Virus record (IMG/VR): IMGVR_UViG_3300045988_175328
Span: 32,001 to 96,000 of that record
Source: a virus
DNA: 64,000 bases
Reading direction: 5' to 3' (one strand)
Shown here: piece after piece, positions 1 to 64,000 of the stretch
How the letters are laid out: each line of letters opens with the position of its first letter
Numbering within the stretch: the first letter of the stretch is position 1
The notes under the pieces: generated by a model
What the model was told of the DNA's origin: nothing
The model's database searches: none
The model's input: only the letters and a program-made list of their open reading frames with translations
Translations under genes and position numbers: made by a program

Positions 1-231
1 TTAAAAGTATATCTTGGTAGAGCTCAATATGACATTATTATATATGAAGTCGATATCGATAAGTTCAGCGTTTCAATGAAATGTTTCGCCGGCAAATATG
101 AACCTATGGATAGCGAAATCATATACTATCCACTTACACAGGAACTAGGCATTCTTTGCGATAAAAAAAGAATTATCCAGAGTATTCTACGGTTATTAGT
201 TGAAGGAGTTCGTGCTAATGGCAACGTATAG
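1..231 (+). CDS. C-terminal end of an ORF that starts upstream of the window (hypothetical protein)
   Basis: Frame 1 is open from base 1 to TAG 229-231 (..ILRLLVEGVRANGNV*). It is absent from the ORF track because it has no start in the window. It overlaps the next gene start by 14 nt. No family recognised. Confidence 0.35.
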   Translation, partial: LKVYLGRAQYDIIIYEVDIDKFSVSMKCFAGKYEPMDSEIIYYPLTQELGILCDKKRIIQSILRLLVEGVRANGNV

Positions 232-3200
232 AATGGTTGACGCCATGGCAACTGCTTGGGATTTTTTCGCTAAGAAAGAAGTTCGTCCTGTAGTTGCTGC
301 TGGTATAATGGGAAATATATACGGAGAATCTGGATGGAATATTCATATTAAAAATGAAGGCGGCTATACTGGATTATGTCAGTGGGATCCAGAAACTAGA
401 TGGCCTCGGTTTTTAAGCCAGGGAAGAAATCCAGATCGTGTATTAGATCAGTTAGAATATCTTTGGTGGGAACTTCAAACTGACTATAAAAGTATGATTC
501 CTAGCACTGATGATGTATTAAATTCTGATACAATCGAAGCAGCAACTAAAAATTTTCATGATTGTTTCGAACGATCAGGCAATTGGACAGATAGTGGTCC
601 GGAACGGATAAAAAGAGCTAAGGAAGCATATGAACATTTTGTTAATAAAGTTGAATTAAATGAAGTAGATTATCCTTCTATAACAGTTGATGCATATGAT
701 CCTAATGGTGTCACTCAAATTGATCCTCAAAAATTAGGTAAAGGAGGAGCCGCTAGTTTTAGCTCAACTTCTGCAACTGGGACTCAATTATCGAAGATGG
801 GCGTTAAACCTACGCCTAAACAATATACTATTTTTAAAGGACAGAAATTAGCTCCTAAAAGCACTCCTTGTGTTCCTGTATATCCCGATATTATATCGGT
901 ATATAATCAGATTCCAGATTGGGCTATGAAAGATGTATTAGGAGATGAAGCTGGAAAGGTTCAACCACCATCTGGTCATGCTAATCATTATAAAAAAGTT
1001 AAATCTAAAGGAGGTACTAATGCAGGAACAACTGGGGGCAATACTAATAATTCTATTATTGGGACTAAGAATAATAATACCGCTATTAACAATAATAATT
1101 CTTCTTCTGATAGTAAGTCTAGTAATTCTGTTCCTAATTCTAATACAGTAAATTCTAACTCAGGAATTAGTACTAGATCTGCAGAGCCTGTTCCTATTAA
1201 TCCAGGAGCTCCTGCGCCAGGAGACAAGAAAATTCCTGAATCTGATCAAAATAAAGAAGCCACTACAACTAAACCTCAAGAACAAAAACAGAGTCCTACA
1301 ATTTTAACAAATAATGTTCCACAATCAGCTTATGAACAGGTAAACAATGATTATGGTTGTTTTAATGTTGTTCTTCCTGGTGGAGCCATTGCTAAATATG
1401 GTAATGCTAATGCTGCCGAGTCATTAAAATATGTCCAAACTCTTGCACAACGTCAAATTAGATTTAATCCTAAAGATCACAGCAATGCTATTAAAGCGCC
1501 ATTTCCTGGTAAAGTTCAGAACAATAATGATCCATTTCCTGTAGATTTACGAATACGTGATTTAGAAATGCATAATCCACGCATTGTAATCGACAGTATT
1601 AATGGATTAACTGAATTTGAAACCGCTACGGCTAAAGCGTTACTTGAGCTAGGTGGTGATACTGAAAAACGGGTTGTTCAACTTGAAAATCATTTAGCAA
1701 CAACTATGCGATATTTATTTAGATTGGCGTCTATTGTTCCAATTAATGATATTTACTATGGAGGCAATTCTCTTTATGAAAAATATCATGGGATTCGACA
1801 ACTTGACGATATGCTTATTAATGATGGATTTCAAACTCAACTCGATCAATACTTAACTTCAACTCGTGTTGAGCCTATTATTGGTCAAGTATATGAATTA
1901 TTAAATCAAGTCGGCGCCAATTTATCTGTAATCCTTGATGACAATCAAATGGCATATTCTAATATGGATCATTATGTAAAATTAAACGATATTACTCAAT
2001 ATCAGGAACCATTAAAAATGGCTGTTATTCATGAAGCGGCTTCATTAACAAAAAGCACTGAAGATCAAGTCTTAAATGAGATATGGCCTGATGGATTTGT
2101 AATGGATTGGAAATTAATTCCTGTTGAACAACAAACTCCATTAATTAATTGGCGCCAATCTATTATAGACGATGGCTCTGCATTAATGAACAGTGCTCCA
2201 TTATATGGAACTGGAGATGCCGCTGGTGCTGCTATGACCGGCAACGCTAAAAATAATATTTTTTATAAAACTGCTGTTGAGCTTTCTGGGTCTAGTCATC
2301 AAGATGTTGTAAAAATGATTAAAATTGCTGAAGATAAAATTAAACAATATCAAGATATAGCTGAGAATATAGCTAAGTCCAAAGAAGTTTACATGAGTTT
2401 AAATAAATCTTTGAAAGATTCTAATCTTGGTTCTGATTTCTCAACTCCAGTAATTGCAACATTAATGTGTATGAAAGATACGTCTGATTTTGCAGCTGTA
2501 GTTGAAGGGTTAAAAGGTGTTAAAGCTAAAATTAAAGAACAGTCTTCCATTACGAATCCATTATTAATTGCTCTTGCTTATCTAGAAGAAGATCTATATA
2601 TCATTGGCGATAACCCAACGAAAGATCCAACTGATAAAAAGACAGAGCATGAAGAATTAAGAACCCGTTTAGATTTTGTTTATAAAACTAAGAAAACTGA
2701 GTCTAGTTCTGAAAATGGCTCAGGCGGTGGTATACAAAAGATTTATTTCAATCTTACTCTTGGTGAAGAAGAAAAATGGACCTTTAGTCAATTTATGGAG
2801 CCATATTCTATTAACTGCCATAAGAAACGAGAAGAACCAGTAGAGCTTGATAACAAATTACAATCTCTTGTTACATTATGTATTTGTTATAGGGAACTTT
2901 CTAAAAAATTTAGAATGACTGAATTTGATAATGATCAATGGACATTCTTTATTAAACAAGAATTAATTGAAAAAATGTACATTGCTGGATTTCCTGGAGA
3001 AGAAAGAAGTAGTCATATTCATGAAGGATTTGATATCGATATTGAAGGAGCTGAAAGCGGTGAATTTAATGTTGAGGTATTATCTCCTTGTGAAGGATAC
3101 ATAATTGATTCTAGTCAAACATGGGGGACTGTGACCATTCAATCTTCAAATGGAACAAATAATGTAGTTAATTTCTTCCATTTAAAAGAACGTTTTGTTA

Positions 3201-3451
3201 ATACTGGAGATCAAGTTCAAAAAGGAACTCCTATTGGAATTATGGGAGGTATCGGAGGCTCTGGCTCTACAGAATATCCAGAACATATACATGTTGAGCT
3301 TTGGCCAACTGGATATAAATCCCATCCATTTGGAAGTATTGGTAGTTGTTATCCAGGAATTTTCCAAGACTACTGTCAAGATGCTATTGATCGAAGAGTT
3401 CGTGAACATGGAAGTGGGGAGTATTCTTATTTTAGAAACTTCGGCAAATAA
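218..3451 (+). CDS. virion-associated peptidoglycan hydrolase (N-terminal phage lysozyme-like domain, C-terminal M23/LytM peptidase)
   Basis: ORF track 200..3451; ATG 218 follows GAAGGAG (202-208). N-terminus AAGIMGNIYGESGW..GLCQWD resembles phage tail lysozyme-like domains. There is an Asn/Ser/Thr low-complexity linker (about nt 1000-1300). C-terminus HIHEGFDIDI ... GTPIGIMGG ... HIHVELW fits the HxxxD / HxH zinc site of M23 peptidases. Confidence 0.75.
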   Translation: MATYRMVDAMATAWDFFAKKEVRPVVAAGIMGNIYGESGWNIHIKNEGGYTGLCQWDPETRWPRFLSQGRNPDRVLDQLEYLWWELQTDYKSMIPSTDDVLNSDTIEAATKNFHDCFERSGNWTDSGPERIKRAKEAYEHFVNKVELNEVDYPSITVDAYDPNGVTQIDPQKLGKGGAASFSSTSATGTQLSKMGVKPTPKQYTIFKGQKLAPKSTPCVPVYPDIISVYNQIPDWAMKDVLGDEAGKVQPPSGHANHYKKVKSKGGTNAGTTGGNTNNSIIGTKNNNTAINNNNSSSDSKSSNSVPNSNTVNSNSGISTRSAEPVPINPGAPAPGDKKIPESDQNKEATTTKPQEQKQSPTILTNNVPQSAYEQVNNDYGCFNVVLPGGAIAKYGNANAAESLKYVQTLAQRQIRFNPKDHSNAIKAPFPGKVQNNNDPFPVDLRIRDLEMHNPRIVIDSINGLTEFETATAKALLELGGDTEKRVVQLENHLATTMRYLFRLASIVPINDIYYGGNSLYEKYHGIRQLDDMLINDGFQTQLDQYLTSTRVEPIIGQVYELLNQVGANLSVILDDNQMAYSNMDHYVKLNDITQYQEPLKMAVIHEAASLTKSTEDQVLNEIWPDGFVMDWKLIPVEQQTPLINWRQSIIDDGSALMNSAPLYGTGDAAGAAMTGNAKNNIFYKTAVELSGSSHQDVVKMIKIAEDKIKQYQDIAENIAKSKEVYMSLNKSLKDSNLGSDFSTPVIATLMCMKDTSDFAAVVEGLKGVKAKIKEQSSITNPLLIALAYLEEDLYIIGDNPTKDPTDKKTEHEELRTRLDFVYKTKKTESSSENGSGGGIQKIYFNLTLGEEEKWTFSQFMEPYSINCHKKREEPVELDNKLQSLVTLCICYRELSKKFRMTEFDNDQWTFFIKQELIEKMYIAGFPGEERSSHIHEGFDIDIEGAESGEFNVEVLSPCEGYIIDSSQTWGTVTIQSSNGTNNVVNFFHLKERFVNTGDQVQKGTPIGIMGGIGGSGSTEYPEHIHVELWPTGYKSHPFGSIGSCYPGIFQDYCQDAIDRRVREHGSGEYSYFRNFGK

Positions 3452-3452
3452 G

Positions 3453-3481
3453 TTGTTAAATTTTACTAATAGTAGTATAAT
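3453..3481 (+). promoter_or_regulatory. sigma70-type promoter candidate (TTGTTA-17 nt-TATAAT)
   Basis: TTGTTA at 3453-3458, exact 17-nt spacer, TATAAT at 3476-3481, 36 nt upstream of the ATG at 3517. Confidence 0.4.
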
Positions 3482-3516
3482 AATATTGTAATATAGTACA
3501 TTAAGGAGGTCTTACA

Positions 3517-4179
3517 ATGACTACAGAAACCATGACACTTCGAGAAGCTTTATCTGAAAAGAAGCTGATCGAAAAGAAAATTCAGTTTTCTCTCGATGAG
3601 AAGATCATTCATGTTACAACACACGGTTCTAAGATTATCGACGGGTTATCGACCGATGAATGGGCTGATAAAGTTAAATCTAACTATCAGTCTTTAACAG
3701 ATAATATGCGTCGATATAATGCTTTATCTAAAGCTATTTTAAATGCTAATGTAAATCATCGCATTACTGTTAAGAAATTTAAAGGCTTCGAGTCCACGAA
3801 TGAAACCGAAGAAATTTCTTTTGCTGAAGCAATTGCTCGCAAAAATTTCTTTAAAATCATTTTGATGCCTTACATCGAAACGCAATTAGTCGAGATTACT
3901 CGAGCATCTAGAAAGTATGAAACCGAGTGTCAAAAAGCAATTAGTTTAGTCGCTGAAGAGACAAATAAGGCTTGTGCTACAAAAGATACGATGAGCTCTC
4001 GCAATCGAGAGTCTATTGAAGATAACTTTAAAAAGATTTTTGAAGTTACGTATCACGATCCTTTAAAAGCAGCGAAACTAATGGCAGCAGCTAAAGATCA
4101 AGTTGAATCATATTTAAACTCTATCGATGCTTCTCTTGGTCATTTAACTGAAGTAACAGATGTGACAATCGAGTATTAA
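3517..4179 (+). CDS. hypothetical protein
   Basis: ORF track; strong RBS AAGGAGG 8 nt upstream of the ATG; no family recognised. Confidence 0.6.
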   Translation: MTTETMTLREALSEKKLIEKKIQFSLDEKIIHVTTHGSKIIDGLSTDEWADKVKSNYQSLTDNMRRYNALSKAILNANVNHRITVKKFKGFESTNETEEISFAEAIARKNFFKIILMPYIETQLVEITRASRKYETECQKAISLVAEETNKACATKDTMSSRNRESIEDNFKKIFEVTYHDPLKAAKLMAAAKDQVESYLNSIDASLGHLTEVTDVTIEY

Positions 4180-4188
4180 TTAAAACAT

Positions 4189-4233
4189 GTGTTAGTATAT
4201 AGAAAATTGTTTTTCTAACACGCGGCATTTTTT
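4189..4233 (+). terminator. possible intrinsic terminator
   Basis: GTGTTAG (4189-4195) pairs with CTAACAC (4215-4221), followed by GCGGCATTTTTT. The loop is large, so this is weak. Confidence 0.3.
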
Positions 4234-4278
4234 ATAGTTGTTTTTTTGCTGCGTAATGCCAATCATAAAAACTACTAA

Positions 4279-4451
4279 ATCAAATTTGTAGAGATCAAAT
4301 AAACTCTAAATACAAGGAAATCAAATATCCTATAGAGATATTTAAAGTGGTGTGAATATATATAAATATCAAATGCCATATAGATATAAAAATAATGGCA
4401 TAAATATATTTTTAATTCACTTAAGAAATCTAGTAATCGATTTAATCAAAT
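4279..4451. repeat. iteron-like repeats (ATCAAAT x5) in a 500-nt AT-rich non-coding region
   Basis: ATCAAAT at 4279, 4294, 4320, 4368 and 4445, plus ATCAAT variants at 4456 and about 4523. No ORF of 60 aa or more lies in 4180-4645. Confidence 0.35.
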
Positions 4452-4611
4452 ATGTATCAATCTATCTAATCCATTAAATATATGACTTCAATCTATTACT
4501 TAATAATCCGCTTAATCTTGTAATCAATAATTTAATATAAAATCTTGGATTAAAGTTTTGAGTTTGTTAGACATTAACGATTTGTACCAAGCATATATAC
4601 TAACACTTAAT

Positions 4612-4677
4612 ATACCCCAAACGCACATAATACGTTGTATGTACAATGTATATACAACGTATTGGGGTATATTTTTT
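4612..4677 (+). terminator. long hairpin plus T-run (intrinsic terminator candidate)
   Basis: ATACCCCAA (4612-4620) pairs with TTGGGGTAT (4662-4670). Inner arms ATACGTTGTAT / ATACAACGTAT also pair. TTTTTT follows at 4672-4677. Confidence 0.5.
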
Positions 4678-4679
4678 AT

Positions 4680-4753
4680 GCTTTCGTAGTTCAGTGGGAG
4701 AACAGCAGCATGTCACTGATCAGTCGCTGGTTCGAATCCAGCCGGAAGCACCA
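4680..4753 (+). tRNA. tRNA-like gene, Asp(GUC)-like anticodon loop, encoded CCA; the anticodon stem does not pair
   Basis: Acceptor GCTTTCG/CGGAAGC, D arm GTTC-AGTGGGA-GAAC, T arm GCTGG-TTCGAAT-CCAGC, and 3' ACCA are all canonical. Loop ATGTCAC gives U33-GUC-A37, but the flanking stem GCAGC/TGATC has only one Watson-Crick pair. Confidence 0.6.
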
Positions 4754-4782
4754 TTGACAATTAAATATATTAATACTATAAT
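4754..4782 (+). promoter_or_regulatory. consensus sigma70 promoter (TTGACA-17 nt-TATAAT)
   Basis: TTGACA 4754-4759, 17-nt spacer, TATAAT 4777-4782, starting immediately after the tRNA CCA end. Confidence 0.5.
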
Positions 4783-4788
4783 AAAGGG

Positions 4789-4880
4789 GCAAGGTTTCAT
4801 GTCTTGTAATTTAGAAAAGACATTTTCTAAGTACCCTCCTTGGTTGCCCACAGTAACGCATGCTGTGGGCATTTTATTTT
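4789..4880 (+). ncRNA. putative ~90-nt transcript between a consensus promoter and a terminator
   Basis: Bounded by the promoter at 4754-4782 and the terminator at 4846-4880. Contains the hairpin ATGTCTT..AAGACAT (4799-4823) and a CCCTCCTTGG tract. The ORF-track frame across it has no credible start or RBS. Confidence 0.3.
4846..4880 (+). terminator. intrinsic terminator
   Basis: GCCCACAG (4846-4853) pairs with CTGTGGGC (4863-4870), followed by ATTTTATTTT. Confidence 0.55.
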
Positions 4881-4930
4881 ACATGAAAGAGGTGTTTATT
4901 ATTATTTTATTTGGCGGTAACAACCAAATT

Positions 4931-5260
4931 ATGTTAACGAATGGTCAACGTCTTATTGGAACTATCGGTGAAGACGAAGAACTTCTTGTCAAAGGATACG
5001 GAGATTCTGTATTTAAACTCGAAATAAAAGATCATGGTATGAAGCAAATGCTTCGAGTATCTCTACAGTCCCAAAATAATCAATATGGAACACAATTAGT
5101 CATTTCTGAGTTTAATCATAAAGTTGGCGACGAAGTTAAATTCGAAAATTCTAATACTGTTTGGACTGTAATTTCTATTGAAGAAACAGAGGAACCAGCA
5201 TACCAAATTTTATGTGAAGTCCCAGTAAAGATTAACAATTTTCAATTTGATTCCTTTTAA
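4931..5260 (+). CDS. hypothetical protein (start uncertain; ATG 4883 is the alternative)
   Basis: This is the 3' part of ORF-track 4646..5260. The 5' part of that ORF runs through the tRNA, promoter and terminator, so it is rejected. No strong RBS precedes either ATG. Confidence 0.4.
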   Translation: MLTNGQRLIGTIGEDEELLVKGYGDSVFKLEIKDHGMKQMLRVSLQSQNNQYGTQLVISEFNHKVGDEVKFENSNTVWTVISIEETEEPAYQILCEVPVKINNFQFDSF

Positions 5261-5310
5261 GGTTGCATGTTAAAATAGAGGTATACATGCAACTAGGAAA
5301 GGATTTTCAA

Positions 5311-7587
5311 ATGGATATTTTAATTAAAAAACGCAATGGTACAAGTGAACCATTAGACGTGGAAAAAACAAAACGTATGATTTCTTTTGCCTGTAAAGGA
5401 CTTGAAGATTGCAATCCACTTGATTTAGAAATGGATGCGAAACTTCAGTTTGTTGAGAACATGACAACAAAAGAAATTCAAAAGATTTTAATTCAGTCGG
5501 CTATCGAAAAAGTAATTCAAAAAGTAGATGATGGATTCGGCAATCGAGTGAATCGAATGACATCTAATTGGCAATATGTGGCGGCACGATTATACTTATT
5601 TGATCTATATAAAGAAGCTGCTATTGCACGAGAATATACTACTTTTGGATATGGATCTTATATAGAATTAATTAAAAAATTAATTGTATCTGGTAACTAT
5701 AATGAAGATATTTTTTGCAAATATTCTTATGCAAATCTTGTAGAATTAAGTTCTTATATCAAACCAGAACGAGATTATTTATTTAATTACGAAGGCGTTA
5801 AATTGCTTTCTGATCGCTATCTTGTTAAAGGATTTAATAAAGAAGTATATGAACTGCCACAAGAACGATTTATGACGATTGCAATTCATTTAGCATCAGT
5901 CGAAAAAGATAAAGTATATTGGGCTAAAAAGTTCTATGACATGCTATCTTTATTAAAGATGACAGTGGCAACACCAACACTTGCTAATGCCGGAACTAAT
6001 TTTCCACAATTAAGTTCTTGTTTTATCTCGGCAGTAGATGATAGCTTATCTTCTATTTACGATGTAAATACTAAGTTCTCTCGTGTTTCTAAAGAAGGCG
6101 GAGCTCTTGGTATTTATCTTGGAGATGTGAGAGCTATAAATTCTACAATTCGTGGCTATAAAAATTCTTCAGGCGGAGTTATTCCTTGGGTGCGTTTGTA
6201 TAACGATACGGCTGTAGCCGTCGACCAGTTAGGTAAACGTAAAGGTTCAACTTCTATCACGCTCGACATCTGGCATAAGGATTTATACGAGTTTATTGAA
6301 CTTCGTACAAACAATGGCGACGATCGTCGTAAGGCTCACGATATTTTTCCAGCGATTTCTATTCCTAATATTTTTATGGAGCGATTGATTGCTCGCGAAA
6401 ATTTCTCTTTGTTTGATCCATATGAAGTCAAAAAAGAAATGGGTTATACATTATCTGATTATTTTGACGATGTAAATTCTAAAGAATTTTCTAAACGATA
6501 TCAAGAGTGCGAAGCAAACAAAAAGATTTCTCGTATCGAAGTTCCAGCTATGGATATTATGAAGAAAATCATGAAGTCTGCTGTAGAAACAGGTACACCA
6601 TTTATTTTCTTCCGAGATACAGTAAATCAAGCAAATCCTAATAAACATCGAGGTATGATTAAATCATCTAATCTTTGTCATGAGATTACTCAGAATATGA
6701 GTCCTTCAATTCTCAAAGAAAGCATTGAAGAAAATGGATACGTAGTCGAACGATTTATTCCCGGTGACATGGTTACATGTAATCTTAATTCTATTAATTT
6801 AGGGCGTTATAATAAAGAAACGGCAGCTGAAGATATTTCAACACAAATTCGCATGCTTGACAATGTAATTAGCGTTAACATGTTCCCGACAGTAGAAGCT
6901 GGTATTACATCCAATAAATATCGCGCGATCGGTCTTGGCACTAGTGGATATCATCATTACCTCGTTAACAATAATATTAAATGGGAATCTGACGAGCATT
7001 TAAAAGAAGCTAATTCTTTGTTCGAAGATATTGCTTACTACGCTATTAAAGCTTCGATGGAACTTGCTAAAGAGCTTGGTCCGTATCCAGAATTCTATGG
7101 TTCTGAATGGCAAAATGGTATATATTTTGAACGCCGCGGATACATTTCTCCACGATGGCAAGAATTAAAACAAGAAGTAATGAAATATGGTATTCGTAAT
7201 GGATATTTAATTGCAATTGCTCCAACAGGAAGCACTTCTAATATTGCTAACACAACTGCTGGTATTGACCCTATCTTTAAAAAATTCTTTATCGAAGAAA
7301 AGAAAGGCAGCTTTACACCTAAAACGGCGCCAGATTTAAATAGTAAAAATATGTGGCTATATAAAGAAGCCCATACAATTGACCAACAATGGTCTATTAA
7401 AGCTTGCGGTATTCGTCAACGTCATGTTGACCAGGCCCAATCTTTTAATCTTTACATTACTCCAGAAATTTCAGCAAAAGAAATTTTTGATATGTATGTG
7501 TCTTGCTGGAAAAACGGAGTAAAAACTATTTATTATATTCGTAATCAATCTTTAGAAATGGACGAGTGTACAAGTTGTTCATCTTAA
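5311..7587 (+). CDS. nrdA: ribonucleoside-diphosphate reductase, class I alpha subunit (with ATP-cone)
   Basis: ORF track 5263..7587; start moved to ATG 5311 behind AGGAAAGGA. ATP-cone-like N-terminus KRNGTSEPLDVEKTKR, active-site SSNLCHEI, C-terminal CTSCSS redox tail. The beta subunit lies two genes downstream. Confidence 0.88.
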   Translation: MDILIKKRNGTSEPLDVEKTKRMISFACKGLEDCNPLDLEMDAKLQFVENMTTKEIQKILIQSAIEKVIQKVDDGFGNRVNRMTSNWQYVAARLYLFDLYKEAAIAREYTTFGYGSYIELIKKLIVSGNYNEDIFCKYSYANLVELSSYIKPERDYLFNYEGVKLLSDRYLVKGFNKEVYELPQERFMTIAIHLASVEKDKVYWAKKFYDMLSLLKMTVATPTLANAGTNFPQLSSCFISAVDDSLSSIYDVNTKFSRVSKEGGALGIYLGDVRAINSTIRGYKNSSGGVIPWVRLYNDTAVAVDQLGKRKGSTSITLDIWHKDLYEFIELRTNNGDDRRKAHDIFPAISIPNIFMERLIARENFSLFDPYEVKKEMGYTLSDYFDDVNSKEFSKRYQECEANKKISRIEVPAMDIMKKIMKSAVETGTPFIFFRDTVNQANPNKHRGMIKSSNLCHEITQNMSPSILKESIEENGYVVERFIPGDMVTCNLNSINLGRYNKETAAEDISTQIRMLDNVISVNMFPTVEAGITSNKYRAIGLGTSGYHHYLVNNNIKWESDEHLKEANSLFEDIAYYAIKASMELAKELGPYPEFYGSEWQNGIYFERRGYISPRWQELKQEVMKYGIRNGYLIAIAPTGSTSNIANTTAGIDPIFKKFFIEEKKGSFTPKTAPDLNSKNMWLYKEAHTIDQQWSIKACGIRQRHVDQAQSFNLYITPEISAKEIFDMYVSCWKNGVKTIYYIRNQSLEMDECTSCSS

Positions 7588-7601
7588 AACGGAGGCCTAA
7601 A

Positions 7602-7940
7602 ATGAACGTATTCATTTCACAACCGATGAAGGGGTTAACAATCCAAGAAATTAATGCTGAACGTATTTATGTTCTTGAGGCGTTAGAAAAATATTATAAT
7701 GAAGAAATTGTTCTTATTGAGCAATTCTTCGACAAAGATTTACATTATACTCCAGTCACTTGTTTAGCTGAGTCTTTAAAAATGATGGAACATGCTGATG
7801 TGATTGTATTCACTGGTAAGTGGGAAGCAGCTCGTGGCTGTCAGATCGAGCATAAAGTTGCTCGAGAGTATGGAGTAGCTAAAATTGCATATGCTATTAA
7901 AACACCAGAAGGTGTTCAAATTTTAGAAGAACAAATTTAA
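7602..7940 (+). CDS. DUF4406 / nucleoside 2-deoxyribosyltransferase-like protein
   Basis: ATG 7602 behind GGAGG (7591-7595). MNVFISQPMKGL ... ADVIVFTGKWEAARGCQIEHKVAREYGV fits the DUF4406 pattern (N-terminal ISGPM-type strand, C-terminal W-x-x-S/A-x-G-x-x-x-E). Confidence 0.5.
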   Translation: MNVFISQPMKGLTIQEINAERIYVLEALEKYYNEEIVLIEQFFDKDLHYTPVTCLAESLKMMEHADVIVFTGKWEAARGCQIEHKVAREYGVAKIAYAIKTPEGVQILEEQI

Positions 7941-7964
7941 ACTAACTAACCAAGGAGGACTATC

Positions 7965-8993
7965 ATGCAAAAGAAATTAATTTTTAACGAAAATGGCGAC
8001 CGCGGAACTCAATCTATGATTTTAGGGAACACAACTAATTTACGTGAATGGAATCGTATTAAATATGATTGGGCCAATCAGTTATATCGTACAATGCTTA
8101 ATAACTTCTGGATTCCAGAAGAAATCTCGTTAGGAGAAGATGTTAAGCAGTTCCCGTATTTAACAGATAGCGAACGCCGTGCTTTCGATAAAGTAATTGC
8201 TTTTCTAAACTTCTTAGATTCAATTCAAAGTGAAAACTTGCCAAACTTAAGTCGCTACATTACAGCACCTGAAGTGGCATCTTTATTAAATATTCAGGCT
8301 TTTCAAGAAGAAATTCATGCTCAATCTTATTCTTATATCTTGGATACTGTAACAAATCCAATCACTCGTGATGCAATTTATGATGAGTGGCGTACCGATG
8401 AAAATCTTTTAAAACGTAATCGTTTCATTGCAGACATCTATCAACGCTTTAATGAAAATCCTTCGATTACTAATTTAATTGAATGTATCATGGCCAACTA
8501 TATTTTAGAAGGCATTTATTTCTATTCTGGATTTAGTTTCTTCTATACATTAGCTCGCCAAGGTAAAATGAGCGCAACAGCAACTATCTTTAAATATATA
8601 AATCGTGACGAAGTAACACACTTAATTATCTTTCAAAATATTATTAAAGAGTTGCGCCAAGAAAATCCAGATATGTTCACCGAAGAATTACAAGAACAAC
8701 TTCTCGATATGTTAAAAACAGGAGTTGAACATGAAATTGAATGGGGCGCCTATGTTACCGACAATAAAATTTTAGGATTAAACAATGAGCTAATCGCTAA
8801 ATACATTAAATATTTAGGTAATAAACGTGCCGATGCAATTGGTCTTCGAATTCCTTATCCTGAGATCAAAGATAATCCAATGGAATGGATTGAAAGCTTC
8901 TCTAATCTAAATGATACTAAAACAGATTTCTTTGAAGCTAAAGTAACTAATTATACTAAAGCAGCTGCTTTTGATTTTGATGAGTTAGAGTAG
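7965..8993 (+). CDS. nrdB: ribonucleoside-diphosphate reductase, class I beta subunit
   Basis: RBS AAGGAGG; FWIPEEISL, EEIHAQSYSY (ExxH metal ligands), NRDEVTH, acidic C-terminal tail FDFDELE. Confidence 0.88.
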   Translation: MQKKLIFNENGDRGTQSMILGNTTNLREWNRIKYDWANQLYRTMLNNFWIPEEISLGEDVKQFPYLTDSERRAFDKVIAFLNFLDSIQSENLPNLSRYITAPEVASLLNIQAFQEEIHAQSYSYILDTVTNPITRDAIYDEWRTDENLLKRNRFIADIYQRFNENPSITNLIECIMANYILEGIYFYSGFSFFYTLARQGKMSATATIFKYINRDEVTHLIIFQNIIKELRQENPDMFTEELQEQLLDMLKTGVEHEIEWGAYVTDNKILGLNNELIAKYIKYLGNKRADAIGLRIPYPEIKDNPMEWIESFSNLNDTKTDFFEAKVTNYTKAAAFDFDELE

Positions 8994-9001
8994 GTGATAT
9001 T

Positions 9002-9379
9002 ATGATTGCAAAAGTAGTTAATAGATTCGAAGCTCATATTAATGGTATTGCTTTTGATGATGAAGAATGGTTCCAATTTATTGGGCGTTTAATTGAACTT
9101 ATTGAAGATATGACAAATACAGAAGTTCCATTCACTTTTGTATTAGATATTAAAGAAGCATTTCAAGATTATTTTGGAAAAAATGCAAATTTTGAAGAAC
9201 TTCATAAAATAATCAATCGTTGCTTTTTCCTTTCAACAGATAACTTCAAAGAAATTTATCTTCCGACAAATAATATTAAAGATCTAAATTTTATTTTTGA
9301 TTACTCTGATAAGTTTGATGAAATTAATCGAAAAATAAAAGATTGGGATAATACTTACGGAAAGGAACCTGAACAATGA
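9002..9379 (+). CDS. hypothetical protein
   Basis: ORF track; tightly packed between nrdB and the next gene (ATGA overlap at its 3' end). Confidence 0.55.
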   Translation: MIAKVVNRFEAHINGIAFDDEEWFQFIGRLIELIEDMTNTEVPFTFVLDIKEAFQDYFGKNANFEELHKIINRCFFLSTDNFKEIYLPTNNIKDLNFIFDYSDKFDEINRKIKDWDNTYGKEPEQ

Positions 9380-11589
9380 GAGATTTAATTATTCTACGTG
9401 GATGTCCTGGTTCAGGTAAAACTACTGCATTAAAAGAATCAGGATTAGAGAATTATTCCATCAGTTCTGATAAAATCCGATTAATGCTTCGAGCTCCTGA
9501 ATCAATGATCGATGGCAAAATGCAAATTAGCCAAATGGATAATCAATATGTATTTAAAGTCTTAAATGAAATACTCGAGTCTCGTATGAAAAATGGTTCT
9601 CCAACAATTATCGATGCAACTCATTGTGGTTCGCAAAAATGGCACTCTAAACAAATGAATCACTATCGTAATCTTGCTAAGCAATATAAATATCGATTGT
9701 TCTATTGGGAACCGGAAATTGAAAAATGTTCAGTCTATATCGATCGTAACAAAGAACGAGAAGAATTGTATCAAGTACCAGATTCAGTAATTGAAAAAAT
9801 GTATCAAAATTGGAAATCTGTTCCAATGCATCGAGACTTTACTAAAATTAATTCTATTAAATTTAGAAATGATCTTGAAGGATTCGATACTGATATTTCT
9901 GAACGATATAAAAATATAATCGTCGTTGGCGATATTCATGGATGCTATGAGCCACTAAAAGAATTAGTAGTTAAATATGATATTCATGATGAATCTAATT
10001 TATTTATTTTTGTCGGCGATTATTTCGATCGAGGTATTCAGAATCTAGAAGTTTTAGATTTCTTTTTTGATGTTTATGAGCAAAAGAACGTCATCCTTCT
10101 TGAAGGTAATCATGAAGCTCATTGGATTGACTGGGCTTTTGAAGAAAAACGTGAAGATAGTGGTATGTTTAGATTTATTAATACTACTTTAAAAGAGTGG
10201 AGAATTAAATATAAAAACGAAAACGAATTAAAGAAAAATTTAAGACTTCTTCATCGTAAATTAATTCCAGCTTGTTATTTTAATTTTAATGGCCAAAAAT
10301 ATTTAGTAACACATGCTGGGCTTACTTGTGCTCCTAAAGAAAATATGGCAGCTTGGCAATATATTGCTGGTCACGGTAAATATGAACACAATATATCACA
10401 AGAGTTTGAGAATTATATTAAAGAATCTGGCAATAATATTATTCAAATTTTCGGTCATAGATCTGGATTAATTTCTGAACATTCTAAGCCACTTGAAGGT
10501 CAAGTTGAATTTGGTGGCCATTTGAAATATTTTGTAATAAATAAAGATGGCTCTGAATTATGTAGAATTAAAAATGATATGTATGACAAAAATTCTTTAG
10601 AAAATGATCAAAAATTAAAAAAAATATTTAGTGGCAAATTAATTCAAACAGATGATGATAGAATTAATGTTATTGCGAATAGCCGCCATGTAATTGCAAA
10701 AAAATTACCTGATAATTTAATGAGTCTGAATTTTACTAAAGATGCATTTTATAATGCTATTTGGAATGACATTACTATTAAAGCCAGAGGTTTATTTGTT
10801 GATCAAACTACTGGAGAAGTAATAGCGAGAAGTTACAATAAATTTTTTAATTTTGGAGAACGTTCTGAAAAAGATATTGAAGTTCAAAATTTAATTTATC
10901 CATTACGTATTGCTCGAAAAGAAAATGGGTTCCTTGGAATTATTTCTTGGGACCATCGTAACAATAAAATGATTGTTGCCTCTAAAAGTACAACAAAAGC
11001 TGAATACGTGGGATATTTTAAAGATGTTCTTGATCAAGTTAATAAACAAAATCTAGATTTAATATTAGATATTTGTAAGAAAAATAATGTAAGCGCTATC
11101 TTTGAAGTGTGTCATCCAGAAGATATTCATATTGTAGACTACAATAAAGAAAAGAAACTTTTCTTACTCGATTTTGTAAAGAACTCTTTAGATATTGAAG
11201 GACATGATATTATGTTCTCTCAAAGACTGCTTAATAGATGTCATGATCTTTTAGATAAAAACGATCAATATTTAAAAATAGTTGAATATCAATATGTAAA
11301 CTCTGAAGAAGAATATAAATATATTGCCGAAAAATATTTGACTGACGATAATATCGAAGGATATGTTTGTACTGACCGTTCTGGTAAAATGTATAAACAA
11401 AAATCAGCTTCATATTTACTTTGGAAACGGCGCCGAAGAATTCTTGAGAGTATTTACTCTAATTATAATATCCCAGAGGAAATAGAAGAAGAAGAAAGAG
11501 AATTCATAGAATTCTTAAAAAGAAACGAAACTAAATTTGATTCAATTATTGAAGCGAAAAAGGCTTTTGAACTTGACAACAATAAATAG
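9376..11589 (+). CDS. pnkp: Pnkp-like RNA repair enzyme (P-loop polynucleotide kinase + calcineurin-type metallophosphatase + nucleotidyltransferase/ligase domain)
   Basis: P-loop GCPGSGKTT (aa 9-17). Metallophosphoesterase motifs VVGDIHGC, GDYFDRG, GNHE, THAG, GH. C-terminal KENGFLG (Lys at nt 10918, KxNG-type adenylylation motif) with KARGLFVD upstream. The domain order matches bacterial Pnkp. Confidence 0.65.
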   Translation: MRDLIILRGCPGSGKTTALKESGLENYSISSDKIRLMLRAPESMIDGKMQISQMDNQYVFKVLNEILESRMKNGSPTIIDATHCGSQKWHSKQMNHYRNLAKQYKYRLFYWEPEIEKCSVYIDRNKEREELYQVPDSVIEKMYQNWKSVPMHRDFTKINSIKFRNDLEGFDTDISERYKNIIVVGDIHGCYEPLKELVVKYDIHDESNLFIFVGDYFDRGIQNLEVLDFFFDVYEQKNVILLEGNHEAHWIDWAFEEKREDSGMFRFINTTLKEWRIKYKNENELKKNLRLLHRKLIPACYFNFNGQKYLVTHAGLTCAPKENMAAWQYIAGHGKYEHNISQEFENYIKESGNNIIQIFGHRSGLISEHSKPLEGQVEFGGHLKYFVINKDGSELCRIKNDMYDKNSLENDQKLKKIFSGKLIQTDDDRINVIANSRHVIAKKLPDNLMSLNFTKDAFYNAIWNDITIKARGLFVDQTTGEVIARSYNKFFNFGERSEKDIEVQNLIYPLRIARKENGFLGIISWDHRNNKMIVASKSTTKAEYVGYFKDVLDQVNKQNLDLILDICKKNNVSAIFEVCHPEDIHIVDYNKEKKLFLLDFVKNSLDIEGHDIMFSQRLLNRCHDLLDKNDQYLKIVEYQYVNSEEEYKYIAEKYLTDDNIEGYVCTDRSGKMYKQKSASYLLWKRRRRILESIYSNYNIPEEIEEEEREFIEFLKRNETKFDSIIEAKKAFELDNNK

Positions 11590-11595
11590 TTAAGG

Positions 11596-11778
11596 TACAA
11601 TTAGTATGTAATCAGGCTAAGCCTGTATATACGCTCCTGCCATAAGGCGGCGAGATGGCAAAACTTCTTTTTAATTTCTCGGAACACCAACCGAGACATT
11701 TTTCCAACTGGAATAATCTTACGCTCCAAAAGATTAAACCGAAAAGACGCCCTGTGCTTAGCGCAGGGCATTCTTTTT
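11596..11778 (+). ncRNA. structured non-coding region (candidate small RNA) downstream of the RNA-repair gene
   Basis: Locally GC-richer 200-nt gap with consecutive hairpins: AGGCT-AAGCCT; CTCCTGCC-ATAA-GGCGGCGAG; CTCGG-AACACCAA-CCGAG; AATCTT..AAGATT. It ends in a strong terminator. Only antisense ORFs without an RBS are predicted here. Confidence 0.3.
11749..11778 (+). terminator. intrinsic terminator
   Basis: GCCCTGTGC-TTA-GCGCAGGGC (9-bp stem) followed by ATTCTTTTT. Confidence 0.65.
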
Positions 11779-11792
11779 GAGAAAGGAAAGGC

Positions 11793-12002
11793 ATGCAAGA
11801 AACAGTTGAACTAATTGTAAAAATGTTTCCAGAGATTCTTGTTAATTCTCATAAGACGCATGAAGAAATTGTCGTAACTAAAAATAATCGACAAATTTTC
11901 TTTAAAGTCTATCCTGAGTACACATTAATCTTCGACGGAATCAATGAGCCTATCAGGACTAAATCAATTCAAGAACTTGAACAATATATTTGTTCATGTT
12001 AG
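11793..12002 (+). CDS. hypothetical protein
   Basis: ORF track; RBS GAAAGGAAAGG directly upstream. Confidence 0.5.
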   Translation: MQETVELIVKMFPEILVNSHKTHEEIVVTKNNRQIFFKVYPEYTLIFDGINEPIRTKSIQELEQYICSC

Positions 12003-12179
12003 CTTCAGACAAAAAGCCGCCTGACGGCGACTATTTGTCTCTTCTCTTTTTAATTCATGTTACACGGTACAAAAAAATGGAACTAAACACACATTTAATG
12101 TCGTTAGTACTAATGGCAAATTTAATTATCTTCATTTTAATTTTCTTGTATGCGGGAAGAGAATCTGAAAGGAATCAAT

Positions 12180-12632
12180 ATGGAAAAACAAATTTCAAAA
12201 ATAATTACAAATAACATTTTTGAAAACCTTATCGACATCTTTGCTTCAAAAGGATATCGATATATTGTTAAATTAAATAATGGAAGATATTATTTAACGA
12301 CAATTAAGCCTTCTCATACCAAAGATGAAACTGGCCTCGATCAAAAAGATTATCTTACAAAACCAATTACTGCTCTAAAAGAATTAGGATTAATTACTGA
12401 TTTTAAACAATCCGTATTCGATATTTATGATTACCTTGGGATTGCAGAATTGTTTGATCTTAAGAAAGGCGATAAAGTTTTAGTATCTCATGATGGATTT
12501 AATTGGAAAAAAGCATATTATTCCTATTACGATGATTTCATGGATAGATACTATGTTTTCATTAACGGCAGAACAGAGTGGTCTTCTAATGGCAAAACAG
12601 AATTTTTTGAGTTCATTAAGGTTGAGAAATAA
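12180..12632 (+). CDS. hypothetical protein
   Basis: ORF track 12150..12632; start moved to ATG 12180 behind GAAAGGAA. Confidence 0.55.
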   Translation: MEKQISKIITNNIFENLIDIFASKGYRYIVKLNNGRYYLTTIKPSHTKDETGLDQKDYLTKPITALKELGLITDFKQSVFDIYDYLGIAELFDLKKGDKVLVSHDGFNWKKAYYSYYDDFMDRYYVFINGRTEWSSNGKTEFFEFIKVEK

Positions 12633-13045
12633 TGGCTAAAGAAAGAAAAAACGAACAAGAATTAAATTTTAAAGGATATCCTATCATTCGAATGATTACC
12701 AAAGAAGGCAAATTATATTTTTCTTTTAGAGATATCCTAAATGCATTGAATCCTAATTTTGTTTCTAAATCTCACAAAAGTGCTACTGATTATGGAATGC
12801 AGAAACATTGTATTCTCGTTGAAAACTCTAAAAAACGATTGGCATATTATATCTCTTCTAAAGGTATTGAAGAATTTTTTAAATTGCCTCAAGTTAAAGC
12901 ACTTGGTGCTCGTTCTGAAGTGCTCAATTTAAATCTTTTAAAAATAATCAATCCAGTTCGAACAAGAAAAAAAGTAGTTCGTCCTAAAAAACGAATCAAA
13001 AAAACTTGGTGGCAACGTTTTAAAGAATTTTTTGGAGTAAGTTAG
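12632..13045 (+). CDS. hypothetical protein with a very basic C-terminus (possible nucleic-acid binding)
   Basis: ORF track; start overlaps the upstream stop; C-terminal RTRKKVVRPKKRIKKTWWQR. Confidence 0.55.
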   Translation: MAKERKNEQELNFKGYPIIRMITKEGKLYFSFRDILNALNPNFVSKSHKSATDYGMQKHCILVENSKKRLAYYISSKGIEEFFKLPQVKALGARSEVLNLNLLKIINPVRTRKKVVRPKKRIKKTWWQRFKEFFGVS

Positions 13046-13504
13046 ATGGCTAAAAACTTTAGAGGATTTGAAGTAATTAAGGAATATAAAGATAAACCTA
13101 TTGTAATGCCAGAACGAAAAACATTAAAAAGTGCAGGCTATGATATTTCTTCAGCTGAAACATATATATTAGAGCCTAAAACTTGTTACTTGATTCCGAC
13201 AGGATTAAAAGCATATATGTTAGATAATGAATTTTTATCATTATACATTCGTTCCAGTATGGCTATTAAACATAATTTGTCTTTAACAAATTCCGTAGCG
13301 ATTATCGATTCTGACTATTACAATAATCCAAATAATGAAGGCCACATTATGATTGGTATTCGAAATAATTCTGAAGAGCCATTTTTACTTGAAAAAGGTA
13401 CTCGTATTGCTCAGGGTGTATTCATGAGCTATGGTATTATTGATGGCGATAAAGCATATCGAACTAGAGTCGGTGGAATTGGTAGTACAGGTCTAGGTAA
13501 ATGA
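13046..13504 (+). CDS. dut: dUTP diphosphatase (trimeric dUTPase)
   Basis: dUTPase motifs KSAGYDI, YIRSS, AIIDSDYY, RIAQG, RVGGIGSTG. Confidence 0.85.
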   Translation: MAKNFRGFEVIKEYKDKPIVMPERKTLKSAGYDISSAETYILEPKTCYLIPTGLKAYMLDNEFLSLYIRSSMAIKHNLSLTNSVAIIDSDYYNNPNNEGHIMIGIRNNSEEPFLLEKGTRIAQGVFMSYGIIDGDKAYRTRVGGIGSTGLGK

Positions 13505-13674
13505 GGTACGATCCATTTACCGAAGTAATTTTGTTCACTATCTGTGCTTTAATTTTACTTCTCGGCCATGCTATTATAATGAAATTTCAATATATAAGAA
13601 CAGCATTCGCAGTCATATTTTTTCAGACTGCGATTTGTTTTTATTTAATATTTAATTATTTTAAGAAAGGATAA
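13501..13674 (+). CDS. small hydrophobic protein (57 aa, below the ORF-track cutoff)
   Basis: ATGA overlap with the dut stop. Translation MRYDPFTEVILFTICALILLLGHAIIMKFQYIRTAFAVIFFQTAICFYLIFNYFKKG* has two hydrophobic segments. Confidence 0.4.
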   Translation: MRYDPFTEVILFTICALILLLGHAIIMKFQYIRTAFAVIFFQTAICFYLIFNYFKKG

Positions 13675-13677
13675 TAA

Positions 13678-13860
13678 ATGACAGAGCTTTTATTAATTAA
13701 AATTTTAGTTCTTATCTCATTTGCATTTTTAGCATATAAGATTACGTATCGTATCATTAAATATGTGACAAATATAAAAGAACACCCTAAATTAGATGCG
13801 GCTGTTGTCTCCGGCATCTTATCTTTATTTTTCTATGATTTGTTTTTGAGATTTATTTAG
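13678..13860 (+). CDS. small membrane protein (60 aa)
   Basis: ORF track; RBS AAGAAAGGA; two hydrophobic segments. Confidence 0.5.
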   Translation: MTELLLIKILVLISFAFLAYKITYRIIKYVTNIKEHPKLDAAVVSGILSLFFYDLFLRFI

Positions 13861-14496
13861 ATGGTTACTAAACTACAAACATTCTGTAAAATTGCAGTAG
13901 AGGACTATCAAGATTTAAATATGTATAAATTAAATCTTGTCCTCTATTTCGCAGATAAACTCTATCGATTTAAATATAGCGAGCCATTTTTTGACGAAGA
14001 ATTTTTAATTGACGAAGAAATGGGTCCGTATCTAGAATCTGTAAAAGATGCATACGAAACATATTCTTTATTTAATATCCCACTATTCGGAGCTTTAAAT
14101 ATTTTTGATGAATCTGATCTTGCAATGGTCGATAAAGATAATAAGTTTGTCGACGATGAGAAAGATCGAGATCATGATGTCGTTGTCGATGAATATGGGA
14201 CTATTCTCGATATTAAGTTTGAAAATAAAAAAGAGCAAGATATTTATGACTTTATTAAGGCTACACTTGAGCCATTAGATTTTACTGGTGTTCTGTATCT
14301 TTATGAATCCTCCAAAGATAAAGAAGAAGAGTTTAATCTATTTTTAGCATCTAAATTTGCAGCATATCAAAAATGGGTTAAAGACGGTAAACCTGAACCA
14401 GATAAAACGAAACCTATTAAAGAAAACGTAATGCATGAAGCTGAGATTTCAGTCGATGATATCGCAGAACGAATATCTCGCCGTAAAAAAATGTAA
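13861..14496 (+). CDS. hypothetical protein, N-terminus weakly Panacea/DUF4065-like
   Basis: YKLNLVLYFADKLYRFKYSEPFFDEEF..MGPYLESVKDAY resembles the KLxKLLYFA...LFxExFxAWxxGPV..Y pattern. Acidic C-terminal half. Confidence 0.5.
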   Translation: MVTKLQTFCKIAVEDYQDLNMYKLNLVLYFADKLYRFKYSEPFFDEEFLIDEEMGPYLESVKDAYETYSLFNIPLFGALNIFDESDLAMVDKDNKFVDDEKDRDHDVVVDEYGTILDIKFENKKEQDIYDFIKATLEPLDFTGVLYLYESSKDKEEEFNLFLASKFAAYQKWVKDGKPEPDKTKPIKENVMHEAEISVDDIAERISRRKKM

Positions 14497-14520
14497 TATA
14501 GTGCCTCAGGAGGCTTGATA

Positions 14521-15198
14521 ATGAATGAATTAAAAACAGAATCTTACGACAAAGATTTAGCTGAACAATTAGACTCATTCGTTGAACAATACAACTCTTG
14601 GGGCTATACAGACCGCGGCAAACAAATATACAATAAAGCAATGCATATGCTAAATACAGATCATGCTATGTATGCTAGACTGCCAATTATTTGCAAGGGC
14701 GAAAATTGTATTTATAAAAACGATCCGCTTCATAAACATAGTGTTGTCCAAGTAGGAGAACCGTGTATTTGTGAAACGACAATGATCGCACAGAAATATG
14801 CCCAGTATAAAGAAGAATTTGACCTTGATAACGCTTCTTATACTGATAAAGTATTAGTTCATGAATTAATTACGCTAGATCTTTTGATTTCTCGTTCGCT
14901 TCAATATATTAATAATAAAGATTACTTACCAGTAATCGATGTTGTTACTAATGTAACAGAAACGGGCGAAGAAATTGTACAACCAATGGTTTCAAAAGGT
15001 ATCGAATTATATTCATCTCTCGTTAAAAAGCGAGATGATGTATTTAGCTTGCTTGTTTCGACACGTAAAGATAAACTTAAAAATAATATTGATACAAATG
15101 ACCATGACGTATATTTAATTAATCAGTTAAGTAACGATGATTTCTTTGTTACAGAAGCTGATATTCAAAAAGAGAAAGAGAGCGTGCTTAGTCGATGA
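14521..15198 (+). CDS. hypothetical protein (Cys-cluster CKGENC..CIC; small-terminase role possible only by position)
   Basis: ORF track 14515..15198; ATG 14521 lies 7 nt after CAGGAGG. Confidence 0.5.
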   Translation: MNELKTESYDKDLAEQLDSFVEQYNSWGYTDRGKQIYNKAMHMLNTDHAMYARLPIICKGENCIYKNDPLHKHSVVQVGEPCICETTMIAQKYAQYKEEFDLDNASYTDKVLVHELITLDLLISRSLQYINNKDYLPVIDVVTNVTETGEEIVQPMVSKGIELYSSLVKKRDDVFSLLVSTRKDKLKNNIDTNDHDVYLINQLSNDDFFVTEADIQKEKESVLSR

Positions 15199-15713
15199 TA
15201 CAAAATTTTTTTAAAGGTTTTGCAAAAGGCATTGACAACATTAATAAAGTAGTTAGTGCTACTAGTGTAATGAATAAAGGATTCAGAACAGCTTCTGAGA
15301 GCATTGCAAAAAAAATTAAAAGCCAAGGAATGATTGAAGGCGCTTTGAATCCATTACACAATATTGCCCAAGGTGGTTTTGGTTATCGTGCTACCGGCAA
15401 ATATGCTGATGCATATAAATTAGCATATGCAGATCAACAAACAGTTGGCAAGGTAATGGATTTAATGCAAGACACAGGCGCCTATAAAGGTAAAGGTTAT
15501 CATGCCGCATTACAAGCTGGTGAAGGACATGCTGGTTATGAAGAAGCTAGAGCAGCTTATGATGCCATCATGAAAGATGCCAAACTTGATAGGACCAGAA
15601 TGATCACGCATGGTGTCATTGGTGCCGGAACAGGATATCGATTGCTTTCTGGTGGAGGCGTATATCGAGATCATAATGGCCAAGTAAATATTCCAGTAGT
15701 TCCGGGTATTTAA
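15195..15713 (+). CDS. hypothetical Gly/Ala-rich protein
   Basis: ORF track; ATGA coupling to the upstream gene. Confidence 0.5.
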   Translation: MIQNFFKGFAKGIDNINKVVSATSVMNKGFRTASESIAKKIKSQGMIEGALNPLHNIAQGGFGYRATGKYADAYKLAYADQQTVGKVMDLMQDTGAYKGKGYHAALQAGEGHAGYEEARAAYDAIMKDAKLDRTRMITHGVIGAGTGYRLLSGGGVYRDHNGQVNIPVVPGI

Positions 15714-15716
15714 TCA

Positions 15717-16940
15717 ATGGCTAAAAAAAATAAAAAGAATAAAGAAAGATATATTCCAAAAGAAGAAAGAAGACTAGCTCAAGAAGCTGTAGAAAATAAC
15801 TTCAGAGAAAGTCTGTCAAAAGGATTTAAACCTAATTTTGAAGAAATTCCTAAACCTAAAATTGCAGATAATTTTAAAGAATTAGCTGATTATGCAAAAA
15901 CTCCGTCTCCTTATTATGCATATAAGAAAGATGGAGGGATAATTAAAGCCAGAAAAGAAAACTCTTTAAATTTAGGCAGTGTTCGTGTTAATAAAAACTC
16001 AGAAACTTATCTTCGTAACGAAAAAGGCAATTTTAAATTTAAATTTGGCAAACAACATATTCCATCGGAAGAAGAAGTTTCTTCTAAAATATCTTTAATT
16101 GCAGATAAGCCAGTAATTGACTATGATGATATAGGCCATCATAAAAAAGATTTACAATCTAATCAAAAAGAGCCGTTAAGTAAAGTAAAAAATGATACTA
16201 TGCCAAAAGGCATGCCTTCTCGTGAAGAATATACTTACAATAGAGGGAGTCATGCTCCGGAGTATGTAAATAAATCTGTAAAAACATCAAATACAGTTTA
16301 TCCAGATCCAAACTTTCCTCCGATGGGGCCAAATCCTGCACCAGAAATTTCTCAATTAGAAAGTAATATTTCTAATACAAAAAAATCTTCAAGTCCTCAA
16401 AAATCTAGACGAGAAAGAATAAGAGATAATATTCATTCAACAGTTGATACTGTTAAAGATAAAACTGGCGCAGCTATTGATACAGTAAGAAATAAAACTA
16501 ACACAGCTGTTGATGCAGTAAAAGATAAAGCAGATATAGCCATTAGTGCTGTAAAAGAAAAATCTGAAGTTGCTGTTAATGCTACAAAAAAAGGTATTAA
16601 TGCTACCGATAAATTTTTATCAAAAAGTCCAGACTTAATTAAAATAAACAAAGAAAGTCCTGATATTTTTGGCGGGAAATTTAGATTAACTAAAGCTGGC
16701 GCTTTAGGAGCAGTTGTGGCTGGTTCATTATTTGCTGTCAAAGATTTTGCAGAATCTTATCAAAGAGAGCCTGCATCTGCAGGTTCAGCTACACCTTTAA
16801 TTTCATCTCCTGTTGTTAATGCTATTCAGTCATCATCTTCGGGATTGACTCCTAAAAATGCATTAGATAATATGAGCGCTAGTGGTGATTTAAATTTTGC
16901 ATTACGAGAACGCAACCGAATAGCTCCTGGTCAGCTTTAA
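15717..16940 (+). CDS. hypothetical protein with five tandem 11-residue amphipathic repeats and a C-terminal hydrophobic segment
   Basis: ORF track; repeats TVDTVKDKTGA/AIDTVRNKTNT/AVDAVKDKADI/AISAVKEKSEV/AVNATKKGINA (about nt 16434-16600). Confidence 0.55.
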   Translation: MAKKNKKNKERYIPKEERRLAQEAVENNFRESLSKGFKPNFEEIPKPKIADNFKELADYAKTPSPYYAYKKDGGIIKARKENSLNLGSVRVNKNSETYLRNEKGNFKFKFGKQHIPSEEEVSSKISLIADKPVIDYDDIGHHKKDLQSNQKEPLSKVKNDTMPKGMPSREEYTYNRGSHAPEYVNKSVKTSNTVYPDPNFPPMGPNPAPEISQLESNISNTKKSSSPQKSRRERIRDNIHSTVDTVKDKTGAAIDTVRNKTNTAVDAVKDKADIAISAVKEKSEVAVNATKKGINATDKFLSKSPDLIKINKESPDIFGGKFRLTKAGALGAVVAGSLFAVKDFAESYQREPASAGSATPLISSPVVNAIQSSSSGLTPKNALDNMSASGDLNFALRERNRIAPGQL

Positions 16941-16955
16941 AAAAGGATTTAAATA

Positions 16956-17444
16956 ATGGGAATTTTTACAGGCGCAGCCAATATAGCTAAAAAAGCATTT
17001 GCAAAAGGGTCTGGCTTAAAAGACAAGGCCTTTGCTCCAGGTCAAAACATTTTCACCAAAAGTAATCTTCTTGGTGCCGGTGTTTCTGGATATTTTGCTA
17101 AAGATGCTTACGATACAGCTATTGAATCTGGAGAAGGACAAGCTAAAGGATTAAGAGATGCGACTTTTCAATTAGGAACTGATTTATTTTTAGGTCCAGC
17201 TTTAGGTACTGCTGTTTACATGGCAGCAGGATTACCTTCGGCACTTGCATCAGCATCTTCAGAGCTTGCACAACAAGGTCGATTTTTATCGCAACAATCC
17301 TATCGGCCATTTCAATTTAGTCGTCCAGTTAATTCTGGACAATATGCAACGATGCGACAAGCCGGAATGGCGCTCGCAAAACAATCACAATATTCTATGC
17401 AACAAGCCTTAATGGGATCTGAGGCAAAGAATTTTCATAGGTAA
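16956..17444 (+). CDS. hypothetical Gly/Ala-rich membrane-type protein
   Basis: ORF track; RBS AAAAGGA. Confidence 0.5.
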   Translation: MGIFTGAANIAKKAFAKGSGLKDKAFAPGQNIFTKSNLLGAGVSGYFAKDAYDTAIESGEGQAKGLRDATFQLGTDLFLGPALGTAVYMAAGLPSALASASSELAQQGRFLSQQSYRPFQFSRPVNSGQYATMRQAGMALAKQSQYSMQQALMGSEAKNFHR

Positions 17445-17453
17445 TAATGATTA

Positions 17454-20400
17454 ATGAATTACAATAATATAACTCCAGAAATGGTTATGTCTATGGATTT
17501 ACAAGAGCTCGTAAAACTTGATTACGCTAAGCTTCCTGAAAAGTCAAAGCTTGCGGTAATTAAAAAAGACCCAGTTATGTGGGCTAAAGCTTTTATTTCT
17601 TCTTATTCAATTGAGCAAGAAGAATATGTTCCATGGACAGCCAGATGGTATCAAGCTGAAATGCTTAGAGATAGGAGTTTACGTAAAGTATATCGATGTG
17701 GTCGTCGGTGTATTGCCGGCGATACATTAATATATGATCCTGAAACTAATAGCTCTATTTCAGCTAAAGAATTGTTCGATACCCGACAGGATGATTTCTT
17801 TACAGTGGCTTGCTTGGATCATGATTTCAAAACAGAGCAGATGCCTCTAGCTAAAATATATGAAAATGGTGTAAAACAAGTATATACAATAACGACAGAA
17901 TACGATAAACAAATTACTGTTACAGAAAATCATCCATTCTTAACACAAGTAGGATGGAAAGAATTAAAACATCTTCGTGTTGGAAATTTAATTGCAGTCA
18001 TTCAAGACGAAGGTATTTTATCAAAGTATGTCGATATCGACAAACAAACAATTGAATTAATACAAAAAGAATTAAATAAAGAAGTAAGTATCGAAAGTTA
18101 TTCAGATCTAATGCTTTATGCAGAAGAGGCTGGACTTGAAACAGTTTACGATATTCTTGATGGCGATTTGGCATGGGAACGAATTAAATCAATTCGATTA
18201 CGTGGCACAGAAATGACATATGATGTGTCCGTACCAGAATATCATAATTTTATTGCGAATGGATTTATCACTCACAATACTGGTAAAACAGAAACAATGG
18301 TTATCGAAGCATTGTACAATTGTTTCACTCGAGATAACTTTGTTCATATGTTTGTAACGCCATACGAAAACCAAGTTCGATTAATTTTCGATAATTTAAA
18401 ATCTAAGATCGATTCCTCGCCAAGGATTCGAACAGCACTCACTCGGTCGACACGGTCGCCGTACGTGATGGAATTTAACAATAAATCAAAAATTGTTGGA
18501 TTTACAACGGGCGCAAGTTCTGGTAGTAGTGCTGCCTCTATCCGCGGATGGCGTAGTGACTGGATCTCACTCGATTAAATAATACTATTGTAATAGTTTA
18601 AATAGTCCATTTATTTGGTAACAAGTAAATGTTGAGTTAAATCTCAAGAGTCTATCTAATTGCTGGGAACCCCTAAAGCTTAAAGTGCCTTTGGGCTGCG
18701 AAAGCAGAAATAAATCTTTAAGATGATATATGGTTAAATCCTAAGTATTGTAAACAATGGGCAATCAGCAGCCAAGTTAGTATTATAATTAATATTAAAA
18801 GGTTCAACGACTATCCTGAGAAGGAGTACTATGTAAGCGCATAGGAAATGGTAGAAATCCTACAAAGGATTAAGATATAGTCTATGCTTTATCGAAAGAT
18901 AAAGGTGCGAGTAATGTCGCCGGCTAGAATTAGCGAATCTAGTTGAATTAATATCAGGAAATGGATAATTAAATAATAGTTCATTTAAAACGCCGTTAAA
19001 CAACGAAACTCCTAAGAAGGACAACGATGTACCAAGCTCATTAGTTAATAATGAGTAGTGTTCAACGACTAGGGATGAAATAAGCTCCCCACGAAAGCGG
19101 TGAAACCTACTACAGTCTTATCGTCAAGTTTTATTCTGTAGTACGGAAGACATAGTCTAAACTGGACCAGAACTGACTGGTCGATGAAAATGAAGGTAAC
19201 TTCCAGAGCGCAAGATAAAGAGCTTGCGGTTAATAACAAATTGTATCTAGGTGAAGGTGATTTCGACACAGTATATGCTCTTTGTATGGAACGTGCTAGT
19301 ATCGGAATGACATGTTCATCGACACCAACCGGTAGACGATCTAAGTTTTATGACATTTGTACTCAGAAGAGCCTCGGGTTAAAAATGGCCCCAATATTAA
19401 GCAATTAATGATTGAAAACCTTTTGAAATGCTGGGACTTCCTTTAAGGAAAATCAGCAGCGAAGCTTCTTAAATTTAAGAAGAACGTTCAACGACTATCC
19501 CATTTGGGAGTAGGGTCAAGCGACTCGAAGCAGAAGGCGTCCTATTGGGACGAAGATATAGTCTGAGCTACATAGAGATATGTAGAAGGTTGCAAGTAGC
19601 GAATGCAATCGTAACAATACTGTTAAAGAGCATTACCATCCCGCACAGCATAGTCCTCTATATTCTCCAGAAATGGAGAAAGAATTCAGGGCGACATTCG
19701 ATAAAAATGCGTATGTACATGAAGTACTTGCAGAATTTGGTATCGAAGAAGCTGGCGTGTTTGATAAAGAAGCTCTCGAAAGAGCGACTCGCATGGACAA
19801 TTATGTCTATAATGACGAGATCAAACCGGTACATAATGAATTTAATTTGCGCTCAGCAAAGAAAATTCACCTTCTTCCAGAAGGACAAACTACATATAAG
19901 TATAACATGTATAGAACTATGGCAGTTGACTGGGATAAATCGCAGGCGCCAACTTCTATACTCGTCTTAGATTATGACCACGAATGGAATAAATTCCGGG
20001 TCATTAATCGAACTATGATCGAGCCATCAGATTTTCATTATGACTTGGCGGTAAAAAAGATCATTAATTTAAATGCTATATATAATCCTACTCATATCTA
20101 TATTGATAGGGGCGCAGGTAAGTAACTTGCCTCAATATAAAGAAAGCACATATATTTATATTGGATAATGCGGAATTAAGCGAGAACTCTAAGTTAAATA
20201 ATATGAGAACTCGAACCGAAGGCATTGCTAAGTAATGTCAGGGGCAGAGCATAGAAGTTGAAAAGATATAATACTTCCACGAGTCCGCATCACAGTTGTG
20301 CTATTATACTGTGAAAAAATATGCCGAACTTACAGGAAACTATAAGAACTACAAGATAAAAAACTTGTAGGATAACAAATTGGAGTATCAGATAGAAGCT

Positions 20401-20961
20401 CTTAAAATATATGGGAAAGAGCATCCATCTTCCGGCCTCGACAAAAAAATAAAAGGATTTATGTTCTCCGAGAAAATTCCAGTACAAGATCCAATTACTG
20501 GGATGATGGTGAAGAAGCATTTAAAACCATATATGGTAACTCAGCTTTCGATACTTATCGAAAGAAATAATTTAATATTAAGTCCGTATGATAGTCATAT
20601 ATTTAAACAACTTATTGACTATCGTATTGAAAAAATAACACAGTCTGGTGTTCCTGTGTATACTAGCGTTAATGAGCATTTTGTCGATGCACTTGGTCTT
20701 GCTTATCTTGCTTTTGTTCAAAACTTTCCAGAGTTAACGAATCTTGTTAAAGAAGCAGAACATAGACCATGTATTAAAATATTCGACAAATCTCCATTAG
20801 CTTCATATGCAAAAAAAGATTTAGACAATCCATGGGATTCTCGTGGATCTTTTGAATCACCAGACGAAGCATGGCAAAAGGTTCCGATGAACGAACCTTT
20901 AATTTCAACTAAGAAAAAAGCATTTTCAAAAAGTAATTGGTTTAAGAGGTCTATGTTTTAA
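17454..20961 (+). CDS. terL: terminase large subunit, interrupted by one intein and four group I introns
   Basis: Proposed coding segments are 17454..17708 + 18279..18575 (joined by protein splicing), 18958..18966, 19244..19379, 19623..20119 and 20383..20961. They total 1773 nt (590 aa) in one frame. Walker A is reconstituted as CGRR-TGKTE. Walker B is DWISLDE(MDY). Other motifs: SSTPTGRRSKFYDI, and nuclease-domain-like MAVDWD, IYIDRGAG-EYQIE, NEHFVDALGLAY. Confidence 0.8.
17709..18278 (+). other. mini-intein (190 aa) inserted in the terminase P-loop
   Basis: Starts CIAGDTLI (block A), contains VTENHPFLT (block B, TxxH), ends YHNFIANGFITHN followed by the +1 Thr of TGKT. No LAGLIDADG or HNH motif was seen inside. 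Confidence 0.75.
18576..18957 (+). mobile_element. group I intron, ORF-less member of the IStron-related family (copy 1)
   Basis: Core elements are P AATTGCTGGGAAC (about 18657), Q CAATCAGCAGCC (about 18762), R GGTTCAACGACTATC (18801) and S AAGATATAGTCT (18872). P1 is GAT|TA paired with TAGTC, with a U-G wobble at the splice U (18575). It ends ATATCAG| at 18957. It aligns along its length with 39632-40068 and 42552-42935. Confidence 0.7.
18958..18966 (+). CDS. terL: 9-nt terL micro-exon (GAAATGGAT = Glu-Met-Asp)
   Basis: Lies between the 3' end of intron 1a (by analogy with copy 3) and the 5' splice site of intron 1b. AAATGGAT pairs 8/8 with GTTCATTT (18980-18987), with a U-G wobble at the last exon U. 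It keeps the frame and supplies the Walker B Glu. Confidence 0.5.
18967..19243 (+). mobile_element. group I intron (terL intron 1b), ORF-less
   Basis: R GTGTTCAACGACTAGG (about 19059) and S GGAAGACATAGTCT (about 19145). P9-type hairpins GACCAG..CTGGTC, GAAG-GTAA-CTTC and CGCAAG..CTTGCG. Ends ..AAATTG| and is followed in frame by YLGEGDFD. Confidence 0.6.
19380..19622 (+). mobile_element. group I intron (terL intron 2), td-like core, ORF-less
   Basis: P AAATGCTGGGAC (19427), Q AATCAGCAGCG (19451), R GTTCAACGACTATCCCATTTGGGAGTAGGGTCAAGCGACTCG (19486), S GAAGATATAGTCTG (19553). The 5' exon GGGT pairs with GCCC (U-G wobble). Ends ..CAATACTG|. Splicing gives ..QKSLG-F-KEHYHP.. in frame. Confidence 0.7.
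20120..20382 (+). mobile_element. probable group I intron (terL intron 3) with a divergent core
   Basis: P1 hairpin GGT|AAG-TAA-CTTGCC has a U-G wobble at the splice U (20119). Ends AAATTG| (20382). Joining gives IYIDRGAG-EYQIEALK in frame, which removes the in-frame stop at 20123. An S-like AAAGATATAATAC is present, but the R/P/Q elements are not canonical. Confidence 0.5.
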
Positions 20962-20963
20962 TT

Positions 20964-22634
20964 ATGGATGAAAATAAAAGAATACTTTTTGAACCGAAGA
21001 TAGAACCATATAGGCATTACGAATCAGATGCCAATTTCTTTCATGACTTAACAATTAATCCTATTGTAGGGGACCCTTTATCGATACCTTTAGGTGAAGA
21101 TACAGAAAAAGAAGTAGATCTTTTATTGGGCGAGTTACAAGAAATATATCAGTTAATTGATTTTATGCCGATTCCGATTCGGCCGATTATCGAAAATATT
21201 CTTGTGACAATAACAACTGAAACCATAATTAAAGAGATTCCTCCTCCGCCACACGAGACTCCGCCTGAAATACATATTCCAGAGGAACCTATTCCGGAGA
21301 AGAAGCCTCCAAAACTTACTCCTCATTTTCCTTCAGATCCTGAAGAGAAAAAAATTGTAACGCCTAAACCTGCGCCTAAAGATGATCCGTTTGGATTCGA
21401 CGAAGGACCCAAGAAAGACGTTAAGATCGGAAAATCTCTTCCGATTTCTGAAGTCGTTAATAAAATAGATTATCGTAATAATGTAAGAATTAAACGTGGT
21501 TGGGTCGCCCAACTATCGTCAGCACTTAGTCGATATATGCATAAAATGATGCACGCTGTAAGGCTGACTGGAGCGGAAGATATAACAGCATTTCTTCTTT
21601 TGTTTGACGGGTGGTTTGTTAAAACCGATAAAAATAAAAAAGAAAAAGCAGCACATGATACAATTGTGCGTAACGATGCTGAAATACGAGAAAAAAGTAA
21701 ATTACTCGCAAAGGTAATTTCGCCAGAAGAACTTCTTAAAAGCATGAGAGCATTAGAAGTTACTTCTCAGACTAGATCTAAATACTATTCATACAAATAT
21801 TCTACAGAAGGAAAGACATTCCTAGAGCAGATGGAAAATGATTTACTGTTCCATAAAAGAAGAAAGTATGATCTTAAGTATATAGATGCGGCGAATAATT
21901 ATTATAAATTATTAACTTCTTCTGTTAAATTAACCGATGATATATTTAATTTAACAGCTGAATCAGCTATGGCAAAAGCTGTACTATTAAATAAAGGGAT
22001 CGATATATTTGCACAACGCCCTATTCCTGATCCTATCTATTATTTAAATACATTAAATCCGTCTCTTGGAGATGTCGATGCCAATGGTCGATCTAGAACA
22101 GGGACATATGCTAAGCAAGCAAATCCAAATGATCCGACATGGAATCATACTGTATATAATCTCGAAGGAGTTGAGATTACTGCTGTCGGCGATTCTTTGC
22201 TTGCAGGGTCTCAAGAAATACTTAGAAGCAAACTTCCTAAATTTGAATCTGACGCTAAAGTAGGTCGACAAGCATCTGAGGCAATCGAGATATTTAAAAA
22301 TTTAGCAGGATCTACTCGTTTAGGAAAATTAGTAATTGTTTCACTCGGTACTAATGGTGATATGGTATCTGATGGTTCTGCCGATAAGATCATGGAAATT
22401 ATTGGTACAGATCGAGATGTTCTATGGTATAATAACTATGCAACGGCATCCAATGTTACTTGGGCCGAAACGAATAATAATTATCTCAATGAATTAAGAT
22501 CCAAATATCCTAAATTAAGAATTTTAGATTGGAAAGGAACTGCATCTAGCAAAAATCTTCTTTCTGGAGATGGAGTGCATCCATCAAGTTATGAAGAGTT
22601 TGCCCAGTTAGCATTAAGTGCATTAGGTAAATAA
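20964..22634 (+). CDS. protein with a Pro-rich N-terminal half and a C-terminal SGNH/GDSL hydrolase domain
   Basis: VEITAVGDSLLAGS (block I GDS), VIVSLGTNGD (block III), LSGDGVHPS (block V DxxH). PPPPHETPPEIHIPEEPIPEKKPPK linker. Confidence 0.6.
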   Translation: MDENKRILFEPKIEPYRHYESDANFFHDLTINPIVGDPLSIPLGEDTEKEVDLLLGELQEIYQLIDFMPIPIRPIIENILVTITTETIIKEIPPPPHETPPEIHIPEEPIPEKKPPKLTPHFPSDPEEKKIVTPKPAPKDDPFGFDEGPKKDVKIGKSLPISEVVNKIDYRNNVRIKRGWVAQLSSALSRYMHKMMHAVRLTGAEDITAFLLLFDGWFVKTDKNKKEKAAHDTIVRNDAEIREKSKLLAKVISPEELLKSMRALEVTSQTRSKYYSYKYSTEGKTFLEQMENDLLFHKRRKYDLKYIDAANNYYKLLTSSVKLTDDIFNLTAESAMAKAVLLNKGIDIFAQRPIPDPIYYLNTLNPSLGDVDANGRSRTGTYAKQANPNDPTWNHTVYNLEGVEITAVGDSLLAGSQEILRSKLPKFESDAKVGRQASEAIEIFKNLAGSTRLGKLVIVSLGTNGDMVSDGSADKIMEIIGTDRDVLWYNNYATASNVTWAETNNNYLNELRSKYPKLRILDWKGTASSKNLLSGDGVHPSSYEEFAQLALSALGK

Positions 22635-24694
22635 TGAATATTTTAAAAATATTAGAGGCCGATACTAGCAAAAAAAAGAAAGACAATTCTAGTATTCGAT
22701 CTGTAATTAAAAGTACTAAAGCTGCAGTGGTTGGGATTATGAATCGATTCTCTTCTAATGGAGGATCAGATCCAGGATCTAGAAATTACGATCTTGCTAA
22801 AATAAAAAATGCTATAGTAACTGATAGTTATTTAGCAGTAAGTATTCGTAAGTTCTCCCAATTAATTGCAAAGGGCGGCTATCAGTTAAAATCAAAAAAT
22901 GAAGATGCCGCCGATTATTTAAAAAAACGAATTCATATTATCGAGTATCGATCTAAAATTCCGTTCGATACTTTGATAACTTCTATAGCGAGAGACTTGT
23001 GTTCTTTCTCGAATTCGTATATAATTAAAACGAGAGATAATAATCTTTCTAAATTTGAATTAGAAGGTGAGCCTATTTTCTCTGGAGGAACGATATCTGG
23101 ATTATTCTTATCCGATCCATGCAACACAAAAATAGTACGAGATGATGATGGTTATATCTCACATTATGAAGTTGGGAATAAAGAATATCCGGCGCAAGAT
23201 GTTGTTCATATCTATATCGATAAAAATAATAACTCAGACTATGGCACTTCAAGAATTTATCCTATTCTTGAAGATTTAACTATGCTCAGAAAAGCTGAAG
23301 GATTAGTTATGTCTATATTGTATCGTTTTGCGATGCCAATCCTCCAGATTAAAGTTGGTAATGTTGCTGAAGGGCAATATGCTACAGACAAAGAAATTAA
23401 TGAAGCAAAAGAAGCGTTTGAAAATCTTTCAAATGATGGATTTATTGTTACAAATGAACGTACCGAAATTAAATCTATCACTCCAGATATGCAAGCAAAT
23501 CAATTGCTTAATTTTTTGCAGTATGCAGAAAATCGTGTATTTACAGGACTTAATACTTCTATTAGTATTATGGGTCGTGGCGGCACACAAAAAAGTGCTG
23601 ACAACACGGATGTTCAAATGCACGATGAAATTAAATTTTTGCAAAAGACAATTTCTTCATTCTTAGAGAAATATTTATTCTCTGAAATATTAATGGAAGG
23701 CGGATTCAATCCATTAATTGAAACAGATGATTATGTTCATTTTGCATTCAATGAAATTAATGTCGATACAAAAATTAAATCAGAATCTCATACAATTCAA
23801 AAATATCAAGGCAATGTTATTTCTTTAGCTGAAGCAAGACGAGAACTTGGATTCGATAATGAAGTAAAAGAAGAAGATATGTATGCTTTCACTGTTACTC
23901 ACAAATCGAAAGAAGAACTTATCGATGCACAAGCTGATGCGACTATTAAAGTTGCTAAATACCAAAATTCAGTTCAATCAGATACTTCATCAGAAGATAA
24001 AACAAATCTAGACGAACGGAAATTTAATGGTAAGAAAAAAGATATAAAGCCAAATAAATTCTTTAAAAATGATGCTCAACCTGAAAATCAAAACACGAAA
24101 AATGTTAAACTCTCAGAATCGTTAGAAGATAATTTAGCCTCTTTTGAGGAAAATTTTCCAACGATATATGGTAGCTATAAAAATCTAAGTAATATACTGC
24201 CAGAATTTTCGCCCAGCGTATTCGTCGACGCAGAAACAGATTTAGTTAATGCTCTTTTAAAAGACCTAACTCCATTTGCAGAAAATGGGATTGAAAATTA
24301 TATAGCGAACAACATCACTAATACTAACCAAATGGCTGAAATTGATTTCGGCGAGATTGAAGCTCATGCTTCAGAAACAATACATAAGATATTAAGTGAT
24401 TTACAAGATCGCTTATCCAATAATCAAGATACGGTGTATATCGAATCTTTGTTGTCAAAGATGGAATATAGAATCCGTTTCATGGCAGACATGATGGGCA
24501 AAAAAGCCTATTGGTTTCACTACATTTCCCAAGCAAAATTAGATGGTGTAAAAACTATTAATATTGACTTTGGAGAGAGTGAACACCAAAATGGACGATA
24601 TACACATCTTGCAACTGACAATATAAAATTCGAAGATATTCCAGCTTACTCCCCGTACTGTAAGTGCGGGATTAAACATATTTTGAAAGGCTAG
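22634..24694 (+). CDS. portal protein (by size and position)
   Basis: 686-aa ORF, translationally coupled (TAATG), lying between terL and the scaffold/capsid genes. No diagnostic motif recognised by eye. Confidence 0.5.
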   Translation: MNILKILEADTSKKKKDNSSIRSVIKSTKAAVVGIMNRFSSNGGSDPGSRNYDLAKIKNAIVTDSYLAVSIRKFSQLIAKGGYQLKSKNEDAADYLKKRIHIIEYRSKIPFDTLITSIARDLCSFSNSYIIKTRDNNLSKFELEGEPIFSGGTISGLFLSDPCNTKIVRDDDGYISHYEVGNKEYPAQDVVHIYIDKNNNSDYGTSRIYPILEDLTMLRKAEGLVMSILYRFAMPILQIKVGNVAEGQYATDKEINEAKEAFENLSNDGFIVTNERTEIKSITPDMQANQLLNFLQYAENRVFTGLNTSISIMGRGGTQKSADNTDVQMHDEIKFLQKTISSFLEKYLFSEILMEGGFNPLIETDDYVHFAFNEINVDTKIKSESHTIQKYQGNVISLAEARRELGFDNEVKEEDMYAFTVTHKSKEELIDAQADATIKVAKYQNSVQSDTSSEDKTNLDERKFNGKKKDIKPNKFFKNDAQPENQNTKNVKLSESLEDNLASFEENFPTIYGSYKNLSNILPEFSPSVFVDAETDLVNALLKDLTPFAENGIENYIANNITNTNQMAEIDFGEIEAHASETIHKILSDLQDRLSNNQDTVYIESLLSKMEYRIRFMADMMGKKAYWFHYISQAKLDGVKTINIDFGESEHQNGRYTHLATDNIKFEDIPAYSPYCKCGIKHILKG

Positions 24695-24705
24695 ATAGAC
24701 CAAGA

Positions 24706-25914
24706 ATGCAAATCAAAGAAATACTTGGCTTTAAACCTTCTCAAGAGGAATCATCGAATGAACCGAATGAAACTGTTGAAAAGAAGACTCACGGCATAGT
24801 TGTTGAGATTGAAGCTATTCATTCTGAACCATATGTAACTGGCAACTCTACTATCTATACAGTAAAAGGCATTCAGGAGTCTATTCCTAAATGGACAAAG
24901 CCATATAACATCCCGGTCATCAAACATCATAATGATAGCGATGGCGATATTATTGGTCGCGTTATTGATGCAAAAATTAAAGATAGTGTACTGGTGCCAG
25001 GAACAAAAGCTTTAGTATTAACAGCCGATATTATCGAATCTGAAGCTAAAGAAGGTGTCAGAACAGGTCTACTACAAACAGTAAGCATAGGCGGAAGAAC
25101 TAATGACGTTAGATGTTCTATCTGCGGCGCAGATATGAAAAACGATCCATGCAATCATGTGCGTGGTCAAGTCTATGAAGGTCAAGTTTGTACTTGGATG
25201 ATCAATGATGTAACACCTGATGAGGTTAGTTATGTTATTGTACCATCGGATAAAAACGCTAAGAATATTAAAATACATTACGATGACAGCATTGATGCGA
25301 AAGTATCAGAAAATGCTGGAAATGTGAGGGAAGCTCAAACTGAGCTTCCTGATTTCATTAAAGGAGAAGAAGAAGTTTCAATTTCTGAATCTCAGAAAGA
25401 AGAAACTGAAGCTAATATGGAAAAAGAAACTCAAACACCAGAAGATGTTAAAACAGTTCCAGAAAAAGCAGATGATGTTCAAGTAAAAGAATCTGAACAA
25501 GAACCTGCTATTCAGGAGCCAGGTGTTGCGGGCGAAGAAATTAAATTAAAAGAATCCATTGAAGATTTACTTCAAAAAGTAAATGCTATTTCTATGGAAG
25601 TAATTTCTTTACGTCAAAGCTTAACTCAAGAAGTCTCTGCTGTTAAAGAACAAGCTGAAACTTTAAAAGAAAGCTTAGCGACAACTGATAAAAAAATCGA
25701 AGATTTTAAAACTTCTAGCAAAGCTGAATTAGAAGAAGCAGTAACAACTGTTAAAGAATCTTTGACACAAAAAATTAAAAATACAGAACTCACTAAACAA
25801 GATGTTCCAAATCCAGTTGTTGAAAAACAATCTGAACCGCAAAAACAAGAAGATGTTAAATTACAAGAACAATTGAAGCCTTTATCTGACTTCAGTCGTT
25901 ACTTTCAAAAATAA
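24706..25914 (+). CDS. scaffold-like protein (globular N-terminal domain with a CxxC..CxH cluster, acidic coiled-coil C-terminal half); a prohead protease role is not excluded
   Basis: Position between the portal and capsid genes. The C-terminal 200 aa are Glu/Lys/Gln-rich heptad-like sequence. Confidence 0.4.
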   Translation: MQIKEILGFKPSQEESSNEPNETVEKKTHGIVVEIEAIHSEPYVTGNSTIYTVKGIQESIPKWTKPYNIPVIKHHNDSDGDIIGRVIDAKIKDSVLVPGTKALVLTADIIESEAKEGVRTGLLQTVSIGGRTNDVRCSICGADMKNDPCNHVRGQVYEGQVCTWMINDVTPDEVSYVIVPSDKNAKNIKIHYDDSIDAKVSENAGNVREAQTELPDFIKGEEEVSISESQKEETEANMEKETQTPEDVKTVPEKADDVQVKESEQEPAIQEPGVAGEEIKLKESIEDLLQKVNAISMEVISLRQSLTQEVSAVKEQAETLKESLATTDKKIEDFKTSSKAELEEAVTTVKESLTQKIKNTELTKQDVPNPVVEKQSEPQKQEDVKLQEQLKPLSDFSRYFQK

Positions 25915-25999
25915 GGACTAATTATTAAGTAATTTATTTTATAAATAAAAGCGCAAATAAGTGGACAAATATATATTATATTTCTTGTTTACACTTGCT

Positions 26000-26231
26000 T
26001 AATAATAGGTTTCGAGCCTTAGTGACTGCTACTATCGAAAGATATGTTGCAGATATGAACTACGTTATGGAAAAGGTTAAAGACACACCTTTAGATGTGC
26101 TCGTCAGTCTGAAGCTCTGTGAATGCCAATCAAGAAACTATGCTAATGTCCTGCATAGATAACAGAGAAACATACATACCCTCCACGACATTGGCAAGAC
26201 GAAAAATGCTCCGAAAGGAAGGTCTCCAGAG
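26000..26231 (+). ncRNA. candidate IscB omega RNA (5' boundary approximate)
   Basis: A 317-nt non-coding leader lies directly upstream of iscB. Its 3' ~230 nt are GC-richer than the flanks and contain several short hairpins (TATC-GAAA-GATA, AAAGG..CCTTT, CTATGC..GCATAG). IscB omega RNAs are encoded in this position. Confidence 0.45.
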
Positions 26232-27470
26232 ATGGAAAATAAAATTGAATATTGCTTTGTAATTGATAAAGATAACCAACCATTAGCGCCAACAAAAGTG
26301 AATAAGGGATGGTATTTAATTAGAAAAGACAGAGCAAAATTAAAGTCTAAATACCCTATGGTAATTCAATTAAAAAAAAGAGTTAAATTTGATAAAAATG
26401 ACAAAAGTTGCATAGTTTGTGGTATAGATGATGGTTCTGTACATGTTGGATTAGCTATTGTACAAAAATGTTCTACTAAAAATAAGGTAGTATTTAAGGG
26501 AACTATCGAACAACGTCAAGATGTAAAACATAAAATAGATTCTAGACGTGGATATAGACGTTATCATCGTTATCACAAAAGACATAGACAAGCTAGATTT
26601 GATAATCGTTCTTCTTCTAAAAGAATTGGTAGATTGGCTCCAAGTATTAAACAAAAGAAAGATGCTATTTTAAGAGTACTGTATCAATTAAATAAATGGA
26701 TAAACATTAAAGAATATTATCTTGAAGATGTTTGTATAGACATTCGTGCAATGACAGATGGATATAAACCTTATAAATGGCAGTATCAAAAATCTAATCG
26801 TTTGGACGAAAATCTTAGAAAAGCTGCTATTATTCGTGACAATTCCAAATGTCAAGAATGTGGAAAATCTAATTGCATATTAGAAGTACATCATATACGC
26901 GCAAGAAGATATGGTGGAGCAAATACTATTGGAAACTTAATCACGCTTTGTCCTAAATGTCATCAAAAAACAGAAGGTAAGGAACGAGATTTTGAAGATA
27001 AATACTTCAAAATTATTGGTTTTAAACCTAAGCGATTTGATTATGCAATGCATGTTATGCAAGGCAAGAATTATCTCAGAAAGAAAATATCCGAATTAGG
27101 ATTGTTGCATTTAACTAATGGCGGCAAAACTGCGAATAAAAGAATTGAATGGAATATAGAAAAATCTCATAGTAATGATGCGATATGTATTACAAATAAT
27201 ATTCCAGATTCTTGTAATCTAAAAGAATGGATTATTAAGCCAATGCGAAGAAAATCAAAAGCAAAAACTAATAATGTATTAGGAATTAAGCATAGGGATT
27301 TAGTTTCTTATATATATAGAAATGGAGAAGTACATACAGGCTATGTTACGGCTTTATATCCAGAACAGTTAGCTTTAAATTTTCAATCAAAAACTAAACA
27401 TTGCAAAAAAGTAAATGCACGAAAATGTAGATTGCTTTGGCAGTTTAGTAAAATTTATTGGCTAGAATAA
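26232..27470 (+). CDS. iscB: IscB-type RNA-guided nuclease (RuvC split by bridge helix and HNH)
   Basis: PLMP-like N-terminus [14 protein letters not shown]; Ruv[15 protein letters not shown]; Arg-rich bridge helix [22 protein letters not shown]; Ruv[14 protein letters not shown]; [36 protein letters not shown]; Ruv[14 protein letters not shown]. Confidence 0.8.
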
Positions 27471-27517
27471 TATTATATATATTTAAGAGTATTTTTTTTA
27501 AGGAGATATTGTAAACA

Positions 27518-29113
27518 ATGGCAAATCGTCCATGGGGTTATGGCCCTACAAAATTATCATTAGGTAGTGACGGAAAAGTCTTTAAATCTAATGGCTTCGA
27601 AAGCTTAAATGGCACAGAACGTCGTGTAACTCGTACTGGCGTTCGTTTAAATACTGCTAACCATGATACTTCCAATATTCAATATTGGACAGATTCTCGT
27701 TTGCCAGTATTGTTCCGTTACAACTATGCAGAAATGTACAACCAAATCGTTATTCCAAAAGGACGTATGGTTGCAGTAGATGCTGATGTTAAATCTAAAG
27801 CTGAAAATCCTGAAATTTTCTTAAACGTTTTAACTTTAGCAAATGGTGGATCTCCAGTTCGTTTGCGTAAAATGACTGACGTATATCCAGCAGCCGCTCC
27901 TGATGGTATCGTTTCTGCAGATGGCGCAGCTAAACCTTTAGCTAATACAGACACAGAATGGACTCCAGTAGCTGCTGATGCATATACTGAAAAATATTAT
28001 AAACCATTTGCTAATGGTGGCAATGAAGCTATCATGAAAGCTAATGCATTAGAAAAAGATGAATTCACTGGTTTAGTTAAAAAAGATGGTAAACCAGTTC
28101 TTGATCATCGTGCAGGTAACGTACCAGTAGGTATGTTAGTTCGCAATGAATATACTCGTGATGAAGATGCATTCAATGGCATGATGCCAGGTGCAATTAA
28201 AACTGATATCTTAGTTGAACTTCCTCACTTCTTACATAAAGATAAAGCTGAACTTAACCCATGGGGTTCTGTTTATGGTAAATTAGTTCCTGGCGACTTA
28301 GTAAAATCTGATGAAAATGGTCGTATTGTACGTTCTCCATTATCTGACGAAGCAGAAGTTGCTAAAATGAATATGGTAGAATACCATAATGAATTACGCC
28401 AAGTAATTGGTCAAGTACATGAAGTATCTCCTAACTTAGTTCCAGCTGGTTCTACTAAATGGGCTAAATGGGCTGTTTCTGATATGGAAAACTTTGTAGA
28501 ATATGACAATGGCCAAGGCTATGGTTTCACTAACCGTCGTGGCGAAGATATCTATGATGTTCCAGCTTACTATCGTAGCATGGATGGTTATGAATATAAC
28601 GAATTATATAACGAACATGATTTAAACATGACAGCTGGTAATTCTAAATTAGATGTTTATGATTCTCGTTTTGGTGCTAAATATGAATATCCTGGCATCA
28701 TTGGTTTAACTGATGGTCGCAACGTAGCTAAATCTGAACGCAAAGATGTTGTTTTAGGATTCATGCAAGCAGCAGCTCCTAATCAAGAATATGTTGACTT
28801 TAACTTCCGTGTTCCAGATCGTTTCGTAGAACCTAATACAACTCAAATTTCCTTGGGTGGCGGCGCTTATACTCCATTAACTGTTGGTGCTGTTCTTAAT
28901 AACGCTTTCCAAGTAGTTTACTACAATCATCAAAATGGCTTAATTCGTTTACGTGTTACTGATAAAGCAGCAGCTACTGCAGCTATCGCAGCAGGTAAAG
29001 AAGGTCGTTTAGAAGTTAAAGTATCTTATATGAAAGCAGGTTTAGCTGGCGTTCCTACATTTATGGATTGGGACGGTTGCGTTGGTTCTGCTAAAATTTT
29101 GTTACAAAAATAG
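27518..29113 (+). CDS. abundant-looking head-module structural protein of unknown family
   Basis: Strong RBS AAGGAG. Codon usage looks like that of highly expressed genes (cgt/ggt/gct-rich, as in the capsid and sheath genes). Sits immediately upstream of the HK97-type capsid gene. Confidence 0.45.
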   Translation: MANRPWGYGPTKLSLGSDGKVFKSNGFESLNGTERRVTRTGVRLNTANHDTSNIQYWTDSRLPVLFRYNYAEMYNQIVIPKGRMVAVDADVKSKAENPEIFLNVLTLANGGSPVRLRKMTDVYPAAAPDGIVSADGAAKPLANTDTEWTPVAADAYTEKYYKPFANGGNEAIMKANALEKDEFTGLVKKDGKPVLDHRAGNVPVGMLVRNEYTRDEDAFNGMMPGAIKTDILVELPHFLHKDKAELNPWGSVYGKLVPGDLVKSDENGRIVRSPLSDEAEVAKMNMVEYHNELRQVIGQVHEVSPNLVPAGSTKWAKWAVSDMENFVEYDNGQGYGFTNRRGEDIYDVPAYYRSMDGYEYNELYNEHDLNMTAGNSKLDVYDSRFGAKYEYPGIIGLTDGRNVAKSERKDVVLGFMQAAAPNQEYVDFNFRVPDRFVEPNTTQISLGGGAYTPLTVGAVLNNAFQVVYYNHQNGLIRLRVTDKAAATAAIAAGKEGRLEVKVSYMKAGLAGVPTFMDWDGCVGSAKILLQK

Positions 29114-29128
29114 GAGCTATTTGAGCAA

Positions 29129-30346
29129 GTGAAACTACAAGAATTTATCCAAGACAATTTGGCACAACGAGAAATTGCTCGTAAAGCCGGTTTAGAACAA
29201 AATCTTTCTCCTGAAAAAATCACGGAGTCTTTGAAAAAATATGATATGTTATCTGATGTTGTTGGTAAATTAAACAACATGAGCTTAACAGATAAAAAAT
29301 TTACAATCCGCGAAACTATTAATACAACTGATGTTGTAGATTTAGTACCTCGCATTATCGAAACTAAAATGATGGAAGCTGAAGATGAAGCTTCTATTAT
29401 TTCTCCATTCTTCACAAAAATCCAAGCAGGTAACTCTAATGGTACAGTAGTTGTTCCAATCATCGGCGAATTGCAAGCACATGAAGTTGGTGAAGGTACT
29501 ACATACAATGAAGAGAATGTAGAAATTACAACAATGCAATATACCAACTTGGAAATCCGTCCTAAAAAAATCGGCTTAAAAGTATCTATTACTGAAGAAG
29601 CGATTATGGATTCCTATTGGGATATCTTTGCAGCTAACATTAATAAAATTGGTTCCGCGATGGCTCGTTATAAAGACGAATGGTGTGCTCGTGAATTCTC
29701 TACTCATGGTCATACAGTATTTGATAACAGCTTAGCAGTTCAACAACCTGGTGCAGCTACAAATGGTTTAGGCGAAGACAGCTTACCAAATGGCACATTG
29801 TCTGTTGAAGACTTTATGTCTATGTGCTTATCCTTAATGACTAACGACAAAACTCCAACTGATGTAATCATGCATCCATTGTGTTGGTTAGTATTTGCTC
29901 GTAATGCTATGGTAGGCCAAGGTATGACATTCGGCGCAGCTGGTGCTATGAATGTACATCCATTTGGCGGTACTCAAGGTACTCCAGGTTTTGCTGGTTT
30001 ACAAAATAATATGGGTCCACAAAAATTTGTATTGACTCCAGATCAAGTTAGATTTAACTTGCCAATGCCTATCAATGTATTGTTGAGCCCTCGTGTTAAA
30101 TTCGATAAGAAAAACAAAACATTTGATATGTATGTAATCGATCGCAACAACATTGGTGCTATCGTTCAACGTGAAGATTTGTCCATTGAAAAATGGTCTA
30201 ATCCAGAAACTGACGTTCGTTTCATCAAAGCAAAAGAACGTTATGGTATCGGCATCATGGATAACGGTCGTGGTATTGCAGTAGCTAAAAATATTGCAGC
30301 TCTTCCAAGCTATCCACGCCCAGCAGTTGTTCGTGTTACAGAATAA
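29129..30346 (+). CDS. major capsid protein (HK97-fold type)
   Basis: GTG start after TAGGAG. A 405-aa ORF whose overall pattern (VDLVPRIIE.., VVVPIIGELQAHEVGEGTTY, KIGLKVSITEEAIMDSYWD, ARYKDEW) resembles HK97-like capsid proteins. A strong terminator follows. Confidence 0.7.
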   Translation: MKLQEFIQDNLAQREIARKAGLEQNLSPEKITESLKKYDMLSDVVGKLNNMSLTDKKFTIRETINTTDVVDLVPRIIETKMMEAEDEASIISPFFTKIQAGNSNGTVVVPIIGELQAHEVGEGTTYNEENVEITTMQYTNLEIRPKKIGLKVSITEEAIMDSYWDIFAANINKIGSAMARYKDEWCAREFSTHGHTVFDNSLAVQQPGAATNGLGEDSLPNGTLSVEDFMSMCLSLMTNDKTPTDVIMHPLCWLVFARNAMVGQGMTFGAAGAMNVHPFGGTQGTPGFAGLQNNMGPQKFVLTPDQVRFNLPMPINVLLSPRVKFDKKNKTFDMYVIDRNNIGAIVQREDLSIEKWSNPETDVRFIKAKERYGIGIMDNGRGIAVAKNIAALPSYPRPAVVRVTE

Positions 30347-30370
30347 CAATAACTTAAAATAAAATATTAA

Positions 30371-30396
30371 GGGGGAGCACATGCTCTCCCTTTTTT
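30371..30396 (+). terminator. intrinsic terminator
   Basis: GGGGGAGCA-CA-TGCTCTCCC followed by TTTTTT. Confidence 0.65.
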
Positions 30397-30418
30397 CTTT
30401 ACATAGAAAGGAAACACA

Positions 30419-30946
30419 ATGGCAGCAATTGCAGTAATTAAACTTGCCGATGGCGAGGTTACTTATTATGATCCTAAAACAGGAATTCGTTTAACGCAAG
30501 GATCTCCATATGCGACAATTGATGAAACTATGGACATCACAAATATTCGTAAATCTGTTCGTTTAGGTCGATTATCTTTGGTGCAAGGATTACTTCCAGC
30601 AGCAAATCAAGGATATGATAAAATTGTAGATCGTATTATTAAATCCACAAAAGAAGAAATTGATTCTGGCGTGCCTTTGAAAGATTTTGATGAAGAAGCA
30701 GCCTTGCGCGAAGCTGATGCTCAATTGGCAGAAGTTCAAAAAGAAATCGAATTAAAAGAAAAAGAAACATCTGTGCTAATTGAAGATGAGCTTATGAAAG
30801 TCGAAGCTGAGATTACAGAAGAAGATCCGATTACATTACAACCTGTTCATCAAGATGGACTTAGCTTAGACATTATTGACGAAGTAGAAGAAGAAAAAGA
30901 AGAAACTAAACCTTCTAAAAAAGGTCGTCCTTCTAAAAAGAAATAG
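30419..30946 (+). CDS. hypothetical acidic protein with a Lys-rich tail
   Basis: ORF track; RBS GAAAGGAA. Confidence 0.55.
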   Translation: MAAIAVIKLADGEVTYYDPKTGIRLTQGSPYATIDETMDITNIRKSVRLGRLSLVQGLLPAANQGYDKIVDRIIKSTKEEIDSGVPLKDFDEEAALREADAQLAEVQKEIELKEKETSVLIEDELMKVEAEITEEDPITLQPVHQDGLSLDIIDEVEEEKEETKPSKKGRPSKKK

Positions 30947-30954
30947 GTAAGTAA

Positions 30955-32073
30955 ATGTATAAAGAATTTGCCTTAGTAGATTTAGAAGTTAACCCTACAG
31001 AAAAAACAGTTAAATTCTTTTTTACTTCCAATGTTGATCCTGATTCTATCAATACTAAAACATTAAATATGGTTCACGGCGAGTCTCAAGAGATTTACCG
31101 ATTAAAATATACAGTATCTAAAAAAGTAGTTATCGTAAGAGTACTCGATGATATTGTCCCGAATGAAGAATATCGTTTTAATATTAATAAATTAATTAAA
31201 GATATTGCCGGAATTTCATTACAATCTTCTTTAATTAGAAACGTATTTTTTAATACTAAGATATATTCGAATACAAAAATTCTTTCGCCGGCAAATCATG
31301 AACTTGTAACTGGACCTATTACTATTGAATGGCAAGAGATTCTTAAGGATAAACGTAGAAAACCAATTCTACAATATCGATTGCAAATTAGTACTGATAT
31401 TGTCTTTAATAAGATAGTTGTAGATACAACGGTTTCTAATAAACAGACTTTAACGATTCCTTCGTTCGAGAAGCCATTGCAATATTTTGCACGTATTCGT
31501 GTAGAATCAGATGGCGAGTTTGGCAAATGGTCAGAAACAGTGACATTTACTTACGATACTTCTGATCGAATTAAAAGCGAAGCCGAAAAGGCTGAAGAGA
31601 ATCCTCATAAGATTACGCCTGTAAGTATCTATGCGCCATACAATTACAAGCGAGATATGCACAACAATAAGAGCAATTTAGATCATAATCCAAGTTCTTC
31701 TTGTGGCATGTCTCGAGATGAAATTAATAGTGCAACTCATACATTAACTCCTGTTGACCCAAATGCAGCAGCATCTTCTGCAGTTATGACACCGGAACTT
31801 TTAAAAGATGTATTAAAAGATACAGGGCGAAGATCTGCAACAACAGTTAGACTTGCTGACGGTACAACTATCTCGAAGGCAACTGAAGGAGAAGCAGGTG
31901 TTATTGTCGATGAGTCAGAAGAAGGATCGATTAAACCAATTGTCATCCAAGAACTAAAAGTATTAAAGCGTCCTCAACAAGGAACGTCCGATGCTTTTGT
32001 TTTTGAATTCGACGATGAAATTTCAGAAGAAGATATTTTAAATAATATCGAAATCATTAGAAAGGACTTTTAA
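30955..32073 (+). CDS. virion protein with an FN3/Ig-like domain
   Basis: PITIEWQE..YRLQIS..TLTIP..YFARIRVESDGEFGKWSETVTFTY fits a fibronectin type III-like pattern. Confidence 0.5.
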   Translation: MYKEFALVDLEVNPTEKTVKFFFTSNVDPDSINTKTLNMVHGESQEIYRLKYTVSKKVVIVRVLDDIVPNEEYRFNINKLIKDIAGISLQSSLIRNVFFNTKIYSNTKILSPANHELVTGPITIEWQEILKDKRRKPILQYRLQISTDIVFNKIVVDTTVSNKQTLTIPSFEKPLQYFARIRVESDGEFGKWSETVTFTYDTSDRIKSEAEKAEENPHKITPVSIYAPYNYKRDMHNNKSNLDHNPSSSCGMSRDEINSATHTLTPVDPNAAASSAVMTPELLKDVLKDTGRRSATTVRLADGTTISKATEGEAGVIVDESEEGSIKPIVIQELKVLKRPQQGTSDAFVFEFDDEISEEDILNNIEIIRKDF

Positions 32074-32074
32074 T

Positions 32075-32776
32075 ATGGCAGAAAAAGTCCCTTTTAAATA
32101 TACCATTTTTGGTAATCGATTAGAGATTACTCCAGAGAATGGAATTAAACCAGATTCTATTTACGAAATTCGAATAAAAAAAATAGAATCTAAAAATAAA
32201 AAGAAGAAATTAAAATATAAGGTATATACAGTTGCCTCAGAACAGAAATCTAATTTTTACACATTTGGCGATGTTAACTATCTCATCAAGGTCTTTGGTG
32301 CAGAAGATACGGAAGTTCTTTATGCATTAAAAGAAGCAAGTCGATTTGCTCAGTTTCTACTTGATCAAATTCCAGGATACCAAAATCGAGCAGATCTTCC
32401 GTATCTATTGCAACAGTTCTGTAAGTTAAGAGCAACCTTAACTTTAATTAATACAAATGCTGTTACGGCAAGTATGTCTGGTAAGGTATCTGGTAAGATT
32501 GGCGACATTAGTTTCTCAGCAGAAGATTCTTCTTCTTCTGGATCTAATTCTTCAAGCAAAGGCGGCGCGCCATCATTATCTGATTTAATTAAAATGGTTA
32601 AAGCAGAAATGGATCTATTTGCTAAATTAATTACAGATCCTACTTATATGACAATGGGACGAGCTCGACCTCAAATCGGCAAACGTTCTTACAATGAATG
32701 TCCGACAAGACATACGTATCCAACAGACTTATTCGATAACTTATCACGTTCATTAAAATCCCTAAGGAGAACATAA
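32075..32776 (+). CDS. hypothetical head-tail module protein
   Basis: ORF track; RBS AAAGGA; tight packing. Confidence 0.5.
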   Translation: MAEKVPFKYTIFGNRLEITPENGIKPDSIYEIRIKKIESKNKKKKLKYKVYTVASEQKSNFYTFGDVNYLIKVFGAEDTEVLYALKEASRFAQFLLDQIPGYQNRADLPYLLQQFCKLRATLTLINTNAVTASMSGKVSGKIGDISFSAEDSSSSGSNSSSKGGAPSLSDLIKMVKAEMDLFAKLITDPTYMTMGRARPQIGKRSYNECPTRHTYPTDLFDNLSRSLKSLRRT

Positions 32777-32778
32777 AT

Positions 32779-33225
32779 TTGTATAATCTCGACGACCGAA
32801 TTAGTGGATTAATTAAATTAATGGAAGTTGATATGTGGTTAGTTCAGCCAGATAATAAAAAGAAATGTACTTGCATAGAATACGTTTCTGAACATGGTGA
32901 TCCTTGCTGTCCTAATTGTTTAGGGTTTGGTAATAGAATTATCGTGAGAGAGATCCGGGCGCACATGCAACCAAAATCTATTACTGATCATTATGGTGAT
33001 TCTGGCAAGAATATATTAGGATACACTATTTATCTTCGTAATGAGTTTCCAGTTTTTGCTGGAGACATTATTGTATTTAAAGATAAAGTTCTTAAATTAA
33101 CTTATGTAAAAGATTGGTTCTCTAACACAAATGACGTCATTTATTACGAAGCCGAAGCTGTTGAGCTAAAACGACATCCAGAAATATTTTTAAAAAACTT
33201 CTATGCTATCATCGGAGATATTTAA
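32779..33225 (+). CDS. hypothetical protein with a zinc-ribbon-like CxC..CCPNC cluster
   Basis: TTG start 8 nt after AAGGAGA; KKCTCIEYVSEHGDPCCPNCLGFG. Confidence 0.5.
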   Translation: MYNLDDRISGLIKLMEVDMWLVQPDNKKKCTCIEYVSEHGDPCCPNCLGFGNRIIVREIRAHMQPKSITDHYGDSGKNILGYTIYLRNEFPVFAGDIIVFKDKVLKLTYVKDWFSNTNDVIYYEAEAVELKRHPEIFLKNFYAIIGDI

Positions 33226-34203
33226 ATGGTCGGCGATACAATACTAATCATCGGTTCTTCTAAAGAATCAAATAAACGATGTGTTGTCGAACAATATGAT
33301 CGGATTGAAGATGTTATTAAAGACTACGGTAAAGATTCAGATTTTGCTGAGGCCTTTAAGACCATCGTTAAATATCGTGTTGACGATGTGTATCTTGTCA
33401 ACATGAAAACAATCACAGATTTTAAAGATATTCTTCGACAAATAGAACATTCTGAGTTTACGTATATTTGTCCTATCTCGATCATGCTTAGGGATAGCTA
33501 CCAAGATAGTTTTAACTTACTTGAGTCACAATCGTATGTAAACCAGTTATCGCTGGCATGTTATCGAAATGATTCTAGAATTATCATGACAGATAACCAT
33601 GCTAGTTTATATGAAGATATGGATGCATTTAATGCAGACTACCGAGAACAAATTGCTAATTTTGCGACAATAAGAAATAAAAATCGTATTCTTGAAAACG
33701 TAATAGTTGTCGCAAATAATCTTAAAGAAACGAAATACGGTAATATAGTGCTGGCTTCATCGTTATCGATTAGCGAGCCTAACGAGTATCCTTTCATACT
33801 TGAAGATGAAGCTATTTTTCTTTTCGATTTTGCTGATATGTTACCGAATCTTGTGTACTTTAAAAATAATTTTAGAACAGGTGTGACTGTCGAGAATTTA
33901 GTTAATCTATCTTCCGACAATCCCAATAAATCTGTTTTAGTCATGAGGATTATTTCTTTAATTATTAAAGAGTTGCATTTTGAGGAATATATCGGTAAGC
34001 AATTTCGTCCATATTTTTTAACAAAAATAAAAGAAAAAGCAAGAAAAGTATTTGATTCTTTTGTTGGATATCTTATCTATGGATACGATATCGATGATGT
34101 AGAGTATGTTGACGATAAGAGTGGTGCTGTTAATATCGTTATACGATATACTCTTTATCCATTATTTACGATTGAATCATATACTGCAGAAATGAGGCTC
34201 TAA
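33226..34203 (+). CDS. hypothetical head-tail module protein
   Basis: ORF track; RBS GGAGA; contiguous with its neighbours. Confidence 0.5.
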   Translation: MVGDTILIIGSSKESNKRCVVEQYDRIEDVIKDYGKDSDFAEAFKTIVKYRVDDVYLVNMKTITDFKDILRQIEHSEFTYICPISIMLRDSYQDSFNLLESQSYVNQLSLACYRNDSRIIMTDNHASLYEDMDAFNADYREQIANFATIRNKNRILENVIVVANNLKETKYGNIVLASSLSISEPNEYPFILEDEAIFLFDFADMLPNLVYFKNNFRTGVTVENLVNLSSDNPNKSVLVMRIISLIIKELHFEEYIGKQFRPYFLTKIKEKARKVFDSFVGYLIYGYDIDDVEYVDDKSGAVNIVIRYTLYPLFTIESYTAEMRL

Positions 34204-34877
34204 TGGAATCATCAGATCTCATATTAAATAAGCTAAAAGAGAAACGTGCGCGATCAAAAGCTGTTCCAGCTACTACACCACAAAAGAAGGAATACTTTGA
34301 AAGATTGCGCGCTAAAAAAAGTATTAGTTTTGACGAGTTTATCGAGACATTGACTAAACTTGTCGAAAAAGCTTTTGTCGAAGATGGAGTTAAGATGAGC
34401 CCAGACGAAGGGGCTATGATTAAAGATAGAGAGCAACAGATTAATCATCCTTACATATTTTTTAAAATTGTAAGTGCTTTCCCTCAAAAAAATCTTAAAC
34501 CGCATCTTGTCGAAGAAAAAATTCGCAAGCCTGAGACAAAAGATGATATGTATCCTGTTAGAGATAATGTTGAAGAAGAAGCTATTGAAACATGGCGACA
34601 TCCTTTTGAATATACAATTCAATTTGATATATTTGCAGCTGACTATAGGACAGCTAATCGAGTATTAAATGAATTTGAATCATTAATGATTGATTATACT
34701 GGGTATTTGAAAGAGAATGGAGTCAGAGAGCTTCTTTACAAAGATCGATTAACAGATGATACTATGGTAGAGTTTCGTGAACGATACTCTATTAGAACTG
34801 TTCGCTACACTTTACTTATCGATAAAATGAATGTGGTAACACGTAAAATTATCGAACGACTATTAAGTTCTGATTAA
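34203..34877 (+). CDS. hypothetical head-tail module protein
   Basis: ORF track; start overlaps the upstream stop. Confidence 0.5.
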   Translation: MESSDLILNKLKEKRARSKAVPATTPQKKEYFERLRAKKSISFDEFIETLTKLVEKAFVEDGVKMSPDEGAMIKDREQQINHPYIFFKIVSAFPQKNLKPHLVEEKIRKPETKDDMYPVRDNVEEEAIETWRHPFEYTIQFDIFAADYRTANRVLNEFESLMIDYTGYLKENGVRELLYKDRLTDDTMVEFRERYSIRTVRYTLLIDKMNVVTRKIIERLLSSD

Positions 34878-34890
34878 AGGAAATGTAAAA

Positions 34891-37800
34891 GTGTATTCAT
34901 TTAAAAGCGAAATTTTAAAAGATTTACCAGGCATTTTTGTCGAAGTTAACTCTGCTCGTAAAAAGTTATACGACGACAGCCAATTCGGTAAAACAGATGC
35001 TGTATTGTGTATCGGTACTGCTTTTGACGGCCCTAATGGCTTCCCTGTACCAATCTACGATCCATCTTACGCTGTATATACATATGGCGATACTTATGAC
35101 CGCCGCACAAAACGAGAAGTTGACTTAGTTGCAACTATCTCTGACGCATATAATAATGGTTGTCGTACAATTTATGGCTTCCGTATCGGCGGCAAAGAAG
35201 CATATAAAGATTTTGCTTTCCGTGATGACAAAGCGATGTACCTTCGTGTAAAATCTACTTTCCCATCCAATAAAGCAAAACAAGTATACTTCACATTCGA
35301 TAATACTCCTGGTGAAGAAAAAATTACAATCTACAAACCAGTTTCCAAAGCAAGCTTGTATGAAAAATATAATGCATTGATCGACGAAACAACTGAAGTA
35401 ATCAAAGTTGATATCAACCTTGGTTTCTCTGGTGCTGGTTTTAATTCTAATACACAATTAACTGAAGTGTTACGTTATGTAAATCGTCATGTGTTAAATA
35501 ACGTTCTTGTTCTTTCTATCGTAAATGATGAAGGTCAAGATATCACACTTCGTAACGACTCTTATGATTTAGCCCTTGGGTCTTTATTCCCAGGAACTTA
35601 CTTCATTGGTCGTAGTCATTCTTTAGTTCCAATTCGTACTGAAGTTCGTACTCATATCATTAAAGGTGAAAACGCAATTAAACCTTATGATTCTTATGAT
35701 GGCGTATACTTCACTGCATTACGAATCAATACTGATGTATCTTCTCGTTACCCAATTTATGCAGGTTCCGATAAAGAAATGAACGAAGTATTGACTAAAG
35801 TTGGTATTAAAATGTTGTCTCATAACGACTATCTTGAATCTCCAATGCTTTCTAATTTAGCGTTCGCAGAAGACGAAGTCGATTATGAAGAAACAAACAT
35901 GACTAACTTCGAAAAATATGTTCGTCTTGGTTCTGGTTTTGCTATTACAGCAACAGCACATAAACGTACTAACACTAAAGGAGAAGAATTAGTTCCTCGT
36001 GTTAAAGAAACAGTAGCTAAAGATCCTCGTTATGTTGTTGGTATTAAAGATGGTGCATATAGCTTACTTCAAAATGCTGATATGCCTTATCGTGTACTAG
36101 GCGCTCAAATTGCTGCAGATACAGTAATTGGCGGCCGCTTACCAAAACCTAAAGATTTCTTACGTGCATTTGCTCAAGAAGTTTCTGTATTTAATTCTGT
36201 ACAAAATGGAGCTGTTGTTCCTAATACAGAATTAATTTCTATTACTCCTAAAGTAGATAGCATGGATACAAAAACATCTGCTCGTAAATTTAAATTTACA
36301 TTTAATAAAATTAAAGACGTAGAAAAAATTGTTCCATCCGCTATTTTCTCTAATGAAGTATTCACATATGTTCCAGTTGTAGATAATAAAGAAGCTTTAA
36401 TGCTTGACAAAAAAGTTTACAAAACTGGACAAGTATTCTTCATTAAAGATGAACAAAAAGTTGTAACAGTAACTGCTGAAAATAAACTTGAAGAGTTCGT
36501 CTCCAAAAATCAAAAATTCAAACACTTTGTTGCTGGCGACAAAATTATTGAATCTTTTGTATTAGGTGAAGATGTTCACTTTAAAGAAGTGGCAGATTTA
36601 TCTGGATTACAATATGATACAGACACTACAGGTATTTTAAAAGACGTTGATTCTACTGCAGGTTTATATTATGTAACTCGTGCAGCAGCTGCAACAGGAA
36701 CACCTATCAATGCAAAATATGTATTGATGACTGTAAATGGTGTATTAACTGTTGCGTCCTATGAAGATGGCAAAGTAACTCCTATCGGTAACTATGACAT
36801 CATCATGGATAAAGATACTCGTGATGATAAAGTAATCGCTTACATCGAAAACTTCGATAACGTAGAAAATAAAGTTGCAATCAGTGTTACTGATTATAAC
36901 TATCGTACATTATCTGAATTTGTAAGCGACTTAAAAGAAAATAAAACATTCTCTCGTTTATTTGATATCAAATTAACAGATAATGGCGTCATTGAAAAAG
37001 ATACTTTAATCGAAGATATCTTAGAACCAGTATTGAAAGATACAGAATTAGTATTGGGCGAGCTTCCTGCTCATAAAGTAATTGATTACGATTACTCTTT
37101 ACGTATTCCTTACCGTACTTCTGATAACTTTGCTCGCCAATTGGCACAACATTGTTTGAATACAGAAATGCGTACAGCTCATACTCATGGCCTTATCGGC
37201 GCAGAACGTATCTCTGATTATACATTATCTGGTGTTGCTCAAAAAGTTGAAGCATTAAAAACATTGTCTTTAGGCTTAAACTTAAAACGTGAAAACGGTC
37301 GAGCAGTTATCGATGATGACGGAATGCCAGTAAACATTGGTGGATCCATTTCCATGGTGTTCATGCAAAACAATGTACCAGTATTTAATTCTACATATTC
37401 TTATGTAGGTAATGGTGGTTCTGCATATGCTGGTTTAGTATCTGCATTAGATGTAGAACAATCCCCAACTAACCAAAAATTAAAAGCAACTCCATTGTTT
37501 GATTTAACAACGGCACAATTATCCGACTTAACAGCTCGCGGCATAGTAACAGCTAAAAATACATATACTCGTGGATATGTAATTACTGATGGTTGCACTA
37601 TGGCTGATAGCTCTGATCCTATGTCTCGTTTAAATACAGTTCGTATTATCGATGCTGTAGAACGAGTAATTCGTGAAGTTTGTGAACCATTCATTGGTAA
37701 ACAAAATAAAATTTCCGTACGTAATGCTATTCAAACTGGATTAACTTCTCGTTTGAATGAATTGAAAGGCAAATTATTGTACGATTATACATTCGATATT

Positions 37801-37926
37801 GTTAATGACGTAGAAGTGTTACAATACACTTACATCGATATCAACTATGTAATCATGCCGTACAACGAAATTCGTCAAATCAATAACTACATTCAAGTAC
37901 GTCAACCGGGCGCAATCGCTCATTAA
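34891..37926 (+). CDS. contractile tail sheath protein (long, 1011 aa)
   Basis: N-terminal LPGIFVEVNS...AVLCIGTAFDGPNG and C-terminal GIVTAKNTYTRGYVITDG...RLNTVRIIDAVERVIREVCEPFIGKQN..VRNAIQTGL match conserved sheath termini. The tube gene follows. Confidence 0.75.
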   Translation: MYSFKSEILKDLPGIFVEVNSARKKLYDDSQFGKTDAVLCIGTAFDGPNGFPVPIYDPSYAVYTYGDTYDRRTKREVDLVATISDAYNNGCRTIYGFRIGGKEAYKDFAFRDDKAMYLRVKSTFPSNKAKQVYFTFDNTPGEEKITIYKPVSKASLYEKYNALIDETTEVIKVDINLGFSGAGFNSNTQLTEVLRYVNRHVLNNVLVLSIVNDEGQDITLRNDSYDLALGSLFPGTYFIGRSHSLVPIRTEVRTHIIKGENAIKPYDSYDGVYFTALRINTDVSSRYPIYAGSDKEMNEVLTKVGIKMLSHNDYLESPMLSNLAFAEDEVDYEETNMTNFEKYVRLGSGFAITATAHKRTNTKGEELVPRVKETVAKDPRYVVGIKDGAYSLLQNADMPYRVLGAQIAADTVIGGRLPKPKDFLRAFAQEVSVFNSVQNGAVVPNTELISITPKVDSMDTKTSARKFKFTFNKIKDVEKIVPSAIFSNEVFTYVPVVDNKEALMLDKKVYKTGQVFFIKDEQKVVTVTAENKLEEFVSKNQKFKHFVAGDKIIESFVLGEDVHFKEVADLSGLQYDTDTTGILKDVDSTAGLYYVTRAAAATGTPINAKYVLMTVNGVLTVASYEDGKVTPIGNYDIIMDKDTRDDKVIAYIENFDNVENKVAISVTDYNYRTLSEFVSDLKENKTFSRLFDIKLTDNGVIEKDTLIEDILEPVLKDTELVLGELPAHKVIDYDYSLRIPYRTSDNFARQLAQHCLNTEMRTAHTHGLIGAERISDYTLSGVAQKVEALKTLSLGLNLKRENGRAVIDDDGMPVNIGGSISMVFMQNNVPVFNSTYSYVGNGGSAYAGLVSALDVEQSPTNQKLKATPLFDLTTAQLSDLTARGIVTAKNTYTRGYVITDGCTMADSSDPMSRLNTVRIIDAVERVIREVCEPFIGKQNKISVRNAIQTGLTSRLNELKGKLLYDYTFDIVNDVEVLQYTYIDINYVIMPYNEIRQINNYIQVRQPGAIAH

Positions 37927-37941
37927 TTAAATAAATGAAAG

Positions 37942-37975
37942 ATAGGAGCTCGTAATCGGGCTCCTATTATTTCCA
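37942..37975 (+). terminator. intrinsic terminator candidate
   Basis: ATAGGAGC (37942-37949) pairs with GCTCCTAT (37960-37967), followed by TATTTCC. Confidence 0.45.
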
Positions 37976-38003
37976 TTCTTGTTAAGAGAAGTAAAGGATA
38001 TAA

Positions 38004-38474
38004 ATGGAATTAGGTATCAATTTTAGATATGATAGCAAAAGGCGTGCGGCACTTATCTTAGTTTTTGATCGAGAGAGACTATTGCTTAAAGCAATTAGTG
38101 TTTTAAGAAAAAAACTACAGATTCCTTATCGAGAACTCGGAAAAACTAAAGATGGATTATTTTATGTTAAATATAAAGGAATGCTCGCTGCTTATATATA
38201 CTGGTGGATACATCGTATATTTAAAGCAGAATCTGCTAAAGAACACTATCCTTTATTTAAAGAAATATTCCTTCAAGATTTCGAGGGAGAATTGCCATAC
38301 GAAGAACTTCTTGCTTTAACTAATTCAGTCGAAACAGATGAACAAATAACGATCGGTGTTCCATCTGACTCGACGCTAACATGGTGTAAACGTATCCAGA
38401 GATGGCTACCGTTTAAAACTAGAATAGCATCGAGAACAGGAAAGAAAAAAGAGTATTTCCTGCTTTTAAAATAA
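38004..38474 (+). CDS. free-standing, N-terminally shorter paralog of the intron-encoded protein at 38883..39497
   Basis: ALILVFD..LLLKAISVLRKKL..YVKYKGMLAAYIYWWIHRIF and C-terminal WLPFKTRIASRTGKKKEYFLL align with [41 protein letters not shown] and [22 protein letters not shown]. Confidence 0.55.
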   Translation: MELGINFRYDSKRRAALILVFDRERLLLKAISVLRKKLQIPYRELGKTKDGLFYVKYKGMLAAYIYWWIHRIFKAESAKEHYPLFKEIFLQDFEGELPYEELLALTNSVETDEQITIGVPSDSTLTWCKRIQRWLPFKTRIASRTGKKKEYFLLLK

Positions 38475-38528
38475 ATATTTGTTTTAAAGGAGAGCGGCTC
38501 CTAACAGTCGCTAAATTAAACTAGACAT

Positions 38529-41500
38529 ATGGCATATCAAAATGACACTAGTGTAACAAGTGCATCTCAATACACTCGTTCTTACACTACTTTCTCTGGC
38601 TGTGATATCGTTGCAACTTTCGGATCCGAAGTTGTAGCTGAAGTACAAGGTATTACAGTTTCTATCAACCGTGAGAAAGCTCCGGTCAACAAACATTTTT
38701 GATATATGCTGAATCAAAACCTATAGGCCGGAGTAAAACTTTGCTAAAATCGGTGAAAGAGCACTAACACCGAGGATAAGAATATGATATAATAATATTG
38801 TGTTCAATGTCCGTAGAGACTTGAGACACTATTCTCTTAATGATGTATCCATTCCCAGCTAGGGAAATAACGGAGGTTTTTAATGAATGAAGTACTTGCT
38901 TGGTATTTAGGACTTAGTTACCAAGAAGATCAGTATCCAAGAAGTGTTGCCAGTGATTTACATAGTTATTTTATTCGCGGATTAGTTGAACAACTTAATC
39001 CATTTTATTATCGTGAAAAACGATCACTACTTATTTTGGATCTCGTATATCATTCAAAAGATGTTTTAGAATCGATAAAGAAAATTTTCAAAGAAAAATT
39101 ATTAATCGATTCTAAAGTTAAAGAGCTCGATAATAAATATATTTTAAATGTTTCTGGAAAGAATGCTAAAATTATTTTCTGGTGGTTATATCATGAAGAT
39201 TTTAGTACAAGTTATTCAGAAGAAATAGTAAATATATTAACAGATAAAGAAATAACTGATTTAAATAATATGAGCGACGACGATTCCTTACTTGAATTAA
39301 TCGGCGCTTATTATTCTGAAGATAATCATATTTCTTTTAATTGTCCTTATTATGAATCATTAGATCTAGCTAAAAAAGTAAGAAATTTACTTTCGTTTAA
39401 AACACAACCAGTGACTCATACAAAAGGAAAAAGAAAACATTATCAGCTTTATATTCCAAAAAACCAATCATTAATACGCAAAGCATCGAATGAGTAATCA
39501 TTCGTAAAGATATAGTCCACTTAATTGGGTTATACATTTGGTTCAGCTGAGCCTCGTTCTATCTCGAGAGGTAATAATAACTCTTTTGCTTCTCCTTTGC
39601 AGTAATGCAACGCATAATTAAACTCTGTGATTAAATGTGCTATACATACTTACAACTTAAGTCATGAGTAAGTAGCACGTATAGTCCACATATCTGGTAA
39701 CAGGTATGTGCCAAGTGGTAACACTCGGAGATTCACTGAATTGCTGGAAAGTCCTAAAGCTTGAATAACTACAACATAATATCGTACAAGTACGATATAA
39801 GCGTGAATGTTGCGAAAGCAGAAAAAATATTCAAGATGGTATATGGTTAAATCCTAAGTACTGTAGCAATGGACAATCAGCAGCCAAGCCCGTAAGGGAA
39901 GGTTCAACGACTATCCTGAGAAGGAGTAGGGCTCAAGCGAGTGGGTGAAAATCCCTTAAATCGAAGTAGTGAAGGTCCTTTAGAAAAGGATTAAGATATA
40001 GTCTGTGCTTTATCGAAAGATAAAGGTGCGCGCAGTGGCGCCGGCTAAGAGTAGCGATCTTAGTTGAACGAACAACTCTCATATAAACCCTACGGTTTTA
40101 TATATTGAAATTAACCTCCTAAAGTACTATAATAATAGTATATAGTTACGAAAGGAGGTGCCTCGTGAATAAAAGTTTTAAAGTAGAAATTTATCCAGAT
40201 CAAGATCAGGAAATTTTAATTGAGAAAACATTTGGCTGCGTAAGATATACTTACAATTTTATGTTAAATTTAAAACAACTTCTGTATAAAGAATTTGGAA
40301 TATCAATAACTTTAAATAGGATATCCAAAGTTCTTACGATGCTAAAAAAACTTAAGCCATGGCTTGCAGAAGTTGATAAATGTGCATTGCAATATGTTCT
40401 CAAAGATCTTTTTTTTGGATATGAAAAATTCTTTAATGGCGGAGGATTTCCTGAATTTAAAACTAAACGAGGGAAGAATTCTTATCGTACAAATAGTCGT
40501 TTACATTTAGATCAAGATAAAAAGATGATTAAGATCCCTAAAGTCGGCTGGATTAAGTTTAGAGATAAAAGTAAATTTATTGGTCTTAAAAAGATTTACA
40601 ATATCACTATTTCTAAAAGTGCTAGTGGAAAATATTTTGCCAGTATTTCAGCCGAAGTCGAAATCGAAGCTTTGCCTAAAACCAAAGTAAACTGCGGTAT
40701 CGACTTAGGATTAAAAGATTTTTGTATCTTGAACGATGGAACAGTATTTGAGAATCCTAAATTTTTGGCAAGTAAAGAAAAACGACTCAAAAGGTTACAA
40801 AAGTCTTTAAATCGAAAGAAACTAGGATCTAAGAATTATTTTAAAGTTAAAGCTAAAATAGTTAGACTTCATGAATATATAGCAAATTGTCGAAAAGATT
40901 ATCTGCACAAAATATCTATATTCTTAGTTAGAACTTATGATATTATTTGTGTTGAAACTCTAAAAGTTAAGAATATGCTTAAGAATCATAAGTTAGCTAA
41001 AGCTATTATTGACGTTAGTTGGTATGAATTTTGTCGACAGTTAGAATATAAATGTTTATGGTATGGAAAGAAATTTGTACAGATTGGGACTTATTTCGCA
41101 TCATCACAAACATGCTCTAATTGTGGCTTCAAGAATATAGAAGTTAAGAATCTTGATGTTCGAGAATGGAATTGTCCAGAATGTGGAGTTCATCACGATC
41201 GAGATATTAACGCAGCTATAAATATTCTCAACGAAGGCTTAAAATTAGCTTAATTTCAATATATAGAACCGCAGGGCATGCGGGGATAGCCTACTGTCTT
41301 AGTATAAGACGTATAGTGAATTTATATTTACTATACGCAACTATTGGGTAGGAACCTCGTCACTTTAAGTGGTGAGAGGATGTCAGATGCTGGAAACCCC
41401 TTAGAGCCTTTGGTACCAAAGTGTGACAATCTAAAGGATTGGGCAATCAGCAGGCAGCTTTATCTATTAGATATTGCGCCTCAACGACTATCCGTAAGGA

Positions 41501-43145
41501 GTACACCATAATAGCCGGTGGAAGCGCAGAGCTCCCTAGAATAATATAGGTATTGCTATATTCTCCTTTTTGTATTATAATAAATATATAAGGAGGTCTT
41601 AAATATGGCGCAATACAATTATAATTTTGATATTTTAGAAAAAGAATCACCTGAAAAATATTATTTTCTTGGCTTTATCGCAGCAGATGGAGCATTAACA
41701 AATGGCGGAATTGTTTTTGAACTAAACAAGAGAGATGGATATATGGTAAAGAAATTAAATGATTACATATGTCCTGAAAAAGAAGTTAAGTTTAGAGAAG
41801 AAACAAATTCTTGTCGAGCAACATTTTATAATCTTGAAATGACAAAGAAACTAAAAAAATATTTTTCAATGACAAGCAATAGAAAAACCGAAGAGATTAG
41901 ATTCCCAGAAGTACCAGATGAATATCTTCGAGATTTTATTCGTGGGATCATCGATGGTGATGGAACTATCGATACGACTAAAGGATACAAAGGAAATAAA
42001 ATTTATATTGGTGCTCGACTTCGAATCTTAGGTAATGAAATTTTTCTAAAAGAATTAAATGAGAAAACAAAATTATTATATCCACATAATACAAATGCTG
42101 TAAACAGAAAAGGTAAGGAAAATATACATATTATAACTTATAACTTTAAAACAGCGCGCGAATTATTGAAAATAATATATTATGACGGATGCCTATGTTT
42201 AAAACGAAAATTCGATCGTTCTAGGGATGAAGATATAGTCTCTACATTAGTGAGAGCTAAATGATAATCATTCTCAAAAAAAGAGGGATCGCCGGCACTA
42301 TTGTATTCACACTATTTGATCGTGATGCATTAGTCGACGCATTGGCTATTCGCGCAGCAAAAGCTGCGTATTTCCAACGTATTGGTGGTGATATCAATTA
42401 CCAACCATACACAATTACTGAATGGGATACTAAATTGACAGATATGGTAGTTAATACTTTATCTTCCAGTAACAGTTCCCAAATTGCATCCAGTAATCCA
42501 TTTAAACTTACTCAAAAAGTAGCTGTTCAATCTACTCCTAAATACTCCGATTATTCTTAATATAGTCCGTATGTTTAGTAATAAGCATATGTTAAACATA
42601 AATGTTTAAGGTCTCATCGAATTGCTGAAAACCCGTAAAGCTTAAAACGCTACAGCATAATTTTGAAAAACAAATAAGTGCGATAGTAACGAAAGTAAAA
42701 AAAGTTTTAAGATAGCGTATGGTTAAATCCTAAGCGCCACAACAATTGGCAATCAGCAGCGAAGCTCCAAATAGGAGAACGTTCAACGACTAGAGCAAGA
42801 TGCTCGTACACTCAAGCGAGTGGAAGTGGTGAGGGCCCATTTGATGGGTCAAGATATAGTCTATGCCTTAGTGAAAATTAAGGGAGCAACAATTTGTTGC
42901 CAAATAATAGTAGCGATATTATTTGAATATAACAGGAAATTCCGCCATTTGACATTACTTTATCTTTTGCAAATGAGTATGGTCAATCGGCAGTAATGGT
43001 TATCTACGGCGTAGAGATCTTAAATGAAGCTTCTAGTTTCTCTGTAGATTCTACTACGACTGATAAAGCATGTACTTACATTGCTCGTTCTGTAGATTAC
43101 TTGCAACCAGTAGAAAACAAATACTTATTGAATAACAATTACTAA
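38529..43145 (+). CDS. tail tube protein, split into four exons by four self-splicing elements
   Basis: Exons are 38529..38686, 39530..39572, about 42279..42551 (alternative starts 42264 or 42288) and 42936..43145, totalling 684 nt (227 aa). The joined product is [67 protein letters not shown]... It is colinear with the N-terminal domain of the paralog at 43429 (..[61 protein letters not shown]). It lies directly after the sheath gene. No SD sits close to the ATG. Confidence 0.75.
38687..39529 (+). mobile_element. group I intron A of the tube gene (carries ORF 38883..39497)
   Basis: P1: exon CTCCGGT pairs 7/7 with GCCGGAG (38727-38733), with a U-G wobble at the splice U (38686). R-like TGTTCAATGTCCGTAGAGACT (38802) and S AAAGATATAGTCC (39506). 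Ends ..AATTGGG| only 11 nt after S. The ORF sits between R and S. Confidence 0.6.
38883..39497 (+). CDS. intron-encoded protein (LAGLIDADG-like or maturase-like; acidic catalytic motif not evident)
   Basis: RBS ACGGAGG. The only motif-like segments are WYLGLSY and YFIRGLVEQ. It has a paralog at 38004..38474. Confidence 0.55.
   Translation: MNEVLAWYLGLSYQEDQYPRSVASDLHSYFIRGLVEQLNPFYYREKRSLLILDLVYHSKDVLESIKKIFKEKLLIDSKVKELDNKYILNVSGKNAKIIFWWLYHEDFSTSYSEEIVNILTDKEITDLNNMSDDDSLLELIGAYYSEDNHISFNCPYYESLDLAKKVRNLLSFKTQPVTHTKGKRKHYQLYIPKNQSLIRKASNE
40105..40133 (+). promoter_or_regulatory. sigma70-type promoter for tnpB (TTGAAA-17 nt-TATAAT)
   Basis: TTGAAA 40105-40110, 17-nt spacer, TATAAT 40128-40133, 32 nt upstream of the GTG start. 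Confidence 0.45.
40165..41253 (+). CDS. tnpB: TnpB (IS200/IS605-family OrfB, RuvC-type RNA-guided nuclease)
   Basis: GTG start after AAAGGAGG. Ruv[12 protein letters not shown], Ruv[14 protein letters not shown], zinc finger CSNCG..CPECG, Ruv[16 protein letters not shown]. Confidence 0.85.
41230..41386 (+). ncRNA. candidate TnpB omega RNA scaffold / transposon right end (5' boundary approximate)
   Basis: A 133-nt non-coding tail follows tnpB, with hairpins CCGCAGGGCATGCGGGG and CCTCGTCAC-TTTAA-GTGGTGAGAGG just before the proposed element end at 41386. The guide would be read from 41387 onward (ATGCTGGAAACCCC..). Confidence 0.4.
41605..42264 (+). CDS. LAGLIDADG homing endonuclease (two-motif, monomeric type), encoded in intron C
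   Basis: RBS TAAGGAGG. Motifs [13 protein letters not shown] and [13 protein letters not shown]. The 3' end of the ORF overlaps the intron S element. Confidence 0.8.
   Translation: MAQYNYNFDILEKESPEKYYFLGFIAADGALTNGGIVFELNKRDGYMVKKLNDYICPEKEVKFREETNSCRATFYNLEMTKKLKKYFSMTSNRKTEEIRFPEVPDEYLRDFIRGIIDGDGTIDTTKGYKGNKIYIGARLRILGNEIFLKELNEKTKLLYPHNTNAVNRKGKENIHIITYNFKTARELLKIIYYDGCLCLKRKFDRSRDEDIVSTLVRAK
42552..42935 (+). mobile_element. group I intron, ORF-less member of the IStron-related family (copy 3)
   Basis: Inserted after TCCGAT (42551). P1 is GAT|TAT paired with ATAGTC, with a U-G wobble at the splice U. P ATTGCTGAAAACCC (42621), Q AATCAGCAGCG (42750), R GTTCAACGACTAG (42781), S AAGATATAGTCT (42851). 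Ends TATAACAG| (42935). Joining gives [15 protein letters not shown], matching the paralog's YLMD-ELPNFDITLSF. Confidence 0.75.
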
Positions 43146-43152
43146 TAAGTTA

Positions 43153-43183
43153 GGGACGAGGATTACCTCGTCCCATTTTTTTT
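43153..43183 (+). terminator. intrinsic terminator
   Basis: GGGACGAGG-ATTA-CCTCGTCCC followed by ATTTTTTTT. Confidence 0.7.
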
Positions 43184-43195
43184 GAGGTTAATAGC

Positions 43196-43432
43196 TTGGA
43201 AAATACGAATCAAGTCTTTCTGTATCTAAACAAAGTTTTAGATGATTATATTAAAGAAGCTGTTCAACGAAGAGTTTCTTTAGACGAAGCTAATCTTGAG
43301 ATGAAAGAAGTTTGTCTTAAAGAATTAGAGCAAAGATCAATAGAGCTTAAACCACATATAAAAACACTTGTTGAAAATAGAGTTAAACAATATCTTAAAG
43401 TCTACCACTTAAAAGTGAGGTATTTAAAATGA
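43196..43432 (+). CDS. hypothetical protein
   Basis: TTG start 7 nt after GAGGT; ATGA coupling to the next gene. Confidence 0.45.
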   Translation: MENTNQVFLYLNKVLDDYIKEAVQRRVSLDEANLEMKEVCLKELEQRSIELKPHIKTLVENRVKQYLKVYHLKVRYLK

Positions 43433-45132
43433 CACAAGAAAAAGAGATTGTTCAAACTTCTAAATACACAAGAACATACAATTCATATAGTGGATGCGAT
43501 ATTGTAGCTTCTATTAATATTTCAATACCAGGGCAAGAACCTATTCATCATGTGTTCGGCAGCATTCAAACACTTTCTTATAGCATCCATCAGGAGAAAA
43601 CTCCAGTTAGAGCAATCGGGAATGTAAATGCAATTACGTATGTAGATGGGCCCAGAACAATTGCTGGCACTATTGTATTTACAGTTTTAGATAAGCATGT
43701 AATATATGAAATTTTTGAAGAATTAACAAAGAAGGGGCAATATATCAATGAACATTATTTAATGGACGAGCTCCCTAATTTTGACATTACTTTATCTTTT
43801 GCAAATGAATATGGCCATAATAGTTCTATCAGTATATATAATTGCACTATTATGGATGAAGGACAAGTCATGTCTGTTAATGATATTTTGACAGAAAATA
43901 CATATCATTATTATGCGACTGATATTGACTACATGACTGAATCTGAAAGCTATTGGACAATTAATCGTCAAAAGATTATTGAATCAAATCCTTGGCTTAG
44001 TCCTCAGAACTTTAAACCGCAACCACAGGTTCCGGCAAAAGAAATAGACGATTGCCCATTAGAAAAAATTAGTCGATATAAGTATCGAACATATGCTGAA
44101 TATGTTACTGCTTTAAATAAGGCATACGAAAAACATCGAGATGAATTAGTTGAAGCGCAGAAGACTGATCGTATTGTAGCTTGTCGTCATAAGTATCATA
44201 CTCTTGTCGAAGATGCTAAAAAATATTATAAAATTGGCGATATGCCATATGGATTAAATAGAATTCCTAAACGAAGACCAGCTGTTGTCAATAAAGATTA
44301 CGATAAATTCAGAACACAAATTCGTAAAACTTCAAGAGCTGTTCCTGATTATGACAACTGTAGAGTTAGAAAACATACTGGTCCAATCCAGGCGCCAGAT
44401 TTTAATATAAGAACATCTCGTACTTATAATAGAATTATAATTCCAGATTTAAATATGCCGCGATTAAGATATAATTCATATCGTGACTATCCAGAATTTG
44501 AGAGTCGAGAACGATATGAATCATCTAGAAGCTATCCTGAATTTAGATCTAGGAATTATAAAAAATTCTCGACACGAGGATACCCTATATATAAAACTAA
44601 TTATGCTAAGCATTATAGAGAAGATCCTCCAGAATTTAATTCTAGACTTCGACCTCAAAAATATAAAGTTAATGTCCCGGAATACGAGACTCATAAAAGA
44701 AGAAAAGTCGATATTATGGTCCCAGAATTTGAATCAAGAAAGGCTCCTGAAAGAAAAAGAGAAGGATATCCTGAGTATACAACTCAATATCCAGAGCATA
44801 GAAAAATTGTTCCTCCAGAATTTCCAAGAGTTAGGAATTTAAGAGATAGAGTCCATGATTATGTTCCTGATGAAATTATCGATAGAAACCATGACCATGA
44901 CAATAAACCAATTTTTAAAAATAGAAAACGAGAAAAAATTATCGAGAAAGAAAAAGAAATACATAAAAAGCCAGAAATTAAAGAAAAAAAACGTTTAGAT
45001 TTTGTTCTTAAGAAAAAAGATTCTAGTATGGTGATTGAAGAAGTCAAGAAAGAAGAAACTAAGCCTAAAGACAAATTTAGAATTCGTTCTGTTATCGAAA
45101 AGAACGCAACACCAGATCGAGGTGATAGCTAA
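43429..45132 (+). CDS. tail tube paralog with a long basic C-terminal repeat extension
   Basis: The N-terminal ~200 aa are colinear with the spliced tube protein. The C-terminal region (about nt 44446-44870) carries about 8 copies of a (Y/V/P)PE(F/Y)xxR motif, then a KEKE-rich tail. Confidence 0.65.
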   Translation: MTQEKEIVQTSKYTRTYNSYSGCDIVASINISIPGQEPIHHVFGSIQTLSYSIHQEKTPVRAIGNVNAITYVDGPRTIAGTIVFTVLDKHVIYEIFEELTKKGQYINEHYLMDELPNFDITLSFANEYGHNSSISIYNCTIMDEGQVMSVNDILTENTYHYYATDIDYMTESESYWTINRQKIIESNPWLSPQNFKPQPQVPAKEIDDCPLEKISRYKYRTYAEYVTALNKAYEKHRDELVEAQKTDRIVACRHKYHTLVEDAKKYYKIGDMPYGLNRIPKRRPAVVNKDYDKFRTQIRKTSRAVPDYDNCRVRKHTGPIQAPDFNIRTSRTYNRIIIPDLNMPRLRYNSYRDYPEFESRERYESSRSYPEFRSRNYKKFSTRGYPIYKTNYAKHYREDPPEFNSRLRPQKYKVNVPEYETHKRRKVDIMVPEFESRKAPERKREGYPEYTTQYPEHRKIVPPEFPRVRNLRDRVHDYVPDEIIDRNHDHDNKPIFKNRKREKIIEKEKEIHKKPEIKEKKRLDFVLKKKDSSMVIEEVKKEETKPKDKFRIRSVIEKNATPDRGDS

Positions 45133-46790
45133 TGGCCATTACGTATGTTGCACAGAAAGAGAATTCTATTCATTTATATTGTGAAGATTTCTTTAATGGA
45201 TATAATACATTAACATATACAGATGGAAAAGAATCTAAAGAAATTACACTTACTTCTCCGGATGTTTTACTCGAGAATTTAACTGCTAATTTATATAAAG
45301 TTAATCTCGGCAATTCTGAAAAATATATCGAAGTCTATTCAGAATCTTTAATTAATGTTCTCGATTTTCTTTTTAATAACATAAAACCTACTGGTATAAA
45401 GAAAGACGATATTCTTAATACTATTGACTCGTATGATCTTTCTTTGGTAGAAGCTTTATATTATCTTTTACGCCAGAAATATTCTAAAGATATTTTAAAA
45501 TTATTGTTAGCGGCGATTAGCTTATTTAACTCTAATAACTTCTATAATAATCTAGATTTAAATACATCAGTTAGAATTAAATCTGATCATAATAATAAGA
45601 TAATGAATGTTCTTATTAATGGAGAGTCTGGAGACAGATTGCACATATCCAAGTTTGTACCAGAAGGATATCAATATATCGAAGCAAAAGATTTAGATGA
45701 TCTCGGGATTTTAAATCTTTCTTTTTTAAAGTCTGGAGAACTGCATCAATTAAAATTAGAACGTGAAGATAATATCACAAATTATTTTTATGTTTACGCA
45801 ATGACACATTCCCAAATTAAAGATATTTGGCCTGACTTAAAGAAAATTACAGATCTTATTAATTCCAGATTTAATGAAGAAAAGTATTTACCTTTGGTGT
45901 ATCAAAACTTTAGCGATGAAGATAAAAAAGCAATTTTAATGGCTCGGTCTGTATCTAAAGATTTATATATATATGAATGTCCTATCTTAGAACAGAACGA
46001 AGATTATTTCGTCGCTTACTTCGACAAAACATCGTTCATTAAACCAATGAATCCGTTGTATCTTTGCATTACAGATATTGAAGGATTAGCGGCTAATGAG
46101 ATTCTTGTAAAAGAACCTGTCACTAATTTCTTAATGGAAATTCCTTTAGCAGGAAAGACCATCTATGAAGGATACTATTTCTTCTATTTAATGGATGATC
46201 ATGATCGTATTGTAAGTAAGATATCTATCTTTAATAAAGATAATGAAATAGAAGCTAATTACAATGAGGCAACCATTAAAGAATTTGTTTATGATCTTGT
46301 TTCTTATCTTAAAAAGATTTATGAAGAAAAAGATGTCGATATGTATTCTCCATTATTCTTTAATGAAGTATCGAACCCATTAGCGAATAGTACAAACTAT
46401 TTTAATTTAATTGTTGAAAAATTAGTGTTAACATATAAAGCCGAAGATTTCTTTGATTTAATCTTTGATCTATATCAATTTAAATATATGAATCAGGGAT
46501 ATAAGAAAGACTTTCATTATTTAATTAAAGATAATAAGGCTAAAAGAATTATTGCGCCGCCATTAAAAGAAGGAAACTTAATTTTAAAATCAGTTAAATA
46601 TAGTCAAACAGGATATAATATCGAATATAAAGAGATATCAGATTCTGCTAATTATGTTACATATTCGGATGCTGACTATACGATAGTCTCTATCTTTGAA
46701 AAGGATTCGGCAGCATGTTTAGGATTTGTTGTTGTTAAGAAGTATGGTCATGACTATTATTTCCAAAACTGGAATGTGAGTTTCGAATGA
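45132..46790 (+). CDS. hypothetical tail-module protein
   Basis: ORF track; start overlaps the upstream stop; RBS GAGGTGA. Confidence 0.55.
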   Translation: MAITYVAQKENSIHLYCEDFFNGYNTLTYTDGKESKEITLTSPDVLLENLTANLYKVNLGNSEKYIEVYSESLINVLDFLFNNIKPTGIKKDDILNTIDSYDLSLVEALYYLLRQKYSKDILKLLLAAISLFNSNNFYNNLDLNTSVRIKSDHNNKIMNVLINGESGDRLHISKFVPEGYQYIEAKDLDDLGILNLSFLKSGELHQLKLEREDNITNYFYVYAMTHSQIKDIWPDLKKITDLINSRFNEEKYLPLVYQNFSDEDKKAILMARSVSKDLYIYECPILEQNEDYFVAYFDKTSFIKPMNPLYLCITDIEGLAANEILVKEPVTNFLMEIPLAGKTIYEGYYFFYLMDDHDRIVSKISIFNKDNEIEANYNEATIKEFVYDLVSYLKKIYEEKDVDMYSPLFFNEVSNPLANSTNYFNLIVEKLVLTYKAEDFFDLIFDLYQFKYMNQGYKKDFHYLIKDNKAKRIIAPPLKEGNLILKSVKYSQTGYNIEYKEISDSANYVTYSDADYTIVSIFEKDSAACLGFVVVKKYGHDYYFQNWNVSFE

Positions 46791-47446
46791 GAAGAAAACG
46801 TTTAGATAATCAATTAAATAATCAGTTAGGATATGTTAATAAAACTGTCGACCAAGAAGTTGTAAGAACAGAGAATGGTGAGACAAGGCTAACTCCTAAA
46901 TATAATCGCTACTATTCTCAAATTGATGCGAACATTTATATAGGCGATTTCCTTGTCTCAGATATTCAAAATATATCCTATGGATTAAAACAAAATGATA
47001 TGCCACTATTTGGATACAATAGTTATATATTCGATGAGATGGCATTAGGAAACAGAATTATTCAGGGCGTATTTACGATTAACTTTACTGAGCCTCGATA
47101 TATTGACAAGATATTAAAGAACCATTACACTTCCTTGACCTCTTTTGCTAAAGAAGTTAAAATAGAACAAGAAGGTCAAAAAGAAGATGGTAAACTTCTA
47201 GATATTAAAATTCCATCTAGAAATGAGGATACTGTCATCAATTCTCCAGAACATAATTCTCGATGGAGACAAAAGTTCGATATCGATATTACGTATGGAG
47301 AAGATGACCAAATCATGGGCAAGCCATTGCATGTGACACTATTAGACTGTTACATTACAGATGTACAAACAGTTCTTGATGTGTCGGGGCGGCCTATTTT
47401 AGAACAATATTCTTTCATATCTCGGGATAGCCGAGCTATTGTTTAA
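46787..47446 (+). CDS. third tube-fold paralog
   Basis: YNRYYSQIDANIYIGD..IQNISYGLKQNDMPLFGYNSYIFDEMALGNRIIQGVFTINF parallels [57 protein letters not shown]. Confidence 0.55.
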   Translation: MRRKRLDNQLNNQLGYVNKTVDQEVVRTENGETRLTPKYNRYYSQIDANIYIGDFLVSDIQNISYGLKQNDMPLFGYNSYIFDEMALGNRIIQGVFTINFTEPRYIDKILKNHYTSLTSFAKEVKIEQEGQKEDGKLLDIKIPSRNEDTVINSPEHNSRWRQKFDIDITYGEDDQIMGKPLHVTLLDCYITDVQTVLDVSGRPILEQYSFISRDSRAIV

Positions 47447-47458
47447 AAGGTGATACAA

Positions 47459-48034
47459 ATGAGCAAAAAACACAGATTTGAAAAAAATCTAAAAAAAGAA
47501 ATATTGGAAAAAAAAGAGGAAATTACTGAGAATACTCAAGTTGAAGATTCTGATAAAAAAGAATATTTAATGGATGTTAATACTCCTAATGCAGCTGATC
47601 AATATGAAGAACCATCAGAAGATGAAGTTCCCGCTTTTTACGAAGAGGAAGATGATGATTACAGTATTGAAGATGTTGAACCATTAACAACAGAAAATAT
47701 TAATTATCTTAAATCTATCTATCCTAATTTAAAATTAACGATGATGGTTAATCAACCAATTGTATGGAAAACAATTCCTCGTAACGAATATCGATTAGCA
47801 TATGATCTAACAGAAGAGGAGAGAGAACATATTTCTAGTTTAGATCCTGCTAATCAAATTGCAGAATTAATGGAAATTCGAAATCAAAAGATTGTTACAT
47901 ATTTTGTATTGTTCCCATCTCGTCCAAGATTATTATATTTATTGGATCGATATAGTGGAATGATTCCGACATTAGCTGAAGAGATTCTTAAAGGATCTGG
48001 TTATTCCTTACAACAACCATCTATTGACTTGTAG
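47459..48034 (+). CDS. acidic protein, possible tail assembly chaperone (by position)
   Basis: ORF track 47450..48034; ATG 47459 after AAAGGTG. Shares a PI(V/F)(W/Y)K..(P/T)R.E(Y/H) segment with the next ORF. Confidence 0.45.
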   Translation: MSKKHRFEKNLKKEILEKKEEITENTQVEDSDKKEYLMDVNTPNAADQYEEPSEDEVPAFYEEEDDDYSIEDVEPLTTENINYLKSIYPNLKLTMMVNQPIVWKTIPRNEYRLAYDLTEEEREHISSLDPANQIAELMEIRNQKIVTYFVLFPSRPRLLYLLDRYSGMIPTLAEEILKGSGYSLQQPSIDL

Positions 48035-48043
48035 GAGGCTCTT

Positions 48044-48877
48044 ATGGAAAATAAATCTAGCGAGCCAAGATTTGATGAAGTATATGACACATTAACTCAA
48101 AAATATGGGCAAGTCTATGTGTATTCTAAATATAAAGAGTTTCCTATTTTTTATAAGGCACTAACTCGTGCAGAACATTATTCTCTATTCGAACAAACAG
48201 AAATATTAGATGTTCATCGAGAAGATATTATTTGTGCAAAATGTATTGTATATCCATATGATTTAGATATTGGAGAATTACCGTCTGGTCTTGTTTCTGA
48301 TTTAGCGTCTGATGTGATGAAAGTAAGTCTTCTTAATAAAGAAGGCCGAAAAATTGCATACATGATGGCTAAAGAAAAAATGGAGAATGTTGACCGACAA
48401 ATTTCTAATATTATTCATGAAGCTTTTCCTGAATACGATATCGAAGAAATCGATAATTGGAATATGGTCAAGACAATGGATTTCTTATTGCGTAGTGAAT
48501 GGATCTTATATCATTTCAGAGGACGTCCTCCTATTGATTTGCAAGAATTAATTAATAGAACTATTGACGTCGATTTTAAACAAAAAGATCCTCGCGTGCT
48601 TAATGAAGAAGAGATCTACATTAAAGAAACTTTAGCGCAAAAATATCCTGAGCTTACTGGCGAAGAAAAGAAAGTAACTCCTCCTGAGAAAAAAGGAAAA
48701 CCTGTAAAACGTAAGAAAAAAGGAATGTCCGAGGCAGAACTTAGAGCTATGTTCCCAGAGGCATTTACATCAGTAGGTACTGAAGAATCATTTAAAGAAA
48801 TGGCTATGGGTTCTAAAAACCCGCATGAGATGACTCCAAAAGAGTTAGCAGAATTAGCCGGTTTTAATAAAGAGTAA
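48044..48877 (+). CDS. possible tail assembly chaperone paralog (by position)
   Basis: RBS GGAGG; weak similarity to the preceding ORF; directly precedes the 2142-aa ORF. Confidence 0.45.
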   Translation: MENKSSEPRFDEVYDTLTQKYGQVYVYSKYKEFPIFYKALTRAEHYSLFEQTEILDVHREDIICAKCIVYPYDLDIGELPSGLVSDLASDVMKVSLLNKEGRKIAYMMAKEKMENVDRQISNIIHEAFPEYDIEEIDNWNMVKTMDFLLRSEWILYHFRGRPPIDLQELINRTIDVDFKQKDPRVLNEEEIYIKETLAQKYPELTGEEKKVTPPEKKGKPVKRKKKGMSEAELRAMFPEAFTSVGTEESFKEMAMGSKNPHEMTPKELAELAGFNKE

Positions 48878-48881
48878 TTAA

Positions 48882-51800
48882 ATGGCAGATTTATTAGAAA
48901 AACAATCTATGGAAGATATGTTTTTCGAAAATGCTTTGGAGAACGTAGCAGTTGTTGGTGGTATAGCAACTGCTGCGTTTTCTTTGTATAAAAGTGATTT
49001 CGGAAAGCAATTAATCGGACATATTGATCCACTATTCGGAAGAATAAGTGAACGTCTTTCATATATGAATAGACATGGCGATAATCCTTTTACTTTTGAA
49101 GAATTAGGAGTTGGCTTTAAAATGGCTAAGTCTAATTATATCGGGGAAGGATTTGATCCATTAACAAGATCAGCATCACTAGATAATAAAGAAGCAATGA
49201 ATTTAATTCATGAGATAGCTCAAAATCATGACTATTATTCTTTCTCTAGAAATGCTGGTCAAGCAATGTATTACAATTACTTTGAAGAGTCAATGCTCAA
49301 TCAAATGGACAGTATGGGATTCGGTCTTAGTGAAAAAGGTAGAGAAGCATTATCTGTAACGTTTAAAGATAATGCTCACACTTTCATTGATTTTGACAAA
49401 GGACTTCTTAAAACAGAAGGCGAAGCGGCTCTTTCAAATCTTGCGAACGGCAATCTTCCAAGATATCTTTCAGAAGCAGATTCTAAAGCATTACGTGGAT
49501 ATATTGATTCCACAATAAATCAAGACATTCCAGTTGCCTTTAATCCATTTGCTAATTTTGTCTCACAAGATGAAATTCAAAATACATTAATGAGTATGCA
49601 TAAGGATTATAAAGAGCAATGGAAGTCTCAAATAGATGTATTAATTTCTAAAGCTGAAGAAGAAACAAAAACTTCTAATTACCACTACATTACTTTAGGA
49701 GAATACGAAAATTTTGGCCGAGGACTTGAAAGTGACGATAATCAGATTCGCATTAATGTTAAACGAAATGGTGGCGAACAAAATCTAACATTAAATGAAA
49801 TTGCTACTGATTCTATTTTCGATGCTTATAATTTAAAAGATTTACCTATTTCTAAATCTAGATTTGTAAAAGATAGTGCTACTCCTGGAGCAAATAATCC
49901 TGATGATATAATCGATCATTCTTTTACAAAAAGAATGTTAGATGGTGTTAAAAGTTTTGCTAAAAGTACACTTCCATATAAACTAGCTGGTATTGAAGGA
50001 TTTCAGTCATCTTCTCCTCGTGGAATTGAGTCAATAACAAAAGAAGCCTTTCAACCATATATTCAAAAAACATTAGGCAAAACTGACTATGTTAGAATAG
50101 GCCAATCTTTATACCAGAAAGATAGTACTACTGGCGGTTATAAAAAAGTTGAACTTGAAGGAGGATCTTGGTATAAAGGTAATGCTACTAACATAGAGAG
50201 TCAATCTATTGCTATGGGTTATGCTGATCCAAAATCAGCAGAACGAACTAATTGGAAATCTAGAGGTGAATCTCCGCATAGAAGACATACGACTCTTCAT
50301 GGAAATAATATCGATATACTTAGAAATGCTGATTTAAGTAAAATGACGAATGAAGATTTATCTTATCGGATATTCTCTTTAAAAAATCATTTAGATATTG
50401 TTGACCATGATATTGATACCCAGACATTCCGTAAGATGGTTAATGGAGTCCTTGACCAATTTGGAGATCAACTCTCTCCAGAGCATAATCATTATCTAAC
50501 AGGACTTGTTAATTTACTTTCAACTGGTTCTCCTGAAGAGTTAAGAACTGGACTTAACGGTATATCTAGTATACTTCCGAGAAATTCATCTTCTATTATT
50601 AAGCCGACAAAAGAATTTAATAATCTTTTAGAGAGAACTAAAAAAGGAGAATATTTAGGAACTAAAATAGTTGAAGATGCTATCGGTGTTACCGAAAAAG
50701 GCAATGAGAGAATAAAGGGCCCGCTTGAAAAAACTCAAAGTTTAATAAAAGAAGAAATAATTAATAGCATTCTTCAAGGGAATATATCTTTAGGGCCACA
50801 ATATTCTGGCAGAGTAACTGATCCTGATTCTTTTAGGGCTCTTCTTCATCATTTAACATTTAATATCAATGACGGATTTAACATAGGTAAGGGTGATGCC
50901 GAAAAAATAAGCAGATTGGCTTCAACAGTATTTATTAAAAACTTTGATCAACTTCCTGAAATTATTTCTGAAGGTTCTGCTTTAAAATTAGCAGGAGGAC
51001 CGAGAGCTCTTGCTGAAAAGGTTCAAAAACTTTTAAATGGTAGCCCTACACTAAATGAATCATTAGCATATTCTATGGGGACAGGCGTTGATCGTAAAGT
51101 TCTTTTTGAATCTACAAAAGTAAAACAAGACTATGTGTATCAAAAGAACACAACACCATTTCAAAAATTAGCTGATCTTAGTCCAGATAAAATTGCTGAT
51201 TATATTTTAGGCGGCGGATTATTTGATACTGCGAAATCAATATTTGCTGGCTCAACTTTTGATCTAAGTAAATCTGCTAAATATTTAAAACATGTAAATC
51301 TTGAAGAAATTGCTCCAGATTTTAAAACAGGAAATTCTTTATCTGAAATGAATTCTGTTGGAGCGTATGCGTATCGAATTGCTAATCGAATTAATGACCA
51401 ATTAAATGAAACTTCATTATCTACTTTTTTTGGCGTTATTAATGAGAACTTCTCAGACTGGGCTTCTAAGTATATTAATCTTAGAGTACCATTAGGGTTA
51501 CATAGAGCTGATGCGACAACAACATTAGGTATTACAAAAAATCTAATGTTAAAAAGATTACTTCCTGCTAGTATTCTTTTGTCTCAAGCTGAATGGGCCG
51601 ATGATACATTTGATATTAATGAAAATTTTCAAACTGGCTTAGCGAATATGGATCTTGGATTTAGACGTATTGTCGATGGATTAGGTATGACTAATTTTAT
51701 GAAACGACATAAAATGTTAAATCCATTAGCAGAATATATTTCTGGAGATTATACATTATTCCAGAGTTATAATGAACGTTTGGACTATTATCAGAATGGA

Positions 51801-54800
51801 TATGATCCAATTCGATCTGGTCGATATTGGGTATGGGGTTCTACAAATGAATTCAGAGGTTCTTCTGTTTCATATTGGGAGCCGAATAGCTTAAGACTTG
51901 CGACATCTGATTACAAGATGAAGTCTATATATGGTAGCTATTGGAATAAATATTTACATTCACCAATACCAACATTAACAAATCCATTGTCACCATTATT
52001 CTATTTAGCTAATCCATATTGGGTTGAAGAGCAACATTCTGAAGATAGACCATATTTAAAATCAGGCCCGTTATTTGAAAAGAACTCTTTGCAAGGCGCA
52101 TTGTTTAATTGGAATATTGGAGAATTAATTAAACCTGAACGAAGCTACCATGATGACAGAATGTGGTTCGGTCGAGACGTATATGCTGTCATGTATAATA
52201 TGCGACAACAAGAAATGGAAAAACGTGACGATAATCGATACATCATTTTCCAAAATGGTCGCTTAGGCATATATGATTTTAATTCATTCCAAAATCCAAA
52301 CATGCAAGAGTCTATTAATAATGAAGATGCTGAAGAGTATAGAGAGCAAGCTTCTCCTGTATTCACAAGCGCAGCTGATTATTCAAATGCATTAAGTTCT
52401 GATGGTTCATTAGATACTGATGAATATCAATCATTAGCTAGTGGATCTACTTCTGGCGCAGGTGGTTTTGGTATTCGAAGTGCAATTACTTCTATGAATA
52501 AAAGTGTCGCAGGCGAATATATTCAACAACGAATCAGAAGAAATAATAGCACAAAAACTGTTCATGAATTATTAGAGAATGCTGGATATTATAATGATAT
52601 AATGAACTCTAATGCAGACTCTATTGTAAATCAATCTATTAATGCTGTTCGTGCAGTATCTGGTATTTATGGATATGCTGGTGTTAAATTCTTCGGAGAA
52701 AATGAAAAGACAAGAATAGCTGATGCTGGAGACATTACTTCATTCGCAAGATCTTTCTGGGATATGGGATTTGGCGGATTAGGCTCCGAAGGGGCCGAAA
52801 TTGCCCGTCGTTTCATTCCTGAGTTTTCAAGACGTCATAGAATTAATCCATTAATGAATGAGCTTGCTGAAAAACATCCTTGGCTACCTGAAAAATTCTT
52901 CCGAGGAGATCCATATGCAAGTATGCCTATGGGAGAGGCAAGGCTGCCAGGTACCGGATATGAAGCTTTAAATCAGTTACATCCTGATCAGTTTGGACAA
53001 TATGGTGTTATTGATCGATATAAGATCTTAGCAGATATTGCGCCTAATTCTGAAGAATATAAATATTATAAGACCTTAATTAAGATGCTTGAGGATCCAG
53101 AGGCTAAGAAAATATATAATGATACCGAAGAGAGAATTAAGCATCAAAATAAAAGATACGATTTCTTCAATTATAAGTTTTTAGGCAAAACGACTAAAGG
53201 TGAAGAAGTCGGTATTGAAAGTATTCAAAGCAATGGTAAATTTACTATTGTTGGTGACGATAAGTTATATCAAATAGCCGGCGTTAAATTTAATACTCAA
53301 GGCGAAGAATCTAAAAAAATTCTTCAAGAAATATTAAATGAAGGCTCTAAGGTAATGATGTATACCGATGATATAGAAATATCTGAAAATAATAAAGTAA
53401 ATGCTCCAATAAAAGCAGCATTATTTTTAGATGGTCAAAATATCTCGGAGATGCTTATCGACCACGGACTTGCTCAGTACGATAGAGAAGATTCTTCAGC
53501 TGCTGGAGCAAAGGCTAATTATAATCCACTTTCAAGAGCACTAGGTACTGGATTTGAGTTCTTAACACATTTAAATATACCTATTATTCATTCTCAATTT
53601 TTAAGAATCAACTCTTCTTTAGAGTCTTACGAACAGAATCAAATATATGGTTCTGGATTTGAATCTTGGGATCATCCTATTGATAGTATGATTATGCCTT
53701 CGGTCTACCAAGGAAAAACTGGTTTATTCCTTGATTTCTTAGGAGAATCAGCTTATCGTTATCATAATGCTATTGAAGATGGATTTATTTCTGCATCAAA
53801 AACTGGCCGAAGATTTGCTAAGCATGCATATCGATATTTAGATAGACCAACATTGATTGGGCATATTTTTAGTAGGTTTGCATACTCTGGAGAAAATCGA
53901 GAGCATTATGCGAATGCAACAACTGCATTAACCAGATATGCCGGTAATGCATTTTCATTGTATACTTCTTTACAAGATCCATTTTATGCTGCTTTTGCGT
54001 GGGGAAGATTTGGATATGATACGTCAGCATTCTTCAATCCATTTGAAAAATTAATTGTTGGTACAAATGAAGATTGGGAAAATAAAATTTTCTCTTATCA
54101 AAAATTGTCTGATCAGTTCTTTAGAGATTACGACGAGACATTAAGAACTTCTATTGCATTTACAGAAGCAAGACCTATTGTTAATACATTAACAGATGAT
54201 TTATATCGTGGAGCATATGAATTAAGTTCTGATATTAATACTCCTGGTTTAATAAAAAATACTTTAGATACTCTTCTTCACACAAGACCCTCAAGAATAG
54301 TTACAGGTTTGGCTTCTGCAGGTATTGGTGTTGCTTTATCTATTGCAAATTACAATTCAGTAACAGAAACGTTTGGTCAAGATTCTATATTTATCCCTGA
54401 TCATGTTAAAGAACGATGGGATGTCGAAGAATATTTTGATCGGTTAAGATATATTAAATATATGTCATTATATGCTCAAGCTGCAAAAATAGCTATTAAT
54501 GAAGAAGATACAGATGTAGCTGCTTTATATCGACATCAAGATTATGTCCGCGAACATGAAAGTGACGATATATCATTATCTAATATGATCGCATCTGTTC
54601 TTGTTTCTGGTTCTCCGATTGAGGATGGCATATCTCAATTCAAACGATTTATGTTCGGGACAATGAATGAAGATATGACAGTTTTATCGGCTGATAAATT
54701 TACAGAACTTGCTATTATGTATAAGCAAGCTGCCGAGAATACTATTTATGGATTAACAGAAGATTCTGAATATTCAGATATCATTAGAGCATTACCAGAT

Positions 54801-55310
54801 TATGAAAAGGAATTTTTCGAAGATTTCTCTGGAGTTCTTGATGAAGAAGAGCGAGATAAAATACTTAGAGAAGTTTCTCCTTCTTTAAAAAAAGCATTAA
54901 AGCTTGTTTGGTATGGAGAGCTTGAAGATCAAATGCCAAATGAATTATATTTCTCGACTCATAATTTGCCATCTGTATTCTGGGAGGGTTGGCAAGCCGA
55001 TAAAGATATGTCAGATATTAGAGCTAAAGTTATTTACAACGAAGGTCTTAGCTATGCAGATTATGGCATTTTTGCATCTAAATATGAAGAACCAAATGTT
55101 CAAGACGCTCCAAATATTGATGACATAAAAGATTCTGACGACCCAATTACCGTAAAGGCTAAACTAGGTATTTTAATGAAAGGATACAATTTATCTTCTG
55201 ATGATGTCGACGTCTATAAGACATCTGATCCAAGTACCCTTTCAGTCATTCAAGATACAGTTTCTGTATTAGGATATAAGATAGAAACTGCATTAAGCAA
55301 AGTTTTTTAA
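48882..55310 (+). CDS. 2142-aa virion-module protein (tape-measure candidate by position only)
   Basis: Uninterrupted ORF with an N-terminal hydrophobic segment VAVVGGIATAAFSLY. Follows two chaperone-like ORFs. No catalytic motif recognised. Confidence 0.5.
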   Translation: MADLLEKQSMEDMFFENALENVAVVGGIATAAFSLYKSDFGKQLIGHIDPLFGRISERLSYMNRHGDNPFTFEELGVGFKMAKSNYIGEGFDPLTRSASLDNKEAMNLIHEIAQNHDYYSFSRNAGQAMYYNYFEESMLNQMDSMGFGLSEKGREALSVTFKDNAHTFIDFDKGLLKTEGEAALSNLANGNLPRYLSEADSKALRGYIDSTINQDIPVAFNPFANFVSQDEIQNTLMSMHKDYKEQWKSQIDVLISKAEEETKTSNYHYITLGEYENFGRGLESDDNQIRINVKRNGGEQNLTLNEIATDSIFDAYNLKDLPISKSRFVKDSATPGANNPDDIIDHSFTKRMLDGVKSFAKSTLPYKLAGIEGFQSSSPRGIESITKEAFQPYIQKTLGKTDYVRIGQSLYQKDSTTGGYKKVELEGGSWYKGNATNIESQSIAMGYADPKSAERTNWKSRGESPHRRHTTLHGNNIDILRNADLSKMTNEDLSYRIFSLKNHLDIVDHDIDTQTFRKMVNGVLDQFGDQLSPEHNHYLTGLVNLLSTGSPEELRTGLNGISSILPRNSSSIIKPTKEFNNLLERTKKGEYLGTKIVEDAIGVTEKGNERIKGPLEKTQSLIKEEIINSILQGNISLGPQYSGRVTDPDSFRALLHHLTFNINDGFNIGKGDAEKISRLASTVFIKNFDQLPEIISEGSALKLAGGPRALAEKVQKLLNGSPTLNESLAYSMGTGVDRKVLFESTKVKQDYVYQKNTTPFQKLADLSPDKIADYILGGGLFDTAKSIFAGSTFDLSKSAKYLKHVNLEEIAPDFKTGNSLSEMNSVGAYAYRIANRINDQLNETSLSTFFGVINENFSDWASKYINLRVPLGLHRADATTTLGITKNLMLKRLLPASILLSQAEWADDTFDINENFQTGLANMDLGFRRIVDGLGMTNFMKRHKMLNPLAEYISGDYTLFQSYNERLDYYQNGYDPIRSGRYWVWGSTNEFRGSSVSYWEPNSLRLATSDYKMKSIYGSYWNKYLHSPIPTLTNPLSPLFYLANPYWVEEQHSEDRPYLKSGPLFEKNSLQGALFNWNIGELIKPERSYHDDRMWFGRDVYAVMYNMRQQEMEKRDDNRYIIFQNGRLGIYDFNSFQNPNMQESINNEDAEEYREQASPVFTSAADYSNALSSDGSLDTDEYQSLASGSTSGAGGFGIRSAITSMNKSVAGEYIQQRIRRNNSTKTVHELLENAGYYNDIMNSNADSIVNQSINAVRAVSGIYGYAGVKFFGENEKTRIADAGDITSFARSFWDMGFGGLGSEGAEIARRFIPEFSRRHRINPLMNELAEKHPWLPEKFFRGDPYASMPMGEARLPGTGYEALNQLHPDQFGQYGVIDRYKILADIAPNSEEYKYYKTLIKMLEDPEAKKIYNDTEERIKHQNKRYDFFNYKFLGKTTKGEEVGIESIQSNGKFTIVGDDKLYQIAGVKFNTQGEESKKILQEILNEGSKVMMYTDDIEISENNKVNAPIKAALFLDGQNISEMLIDHGLAQYDREDSSAAGAKANYNPLSRALGTGFEFLTHLNIPIIHSQFLRINSSLESYEQNQIYGSGFESWDHPIDSMIMPSVYQGKTGLFLDFLGESAYRYHNAIEDGFISASKTGRRFAKHAYRYLDRPTLIGHIFSRFAYSGENREHYANATTALTRYAGNAFSLYTSLQDPFYAAFAWGRFGYDTSAFFNPFEKLIVGTNEDWENKIFSYQKLSDQFFRDYDETLRTSIAFTEARPIVNTLTDDLYRGAYELSSDINTPGLIKNTLDTLLHTRPSRIVTGLASAGIGVALSIANYNSVTETFGQDSIFIPDHVKERWDVEEYFDRLRYIKYMSLYAQAAKIAINEEDTDVAALYRHQDYVREHESDDISLSNMIASVLVSGSPIEDGISQFKRFMFGTMNEDMTVLSADKFTELAIMYKQAAENTIYGLTEDSEYSDIIRALPDYEKEFFEDFSGVLDEEERDKILREVSPSLKKALKLVWYGELEDQMPNELYFSTHNLPSVFWEGWQADKDMSDIRAKVIYNEGLSYADYGIFASKYEEPNVQDAPNIDDIKDSDDPITVKAKLGILMKGYNLSSDDVDVYKTSDPSTLSVIQDTVSVLGYKIETALSKVF

Positions 55311-55322
55311 AGGAAATAATTA

Positions 55323-58300
55323 ATGGCGACAAGCAATATTATCCTTAGAGGGAGAAATAATCATTTTGATCCATCAGGTATTTTTAGACAAGACTACAAG
55401 CTTTATCTTAGTTACGTAAAAACAATTCATAACTATATTGAAGAGAATAATAATGCAACTGGATTAACAGGTAGGCCTACAGAGTTTTTAGACCATAAAG
55501 GCAATCATGTAAAAATTAATGATGTTAATGAAACTATTAATATCTACGATCATAGACTTTCTGGAACAAATGACGCAAAATTAGTTAAAAGCATGTTTCA
55601 GAATAATCTATTCGAAAGAATGGCGACTGAGAATACTACTGTATATGATATTGAAACTCTCGTTCCTTTAGTTGGAAAAACAGGTGAATTATTCCAAGAT
55701 TCAATTTACCAATATTCGTCTCAGAATATAATCGACGGCGAAGTTGTTGCCGGAAAAAATTATTATCTTGGGTTAAATCAAAAGCAAGTAGAATTTTTAA
55801 AAAAATATTATCAGAATTTTGATGCGAATTTAACTAAAGATAAAGCTGCTTTATCTTCATATAAAAGTATAATACGTGCAGGTCTATATAAAGACGATCT
55901 TCTTGCTGGGAAAGCTCTTGGCGCAATTCCAACAGAGCTTCTTAACCCAATTGGCAAAAACCAAATTAAAGAATCTAAAGAAGCTTTTATAAAAGGGTTA
56001 AATGCTCTTTATGAGTTACATAATCAAAATCAAAAATTAAGTGGGGAAATTACTCTTTTAGATGGTTCAAAGAAAACTGTTCAGGGGAATACATATATAC
56101 TTCATCAAATTTTTGATGACCTTTTGTCTAATAATTTAAGAACTGCATATAATGGCTACAATTTTGATGAAAGAAAAATGTATGAGATTGCTCATCTTAA
56201 TGGAGATTCTGCATTAATTCAAAAAGCAGAAAAGTTGATGGCCACACAAAGCCAACGATTCTTTGATATTCAACCTGCTATCAGGTTGTTTAAAGAATTG
56301 GGATTAGGATCTGAGTTTAAAGCGTTAGGTATCGATAATCCATATGCGAAAGAAGGTCCGAATGGATCTATTTTACCTACAGCTAGAAATACACAATTAG
56401 GAACGATGGTCAATTATCTTCCTGAGCATGTAAGAAAAAGCCTTGGCCTAATGAATGCCGATGCATTCCATGATGCAACTGTCGATACATTTGCATATGC
56501 CAATGTGTTAAATTATAATTCTAAACGGTTCTCTGATATGGTTAGAACATTGCATGACCAAATTCAGAATCAAGAAAATACAATGATTCCCAATAGACAA
56601 GTATCATTCTCTAGCAATGCATCACTCGATTCTTATCATTTGATGAGAGTTAATCGTTCGATGTACAATGATAATATGCCTATGATGATCGTAAATGCTA
56701 ATGAAGAAAACTCTCTTCATGTACAAAAATTAGGACATACATTTAAATTTAATACAGCCAATCCAGATAAGCCAGGATATTTTGCAACAAATGAATCATT
56801 AGCAGGTATCTTACGAAAAGGTATGAATATTGCTATCGGCGAAAATGTAAGAAGTTTTAATGTAGATGATACGATTAAAGAGCAATTCTATAATGCAACT
56901 GGTCATATGCTTGCTGAAGATGAACTTGTGATGGTTCCTTTTAAAATCCATGATACAAAAGGATTTTATGGTAATCAATATATCGTTTTGCCGAAAGGTC
57001 AAATGTCTGAAGTCTTGCAAAGAATGGGTACATTTTTTGGAGGTGCTCAACTTGATGACTCTGGAAAAATTGTTCAAACATCAAATGTAACAAGAGATGG
57101 TGTTAATTCAATGTTTGAGCAAATAGGATCTCTTAAAAAGTATCAGACTGGCACTGCTCAACAAGCTGTAGAAAATTATCTTAAAGACAGCACTAAGTAT
57201 CAATTGAATAATTATCTTTTCCAACAATTAGATAAAACTGATATCAATAGAGCTAAAATTATGAAGGATCTTGCTAGAATAAAAGATGACAAAGTACGGA
57301 AACTTTATCTTCAAATATCGCAAGAAATGATCAATAACAATATCGATAAAGATCAAGCTTTAGAATCTATTGCTAGAATTAATGGTGTTACAAGTAAAGA
57401 TCCTTTGTATTTAAAAGCTCATAGTTTTATCGGTACTCTTCAAGAGCAACAAAATATTTATTTTTCTGGTAATCGTGCAGCTAATTCTGGCACACCATTG
57501 TTTAGATCAGCTGCTTGGTCTACGCATGAGTTATTAGAACGAACAGATAATAAACTTATCGATACATTCGCTTCTACTTTCTTAGACGTTGCTGCTAAGC
57601 ATGGATATCAAAATTCAAAAGGAGAATTTTTCTTTAACAGCGATTCTAATGTAATTGCTGGAAAATTAGTAAATGTTCTTTTTCAAGAAATGAGAAGAAA
57701 TAATCAGACATTAAAGACTTCTATTTTAAGTCTTTCTCCCGATGAATTAAAAAAATTCTTTTACGATAAAATTACTCCACAAAATGGGTTAGACCTTAAT
57801 GCAAGAAACACAGAAGAAACAGCATCAAAAATTCTTTCTTTTGCGACACGAGCAGCTAAGGGCTCTCGTGGATCAGATAATATTCCAGCGAATCAAATAA
57901 AAAATGTTTTATACGATATCGCTAAGTTCATGAAAAACAATAAGATTATCGATTCTAATAAAGATAACTTATTATATAATATGAAAGATATTGTCGATAA
58001 TCGTTTAGATACGCCTGAGTTAATATCTGAATATATTGCAAAAGATTTAGCAAGTTCTTTTGAAAGACAATATTCTAAGGGTAAATTACCTGATTGGTAT
58101 AATAGTACTTTTGTAAATTATCGTGGTGGTAAAGTAACTCTGGGCGAGAATACTCTTGGGAACTTTAGAAGAATGGCCTCCAAAATAACTGGCGATTTCG
58201 TATATAATCCAAAAGATTCTAGAAAAATATTAAAAGATTTCATGATGTCTGACGCGATAAAAGATCAATTAGCTAGATACTATGATGATAAAGAGCTAGG

Positions 58301-61300
58301 TCATTTTATTGCGAATTCTGCGAATGAAACAATCACTAATTTAGCAGATACTATTATCGATAACTTAGATTTAGCTAATATGACAATTCATTCTTCTCAT
58401 GGTGTAGTCCTTGAGGATTCAGTTGGCCGAAAATTTAATTTAACTAATTCTATCCCAATGGTTGTTTTTGAAGAAGGCGTTCCCTATATAAAAGTTGGCG
58501 GAAATACTTATAGCATTAGTTTGGCAACTCGATATTTAGAATCTCGTGATTTTGAAGGCAAGAAAACTTCTGGATATATTTCACTTGGTGTTGAACAGCT
58601 TGAGCCATATAATGAAATAGCTGCTAGGATATCTAAAACAAAAGTTAATAAATTTGGTTCACTTTCTGCTGTTCAATTAGGATTAAATTCTGTTACTAGA
58701 GAGATATATGAGAATACAACTTTTAACAGTCCTAATAATAGAAAATCTAATGCCGGAAGTTATAATTTTGTAGCAAAGAGTGCTAGATCTTCTGGGTCAA
58801 TGTATACAACTACGAATATAGGATTTAAGCCTATTCTAAAAGATCTTGTTCCTGTGTTTAATGATCTTATTGACAATAAAGTTGTAAGTGAATCTTTCAT
58901 TACGGATCATCTTATTAACTCTACAGGATCTACTGATTCTGCAGAAGCGCTCGAAAAACTTGGATTTGTACCTAAAGATCCAAATATGAGAGGAGCATCT
59001 GGTACCAATTATCTTGAAATGATCTTTAACAAAGATCAGTCTCAATATCCTGCAAATCAAAGAGCTATTCAAGAATTTTTCTCTAAACCTTTTGAAAATC
59101 CTGTACTACTTTCTAATGGAAAACAAGCAAATAATTTTGGAGAATTAATTCTTTTAAATTCTTCGGCTACAGGAGCTCATCGTTATACTATAGATGCCAA
59201 TAAAGATCCTATTTTCATTATAGAAAAACAGCAAGTTGATGTTCCCTATAGTTCTTTAGCTAAAGGATTTTATAGTACTGAAGCAAGAAAATCTTCTTTT
59301 GGTCAAATCTCTTTTACTTTATCTGCATCTAATTCAAATAAACAAGTTGGTCCAGGTTCAGATGTTGCATCTAGTCGTTATATCCAGAATCATTTACAAC
59401 AAATGTCAACGATAATGCCTGAGTATATTGATCAAATTAGCGACTTAACTGGTCTTGATTACGGAAGTTTAAAAGATCAGCCAACATTAAGAAGATTTGA
59501 TGACAGATCTGTAGAACATTCAGTAAATGCTAATATGCTGATTTCTTCTCACTATGAAGACATTTCTACATTAGAAAAAGAGATTAGTAGCTCTACAGAT
59601 ACAGTGTTAGAAAAATATGATTTAATGTCTGGCAAAAGTCTCAGCTTCTACAATGATGCGCCTGATAATTTAAAAAATAAAATTCATGGACATCTTAGAA
59701 ATGTAGCAGAAGGATCTGCATCTGTTGCTCAAGAACTTGCTGATATTCACCATATGACAGAAACGTCTGCTGGTGTACAAATGATTAAATTAAATGAGAC
59801 TAGCATTAATGATAAATATATAAAAAATATAATGCCGGTTTTCTTTAATCATGAAACAGGCCAGTACGAAGCATTAGAAGAAGCGAAGCTTGCATATTTT
59901 AAGGATCTTAACGTTATTGCAAAAAGAGATTCTAGAAGTAATAGCGATATTTTCTATGATAAATCTAAAGGCGATGCTTTTGGCAAGGTAGTCTTTAAAG
60001 ATAGCAATACAGGCAAACTTTTAACTCCTAAAGAAATTGCAGAAATATTAAATAAATCTTTAAATGAAAAAGTAGGCGTCGTAGATTTTGACGACATTAC
60101 TCATATATTTAAAGAATTGATTCATCAAAATATATACAGCTACTTTAATGCTAAATCTGTCGGAAGTCAAACAACAATGAAACTTGTAGCCGATAGTACA
60201 AAACATGTTGCTTCCACAATGGGCATGGGCATCGGAACTGTTTTCAATGGTGTTGCCGATATTTTTGAAAGAAATAACTTTGGTCATTATGTTGGCGAAC
60301 TCATGGATTTTGATGCTATGAAACTTCTTCTTCATGGCGATATTGACGTAGCTACTAAAGTATTCGCTTCAGAAGCAGTTAAAAACGGTCGATTCGTTCC
60401 GAGAAGATTTTCTGGAAAACGTCTTTATAAAGTATTAGAAGACGTAAAAATAAAAAATGCTTTAAGTACTAATGCCAAAGGGTTTAAAAATTATGTCGAT
60501 AAAGCATTACCGAATTTTTTAATCGATATTAAAGACAAAAATGGAAATGTAACGCATCAAGAAAAATTAGTCGACTTAAAAGCAAACGCTAGAAAAAATA
60601 TGAGAAAGCGGATGTTCGGCAATGAAAATATTGGTAAAGACTTAAAGTATCTAGATGATTTTGTTAAATACCAAAAAGTCCAAGACTATATGGCAATGGA
60701 GCAAAGTCTTACGCATCAGTTAAGAGCTATTAATGTTTTAAAGACTAACATAAATGACGGCATATCATTCATGAATCGGAATAACGATATCTACAAAGAA
60801 ATCGGATCCATGAATTTAAAAGATGTAAAAGATCTTGCTTCTAAAATACGAACTGATGTTAATTTGCAACAAACACATCCTCACATGTATGAGTTCTTGC
60901 GGAAACATTCAGTTCAAGATCTTGAAAATCTTTTCCATTCATTTAAGAATATAGAACAATTAAATGCTCAAAACCCATTGCTATATAATATATTAAAGAA
61001 TAGTCCAGAAGATTTAGATAAATATATTGGCAATATTAAAGGTGTCATGTATGGCTTTGAAAAAGCGACAGCAGGGACACCTAGAATTGGGAATATCGCT
61101 CAAACTTCTAACTTAGTTAATTCAGCAACAGATTTAAATGAGATGAAAGAAGTTGGTGTTAGAATCAGCAAATTCTTTGATCGCATCAAAAAAGCTGTTT
61201 CTAATCCTCAAGGGAAAAATCAAAAAGCTGGTGAATTAGATAGATTCTTCTTTGGTGAATTAAAAGTAAAAGATTCTGACGGAAAATTTAAAACTTTTTT

Positions 61301-64000
61301 TGAACGAGAAGAGCATAATATCCTCAATTATGATTTTTACAATTCTGATGAAATGCGGCAAATGGTCTCAGTTCAAGATAAAGAGCTTAGAGCAATGAAA
61401 CGAATGTTCTCTGAATTTCAAAAGTCCAAAGGAAAAGACATTCCTATCTCTGTCAATAAAAATGATATTGACGACTATTTAATGCAAATCGATTACCTTC
61501 ATGGAATATTGCCATATTATAATGTTGGAACTGTTCGAGAACTTTTTGCCGATGGAGCATTAGAAGATATTGTAAGAGGCAACATTTTAGCTCTTCGTAG
61601 ATCTCTTTCGCATTTATCTGGAAAGGCTAATTTGTCGGCCGAACAATTGCTTTTCCGAGAAAGATATATAGTAACAGAAATATTGAATCAACATTATTTC
61701 GATATCAATGGAGAAAAAGGCTTAGTAATGGGTATTTCTAATTCTCCAGAAGATATAAAAAGGGCAGAACCAATTACTTTAATTCGAAGAATGATCGATA
61801 ATACAATGCATCATGCTTCTGGCTCTCAAGAGATAAAAGCTAAATTTAATGGTGACCAACAAAAGATAAGAGAGGCTATCGTTGATTATTTAAATCAATC
61901 TGATTGGTTTAATATAGAACAGAATGCTGGCCATAAAATATTTGAAATAGATCCTTCAGATCCAACTAAAGTAAAAATTGAAGGTAAACATCTTAGAATT
62001 ACAACAAAAACATTAGGAGAGTATAAAGCTGATGGTGGATCATTAAATGTGATTCATCATGTAACTGGTGACGATGAATTAATTAATCCTATCGCTACAA
62101 TGTTCCAAGAATTAAATGAAAAAGTTTTTGGATATAGTCTTGGCCGTGAGATAAAGAAAAAAAGATCTGGTAATGTTCATGCTGTAGTGTCCGATTCCGA
62201 GTCAATGCATGAAATGAATTATCTTCTTTCCAATATAATTGGAACGCATCAGCAAACTCAATTTTTCCCATATGCTCATTCTCATGGCTCCAAGTCTGTT
62301 ATTGGTGCGGTTAGCGGAAGCGAACAAGATTCTCTAATGGCTATGTCACTAAATGAAAAAGCATTAGAGACTATCCATAAGGCATTGCCAAATGATCAAA
62401 AAGTAAGAGAAGCTTATCTTGAAATGATCAAATTACAAAACGAAAAAAGAACAAAAATAAAAGAAGATTTACTTGCTGCGAATCAAGGCATGACAGAAGC
62501 ACAAGCTCAAAAAGAAGCCGATAAATTTGGACTTGCTTTTCATCCATTTAATTCTTTCAAAAATGCAGTCGAAGATCCAGAAGTTCGTATGAAGCTTTTT
62601 GGTCAAGAAGAAATGAAAGCTGGAACATCTGTAAGAATGATTAAATTCGGCACACAGGATATAACTAAATCTGATAATTACAAGAAATTAGATGAAGTTT
62701 CTCAAAAAATAGCACATGATCTTCATTATAAAAATAATAGATTCTCAAAAGAATGGCTTCATTTAAAACGAGATGCTATTTCTTCTATGGCCGCAATTGT
62801 TTACGAAGAAGATAAAGGCGCTCATAGTGTTGCCCAAAAAAGTGCTCCCATTACTCTTTTCAAGGAACTAATGAGGAATCCAGACAGCCCAGAAGCTATA
62901 GCTTATGCGCAGTTCTCAAGAGATTCTAGAGATATCTCTGAGAAGATAAGTCATGGACACGATGTCGATACTGGACAAAGATACCATTTAAATATAGATG
63001 GAGAACGTGTATATATTAATGTCCCAAGCTATAAAGCAAACGATGAAACTGACAATTTGTTTACTCAAATTGAAACAAATTATCGTCGATATAATGAAAG
63101 TATCGAAGAGATGCAAAATGCTACTGACTCTTATGAAAAAGCTGAATTTGCAAGGAATGCTTCGCAAAATGCAGAGATATTAAGAAACTCCATAGAGAAA
63201 CTTAATCAAAATACGAAAAACGATGCTTATAAAAAAGGGAAAATAAGACAAACCAATTTCTACGAAATGGGTATTCGTCGTTCTGGTGAAGCAGAATATC
63301 TAGCAATGGACGCATTCGATACTAAGAATAAAATTTTCTCAAGAGGAAAAGATGCAAAAGGCAACGAGATCGTTAAAACAGTTCAAGATGTTATCGATGA
63401 AGGATACACTCCAGCTATAGCAGAAGTTAGCGAACAGTTCTTTGAAGATGTTGGTATTTTAGATAAAAGAATGTCTAAAGCTGATCGAGCTGCAAAATTA
63501 GCGAAATTAGAAGAAGAAGGTACAGTAATGGCCATAAGCCGTTATCCTTATAACTATCAGAAGTCTATTAGTTTTGCTAAAGTATATTTAAACAAAGATA
63601 TGTCCGATAAACATATTCGCTCTAATCATTTCTTACAAGTAAAAATGAATGCCGATAACGATGGTGACTTATTATATGCAACTAATTTAGCCCAAGGCAA
63701 TTTAAAGAAAGCCTTTAAAGGGATGTCTGAAGATGCTTTAGCATATGCTACAGCTGCCGACAACTCTATCGGATATCTTCAAACTACTTTGTATAATGAC
63801 AAGGGCGAGCTTCTTGATAGCCTAAAAAATGATGCGTTTGAAGCGAATATCATGACTCATTATAAAAAAATGATGAAGGATATTTCGACCGACGAATTTG
63901 GCGAATTGAAATCTACAGCGCAATTGACACAGAACGCAGGTGCGCCATATCATTCAATTAAGAATTTAAATAACTTACTTGTTAGTTCTGAAATTGTAGA
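55323..64000 (+). CDS. giant ORF (at least 2892 codons, 3' end outside the window) with an N-terminal DEDDh-like exonuclease signature and a beta-prime-like DPBB motif NADNDGD: candidate single-polypeptide (virion?) RNA polymerase
   Basis: Missing from the ORF track, presumably because no stop occurs in the window. The frame was spot-checked open at 55.3, 57.0, 58.8, 60.0, 62.3 and 63.9 kb. ATG 55323 follows AAAGGAA. DIE at 55647-55655, YNFDE about 56160, HDATVD 56469-56486. ISRYPYNYQKSISFAKVYL..HFLQVKMNADNDGDLLYA (NADNDGD = 63648-63668) parallels NRAPTLHRLGIQAFEP..NADFDGDQMAVH of beta-prime. Confidence 0.7.
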   Translation, partial: MATSNIILRGRNNHFDPSGIFRQDYKLYLSYVKTIHNYIEENNNATGLTGRPTEFLDHKGNHVKINDVNETINIYDHRLSGTNDAKLVKSMFQNNLFERMATENTTVYDIETLVPLVGKTGELFQDSIYQYSSQNIIDGEVVAGKNYYLGLNQKQVEFLKKYYQNFDANLTKDKAALSSYKSIIRAGLYKDDLLAGKALGAIPTELLNPIGKNQIKESKEAFIKGLNALYELHNQNQKLSGEITLLDGSKKTVQGNTYILHQIFDDLLSNNLRTAYNGYNFDERKMYEIAHLNGDSALIQKAEKLMATQSQRFFDIQPAIRLFKELGLGSEFKALGIDNPYAKEGPNGSILPTARNTQLGTMVNYLPEHVRKSLGLMNADAFHDATVDTFAYANVLNYNSKRFSDMVRTLHDQIQNQENTMIPNRQVSFSSNASLDSYHLMRVNRSMYNDNMPMMIVNANEENSLHVQKLGHTFKFNTANPDKPGYFATNESLAGILRKGMNIAIGENVRSFNVDDTIKEQFYNATGHMLAEDELVMVPFKIHDTKGFYGNQYIVLPKGQMSEVLQRMGTFFGGAQLDDSGKIVQTSNVTRDGVNSMFEQIGSLKKYQTGTAQQAVENYLKDSTKYQLNNYLFQQLDKTDINRAKIMKDLARIKDDKVRKLYLQISQEMINNNIDKDQALESIARINGVTSKDPLYLKAHSFIGTLQEQQNIYFSGNRAANSGTPLFRSAAWSTHELLERTDNKLIDTFASTFLDVAAKHGYQNSKGEFFFNSDSNVIAGKLVNVLFQEMRRNNQTLKTSILSLSPDELKKFFYDKITPQNGLDLNARNTEETASKILSFATRAAKGSRGSDNIPANQIKNVLYDIAKFMKNNKIIDSNKDNLLYNMKDIVDNRLDTPELISEYIAKDLASSFERQYSKGKLPDWYNSTFVNYRGGKVTLGENTLGNFRRMASKITGDFVYNPKDSRKILKDFMMSDAIKDQLARYYDDKELGHFIANSANETITNLADTIIDNLDLANMTIHSSHGVVLEDSVGRKFNLTNSIPMVVFEEGVPYIKVGGNTYSISLATRYLESRDFEGKKTSGYISLGVEQLEPYNEIAARISKTKVNKFGSLSAVQLGLNSVTREIYENTTFNSPNNRKSNAGSYNFVAKSARSSGSMYTTTNIGFKPILKDLVPVFNDLIDNKVVSESFITDHLINSTGSTDSAEALEKLGFVPKDPNMRGASGTNYLEMIFNKDQSQYPANQRAIQEFFSKPFENPVLLSNGKQANNFGELILLNSSATGAHRYTIDANKDPIFIIEKQQVDVPYSSLAKGFYSTEARKSSFGQISFTLSASNSNKQVGPGSDVASSRYIQNHLQQMSTIMPEYIDQISDLTGLDYGSLKDQPTLRRFDDRSVEHSVNANMLISSHYEDISTLEKEISSSTDTVLEKYDLMSGKSLSFYNDAPDNLKNKIHGHLRNVAEGSASVAQELADIHHMTETSAGVQMIKLNETSINDKYIKNIMPVFFNHETGQYEALEEAKLAYFKDLNVIAKRDSRSNSDIFYDKSKGDAFGKVVFKDSNTGKLLTPKEIAEILNKSLNEKVGVVDFDDITHIFKELIHQNIYSYFNAKSVGSQTTMKLVADSTKHVASTMGMGIGTVFNGVADIFERNNFGHYVGELMDFDAMKLLLHGDIDVATKVFASEAVKNGRFVPRRFSGKRLYKVLEDVKIKNALSTNAKGFKNYVDKALPNFLIDIKDKNGNVTHQEKLVDLKANARKNMRKRMFGNENIGKDLKYLDDFVKYQKVQDYMAMEQSLTHQLRAINVLKTNINDGISFMNRNNDIYKEIGSMNLKDVKDLASKIRTDVNLQQTHPHMYEFLRKHSVQDLENLFHSFKNIEQLNAQNPLLYNILKNSPEDLDKYIGNIKGVMYGFEKATAGTPRIGNIAQTSNLVNSATDLNEMKEVGVRISKFFDRIKKAVSNPQGKNQKAGELDRFFFGELKVKDSDGKFKTFFEREEHNILNYDFYNSDEMRQMVSVQDKELRAMKRMFSEFQKSKGKDIPISVNKNDIDDYLMQIDYLHGILPYYNVGTVRELFADGALEDIVRGNILALRRSLSHLSGKANLSAEQLLFRERYIVTEILNQHYFDINGEKGLVMGISNSPEDIKRAEPITLIRRMIDNTMHHASGSQEIKAKFNGDQQKIREAIVDYLNQSDWFNIEQNAGHKIFEIDPSDPTKVKIEGKHLRITTKTLGEYKADGGSLNVIHHVTGDDELINPIATMFQELNEKVFGYSLGREIKKKRSGNVHAVVSDSESMHEMNYLLSNIIGTHQQTQFFPYAHSHGSKSVIGAVSGSEQDSLMAMSLNEKALETIHKALPNDQKVREAYLEMIKLQNEKRTKIKEDLLAANQGMTEAQAQKEADKFGLAFHPFNSFKNAVEDPEVRMKLFGQEEMKAGTSVRMIKFGTQDITKSDNYKKLDEVSQKIAHDLHYKNNRFSKEWLHLKRDAISSMAAIVYEEDKGAHSVAQKSAPITLFKELMRNPDSPEAIAYAQFSRDSRDISEKISHGHDVDTGQRYHLNIDGERVYINVPSYKANDETDNLFTQIETNYRRYNESIEEMQNATDSYEKAEFARNASQNAEILRNSIEKLNQNTKNDAYKKGKIRQTNFYEMGIRRSGEAEYLAMDAFDTKNKIFSRGKDAKGNEIVKTVQDVIDEGYTPAIAEVSEQFFEDVGILDKRMSKADRAAKLAKLEEEGTVMAISRYPYNYQKSISFAKVYLNKDMSDKHIRSNHFLQVKMNADNDGDLLYATNLAQGNLKKAFKGMSEDALAYATAADNSIGYLQTTLYNDKGELLDSLKNDAFEANIMTHYKKMMKDISTDEFGELKSTAQLTQNAGAPYHSIKNLNNLLVSSEIV

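What the first reader, a model, noticed from the sequence alone, without database searches (positions are those of the whole stretch)
17454..20961. Large terminase broken at five places: one intein plus four group I introns
Seen: the ORF track shows terL as fragments (17454-18578, 19184-19408, 19673-20125, 20380-20961). Each gap contains group I core motifs (GTTCAACGACTA / AAGATATAGTC). Each proposed 5' splice site is a U that forms a U-G wobble in a P1 helix, and each intron ends in G. The joined exons give one 590-aa frame with Walker A, Walker B and nuclease motifs in the order expected for T4 gp17-like terminases. Inference: packaging depends on four RNA splicing events plus one protein splicing event. 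That is an unusually high load for a single essential gene.
Basis: partly seen in the sequence, partly recalled or inferred. Interest (0 to 1): 0.75.

Follow-up and report, generated by a model that had tools for sequence, protein, structure and literature searches.

The report
Terminase gene: four introns, one intein
The DNA-packaging motor gene of this roughly 227-kb uncultured phage is interrupted by four small self-splicing-type (group I) introns and one protein intron (intein). Two of the introns lie only 9 bases apart, so the motor's catalytic glutamate is encoded on a three-codon exon. This is a very heavy load, but every element is of a known kind.

Summary
The finding holds. terL (17454-20961, + strand) is split into five exons by four ORF-less group I introns: 18576-18957, 18967-19243, 19380-19622 and 20120-20382. 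Exon 1 also carries a 190-aa mini-intein (17709-18278) inside the Walker A loop (GRR|TGKT).

Removing all five elements gives a 590-aa, 68.6-kDa protein. It aligns without gaps at every junction to 20-28 uninterrupted homologues (45-51% identity).

The key detail is a 9-nt exon, GAAATGGAT (18958-18966). It encodes E185-M186-D187 of Walker B, and E185 and D187 are invariant in the family. ORF-based joining misses this exon.

Rfam's group I model scores two introns above threshold (86 and 91 bits), one just below (46) and one weakly (26). The two weak ones are supported by homologous introns at the same terL codons in other viral contigs. In those families the guide sequence covaries with the exon codons, the U·G pair at the splice site is conserved, and 26-31 base pairs show compensatory changes.

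One correction: the third gap lacks the quoted core motifs and carries a compensated variant instead.

Splicing itself is inferred, not shown. Multi-intron phage genes, terminase inteins and small exons are all documented, so this is an extreme new member of a known kind.

The parts
17454..17708 (+). terL exon 1, N-extein (aa 1-85, ends ...RCGRR, first half of Walker A)
   Evidence: ORF. Aligns to uninterrupted homologues up to GRR.
17709..18278 (+). Mini-intein of 190 aa: Cys1 ... T-E-N-H (block B) ... His-Asn, followed by Thr+1. No homing-endonuclease domain.
   Evidence: Pfam Intein_splicing 80 bits. TIGR01445 43.7 and TIGR01443 35.6 bits. The closest solved chain is the Ssp DnaB mini-intein 1mi8, E 2e-18. 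Removal restores the invariant GRRTGKT.
18279..18575 (+). terL exon 1, C-extein part (TGKTE ... WISLD; ends with the Asp184 codon GAU of Walker B)
   Evidence: An in-frame stop follows at 18576.
18576..18957 (+). Group I intron 1 (382 nt, no ORF). The 5' splice site follows U18575. The guide is UAGUCC at 18603-18608, with G18605 opposite U18575. The intron ends ...AUAUCAG.
   Evidence: RF00028 86 bits for 18605-18904. Homologous to the window introns at about 39.65 kb and at 42552-42935 right through to ..ACAG|GAAAU. 48 of 106 pairs are compensatory, including two hairpins inside 18907-18945. A relative, L068, has a group I intron at the same D|E codon boundary.
18958..18966 (+). Exon 2: the 9-nt micro-exon GAAATGGAT = Glu185-Met186-Asp187 (Walker B catalytic Glu)
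   Evidence: It is the only 9-mer in 18576-19243 that encodes E-x-D. It is preceded by G and ends in T. E185 and D187 are invariant in 29 aligned sequences. Eight of its nine nucleotides form P1 with the guide of intron 2.
18967..19243 (+). Group I intron 2 (277 nt, no ORF). The guide GUUCAUUU at 18979-18986 pairs with AAAUGGAU. The intron ends ..AAUAACAAAUUG.
   Evidence: RF00028 46.2 bits. Homologues sit at the same D187|Y188 site in L080, L049 and L084. P1 covaries with the exon codons and 26 of 59 pairs are compensatory.
19244..19379 (+). Exon 3 (YLGEGDF ... SSTPTG ... KSLG, plus the first base of the Phe233 codon)
19380..19622 (+). Group I intron 3 (243 nt, no ORF). P1 is GGGU|UA with UGGCCC (19386-19391). 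The intron ends ..AACAAUACUG.
   Evidence: RF00028 91.4 bits for 19370-19585. P1 hairpin folds. The 3' site is fixed by the gap-free LG-F-K-EHYHP alignment. No relative was found with this site occupied.
19623..20119 (+). Exon 4 (..FKEHYHP ... AVDWDKS ... YIDRGAG)
20120..20382 (+). Group I intron 4 (263 nt, no ORF, divergent core). P1 is AGGU|AAG with CUUGCCU (20126-20132). P7 is GCAUA/UAUGC. The intron ends ..GAUAACAAAUUG.
   Evidence: RF00028 gives only 25.8 bits. Homologous introns occupy the same G398|E399 site in six relatives, with the same 5' GGU| boundary and 3' ..UUxG|GAR boundary. The U·G pair is invariant, P1 position -4 shows the pair types AU, GC, CG and UG, and 31 of 61 pairs are compensatory.
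20383..20961 (+). Exon 5 (EYQIEALK ... NEHFVDALGLAY ... stop codon at 20959-20961)

Best explanation
**What it is.** This is the large terminase (TerL, T4 gp17 type) gene of an uncultured phage of about 227 kb. Five selfish elements interrupt it.

**How expression most likely works.**
1. The gene is transcribed as one pre-mRNA.
2. Four small ORF-less group I ribozymes excise themselves. In each, a short guide sequence near the intron's 5' end pairs with the last exon bases so that the final U sits in a U·G wobble.
3. Guanosine attacks at that wobble. The freed exon 3'-OH then attacks after the intron's terminal G.
4. Introns 1 and 2 sit after two Asp codons (GAU) only nine bases apart. The mRNA must therefore retain a three-codon exon, Glu-Met-Asp, that carries the Walker B catalytic glutamate.
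5. The spliced mRNA encodes a 780-aa precursor.
6. A class-1 mini-intein (Cys1 ... His-Asn / Thr+1) lodged in the Walker A loop then removes itself by protein splicing. The product is a 590-aa, 68.6-kDa TerL.

**What is shown and what is inferred.**
- Shown here: the architecture, the junctions, and the homology and covariation of the introns.
- Inferred: the catalytic activities, and the order and efficiency of the splicing events.
For: **Junctions**
- The spliced, intein-free product is one open frame of 590 aa.
- It aligns without a gap at all five junctions to 20 uninterrupted homologues.
- D184, E185 and D187 are invariant in 29 sequences.
- It reaches Pfam Terminase_6N across three junctions (24.4 bits against a cut-off of 22). 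The family profile hits T4 gp17 (3ezk, E 2e-6).

**Introns**
- RF00028 gives four hits, two of them above the gathering score.
- Each of introns 1, 2 and 4 has a homologue family with many compensatory pairs.
- In the intron 2 family the guide tracks the E-x-D codons: AUGGAU/GUUCAU here, GUGGAU/GUCCAC in L080, AUAGAU/GUCUAU in L049.
- In the intron 4 family the guide tracks the Gly-codon context.
- The same codon boundaries are occupied singly in relatives.

**Micro-exon.** It is the unique E-x-D 9-mer in the gap, with G before it and U at its end.

**Intein.** The N- and C-terminal splicing blocks and the nucleophiles are present. Relatives carry in-frame insertions at the same Walker A site (P0104 carries intein Pfam domains).

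**A circulating sequence.** Four independent assemblies carry 100% identical sequence over 17300-21100. This argues for a circulating genome, not an assembly artefact.
Against: - There is no RNA or protein data, so splicing is inferred.
- Intron 4 scores far below Rfam's threshold, and it lacks a roughly 26-nt hairpin that its relatives have. It could need a helper factor.
- Intron 1's pairing with its own 5' exon is weak: 3 exon bp plus 2 intron bp, about -2.5 kcal/mol. Its guide pairs better with the downstream micro-exon, at -8.4 kcal/mol. No convincing P10 was found for intron 1.
- No relative has an intron at site 233, so that 3' splice site rests on the protein alignment alone. An in-frame alternative exists at G19589.
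- The four contigs are identical, so there is no within-lineage variation to use.
- The nuclease domain was not independently identified.
Confidence: 0.88

Rival explanations
1. The elements are the same but the junctions differ. In this reading the exons are what the ORF track suggests: a 36-nt exon at 18905-18940, then exons starting at 19181/19184, 19586/19590 and 20371. The protein would carry 30-, 11- or 12-, and 4-aa insertions.
For: The Rfam match ends (18904, 19180, 19585, 20346) are each at a G. The downstream tails stay open in frame with the next exon. Alternative in-frame 3' sites exist at G19589 and G20370.
Against: - The inserted residues have no counterpart in any of 20-28 homologues, and the Walker B glutamate would be lost.
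- 18905-18945 is conserved intron RNA with compensatory changes in two hairpins.
- Homologous introns in relatives end exactly at the positions equivalent to 19243 and 20382, directly before the Tyr188 and Glu399 codons.
Confidence: 0.04
2. The gene is decaying or only partly functional. One or more introns (most likely intron 4 or intron 1) no longer splices efficiently. Alternatively, the main product skips the 9-nt exon (18575 joined to 19244), giving an in-frame TerL without Glu-Met-Asp. Packaging would then rely on another terminase copy or on a minority of correctly spliced mRNA.
For: - Intron 4 has a weak Rfam score and a deleted peripheral hairpin.
- Intron 1 has a weak P1.
- Exon skipping between neighbouring group I introns has been observed in phages SIOphi and Twort (PMC11878797).
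- Only 64 kb of the roughly 227-kb contig could be inspected for a second terL.
Against: - All exons are intact, with every invariant family residue kept.
- The guide sequences match their exons, including the micro-exon.
- The identical sequence was recovered in four assemblies.
- No other terL is present in the window.
Confidence: 0.06
3. The gaps are not introns. In this reading the fragments are joined by translational bypassing or frameshifting, or they act as separate polypeptides.
For: A 49-nt stretch (19189-19237) could be hopped to give LDE-KLYLG, which superficially recalls T4 gene 60 (own reading).
Against: - Every gap holds a complete group I core.
- The hop lacks matched take-off and landing codons and lacks a stop after take-off.
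- The stretch in question is a conserved intron 3' domain, found in at least 120 viral contigs and at other insertion sites.
- Stops occur in all frames within the gaps.
Confidence: 0.01

Closest known systems
Group I introns in terminase large-subunit genes of Bastillevirinae Bacillus phages (e.g. SIOphi, phiAGATE); PMC11878797
   Same: TerL is interrupted by self-splicing group I introns, up to two or three per gene. [quoted passage not shown]
   Different: Here there are four introns plus an intein. All four introns are short (243-382 nt) and lack homing-endonuclease ORFs. The inter-intron exon is only 9 nt and encodes the Walker B glutamate. The phage is unrelated: the best TerL match among isolated phages is Moorella phage MTATph1 at 37% identity.
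Staphylococcus phage Twort orf142 (tail tube gene) with three group I introns (Landthaler & Shub 1999, cited in PMC11878797)
   Same: One essential late phage gene carries several related group I introns. The introns share the GUUCAACGACUA / AAGAUAUAGUC core typical of phage subgroup IA introns (the subgroup typing is from my own knowledge). The window also has a tail-tube-like gene split by several introns.
   Different: There are three introns against four, there is no intein, and the exons are not as short as 9 nt (the last point is from my own knowledge and was not checked here).
Inteins in the P-loop of phage terminase large subunits, and the Ssp DnaB mini-intein (PDB 1mi8)
   Same: A Hint-domain intein is inserted in the Walker A motif. 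Relatives in IMG/VR carry in-frame insertions at the same site, and Bacillus phages KLEB27-3 and WH1 have long terL CDSs whose match to the query begins just after that site. The sequence is closest to the DnaB mini-intein.
   Different: This one is a 190-aa mini-intein without an endonuclease domain and with Thr as the +1 nucleophile. It shares its gene with four introns.
Introns plus an intein in the ribonucleotide reductase genes of Bacillus prophage SPbeta (own knowledge; Lazarevic et al. 1998)
   Same: Group I introns and an intein coexist in one essential nucleotide-handling gene or operon.
   Different: The gene is different, there are fewer elements per gene, and there is no micro-exon.
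Small ORF-less group I introns of jumbo phages (AR9 / PBS1 / BpSp, Yersinia phiR1-37)
   Same: The 3' terminal domain of introns 2 and 4 (..GAUGAAAAUGARGG.AAC.UCCAGAGC-hairpin-GGUUAAUAACAAUUNG) matches unannotated or intragenic stretches in these phages at 75-86% identity. The motif occurs in at least 120 viral contigs.
   Different: In those phages the matches lie in other genes, for example gyrase A in AR9. Their intron status was not examined here.

Membership tests
Group I intron (Rfam RF00028) | Conserved catalytic core (P3-P9, with the P7 guanosine-binding helix) that matches the covariance model | tested here: met
   Introns 1 and 3 score 86 and 91.4 bits against a gathering score of 50. 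Intron 2 scores 46.2 and intron 4 scores 25.8, both below it. For introns 2 and 4 the core helices are supported by family alignments with 26/59 and 31/61 compensatory pairs. These include P7 GCAUA/UAUGC and P8 in the intron 4 family.
Group I intron (Rfam RF00028) | The 5' splice site follows a U that forms a U·G wobble with an internal guide sequence (P1) | tested here: met
   All four sites follow U: 18575, 18966, 19379 and 20119. P1 hairpins are predicted for introns 2-4. Guide/exon covariation is seen in the intron 2 and intron 4 families, with the U·G pair invariant. For intron 1 the guide AUAGUCC and the exon end GAU are invariant in three paralogues, so there is no covariation, and the pairing is weak.
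Group I intron (Rfam RF00028) | The intron ends in G (omega G) directly before the 3' exon | tested here: met
   G18957, G19243, G19622 and G20382. The same holds in relatives at sites 184, 187 and 398.
Group I intron (Rfam RF00028) | Guanosine-dependent self-splicing | not testable with these tools
   This needs in vitro transcription and splicing, or cDNA from infected cells.
Mobile group I intron with a homing endonuclease | An endonuclease ORF within the intron | tested here: not met
   No plausible + strand ORF lies inside any of the four introns, and all are 243-382 nt long. Larger introns (1.1-1.35 kb) at the same or neighbouring sites in relatives (L040, L058, L084) may carry such ORFs, but this was not examined.
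Intein (Hint domain, class 1) | N-terminal and C-terminal splicing blocks | tested here: met
   Pfam PF14890 80 bits. TIGR01445 43.7 bits at aa 86-164. TIGR01443 35.6 bits at aa 255-276. Two-part match to the Ssp DnaB mini-intein 1mi8.
Intein (Hint domain, class 1) | Catalytic residues: Cys/Ser1, block B T-x-x-H, C-terminal His-Asn, and a +1 Cys/Ser/Thr | tested here: met
   The sequence reads CIAGD......TENHPF......FITHN|T.
Intein (Hint domain, class 1) | In-frame insertion in a conserved host motif, which is restored on removal | tested here: met
   Removal gives CGRRTGKTE, identical to the family consensus.
Intein (Hint domain, class 1) | Protein splicing activity | not testable with these tools
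   This needs expression followed by a western blot or mass spectrometry.
Large terminase, T4 gp17 type (Pfam Terminase_6N) | ATPase domain with Walker A, Walker B (hhhhDE) and the C-motif (S/T-S/T-T), in that order | tested here: met
   GRRTGKT, WISLDE and SSTPTG are present in the spliced product. Terminase_6N scores 24.4 bits against a cut-off of 22, over aa 83-284. The family profile aligns to T4 gp17 over these motifs.
Large terminase, T4 gp17 type | C-terminal RNase H-like nuclease domain with catalytic acidic residues | tested here: inconclusive
   Family-invariant D335, D337, D394, E403 and D500 occur in the expected order. There is no Pfam hit for the C-terminal half. The only PDB hit is a sub-threshold match to the UvrC endonuclease domain (E 0.044).

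The most novel reading that the evidence does not exclude
**The reading.** The 9-nt exon makes terL a splicing-gated switch. The exon is three codons long and encodes the Walker B catalytic glutamate. Skipping it (exon 1 joined directly to exon 3) would therefore give a full-length, in-frame, ATPase-dead TerL. Such a protein could poison or time the multimeric packaging motor.

**What hints at coupling.** Intron 1's guide sequence (GUCCAUUU, 18605-18612) pairs with the micro-exon better (-8.4 kcal/mol) than intron 2's own guide does (-5.5), and far better than it pairs with its own 5' exon (-2.5). The two ribozymes may therefore compete for, or hand over, the micro-exon. The ratio of active to dead terminase would then depend on splicing order and GTP level.
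Probability: 0.1. Interest if true: 0.7.

Novelty: new member of a known kind. Interest (0 to 1): 0.45.

Why it matters
**Density.** To my knowledge this is the most densely interrupted phage terminase gene described. It has five self-removing elements in 3.5 kb, of which only about half (1.77 kb) encodes the mature protein.

**The micro-exon.** It provides a natural case of a three-codon exon flanked by two group I ribozymes in a bacterial virus. That exon carries the catalytic residue of the packaging ATPase. This makes it a convenient system for studying three things:
- splice-site choice
- the order of splicing
- exon skipping by neighbouring ribozymes

**Comparative result.** In this terminase family, ORF-less introns recurrently occupy sites just after Asp (GAU) or Gly (GGU) codons in the most conserved motifs. 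Their guide sequences co-evolve with the codons.

**Practical point.** Gene callers split this gene into fragments. Naive ORF joining gives a wrong protein that lacks the catalytic glutamate.

Tried and rejected
1. **Joining exons at the Rfam match ends or ORF starts.** This gave a 636-aa protein with 30-, 12- and 4-aa inserts and no Walker B Glu. I rejected it after aligning to homologues.
2. **A single excision across gap 1.** No U/G-bounded excision gives LDE..YLG. The only LDE-containing one needs an intron that ends in A.
3. **Other micro-exon candidates.** GAATTAGCG (ELA) and GAATCTAGT (ESS) are not bounded by G...U, and they lie inside a conserved intron hairpin.
4. **A T4 gene-60-like translational hop over 19189-19237.** I rejected this because the stretch is a conserved intron domain.
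5. **P1 of intron 1 as CUCGAU/GUUGAG (-6.5 kcal/mol).** This pairing is not conserved in the two paralogous introns, which instead keep GAU|UA / UAGUC. It is kept only as an alternative, and both models use the same U18575.
6. **Looking for sequence variants of this phage.** Four contigs are 100% identical over the region.
7. **A viral-contig scan with the single protein.** It found nothing. The alignment-based scan worked.
9. **A PDB sequence search with the C-terminal half.** It gave only a sub-threshold UvrC match.


Full report
**What is there.**

The first fragment ends at an in-frame TAA directly after ...W-I-S-L-D.

The fragments belong to a large terminase. A provisional concatenation finds the TerL of Moorella phage MTATph1 (37% identity) and of the large Bacillus phages KLEB27-3, WH1 and 0305phi8-36. 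It also finds about 500 uninterrupted metagenomic homologues of roughly 590 aa at 45-51% identity.

The window is part of a 227-kb ENA contig. Three other assemblies carry 100% identical sequence over 17300-21100.

**The intein.**

Residues 86-275 of the first ORF (nt 17709-18278) begin with Cys, contain T-E-N-H, end in His-Asn and are followed by Thr. The supporting matches are:
- Pfam Intein_splicing, 80 bits
- NCBIfam intein N-terminal model, 43.7 bits, and C-terminal model, 35.6 bits
- a two-part match to the Ssp DnaB mini-intein 1mi8

No endonuclease domain is present. Removal restores CGRR|TGKTE, the family's invariant Walker A. Many relatives have in-frame insertions at the same place.

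**The introns and where they really end.**

Rfam's group I model matches four places on the + strand:
- 18605-18904, 86 bits
- 18939-19180, 46.2 bits
- 19370-19585, 91.4 bits
- 20110-20346, 25.8 bits

Joining exons at those ends, or at the ORF starts, gives a protein with 30-, 12- and 4-residue inserts that no homologue has. That protein also lacks the Walker B glutamate. The family consensus reads ...hhhD-E-x-D-Y-[LM]......LG-[FY]-x-EH[FY]HPS... and ...DRG[AS]G-EYQIE....

The only model that satisfies the consensus, with every 5' site after U and every intron ending in G, is this:

| Element | Coordinates |
|---|---|
| Exon 1 | 17454-18575 |
| Intron 1 | 18576-18957 |
| Exon 2 | 18958-18966 (GAAATGGAT = E-M-D) |
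| Intron 2 | 18967-19243 |
| Exon 3 | 19244-19379 |
| Intron 3 | 19380-19622 |
| Exon 4 | 19623-20119 |
| Intron 4 | 20120-20382 |
| Exon 5 | 20383-20961 |

The mature protein aligns gap-free at all five junctions. D184, E185 and D187 are invariant in 29 sequences.

The mature protein reaches Pfam Terminase_6N over aa 83-284, which spans the intein site and the first three intron sites. The family profile aligns to T4 gp17 over Walker A, Walker B and the C-motif.

**Independent support from related introns.**

A tblastn of the mature protein against 80 viral contigs that encode relatives shows about 35 interrupted genes, with recurring break points:
- Walker A (aa 86)
- D179|W180
- D184|E185
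- D187|Y188
- about aa 296-338
- G398|E399

*Site 184.* L068 has a group I intron there (Rfam 53.6 bits). It is followed by GAA ATG GAC TAC, the same E-M-D-Y.

*Site 187.* L080, L049 and L084 have clear homologues of intron 2 there. Their 3' ends align base for base with ..GGUUAAUAACAAAUUG|UAU. In this family the guide sequence follows the exon codons: AUGGAU/GUUCAU here, GUGGAU/GUCCAC in L080 and AUAGAU/GUCUAU in L049. In all, 26 of 59 predicted pairs show compensatory changes.

*Site 398.* Six relatives have homologues of intron 4 there. All share the 5' boundary GGU| and the 3' boundary ..UUxG| directly before the Glu399 codon. In the five sequences aligned (this window plus L066, L073, L088 and L061) the U·G pair is invariant and P1 position -4 shows the pair types AU, GC, CG and UG. 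P7 is GCAUA/UAUGC, a doubly compensated version of the usual GACUA/UAGUC. In all, 31 of 61 pairs are compensatory.

*Intron 1.* It is homologous over its full length to two other introns in the window, at about 39.65 kb and at 42552-42935. The homology includes the stretch 18905-18945 that naive joining would treat as exon. Two hairpins there show compensatory changes.

The 42552-42935 paralogue ends ..AACAG|GAAAUUCC. Protein homology to a neighbouring paralogous gene confirms that junction as ...KYSD|[11 protein letters not shown]. It therefore sits in the same CGAU|GAAAU context as intron 1 of terL.

*Micro-exon.* GAAATGGAT is the only 9-mer in the whole 668-nt gap that encodes E-x-D. It is preceded by G and ends in T.

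*Intron 3.* It has the best Rfam score and a clean P1 hairpin, GGGU|UA/UGGCCC. No relative has an intron at its site, so its 3' end (G19622) rests on the protein alignment alone. It also rests on the resemblance of its tail..GUAACAAUACUG, to the tails of related introns.

- The third gap does not contain GTTCAACGACTA or AAGATATAGTC. It has the compensated variant described above.
- The fragment coordinates are ORF coordinates, not exon coordinates.
- Otherwise the observation and the interpretation stand.

**How it most likely works.**

The pre-mRNA must lose four introns by the standard two-step guanosine-initiated pathway. The 780-aa precursor must then lose the intein. Without the RNA steps, translation stops at 18576. 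Without the protein step, Walker A is split by 190 residues. All of this is inferred from anatomy and comparison. Nothing here measures splicing.

None of the introns carries an endonuclease gene, so they are probably immobile passengers or depend on endonucleases supplied in trans.

**Open points.**
- Intron 1 pairs weakly with its own 5' exon (GAU|UA with UAGUC, about -2.5 kcal/mol). An alternative pairing, CUCGAU/GUUGAG (-6.5), exists but is not conserved in the paralogues.
- Intron 1's guide region GUCCAUUU is a perfect 8-bp match to the micro-exon (-8.4 kcal/mol). That is stronger than intron 2's own P1 (-5.5). It may be chance, because four extra bases lie in a P2 stem. It may instead reflect history or competition for the micro-exon.
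- Skipping the micro-exon would be in frame and would delete the catalytic glutamate. Exon skipping between adjacent phage group I introns has been observed experimentally elsewhere (PMC11878797).

**Comparison with what is known.**

All of the following are documented:
- group I introns in phage TerL genes, up to three per gene
- a small exon between two introns
- exon skipping (PMC11878797, which also cites three introns in Twort orf142)

Terminase inteins in the P-loop are common in relatives.

The 3' domain shared by introns 2 and 4 occurs in at least 120 viral contigs. It also occurs in jumbo phages AR9, PBS1, BpSp and phiR1-37. This is therefore an extreme example of a known phenomenon. 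It has five elements, against at most three visible gaps in 80 relatives, and a 9-nt exon. It is not a new mechanism.

**Verdict.**
- Novelty: new member of a known kind.
- Interest is moderate (0.45), mainly because of the three-codon catalytic exon and the clean guide/codon covariation data.

Noticed in passing
window 38529-43148 (+): A second late gene, tail-tube-like, is also split by several group I introns. It is paralogous to the N-terminus of the 43429-45132 ORF. Exon-like pieces are 38529-38687 (MAYQ...REKAPV), about 39531-39572 ([14 protein letters not shown]), about 42270-42551 (..[14 protein letters not shown]...KYSD) and 42936-43148 ([16 protein letters not shown]...). Rfam group I hits lie at 39684-40025, 42137-42262 and 42542-42883, with a partial hit at 41388-41490. 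The exact exon map between 39.57 and 42.27 kb was not resolved.
   Followed up: partly
window 39645-41400 (+), ORF 40165-41253: A TnpB-like ORF lies immediately 3' of a group I intron core (39684-40025), inside the split tail-tube-like gene. Its Pfam scores are HTH_OrfB_IS605 56.6, OrfB_IS605 88.1 and Cas12f1-like TNB 89.8 bits. The arrangement looks like an IStron (group I intron fused to an IS605-type element; PMC4227781, PMC10690162) sitting in a phage structural gene. The ends, any guide RNA and a tnpA gene were not examined.
   Followed up: partly
window 41605-42264, 38004-38474 and 38883-39497 (+): 41605-42264 is an endonuclease-like ORF (phrog_4645 109 bits; weak Pfam LAGLIDADG_3) and lies within intron sequence of the split tail-tube-like gene. 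Two further ORFs (156 and 204 aa) have similar C-terminal ends (..SFKT..GKxK.Y.L) and no family hit. One of them, 38883-39497, overlaps an intron core whose AAGATATAGTC motif is at 39507.
   Followed up: no
window 18605-18612 versus 18959-18966: Intron 1's guide region GUCCAUUU is perfectly complementary (8 bp including the U·G) to the 9-nt exon. It pairs with that exon more strongly (-8.4 kcal/mol) than intron 2's own guide does (-5.5), and more strongly than intron 1 pairs with its own 5' exon (-2.5). The significance is unknown.
   Followed up: partly
window 19181-19243 and 20347-20382; loci L040, L061, L066, L073, L080, L084, L088 and L089-L168: Introns inserted at different terL codons share a highly conserved 3' terminal module: ..GAUGAAAAUGARGG.AAC.UCCAGAGC-hairpin(loop GAUAAAGA)-GGUUAAUAACAAUUNG|. 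It also matches AR9, PBS1, BpSp, phiR1-37 and a Clostridium phage. Its structural role (3' splice-site selection?) is not known to me.
   Followed up: partly
L084:913-2560 (IMGVR_UViG_3300031867_005538): A relative's terL has a 24-nt exon (TGGTTGTTCCTCGACGAGTTGGAT = WLFLDELD, 2261-2284). It lies between a 1.35-kb group I intron inserted after D179 and an intron 2 homologue inserted after D187. Across relatives, the introns at sites 179, 184 and 187 all sit directly after a GAU codon, and those at site 398 sit after GGU.
   Followed up: partly
one search hit table (P0053, P0063, P0078, P0098, P0108): Several uninterrupted homologues of this terminase, about 590 aa long, are named 'replicative DNA helicase' by JGI. 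This is probably a mis-annotation, possibly propagated from DnaB-intein-like relatives.
   Followed up: no
window 4680-4750 (+): A tRNA gene (Rfam tRNA model, 47.4 bits). The anticodon was not determined.
   Followed up: no

What the first reader, a model, noticed from the sequence alone, without database searches (positions are those of the whole stretch)
18958..18966. 9-nt micro-exon (E-M-D) between two back-to-back introns carrying the Walker B glutamate
Seen: by analogy with copy 3, intron 1a ends at CAG (18957). The next 9 nt, GAAATGGAT, are followed by a second intron. That intron's internal guide GTTCATTT (18980-18987) pairs 8/8 with AAATGGAT, placing a U-G wobble on the last exon U (18966). 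Product: ..DWISLD-EMD-YLGEGDFD... Inference: two independent introns invaded sites 9 nt apart in the catalytic Walker B region. The alternative reading is a single 668-nt composite intron, but that would need a non-G 3' end to stay in frame.
Basis: inference. Interest (0 to 1): 0.6.

Follow-up and report, generated by a model that had tools for sequence, protein, structure and literature searches.

The report
Nine-base exon between two introns
The DNA-packaging motor gene of a 227-kb phage is cut by two unrelated self-splicing introns only nine bases apart, and those nine bases encode the enzyme's catalytic glutamate; it is real, but it is an extreme example of a known arrangement.

Summary
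Confirmed. The only terL gene of this 227-kb phage (17454-20961, +) is split by one intein and four group I introns.

Intron 1 (18576-18957) and intron 2 (18967-19243) are separate ribozymes. The 9 nt between them, GAAATGGAT (18958-18966), encode E-M-D.

- All 120 full-length uninterrupted homologs read D-E-[VCIML]-D-[YF]-[ML] there, without a gap.
- An unconstrained profile scan of the 668-nt interval ranks this 9-mer first of 2,847 candidates.
- Relatives show all four states of the two sites. L016 has an intron only at LD|E. L017 has one only at EMD|Y. The 120 homologs have neither, and the window has both.
- Intron 2 belongs to a lineage resident at this GAT|TAT site in at least seven other phage terL genes. 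In that lineage the internal guide covaries with the exon codon.
- Intron 1 belongs to a different family that is multi-copy in this genome.

The guide is at 18979-18986, not 18980-18987. Removing all 668 nt would stay in frame and end in G; it would simply delete E-M-D.

No RNA data could be obtained, so splicing itself is inferred.

Mini-exons between group I introns are known in organelles and in some phages. Unverified earlier notes of this scan report 13-, 14- and 33-nt cases on other DNA.

The parts
17454..18575 (+). terL exon 1; ends ..GAC TGG ATC TCA CTC GAT (DWISLD, first half of Walker B)
   Evidence: ORF list; spliced frame; alignment to uninterrupted TerL
17709..18278 (+). 190-aa intein (CIAGD...THN|T) inside the Walker A loop GRR|TGKT
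   Evidence: Pfam Intein_splicing, E 2e-22. Removing it restores GRRTGKT, aligned with homologs.
18576..18957 (+). Intron 1, group I, 382 nt, no ORF. P1 is G18573-A-U18575|U-A18577 paired with U18603-A-G-U-C18607 (U18575.G18605). It ends in G18957 and starts with an in-frame TAA.
   Evidence: Rfam RF00028 86 bits. It has paralogs in this genome. The paralog at window 42552-42935 has the same GAU|UA...UAGUC P1 and the ending ..AACAG|GAAAU, and its D|E junction is fixed by an intact paralogous protein.
18958..18966 (+). Micro-exon GAAATGGAT = Glu-Met-Asp (Walker B catalytic Glu plus the invariant Asp)
   Evidence: Rank 1 of 2,847 in the profile mini-exon scan: 226.2 bits, next 223.1, skipped 210.3. 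120/120 homologs read D-E-x-D-[YF]. The same codons are contiguous with the upstream exon in L017 and with the downstream exon in L016.
18967..19243 (+). Intron 2, group I, 277 nt, no ORF. It starts AAT TAA (in-frame stop) and ends in G19243.
   Evidence: Rfam 46.2 bits, E 4.6e-10. It is 74-76% identical over about 270 nt to introns at the same GAT|TAT site in L019 and L024. The consensus fold has 35 of 65 pairs with compensatory changes. Its 3' domain and the distance to the 3' splice site match an AR9 gyrA intron whose 3' junction I placed by the conserved GyrA motif.
18979..18986 (+). Internal guide sequence of intron 2 (GUUCAUUU), pairing with A18959-U18966 of the micro-exon to form P1
   Evidence: MFE fold forms this helix. 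Orthologs: 91% of cells paired against 16-54% when the partner is slid; the U.G splice-site pair is present in 7/7; two pairs show compensatory changes. Chance about 0.001.
19244..19379 (+). terL exon 3 (YLGEGDFD...TQKSLG + T)
19380..19622 (+). Intron 3, group I, 243 nt
   Evidence: Rfam 91.4 bits. The site is empty in L016, which reads SLGFNEHYH without interruption.
19623..20119 (+). terL exon 4
20120..20382 (+). Intron 4, divergent group I, 263 nt. P1 is 20116-20122 paired with 20126-20132, with U20119.G20129.
   Evidence: Rfam 25.8 bits, E 6e-4. It is 83% identical over 251 nt to the intron at the same site in L016, which carries an ORF with only a faint LAGLIDADG_3 Pfam hit.
20383..20961 (+). 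terL exon 5 (EYQIEAL... to the stop codon)

Best explanation
A true 9-nt exon lies between two separate, ORF-less group I introns in the phage's only terL gene.

Each ribozyme defines its own splice sites.
- Intron 1 pairs the exon-1 end GAU (plus its own first two bases, UA) with its guide UAGUC. GTP attacks after U18575, and exon 1 is then joined to G18958 after the terminal G18957.
- Intron 2 pairs eight of the nine micro-exon bases (AAAUGGAU) with its guide GUUCAUUU. It is cut after U18966 and released after G19243.

Neither P1 needs sequence from the other intron, so either intron can go first. The mature mRNA reads ..CTC GAT|GAA ATG GAT|TAT CTA.., which gives the Walker B motif WISLDEMDY.

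Historically these are two independent insertions. Intron 2 belongs to a lineage resident at the DExD|Y site of this TerL clade. Elsewhere that lineage often carries a conserved ORF (faint LAGLIDADG_3 match, likely a homing endonuclease) in its P1 loop. Intron 1 belongs to a family that has spread within this genome to sites resembling ACTC(C)GAT|GAAAT.

Shown: the anatomy, the conservation, the presence/absence pattern and the P1 covariation. Inferred: that both ribozymes actually splice, and the order in which they do.
For: - Two full-length group I matches with 9 nt between the inferred ends.
- The spliced frame is intact: 590 aa after intein removal, the same length as the homologs.
- 120/120 homologs read D-E-[VCIML]-D-[YF]-[ML] with no gap. 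Named phages agree: 0305phi8-36 LDEMDYMGE, Moorella MTATph1 LDEIDYM.
- The profile scan puts this 9-mer first of 2,847 candidates.
- L016 has an intron at LD|E only, with GAAATGGAC-TATCTAGG contiguous.
- L017 has DWISLDEMD contiguous, followed by an insert 76% identical over 759 nt to the L019 intron.
- Intron 2 has orthologs at GAT|TAT in L019-L024 and L106.
- The guide covaries with the exon: AAAUGGAU/GUUCAUUU, AAUUGGAU/GUUCAAUU, AAGUGGAU/GUUCACU, AGUUGGAU/GUUCAACU.
- Intron 1 has paralogs in the genome and intron 2 has none.
- A paralog of intron 1 uses the same GAU|...CAG|GAAAU junctions, checked against an intact paralogous protein.
- There is only one terL in the complete genome.
Against:
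- The genome is a metagenome assembly, so viability is assumed.
- Intron 2 scores just under Rfam's gathering threshold (46.2 against 50), although its ortholog in L023 scores 55.4.
- P10 pairings are weak: 3 bp for intron 2, and 4 bp with a 3-nt spacer for intron 1 (my reading of the sequence).
- The covariation sample is small: 7 sequences, and 5-6 of 500 shuffles reach the observed value.
Confidence: 0.88

Rival explanations
1. One composite 668-nt intervening sequence (a nested twintron, or intron 1 with a dead intron remnant in its tail) is removed as a unit, joining U18575 directly to U19244 with no micro-exon.
For: The removal would stay in frame and end in G19243. Exon skipping between neighbouring phage group I introns has been seen experimentally (SIOphi; Twort orf142 as cited in PMC11878797). 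An earlier first-stage note read the second core as degenerate.
Against: - The product would lack the Glu and Asp that are invariant in 120/120 homologs and scores 16 bits lower.
- Intron 1 is complete before 18957, through P9.2, as its paralogs show.
- Intron 2 is a complete ortholog of free-standing introns at this site.
- Nothing of either intron is interrupted by the other.
- This is the only terL in the genome.
Confidence: 0.04
2. The anatomy is as described, but one of the introns (most likely intron 2, or the divergent intron 4) no longer self-splices. Either terL is a pseudogene in a defective assembled genome, or splicing needs a host or phage protein.
For: Intron 2 is below Rfam's gathering score and intron 4 is far below it. 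Some Bastillevirinae introns spliced only in vivo (PMC11878797). The genome comes from a metagenome.
Against: All exons are intact, in frame and conserved. Intron 2 keeps every column that is invariant among its orthologs, and its helices are kept by compensatory changes. The record is rated 100% complete with terminal repeats.
Confidence: 0.07

Closest known systems
Mini-exons between group I introns in fungal and other mitochondrial genes (e.g. cox1), as handled by MFannot (PMC10352661)
   Same: Exons shorter than about 4 codons lie between self-splicing introns. They are found by noting missing conserved residues and scanning for the best-fitting short sequence, which is the test I ran.
   Different: Those are organellar genes. 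Here the gene is an essential phage gene, and the 9 nt carry the Walker B catalytic Glu and supply 8 of the 8 exon bases of the next intron's P1.
[quoted passage not shown]
   Same: Firmicute-phage core genes with two or three group I introns, a small internal exon found only by cDNA reads, and skipping of an internal exon.
   Different: I could not find the size of that exon in the text or in the held supplements. Those cases have experimental cDNA and this one has none.
Staphylococcus phage Twort orf142, with three group I introns and exon skipping (Landthaler and Shub 1999, cited in PMC11878797; the paper itself is not held)
   Same: Several closely spaced self-splicing group I introns in one phage structural gene.
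   Different: Different gene and different intron lineages. I could not check the exon sizes.
24-nt Walker B exon in metagenomic relatives L024 (IMG/VR UViG_3300031867_005538) and L106
   Same: Same TerL clade and the same intron-2 lineage at DExD|Y, with a second intron just upstream, so that a tiny exon carries Walker B.
   Different: There the upstream intron sits at RAD|W, leaving 24 nt (W-[IL]-F-[LM]-D-E-L-D). Here it sits at LD|E, leaving 9 nt.
Bacillus phage AR9/PBS1 gyrA introns
   Same: They share the P9-P9.2 3' domain with intron 2 (78% over 81 nt). The 3' splice site is 15 nt after the last hairpin: GGUUAAUAAC + 5 nt + G.
   Different: Different gene, and the 5' half and core are not alignable by BLAST.

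Membership tests
Group I self-splicing intron (Rfam RF00028): intron 2 | Conserved catalytic core (P3-P8) recognised by the covariance model | tested here: inconclusive
   46.2-46.7 bits, E 4.6e-10 to 8e-12, against a gathering score of 50. The ortholog in L023 scores 55.4 bits.
Group I self-splicing intron (Rfam RF00028): intron 2 | 5' splice site after a U that forms a U.G pair in P1 with an internal guide near the intron's 5' end | tested here: met
   U18966.G18979. The U.G pair is present in 7/7 orthologs, the helix is 91% paired, and there are compensatory changes at two positions.
Group I self-splicing intron (Rfam RF00028): intron 2 | Terminal G at the 3' splice site | tested here: met
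   G19243 comes directly before TAT (Tyr). The same holds in L019-L024 and in AR9 gyrA.
Group I self-splicing intron (Rfam RF00028): intron 2 | Helices maintained by covariation | tested here: met
   RNAalifold on 5 orthologs: 35 of 65 pairs show a compensatory change.
Group I self-splicing intron (Rfam RF00028): introns 1 and 2 | GTP-dependent self-splicing | not testable with these tools
Group I self-splicing intron (Rfam RF00028): intron 1 | Covariance-model score above gathering, U.G in P1, terminal G | tested here: met
   86 bits; U18575.G18605 and G18957 read from the sequence. The same junction type in the paralog at 42552-42935 is checked by protein continuity.
Mini-exon flanked by two group I introns | The short sequence supplies conserved residues that are otherwise missing, and is flanked by a 3' splice-site G and a 5' splice-site U | tested here: met
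   E and D are invariant in 120/120 homologs. Rank 1 of 2,847. G18957 precedes it and U18966 ends it.
Mini-exon flanked by two group I introns | Each flanking intron occurs on its own in relatives | tested here: met
   L016 has only the upstream site occupied. L017, L019, L020, L021, L022 and L023 have only the downstream site occupied.
Nested twintron (an intron inside an intron) | The inner intron interrupts the outer intron, which cannot fold or splice until the inner one is removed; no coding sequence lies between them | tested here: not met
   Both cores are complete and non-overlapping, and 9 coding bases required by the protein lie between them.
Large terminase, T4-type ATPase (Pfam Terminase_6N) | Walker A GxxGKT, Walker B hhhhDE, and full-length homology to known TerL | tested here: met
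   PF03237 at 24.4 bits against a cut-off of 22. 40% identity over 88% of the query to Moorella phage MTATph1 TerL. GRRTGKT and WISLDE are present after splicing.

The most novel reading that the evidence does not exclude
The 9-nt exon acts as a skippable cassette. Because skipping it stays in frame, joining exon 1 directly to exon 3 would give a full-length TerL that lacks the catalytic Glu. Such a subunit could poison or time the multimeric packaging motor, so the ratio of the two splice products would regulate packaging. A weaker version: this is the shortest exon yet seen in a phage or bacterial gene, and the two ribozymes influence each other's splice-site choice through the shared AAAU bases.
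Probability: 0.1. Interest if true: 0.7.

Novelty: new member of a known kind. Interest (0 to 1): 0.42.

Why it matters
Gene callers and intron finders will miss a 9-nt exon. They would annotate this terL as broken, or as carrying one 668-nt intron and lacking its catalytic glutamate.

The case also shows how tightly selfish elements can pack. This TerL clade has at least four intron sites within about 17 codons around Walker B, plus an intein in Walker A.

The nine bases are under three constraints at once. They encode two invariant residues, they form the P1 helix of the downstream intron, and they are the 3' exon of the upstream intron.

This gives a compact natural substrate for testing splicing order and exon skipping between adjacent group I ribozymes.

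Tried and rejected
- Megablast of the gene against phage records found nothing.
- A close-relative scan of IMG/VR with the spliced protein found nothing.
- Landthaler and Shub 1999 (PMC22036) is not held.
- The size of the phiNIT1 small exon could not be found in the text or supplements. The Agaricus cox1 paper gave no exon sizes in its text.
- Global pairwise identities between introns were uninformative, all 72-89% under cheap gaps. I replaced them with BLAST.
- RNAalifold on MAFFT-aligned orthologs did not recover P1, because the short 5' exon was misaligned. I therefore counted P1 on a cut-down alignment with the L1 loops removed.
- The metagenome pattern scan returned mostly introns in other genes or chance hits. 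Only L051, L106 and L131 were in terL.
- I considered the Clostridium phage vB_CpeS-1181 terL intron as an ortholog at the same site. I rejected this: that TerL is of another family and the site corresponds to D|D of its Walker B. Only the 3' domain is shared.
- The L016 intron at LD|E is not clearly orthologous to intron 1. It is nearer to intron 3.

Full report
**What is there.** The window is bases 32001-96000 of a 227,219-bp IMG/VR phage record with direct terminal repeats, rated 100% complete. Its large terminase gene runs from 17454 to 20961 on the + strand, in five pieces.

- Exon 1 (17454-18575) holds a 190-aa intein in the Walker A loop (Pfam Intein_splicing, E 2e-22).
- Rfam finds four group I introns in the gaps: 18605-18904 (86 bits), 18939-19180 (46.2 bits, E 4.6e-10), 19370-19585 (91.4 bits) and 20110-20346 (25.8 bits).
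- With exons at 17454-18575, 18958-18966, 19244-19379, 19623-20119 and 20383-20961, the CDS is 2,343 nt and in frame. It is 590 aa after intein removal.
- tblastn finds no second terL in the genome.

**The observation.** It holds.

- G18957 ends intron 1, and GAAATGGAT fills 18958-18966.
- It pairs with A18959-U18966 at 8 of 8 positions. Two pairs are wobbles, one of which is the splice-site pair U18966.G18979.
- The minimum-free-energy fold forms this helix and the expected P3-P9.2 hairpins.
- A guide of this quality in the first 60 intron bases arises in about 0.1% of shuffles.

**Is the 9-nt exon required?**

- Known uninterrupted TerL proteins align across the junction without a gap: Moorella MTATph1 LDEIDYM, Bacillus 0305phi8-36 LDEMDYMGE, KLEB27-3 LDEVDYLGD.
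- Among 120 full-length database homologs (46-53% identity, about 590 aa), every one reads D-E-[VCIML]-D-[YF]-[ML]. The Glu and the second Asp are invariant.
- I built a profile from those homologs and scored every stop-free insert of 3-18 nt from anywhere in 18576-19243 between exons 1 and 3. GAAATGGAT at 18958 came first of 2,847 candidates: 226.2 bits, next 223.1, mean 212.2 with sd 2.6, no insert 210.3.

**Are these two independent introns?** Yes.

- Intron 1 has BLAST-level paralogs in this genome, and intron 2 has none.
- Relatives supply all four states of the two sites.
  - L016 has a TerL about 70% identical over the aligned part of exon 1 and also carries an intein. It has a group I intron (78 bits) after ..TCACTGGAT, then reads GAAATGGAC TATCTAGGC.. 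without interruption. It also lacks intron 3.
  - L017 reads GATTGGATCTCCTTGGATGAAATGGAT without interruption. It then carries an insert 76% identical over 759 nt to the ORF-bearing intron of L019.
  - The 120 full-length homologs have neither intron.
- Intron 2 aligns over nearly its full length with the introns at the same GAT|TAT site in L019 (76% of 271 nt) and L024 (74% of 276 nt). It aligns more weakly with those of L020-L023.
- A consensus fold of five ORF-less members has 35 of 65 pairs with compensatory changes.
- In the ORF-bearing members (L019, L022, L106, L017) a conserved ORF sits in the P1 loop; it has only a faint LAGLIDADG_3 Pfam match on record. Intron 2 is therefore an ORF-less member of that lineage.

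**P1 covariation.** The middle codon of D-E-x-D differs among these phages, and the guide follows it.

| Exon bases | Guide | Source |
|---|---|---|
| AAAUGGAU | GUUCAUUU | window, L019 |
| AAUUGGAU | GUUCAAUU | L020 |
| AAGUGGAU | GUUCACU | L021 |
| AGUUGGAU | GUUCAACU | L024 |

On the seven-sequence alignment, 91% of cells pair, against 16-54% when the 3' strand is slid. The U.G splice-site pair is present in 7 of 7. One position shows three pair types. The sample is small: 5-6 of 500 shuffles reach the observed values.

**Intron 1 boundaries.**

- The 5' site follows U18575, which pairs with G18605 in the helix GAUUA/UAGUC (my reading).
- The paralog at window 42552-42935 has the same GAU|UA...UAGUC arrangement and ends ..AACAG|GAAAUUCC.
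- Its D|E junction matches the intact paralogous protein at 43429 (MDELPNFDITL against SD|EIPPFDITL).
- The two target sites resemble each other: ACTCGAT|GAAATGG and ACTCCGAT|GAAATTCC.
- The 3' end of intron 2 matches a Bacillus phage AR9 gyrA intron. I placed the 3' junction of that intron by the conserved GyrA motif (DAHG|NFGS). In both introns the splice site lies at GGUUAAUAAC + 5 nt + G.

**Mechanism.**

- Each ribozyme has its own P1 and its own terminal G. Intron 1's P1 uses only exon 1 and intron 1. Intron 2's P1 uses only the micro-exon and intron 2. Either order of removal should therefore work.
- Both introns open with an in-frame stop (TAA; AAT TAA), as do introns 3 and 4.
- P10 pairings are weak: UAU/AUA for intron 2, and AAAU/GUUU with a 3-nt spacer for intron 1. 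The second would compete with intron 2's P1 for the same exon bases.
- This whole section is inference, because no RNA data were available.

The real objection is the loss of the invariant Glu and Asp. Since skipping is in frame, an ATPase-dead TerL is a conceivable by-product. Exon skipping between phage group I introns has been seen experimentally (PMC11878797).

**Context and novelty.**

- Truncated TerL ORFs in the database show that the Walker B neighbourhood of this clade is an intron hot spot. About 32 clusters end after DExD, about 30 after RGQxxD, about 15 just before RGQ, and 2 after the first Asp.
- L024 and L106 carry a 24-nt exon (W-[IL]-F-[LM]-D-E-L-D) between an upstream intron and the intron-2 lineage.
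- Mini-exons under about 4 codons "occur regularly" in mitochondrial genes (PMC10352661).
- A small exon between two introns was reported in phage phiNIT1 (PMC11878797).
- Earlier notes of this scan, which I did not check, report 13-, 14- and 33-nt micro-exons in other phages.
- This is therefore a clear and extreme new member of a known kind, not a new kind.

Noticed in passing
L024:2261-2284 and L106 (reverse strand, bases 97-120 of the reverse complement): Two metagenomic relatives have a 24-nt exon, TGG..GAT (W-[IL]-F-[LM]-D-E-L-D, the whole Walker B). It lies between an upstream intron-3-like group I intron at RAD|W and the intron-2-type intron.
   Followed up: partly
proteins P0121-P0240: Truncated TerL ORFs point to four intron sites within about 17 codons: before RGQ (about 15 clusters), after RGQxxD (about 30), after hhhhD (2) and after DExD (about 32). 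Some may be contig-end truncations.
   Followed up: partly
window 39632-41253: A member of the intron-1 family (Rfam 82.6 bits at 39684-40025) is followed by a 362-aa ORF (40165-41253) that I read by eye as TnpB-like. The arrangement looks IStron-like. No domain search was run.
   Followed up: no
window 18561-18575/18958-18964 and 42537-42551/42936-42943: Intron 1 and its paralog sit in look-alike targets, ACTCGAT|GAAATGG (terL) and ACTCCGAT|GAAATTCC (a structural-gene paralog). This suggests spread to ectopic sites by sequence similarity, either reverse splicing or a shared endonuclease.
   Followed up: partly
window 20116-20132: Intron 4's P1 can be drawn as AGGU|AAG with CUUGCCU, which gives the canonical U20119.G20129 pair.
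   Followed up: partly
whole genome G000: At least 12 RF00028 matches (10 above the gathering score) occur in one 227-kb phage genome, all on the + strand.
   Followed up: no
L014 (Clostridium phage vB_CpeS-1181, record bases about 1505-2710): An unrelated TerL is split at IIAD|DY of its own Walker B by a 1,206-nt ORF-bearing intron. The P9-P9.2 domain of that intron is about 80% identical to intron 2. The record annotates two separate 'terminase large subunit' CDSs.
   Followed up: partly
alignment A2, columns 32-36 with 328-332 (window 18976-18980 with about 19231-19235): RNAalifold pairs UAGUU, which straddles the 5' end of the guide, with AAUAA close to the 3' splice site in all five orthologs. 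It could be a P9.0/P10-like contact or an artefact.
   Followed up: no
L015 (Bacillus phage AR9 gyrA): Two introns with intron-2-like 3' domains lie about 100 nt apart in gyrA, flanking the exon EYHPHGN...DAHG.
   Followed up: no

What the first reader, a model, noticed from the sequence alone, without database searches (positions are those of the whole stretch)
39573..42278. Intron-within-intron (twintron-like) arrangement
Seen: the 5' 59 nt of intron C (P1 guide GCTTCTC, P2 TTGCA-GTAA-TGCAA) are separated from its P4 element ATGCTGGAAACCCC (41387) by the complete 1755-nt tnpB element. Deleting 39632-41386 restores a contiguous group I layout: P1-P2-(J2/3 ..CTGTGAT)-P4-Q-R-[LAGLIDADG ORF]-S. 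Inference: the IStron inserted into the J2/3-P3 region of a resident intron. The outer ribozyme can probably fold only after the inner element has spliced out, or the outer one is dead and another route is used.
Basis: inference. Interest (0 to 1): 0.8.

Follow-up and report, generated by a model that had tools for sequence, protein, structure and literature searches.

The report
Transposon-intron nested inside a phage intron
In the tail-tube gene of a roughly 227-kb phage, a self-splicing intron that carries a homing-endonuclease gene has been invaded, inside its catalytic core, by a second self-splicing intron fused to a transposon with an RNA-guided nuclease. The gene can probably be expressed only if the inner element splices out first.

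Summary
Window 39632-41386 (1755 nt) is a clean insertion with no target duplication. The predicted empty junction CTGTGAT|ATGCTGGAAAC occurs in 29 related phage contigs, always at the same position of the same intron in the same gene.

- **Inner element.** It is a Group A IStron: an IA2 ribozyme (Rfam 82.6 bits), an intact ISDra2-like tnpB, insertion after GTGAT, and a ...GTCAG end. Related copies (67-80% identity) sit in protein-coding genes of sister phages.
- **Outer intron.** It spans 39573-42278, is a bona fide group I intron, and keeps every core helix once the insert is removed. It carries a LAGLIDADG ORF in P8.
- **Correction.** The insertion splits J3/4, not J2/3-P3.
- **Not an artefact.** The arrangement is essentially identical (99.97-100%) in the ENA assemblies compared, and eight carry it in all.
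- **Guide.** The TnpB guide would match the uninterrupted intron of all 29 relatives.

Ordered splicing is inferred, not shown. One oddity is that the outer intron ends in A rather than the canonical G, as do 14 of 27 relatives.

I found no published IStron-in-intron or phage group I twintron. I rate it a new variant of known kinds.

The parts
39530..39572 (+). Exon 2 of the tail-tube-like gene ([14 protein letters not shown]). Its last 7 nt, GAGAGGT (39566-39572), form the exon strand of outer P1.
   Evidence: Protein alignment with intron-less homologs. In-silico splice. Tail tube annotation of homologs in Bacillus jumbo phages.
39573..39631 (+). Outer group I intron, 5' segment (59 nt). It holds the P10 strand CTCTTTT (39581-39587), the P1 guide GCTTCTC (39588-39594), P2 (39597-39610), the P3 5' strand CTCTGTG (39623-39629), and the first two J3/4 nucleotides A39630 and U39631.
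   Evidence: 90-91% identical to the same segment of uninterrupted relatives, with alignments ending exactly at 39631. Helix assignment from the Rfam alignment of L006 and pair counts.
39632..41386 (+). Inner element: a Group A IStron (IA2 group I ribozyme plus an IS200/IS605 tnpB module). It is 1755 nt, inserted after GTGAT, ends in GTCAG, and has no target-site duplication.
   Evidence: Absent from 29 relatives at this exact point. Related copies of 67-80% identity occur elsewhere, all after NYGAT and ending in GTCAG. These end rules are those published for Group A IStrons (PMC4227781).
39632..39686 (+). Inner P1 with a long hairpin extension. GAU(39629-39631)|UA pairs with UAGUC (39682-39686), placing U39631 opposite G39684. 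The extension GUGCUA.../...UAGCAC is probably the transposon left-end hairpin.
   Evidence: Read from the sequence. The same GAU|UA...UAGUC arrangement and a covarying extension occur in five related IStrons. The ORF-less relatives, intron D and the intron at 18605, have the short P1 without the extension.
39684..40025 (+). Inner ribozyme core, P2 to P9.
   Evidence: RF00028 at 82.6 bits, E 2e-20, full-length model match.
40105..40133 (+). Sigma-70-like promoter match (TTGAAA-17-TATAAT, 11 of 12) upstream of tnpB and its Shine-Dalgarno sequence.
   Evidence: This is a consensus match only; the total count in the region is not above the shuffles.
40165..41253 (+). tnpB, 362 aa, an RNA-guided nuclease of the ISDra2 type.
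   Evidence: Pfam HTH_OrfB_IS605, OrfB_IS605 and Cas12f1-like_TNB. Full-length match to ISDra2 TnpB structures 8exa and 8h1j, E 4e-97, with acidic residues at the three RuvC positions in the printed alignment.
41254..41386 (+). Transposon right end: the predicted omega-RNA scaffold and the inner 3' splice site (terminal G41386). The last 18 nt, GTGGTGAGAGGATGTCAG (41369-41386), are conserved across divergent copies.
   Evidence: Stable fold, z = -2.95. The 18-mer is found at the ends of 13 related IStron copies in IMG/VR, plus two GC-rich contigs with no other similarity. The role of the terminal right-end nucleotides in splicing and guide function comes from PMC13521648.
41387..41402 (+). Predicted TnpB guide segment, the 16 nt that follow the right end (ATGCTGGAAACCCCTT). 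It is at the same time the third J3/4 nucleotide plus P4 and P5 of the outer intron.
   Evidence: Inference from the IS605 omega-RNA architecture (PMC10690162, PMC13565253). The 20 nt after GTGAT are identical in all 29 uninterrupted relatives.
41387..42278 (+). Outer group I intron, 3' segment. It holds P4 (41388-41393 with 41447-41452), P5 and P6, the P7 5' strand (41486-41491), P7.1 and P7.2, the P3 3' strand CGCAGAG (41525-41531), P8 (41534-41540 with 42220-42226), the P7 3' strand (42235-42240), and P9 (42247-42260). The last nucleotide is A42278.
   Evidence: Sub-threshold RF00028 pieces at 41388-41490 and 42137-42262. 84% identity over 1017 nt to relative L001. All core helices pair in 23 unique relatives, with compensatory changes in P2, P7.2, P8 and P9.
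41605..42264 (+). Double-motif LAGLIDADG-type ORF (219 aa) in the P8 loop of the outer intron. Its 3' end overlaps P8', P7' and P9.
   Evidence: Motifs FLGFIAADG and [10 protein letters not shown] are visible in the translation. Pfam LAGLIDADG_3 gives E 7e-4, below the cut-off. PDB 2dch, a putative homing endonuclease, gives E 0.03. Some relatives have this ORF and some have a bare P8 tetraloop.
42279..42551 (+). Exon 3 ([10 protein letters not shown]...KYSD). Its first 7 nt, AAAAGAG, pair with 39581-39587 to form outer P10.
   Evidence: P10 covaries with the Arg codon in relatives: CCGCGUUU/AAACGCGG and CCACGCUU/AAACGUGG.

Best explanation
This is a group I twintron created when a Group A IStron transposed into the catalytic core of a resident group I intron. 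The IStron is an IA2 ribozyme fused to an IS200/IS605 tnpB/omega-RNA module. The resident intron carries a LAGLIDADG ORF and sits in the tail-tube gene of a 0305phi8-36-like jumbo phage.

Shown:
- The insertion is exact (39632-41386) and is the derived state.
- Both ribozymes have complete cores.
- tnpB is intact.

Inferred mechanism:
1. The pre-mRNA is transcribed through three introns (B, C and D).
2. The inner ribozyme is transcribed about 2 kb before the outer core is complete. It recognises only the 3-nt GAU (the transposon-adjacent motif) through its own P1, and G41386 as its terminal G. It excises itself and religates A-U to A, restoring the 3-nt J3/4 junction.
3. Only then can the outer P3-J3/4-P4 scaffold form. 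The 951-nt outer intron then splices exon 2 (39572) to exon 3 (42279).

In parallel, TnpB loaded with an omega-RNA whose guide is the flanking ATGCTGGAAACCCCTT would cut GTGAT-adjacent uninterrupted copies of the outer intron in co-infecting relatives. Repair from the IStron-bearing genome would copy the IStron in, which is RNA-guided homing into another intron.
For: Insertion and direction of change:
- The empty junction is present in 29 related contigs, at the same gene position.
- BLAST breakpoints fall at 39631 and around 41381-41387.

Outer intron:
- The uninterrupted ORF-less homolog scores 62.9 bits against RF00028. That alignment places CUCUGUG in P3, AUA in J3/4 and UGCUGG in P4.
- P1, P2, P3, P4, P5, P6, P7, P7.1 and P7.2 are 100% paired and P9 is 97% paired in 23 unique sequences, including the window with the insert removed. 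P8 keeps its first three pairs; its distal part is misaligned. P2, P7.2, P8 and P9 show compensatory changes.
- P10 covaries with synonymous Arg codons.

Inner element:
- RF00028 at 82.6 bits.
- TnpB matches ISDra2 TnpB at E 4e-97 over its full length.
- Related IStrons in sister phages are all inserted after NYGAT, end in GTCAG, and leave coding flanks in frame. This matches the published Group A rules (PMC4227781, PMC13565253).

Reality and persistence:
- TnpB, the LAGLIDADG ORF and their context are 99.97-100% identical in the other ENA assemblies compared, and eight carry the arrangement in all, from two accession series.

Other support:
- The spliced product is a 227-aa protein colinear with intron-less homologs.
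- The guide target is identical in all 29 relatives.
- IStron 3' splice-site choice stays faithful across varied 3' flanks, and the RNA can end up either as a spliced-out intron or as the guide RNA (PMC13521648, PMC10690162).
Against: - No RNA data exist, so neither the splicing order nor any splicing has been observed.
- The outer intron ends in A42278 instead of the terminal G regarded as universal. This is also true of 14 of 27 uninterrupted relatives, so it is unrelated to the insertion, but its splicing chemistry is unexplained.
- The inner element has no recognisable P10 with its 3' flank, and only 3 bp of exon pairing in P1.
- The motif here is GTGAT rather than the consensus TTGAT.
- No tnpA lies in the 64-kb window.
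- The arrangement is known from one phage lineage only. There are 0 hits in IMG/VR and the JGI metagenomes, and several supporting contigs have only about 3.6-4x coverage according to their names.
Confidence: 0.8

Rival explanations
1. The locus is dead. The IStron insertion, the missing terminal G, or both have inactivated the outer ribozyme. This gene copy makes no protein, and the phage is defective or relies on the downstream paralog (43429-45132), whose N-terminal domain is homologous.
For: The outer intron ends in A42278. A paralogous N-terminal domain is encoded 280 nt downstream. No RNA evidence exists.
Against: - All core helices of both ribozymes are intact, and tnpB and the LAGLIDADG ORF are open.
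- The terminal-A state is shared by 14 uninterrupted relatives in large phage contigs, so it does not mark decay caused by the insertion.
- The same sequence recurs, essentially without change, in eight assemblies.
- The four exons still assemble into a full-length protein with conserved motifs.
Confidence: 0.1
2. The composite is removed as one unit, a 'zombie' twintron. The outer ribozyme folds around the 1755-nt insert, whose ends are held together by the inner fold, and splices without prior excision of the inner element.
For: Fungal and plant organelle twintrons that splice as a single unit have been described (PMC8393795, PMC7049729). Large ORF-bearing insertions are tolerated in peripheral loops of group I introns.
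Against: The insert is not in a loop. It splits the 3-nt J3/4 junction, which is invariant (AUA) in all 27 relatives and, from established group I structure, forms the core triple-helix scaffold. The inner element also retains a complete, high-scoring ribozyme and canonical U/G splice-site nucleotides, which would be unnecessary under this model.
Confidence: 0.06
3. Rescue happens at the DNA level. Seamless TnpA-mediated excision of the IStron from a fraction of replicating genomes restores an ordinary intron, and those copies provide the mRNA.
For: IS200/IS605 excision is precise. tnpA-bearing IStrons exist in sister phages.
Against: No tnpA lies in the window. TnpB would re-cut the empty sites. 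No empty-site sibling with the identical LAGLIDADG ORF is on record. The ribozyme is conserved, which argues for RNA-level removal.
Confidence: 0.03
4. The nesting is an assembly chimera between a phage and an IStron-bearing genome.
For: The window comes from a metagenome assembly, and repeats of related introns occur within the genome.
Against: Both junctions are reproduced at 99.97-100% identity in independent assemblies from two ENA accession series. The breakpoints coincide to the base with the IStron end rules.
Confidence: 0.01

Closest known systems
Group A IStrons (CdISt1 of Clostridioides difficile and relatives; Tourasse et al. 2014, PMC4227781)
   Same: The inner element has an IA2 group I ribozyme at the 5' end, followed by an IS200/IS605 tnpB. 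It is inserted right after a TTGAT-like pentanucleotide, has a TCAG 3' end, and its splice sites coincide with the transposon ends. It is a tnpB-only copy, alongside tnpA+tnpB copies in relatives.
   Different: Known copies interrupt protein-coding genes of bacteria. The phage IStrons listed in that survey are Group B (IS607-type, C. botulinum phages). This copy lives in a jumbo phage and interrupts another ribozyme rather than an exon. The closest TnpB relatives are phage-borne (68-80% aa), while representative bacterial genomes give mostly 34-50% identity over the full length.
Group I-in-group I twintrons of fungal mitochondria, and the Didymium twin-ribozyme intron (reviewed in PMC8393795)
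   Same: One group I ribozyme is nested inside another, a homing-endonuclease ORF is present, and splicing of the outer intron is expected to depend on the inner one.
   Different: Those are organellar or nuclear eukaryotic cases. Here the host is a bacteriophage, the inner intron is a DNA transposon chimera with an RNA-guided nuclease, and the insertion is in a core junction (J3/4).
mS1247 of Chaetomium thermophilum (a group II intron inside the HEG ORF of a group I intron; PMC4801052)
   Same: A nested self-splicing element whose removal is needed to restore a function of the outer element. Three selfish modules share one locus.
   Different: There the inner element interrupts the ORF, not the ribozyme core, and it is a group II intron.
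Group II twintrons with demonstrated sequential splicing (the Euglena psbF twintron and the Trichodesmium twintron, both cited in PMC8393795)
   Same: The inner intron splits a catalytic domain of the outer one, so ordered splicing is required.
   Different: A different ribozyme class and mobility mechanism, with no nuclease-guide module.
Multi-intron structural genes of phages with HEG-bearing group I introns (Twort- and SPO1-type; general statement in PMC4227781 and PMC3984707)
   Same: Several IA2-type introns sit in one essential structural gene, some with homing-endonuclease ORFs.
   Different: Those introns lie side by side and are never reported nested.

Membership tests
Group A IStron | Group I (IA2) ribozyme at the 5' end of the element | tested here: met
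   RF00028 at 82.6 bits for 39684-40025. P7.1- and P7.2-type hairpins are visible between P7 and P3' in that alignment.
Group A IStron | IS200/IS605-type ORF B (tnpB) downstream of the ribozyme | tested here: met
   Pfam OrfB_IS605, TNB and HTH. E 4e-97 to ISDra2 TnpB.
Group A IStron | Inserted immediately 3' of a TTGAT-like pentanucleotide, with a TCAG 3' terminus and no target duplication | tested here: met
   GTGAT|...GTCAG| here. Relatives use TTGAT, ATGAT, ACGAT and TCGAT. The boundaries are unambiguous against the empty sites.
Group A IStron | Self-splicing that restores the interrupted sequence | not testable with these tools
   U39631 and G41386 are canonical, and P1 GAU|UA/UAGUC is present. 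There are no RNA data.
Group I intron (outer element) | Conserved core P3-P9 with P1 and P10 defining the splice sites | tested here: met
   The uninterrupted homolog L006 scores 62.9 bits, above the gathering score of 50. The window's halves score 26 and 30 bits separately. The helices are paired and show compensatory changes. P10 covaries with the exon.
Group I intron (outer element) | U at the end of the 5' exon and G as the last intron nucleotide | tested here: inconclusive
   U39572 pairs with G39588, which is met. The last intron nucleotide is A42278, as in 14 of 27 relatives; 13 have G.
Twintron (intron within intron) | A complete intron lies inside another intron rather than beside it | tested here: met
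   Outer intron sequence flanks the insert on both sides and is contiguous in 29 relatives.
Twintron (intron within intron) | Sequential splicing, inner before outer | not testable with these tools
   Inferred from the position in J3/4 and the order of transcription.
TnpB/omega-RNA homing system (IS605 type) | Intact RuvC nuclease, and a right-end-derived guide RNA whose guide is the 3' flank next to the motif | tested here: inconclusive
   The protein is full length with D/E/D at the aligned positions. The right end is structured (z = -2.95) with a conserved terminal 18-mer. The target plus GTGAT is present in 29 relatives. The guide RNA itself and cleavage have not been observed.
LAGLIDADG homing endonuclease | Two LAGLIDADG motifs and a family profile match | tested here: inconclusive
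   Both motifs are visible ([19 protein letters not shown]). Pfam gives E 7e-4, below the cut-off. PDB 2dch gives E 0.03.

The most novel reading that the evidence does not exclude
This is a three-tier nested selfish element and a natural 'intron-into-intron' gene drive. An IStron has colonised the invariant catalytic core (J3/4-P4-P5) of a homing-endonuclease-bearing group I intron shared by a clade of jumbo phages. Its TnpB guide is thereby programmed against that core in every rival phage, a target that cannot easily mutate away because the ribozyme needs it. Tail-tube production now depends on two ordered ribozyme reactions that compete with guide-RNA maturation. It would be the first group I twintron in a virus or prokaryote system.
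Probability: 0.45. Interest if true: 0.8.

Novelty: new variant of a known kind. Interest (0 to 1): 0.68.

Why it matters
- **A natural order-of-splicing test.** IStrons are currently studied as a conflict between splicing and guide-RNA production. Here an IStron must splice accurately out of another ribozyme's core junction for an essential virion protein to be made, so the dependence of one ribozyme on the other can be tested directly.
- **IStron splicing needs little context.** Only GAU upstream is used, which would explain how these elements can land almost anywhere, including inside another intron.
- **A constrained homing target.** The RNA-guided nuclease is aimed at a sequence held constant by ribozyme function. 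That suggests how such elements could spread through phage populations by homing during co-infection.
- **A compact experimental system.** The locus is about 2.7 kb and could be used for engineered sequential-splicing switches.

Tried and rejected
- **Wrong 3' splice site.** I first placed the outer 3' splice site at 42287|42288, which gives a canonical U and G. Intron-less homologs contain KRG, and P10 covaries with those codons, so I rejected it.
- **Other copies of the twintron.** Both junctions gave 0 hits in IMG/VR and in the JGI metagenomes.
- **Other IStrons landing just before a P4.** A gapped pattern (GGATGTCAGN{0,8}TGCTGRRAA) gave 35 hits, all chance matches without IStron context.
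- **Rfam on whole loci.** At the gathering threshold it missed the outer-type intron and most IStron ribozymes, because the filters are stricter on long input. A local search recovered the outer type.
- **Nucleotide search of cultured phages.** It found only short intron-core matches.
- **Genome scan for a bacterial donor or host of the IStron.** Identity was mostly 34-50% over the full length, so no host could be inferred.
- **A compensating change for the terminal A.** No alignment column in the ribozyme core tracks the terminal A versus G.
- **An IStron-less sibling with the identical LAGLIDADG ORF.** None is on record.
- **Twintron review.** The Hafez & Hausner 2015 review (PMC4829276) is not held.

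Full report
**Setting.** The window has 33% G+C and encodes a long run of same-strand phage genes. It includes a 1011-aa tail sheath gene (34891-37926; Pfam sheath C-terminal domain at E 2.5e-4, below the family's cut-off).

Downstream lies a gene split into four exons: 38529-38686, 39530-39572, 42279-42551 and 42936-43148. Joined in silico, they give a 227-aa protein. That protein is colinear with more than a thousand intron-less homologs. It is 40-50% identical to proteins annotated as tail tube or virion structural protein in the 0305phi8-36 group of Bacillus jumbo phages.

The three interruptions are intron B (38687-39529), intron C (39573-42278, the finding) and intron D (42552-42935).

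**Checking the observation.**
- Rfam finds a full-length group I ribozyme at 39684-40025 (82.6 bits). It also finds two sub-threshold pieces of a second ribozyme: 41388-41490 (P4-P6, 26 bits) and 42137-42262 (P7'-P9, 30 bits).
- The ORF at 40165-41253 is a TnpB.
- The ORF at 41605-42264 has two LAGLIDADG motifs, with weak profile support.

The decisive test was the 18-mer that would exist if 39632-41386 were deleted, CTGTGAT|ATGCTGGAAAC. It occurs exactly in 29 IMG/VR contigs, many of them 120-236 kb. In each it sits about 50 nt after the same exon sequence ...TTCGAGAGGT and is followed by the same P4-P9 sequence. BLAST of these relatives against the window stops at 39631 and resumes around 41381-41387.

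The boundaries are unambiguous, because no base is shared between the insert ends and the flanks. There is no target duplication. The 1755-nt insertion is therefore real, exact, and the derived state.

**The outer intron.** An ORF-less, uninterrupted relative (L006 4690-4924) scores 62.9 bits against RF00028. That alignment assigns CUCUGUG to the P3 5' strand, AUA to J3/4 and UGCUGG to P4. The IStron therefore sits between the second and third nucleotide of J3/4, not in J2/3-P3.

I aligned 28 cores (23 unique), including the window with the insert and the P8 ORF removed.
- P1-P7, P7.1 and P7.2 are 100% paired, and P9 is 97% paired.
- P2, P7.2, P8 and P9 carry compensatory changes.
- The window copy shows no sign of decay.

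The 3' splice site was initially unclear. Intron-less homologs all read SRG-KRG-IAGT. The segment just 5' of the P1 guide (CUCUUUU) pairs with AAAAGAG at 42279. In relatives this pairing changes to CCGCGUUU/AAACGCGG or CCACGCUU/AAACGUGG as the Arg codon changes synonymously.

**An unexplained point.** The last intron nucleotide is A42278, not G. The window looks like the L009-type tail CTCAAAG|AAAAGAGG with the G deleted. The A-run is identical in all assemblies. Fourteen of 27 uninterrupted relatives also end in A and 13 end in G. No column in the ribozyme core tracks the difference.

Terminal G is regarded as universal for group I introns (own knowledge; also stated in PMC13521648). I cannot explain this. 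It is independent of the IStron.

**The inner element.** It meets the published definition of a Group A IStron (PMC4227781, PMC13565253):
- an IA2-type ribozyme at the 5' end;
- an IS200/IS605 tnpB;
- insertion right after a TTGAT-like pentamer (GTGAT here);
- a ...GTCAG end;
- splice sites that coincide with the transposon ends.

The TnpB aligns end to end with ISDra2 TnpB structures (E 4e-97), with acidic residues at the three RuvC positions.

The right-end 18-mer GTGGTGAGAGGATGTCAG recovers 15 more loci in IMG/VR. Thirteen of them are related IStrons of 67-80% nucleotide identity. The copies whose left end is captured all follow TTGAT, ATGAT, ACGAT or TCGAT, and all copies end in GTCAG. Where both flanks are visible, they join into an open reading frame, for example a ClpP gene. 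Some copies carry a Y1 tnpA as well.

Another, more distant IStron sits in exon 3 of this same gene in L023 and L008, after GGTGAT.

The closest TnpB relatives are phage-borne. Representative bacterial genomes give mostly 34-50% identity over the full length.

Introns D and 18605-18904 of the window are ORF-less relatives of the IStron ribozyme, and both follow GAT^T.

**Inner splice-site logic.** P1 is GAU|UA paired with UAGUC (39682-39686), with U39631 opposite G39684. It is extended by a covarying hairpin that the ORF-less relatives lack. This hairpin is probably the transposon left-end hairpin.

Only three 'exon' nucleotides are used, namely the motif itself. The 3' flanks of different copies are unrelated, so there is no conserved P10. 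This fits published data that IStron 3' splice-site choice stays faithful across varied 3' exons and is set by the last roughly 18 nt of the right end (PMC13521648). Such an element should be able to splice from inside another intron.

**Is it real and viable?** The identical TnpB, the identical LAGLIDADG ORF and the same neighbours occur in eight ENA assemblies: ERZ27276323 (a 227-kb contig), one similar large contig that was not shown, and ERZ784244, ERZ784216, ERZ784456, ERZ784211, ERZ784449 and ERZ783531. The five compared with the window are 99.97-100% identical to it. No sibling with the same LAGLIDADG ORF but without the IStron is on record. An assembly chimera is excluded, and a lineage that persists across samples is unlikely to lack its tail-tube protein.

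**Most likely mechanism (inferred).** During transcription the inner core is finished about 2.2 kb before the outer P7' strand is made, so the inner ribozyme can act first. Its excision religates AU to A and recreates J3/4, which in group I structure forms the base-triple scaffold with P4-P6. Only then can the outer core fold and join 39572 to 42279. Any other combination of splice sites leaves extra sequence or shifts the frame.

The predicted omega-RNA (right end 41254-41386, z = -2.95) would carry the guide ATGCTGGAAACCCCTT. That is the outer intron's own J3/4-P4-P5. This sequence, preceded by GTGAT, is identical in all 29 uninterrupted relatives. TnpB could therefore cut rival phages' introns during co-infection and drive copying of the IStron, as proposed for TnpB-only IStrons (PMC13565253).

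As shown for other IStrons (PMC10690162, PMC13521648), maturation of the guide and splicing should compete on the same transcript. A promoter-like site at 40105-40133 might provide a separate transcript (weak evidence).

**Comparison with what is known.** Group I-in-group I twintrons and twin-ribozyme introns are known in fungal mitochondria and myxomycete rDNA. Group II twintrons with ordered splicing are known in Euglena and cyanobacteria (PMC8393795). IStrons are known in Firmicutes, Fusobacteria and C. botulinum phages (PMC4227781).

Full-text searches found no paper describing an IStron inside an intron or a group I twintron in a phage. I therefore class it as a new variant of known kinds. 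It is not a new mechanism class.

**Verdict.** The splicing order and TnpB homing are well-motivated inferences that need RNA and cleavage experiments.

Noticed in passing
window 42278; L001-L029 at the equivalent position: The outer intron's last nucleotide is A in the window and in 14 of 27 relatives, and G in 13. The 3' splice site itself is fixed by protein conservation and a covarying P10. No compensating change was found in the ribozyme core.
   Followed up: partly
window 42552-42935 and 18605-18904: Two ORF-less group I introns are close relatives of the IStron ribozyme, and both follow ...GAT^T. They end roughly where the IS module begins in the IStron (about 40075-40090). This suggests the IStron arose from this phage intron family, or the reverse.
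   Followed up: partly
L023 6985-8564 (also L008): A different IStron (TnpB 45% identical) interrupts exon 3 of the same tail-tube gene after GGTGAT in sister phages that have the outer intron uninterrupted.
   Followed up: partly
L032 10953-13157 (also L034, L039, L040, L041, L042): Autonomous-looking IStrons carry a 144-aa Y1 tnpA plus tnpB inside phage genes, for example ClpP. One is on the same 236-kb contig as the uninterrupted outer intron L001. No tnpA lies in the 64-kb window.
   Followed up: partly
window 38004-38474: A free-standing 156-aa ORF between the sheath and tube genes is a paralog (26% identity, E 2e-10) of the ORF inside intron B (38883-39497).
   Followed up: partly
window 38687-39529: Intron B has a canonical U and G and an AGATATAGTCC P7'-like motif, but gave no Rfam group I hit even at E<=10. 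Its ORF (204 aa) has no Pfam match, whereas the homologous intron in L006 has an ORF with clear LAGLIDADG motifs.
   Followed up: no
L035 and L043: The terminal 18-mer of the IStron right end (GTGGTGAGAGGATGTCAG) also occurs in GC-rich contigs that show no other similarity. This hints at a widely conserved 3' module of the IS605 guide RNA.
   Followed up: no
window 40105-40133 and 41553-41581: Strong sigma-70-like hexamer pairs followed by Shine-Dalgarno sequences sit just upstream of tnpB and of the LAGLIDADG ORF. The intron ORFs may therefore have their own transcripts.
   Followed up: no
L036 6163-6223: An Rfam RAGATH-18 hit (67.9 bits) lies directly downstream of a distant TnpB-like ORF (29% identity) in a sister phage contig.
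   Followed up: no
window 43429-45132: The next gene (567 aa) begins with a domain paralogous to the tail-tube-like protein, followed by a long repetitive, charged extension.
   Followed up: no
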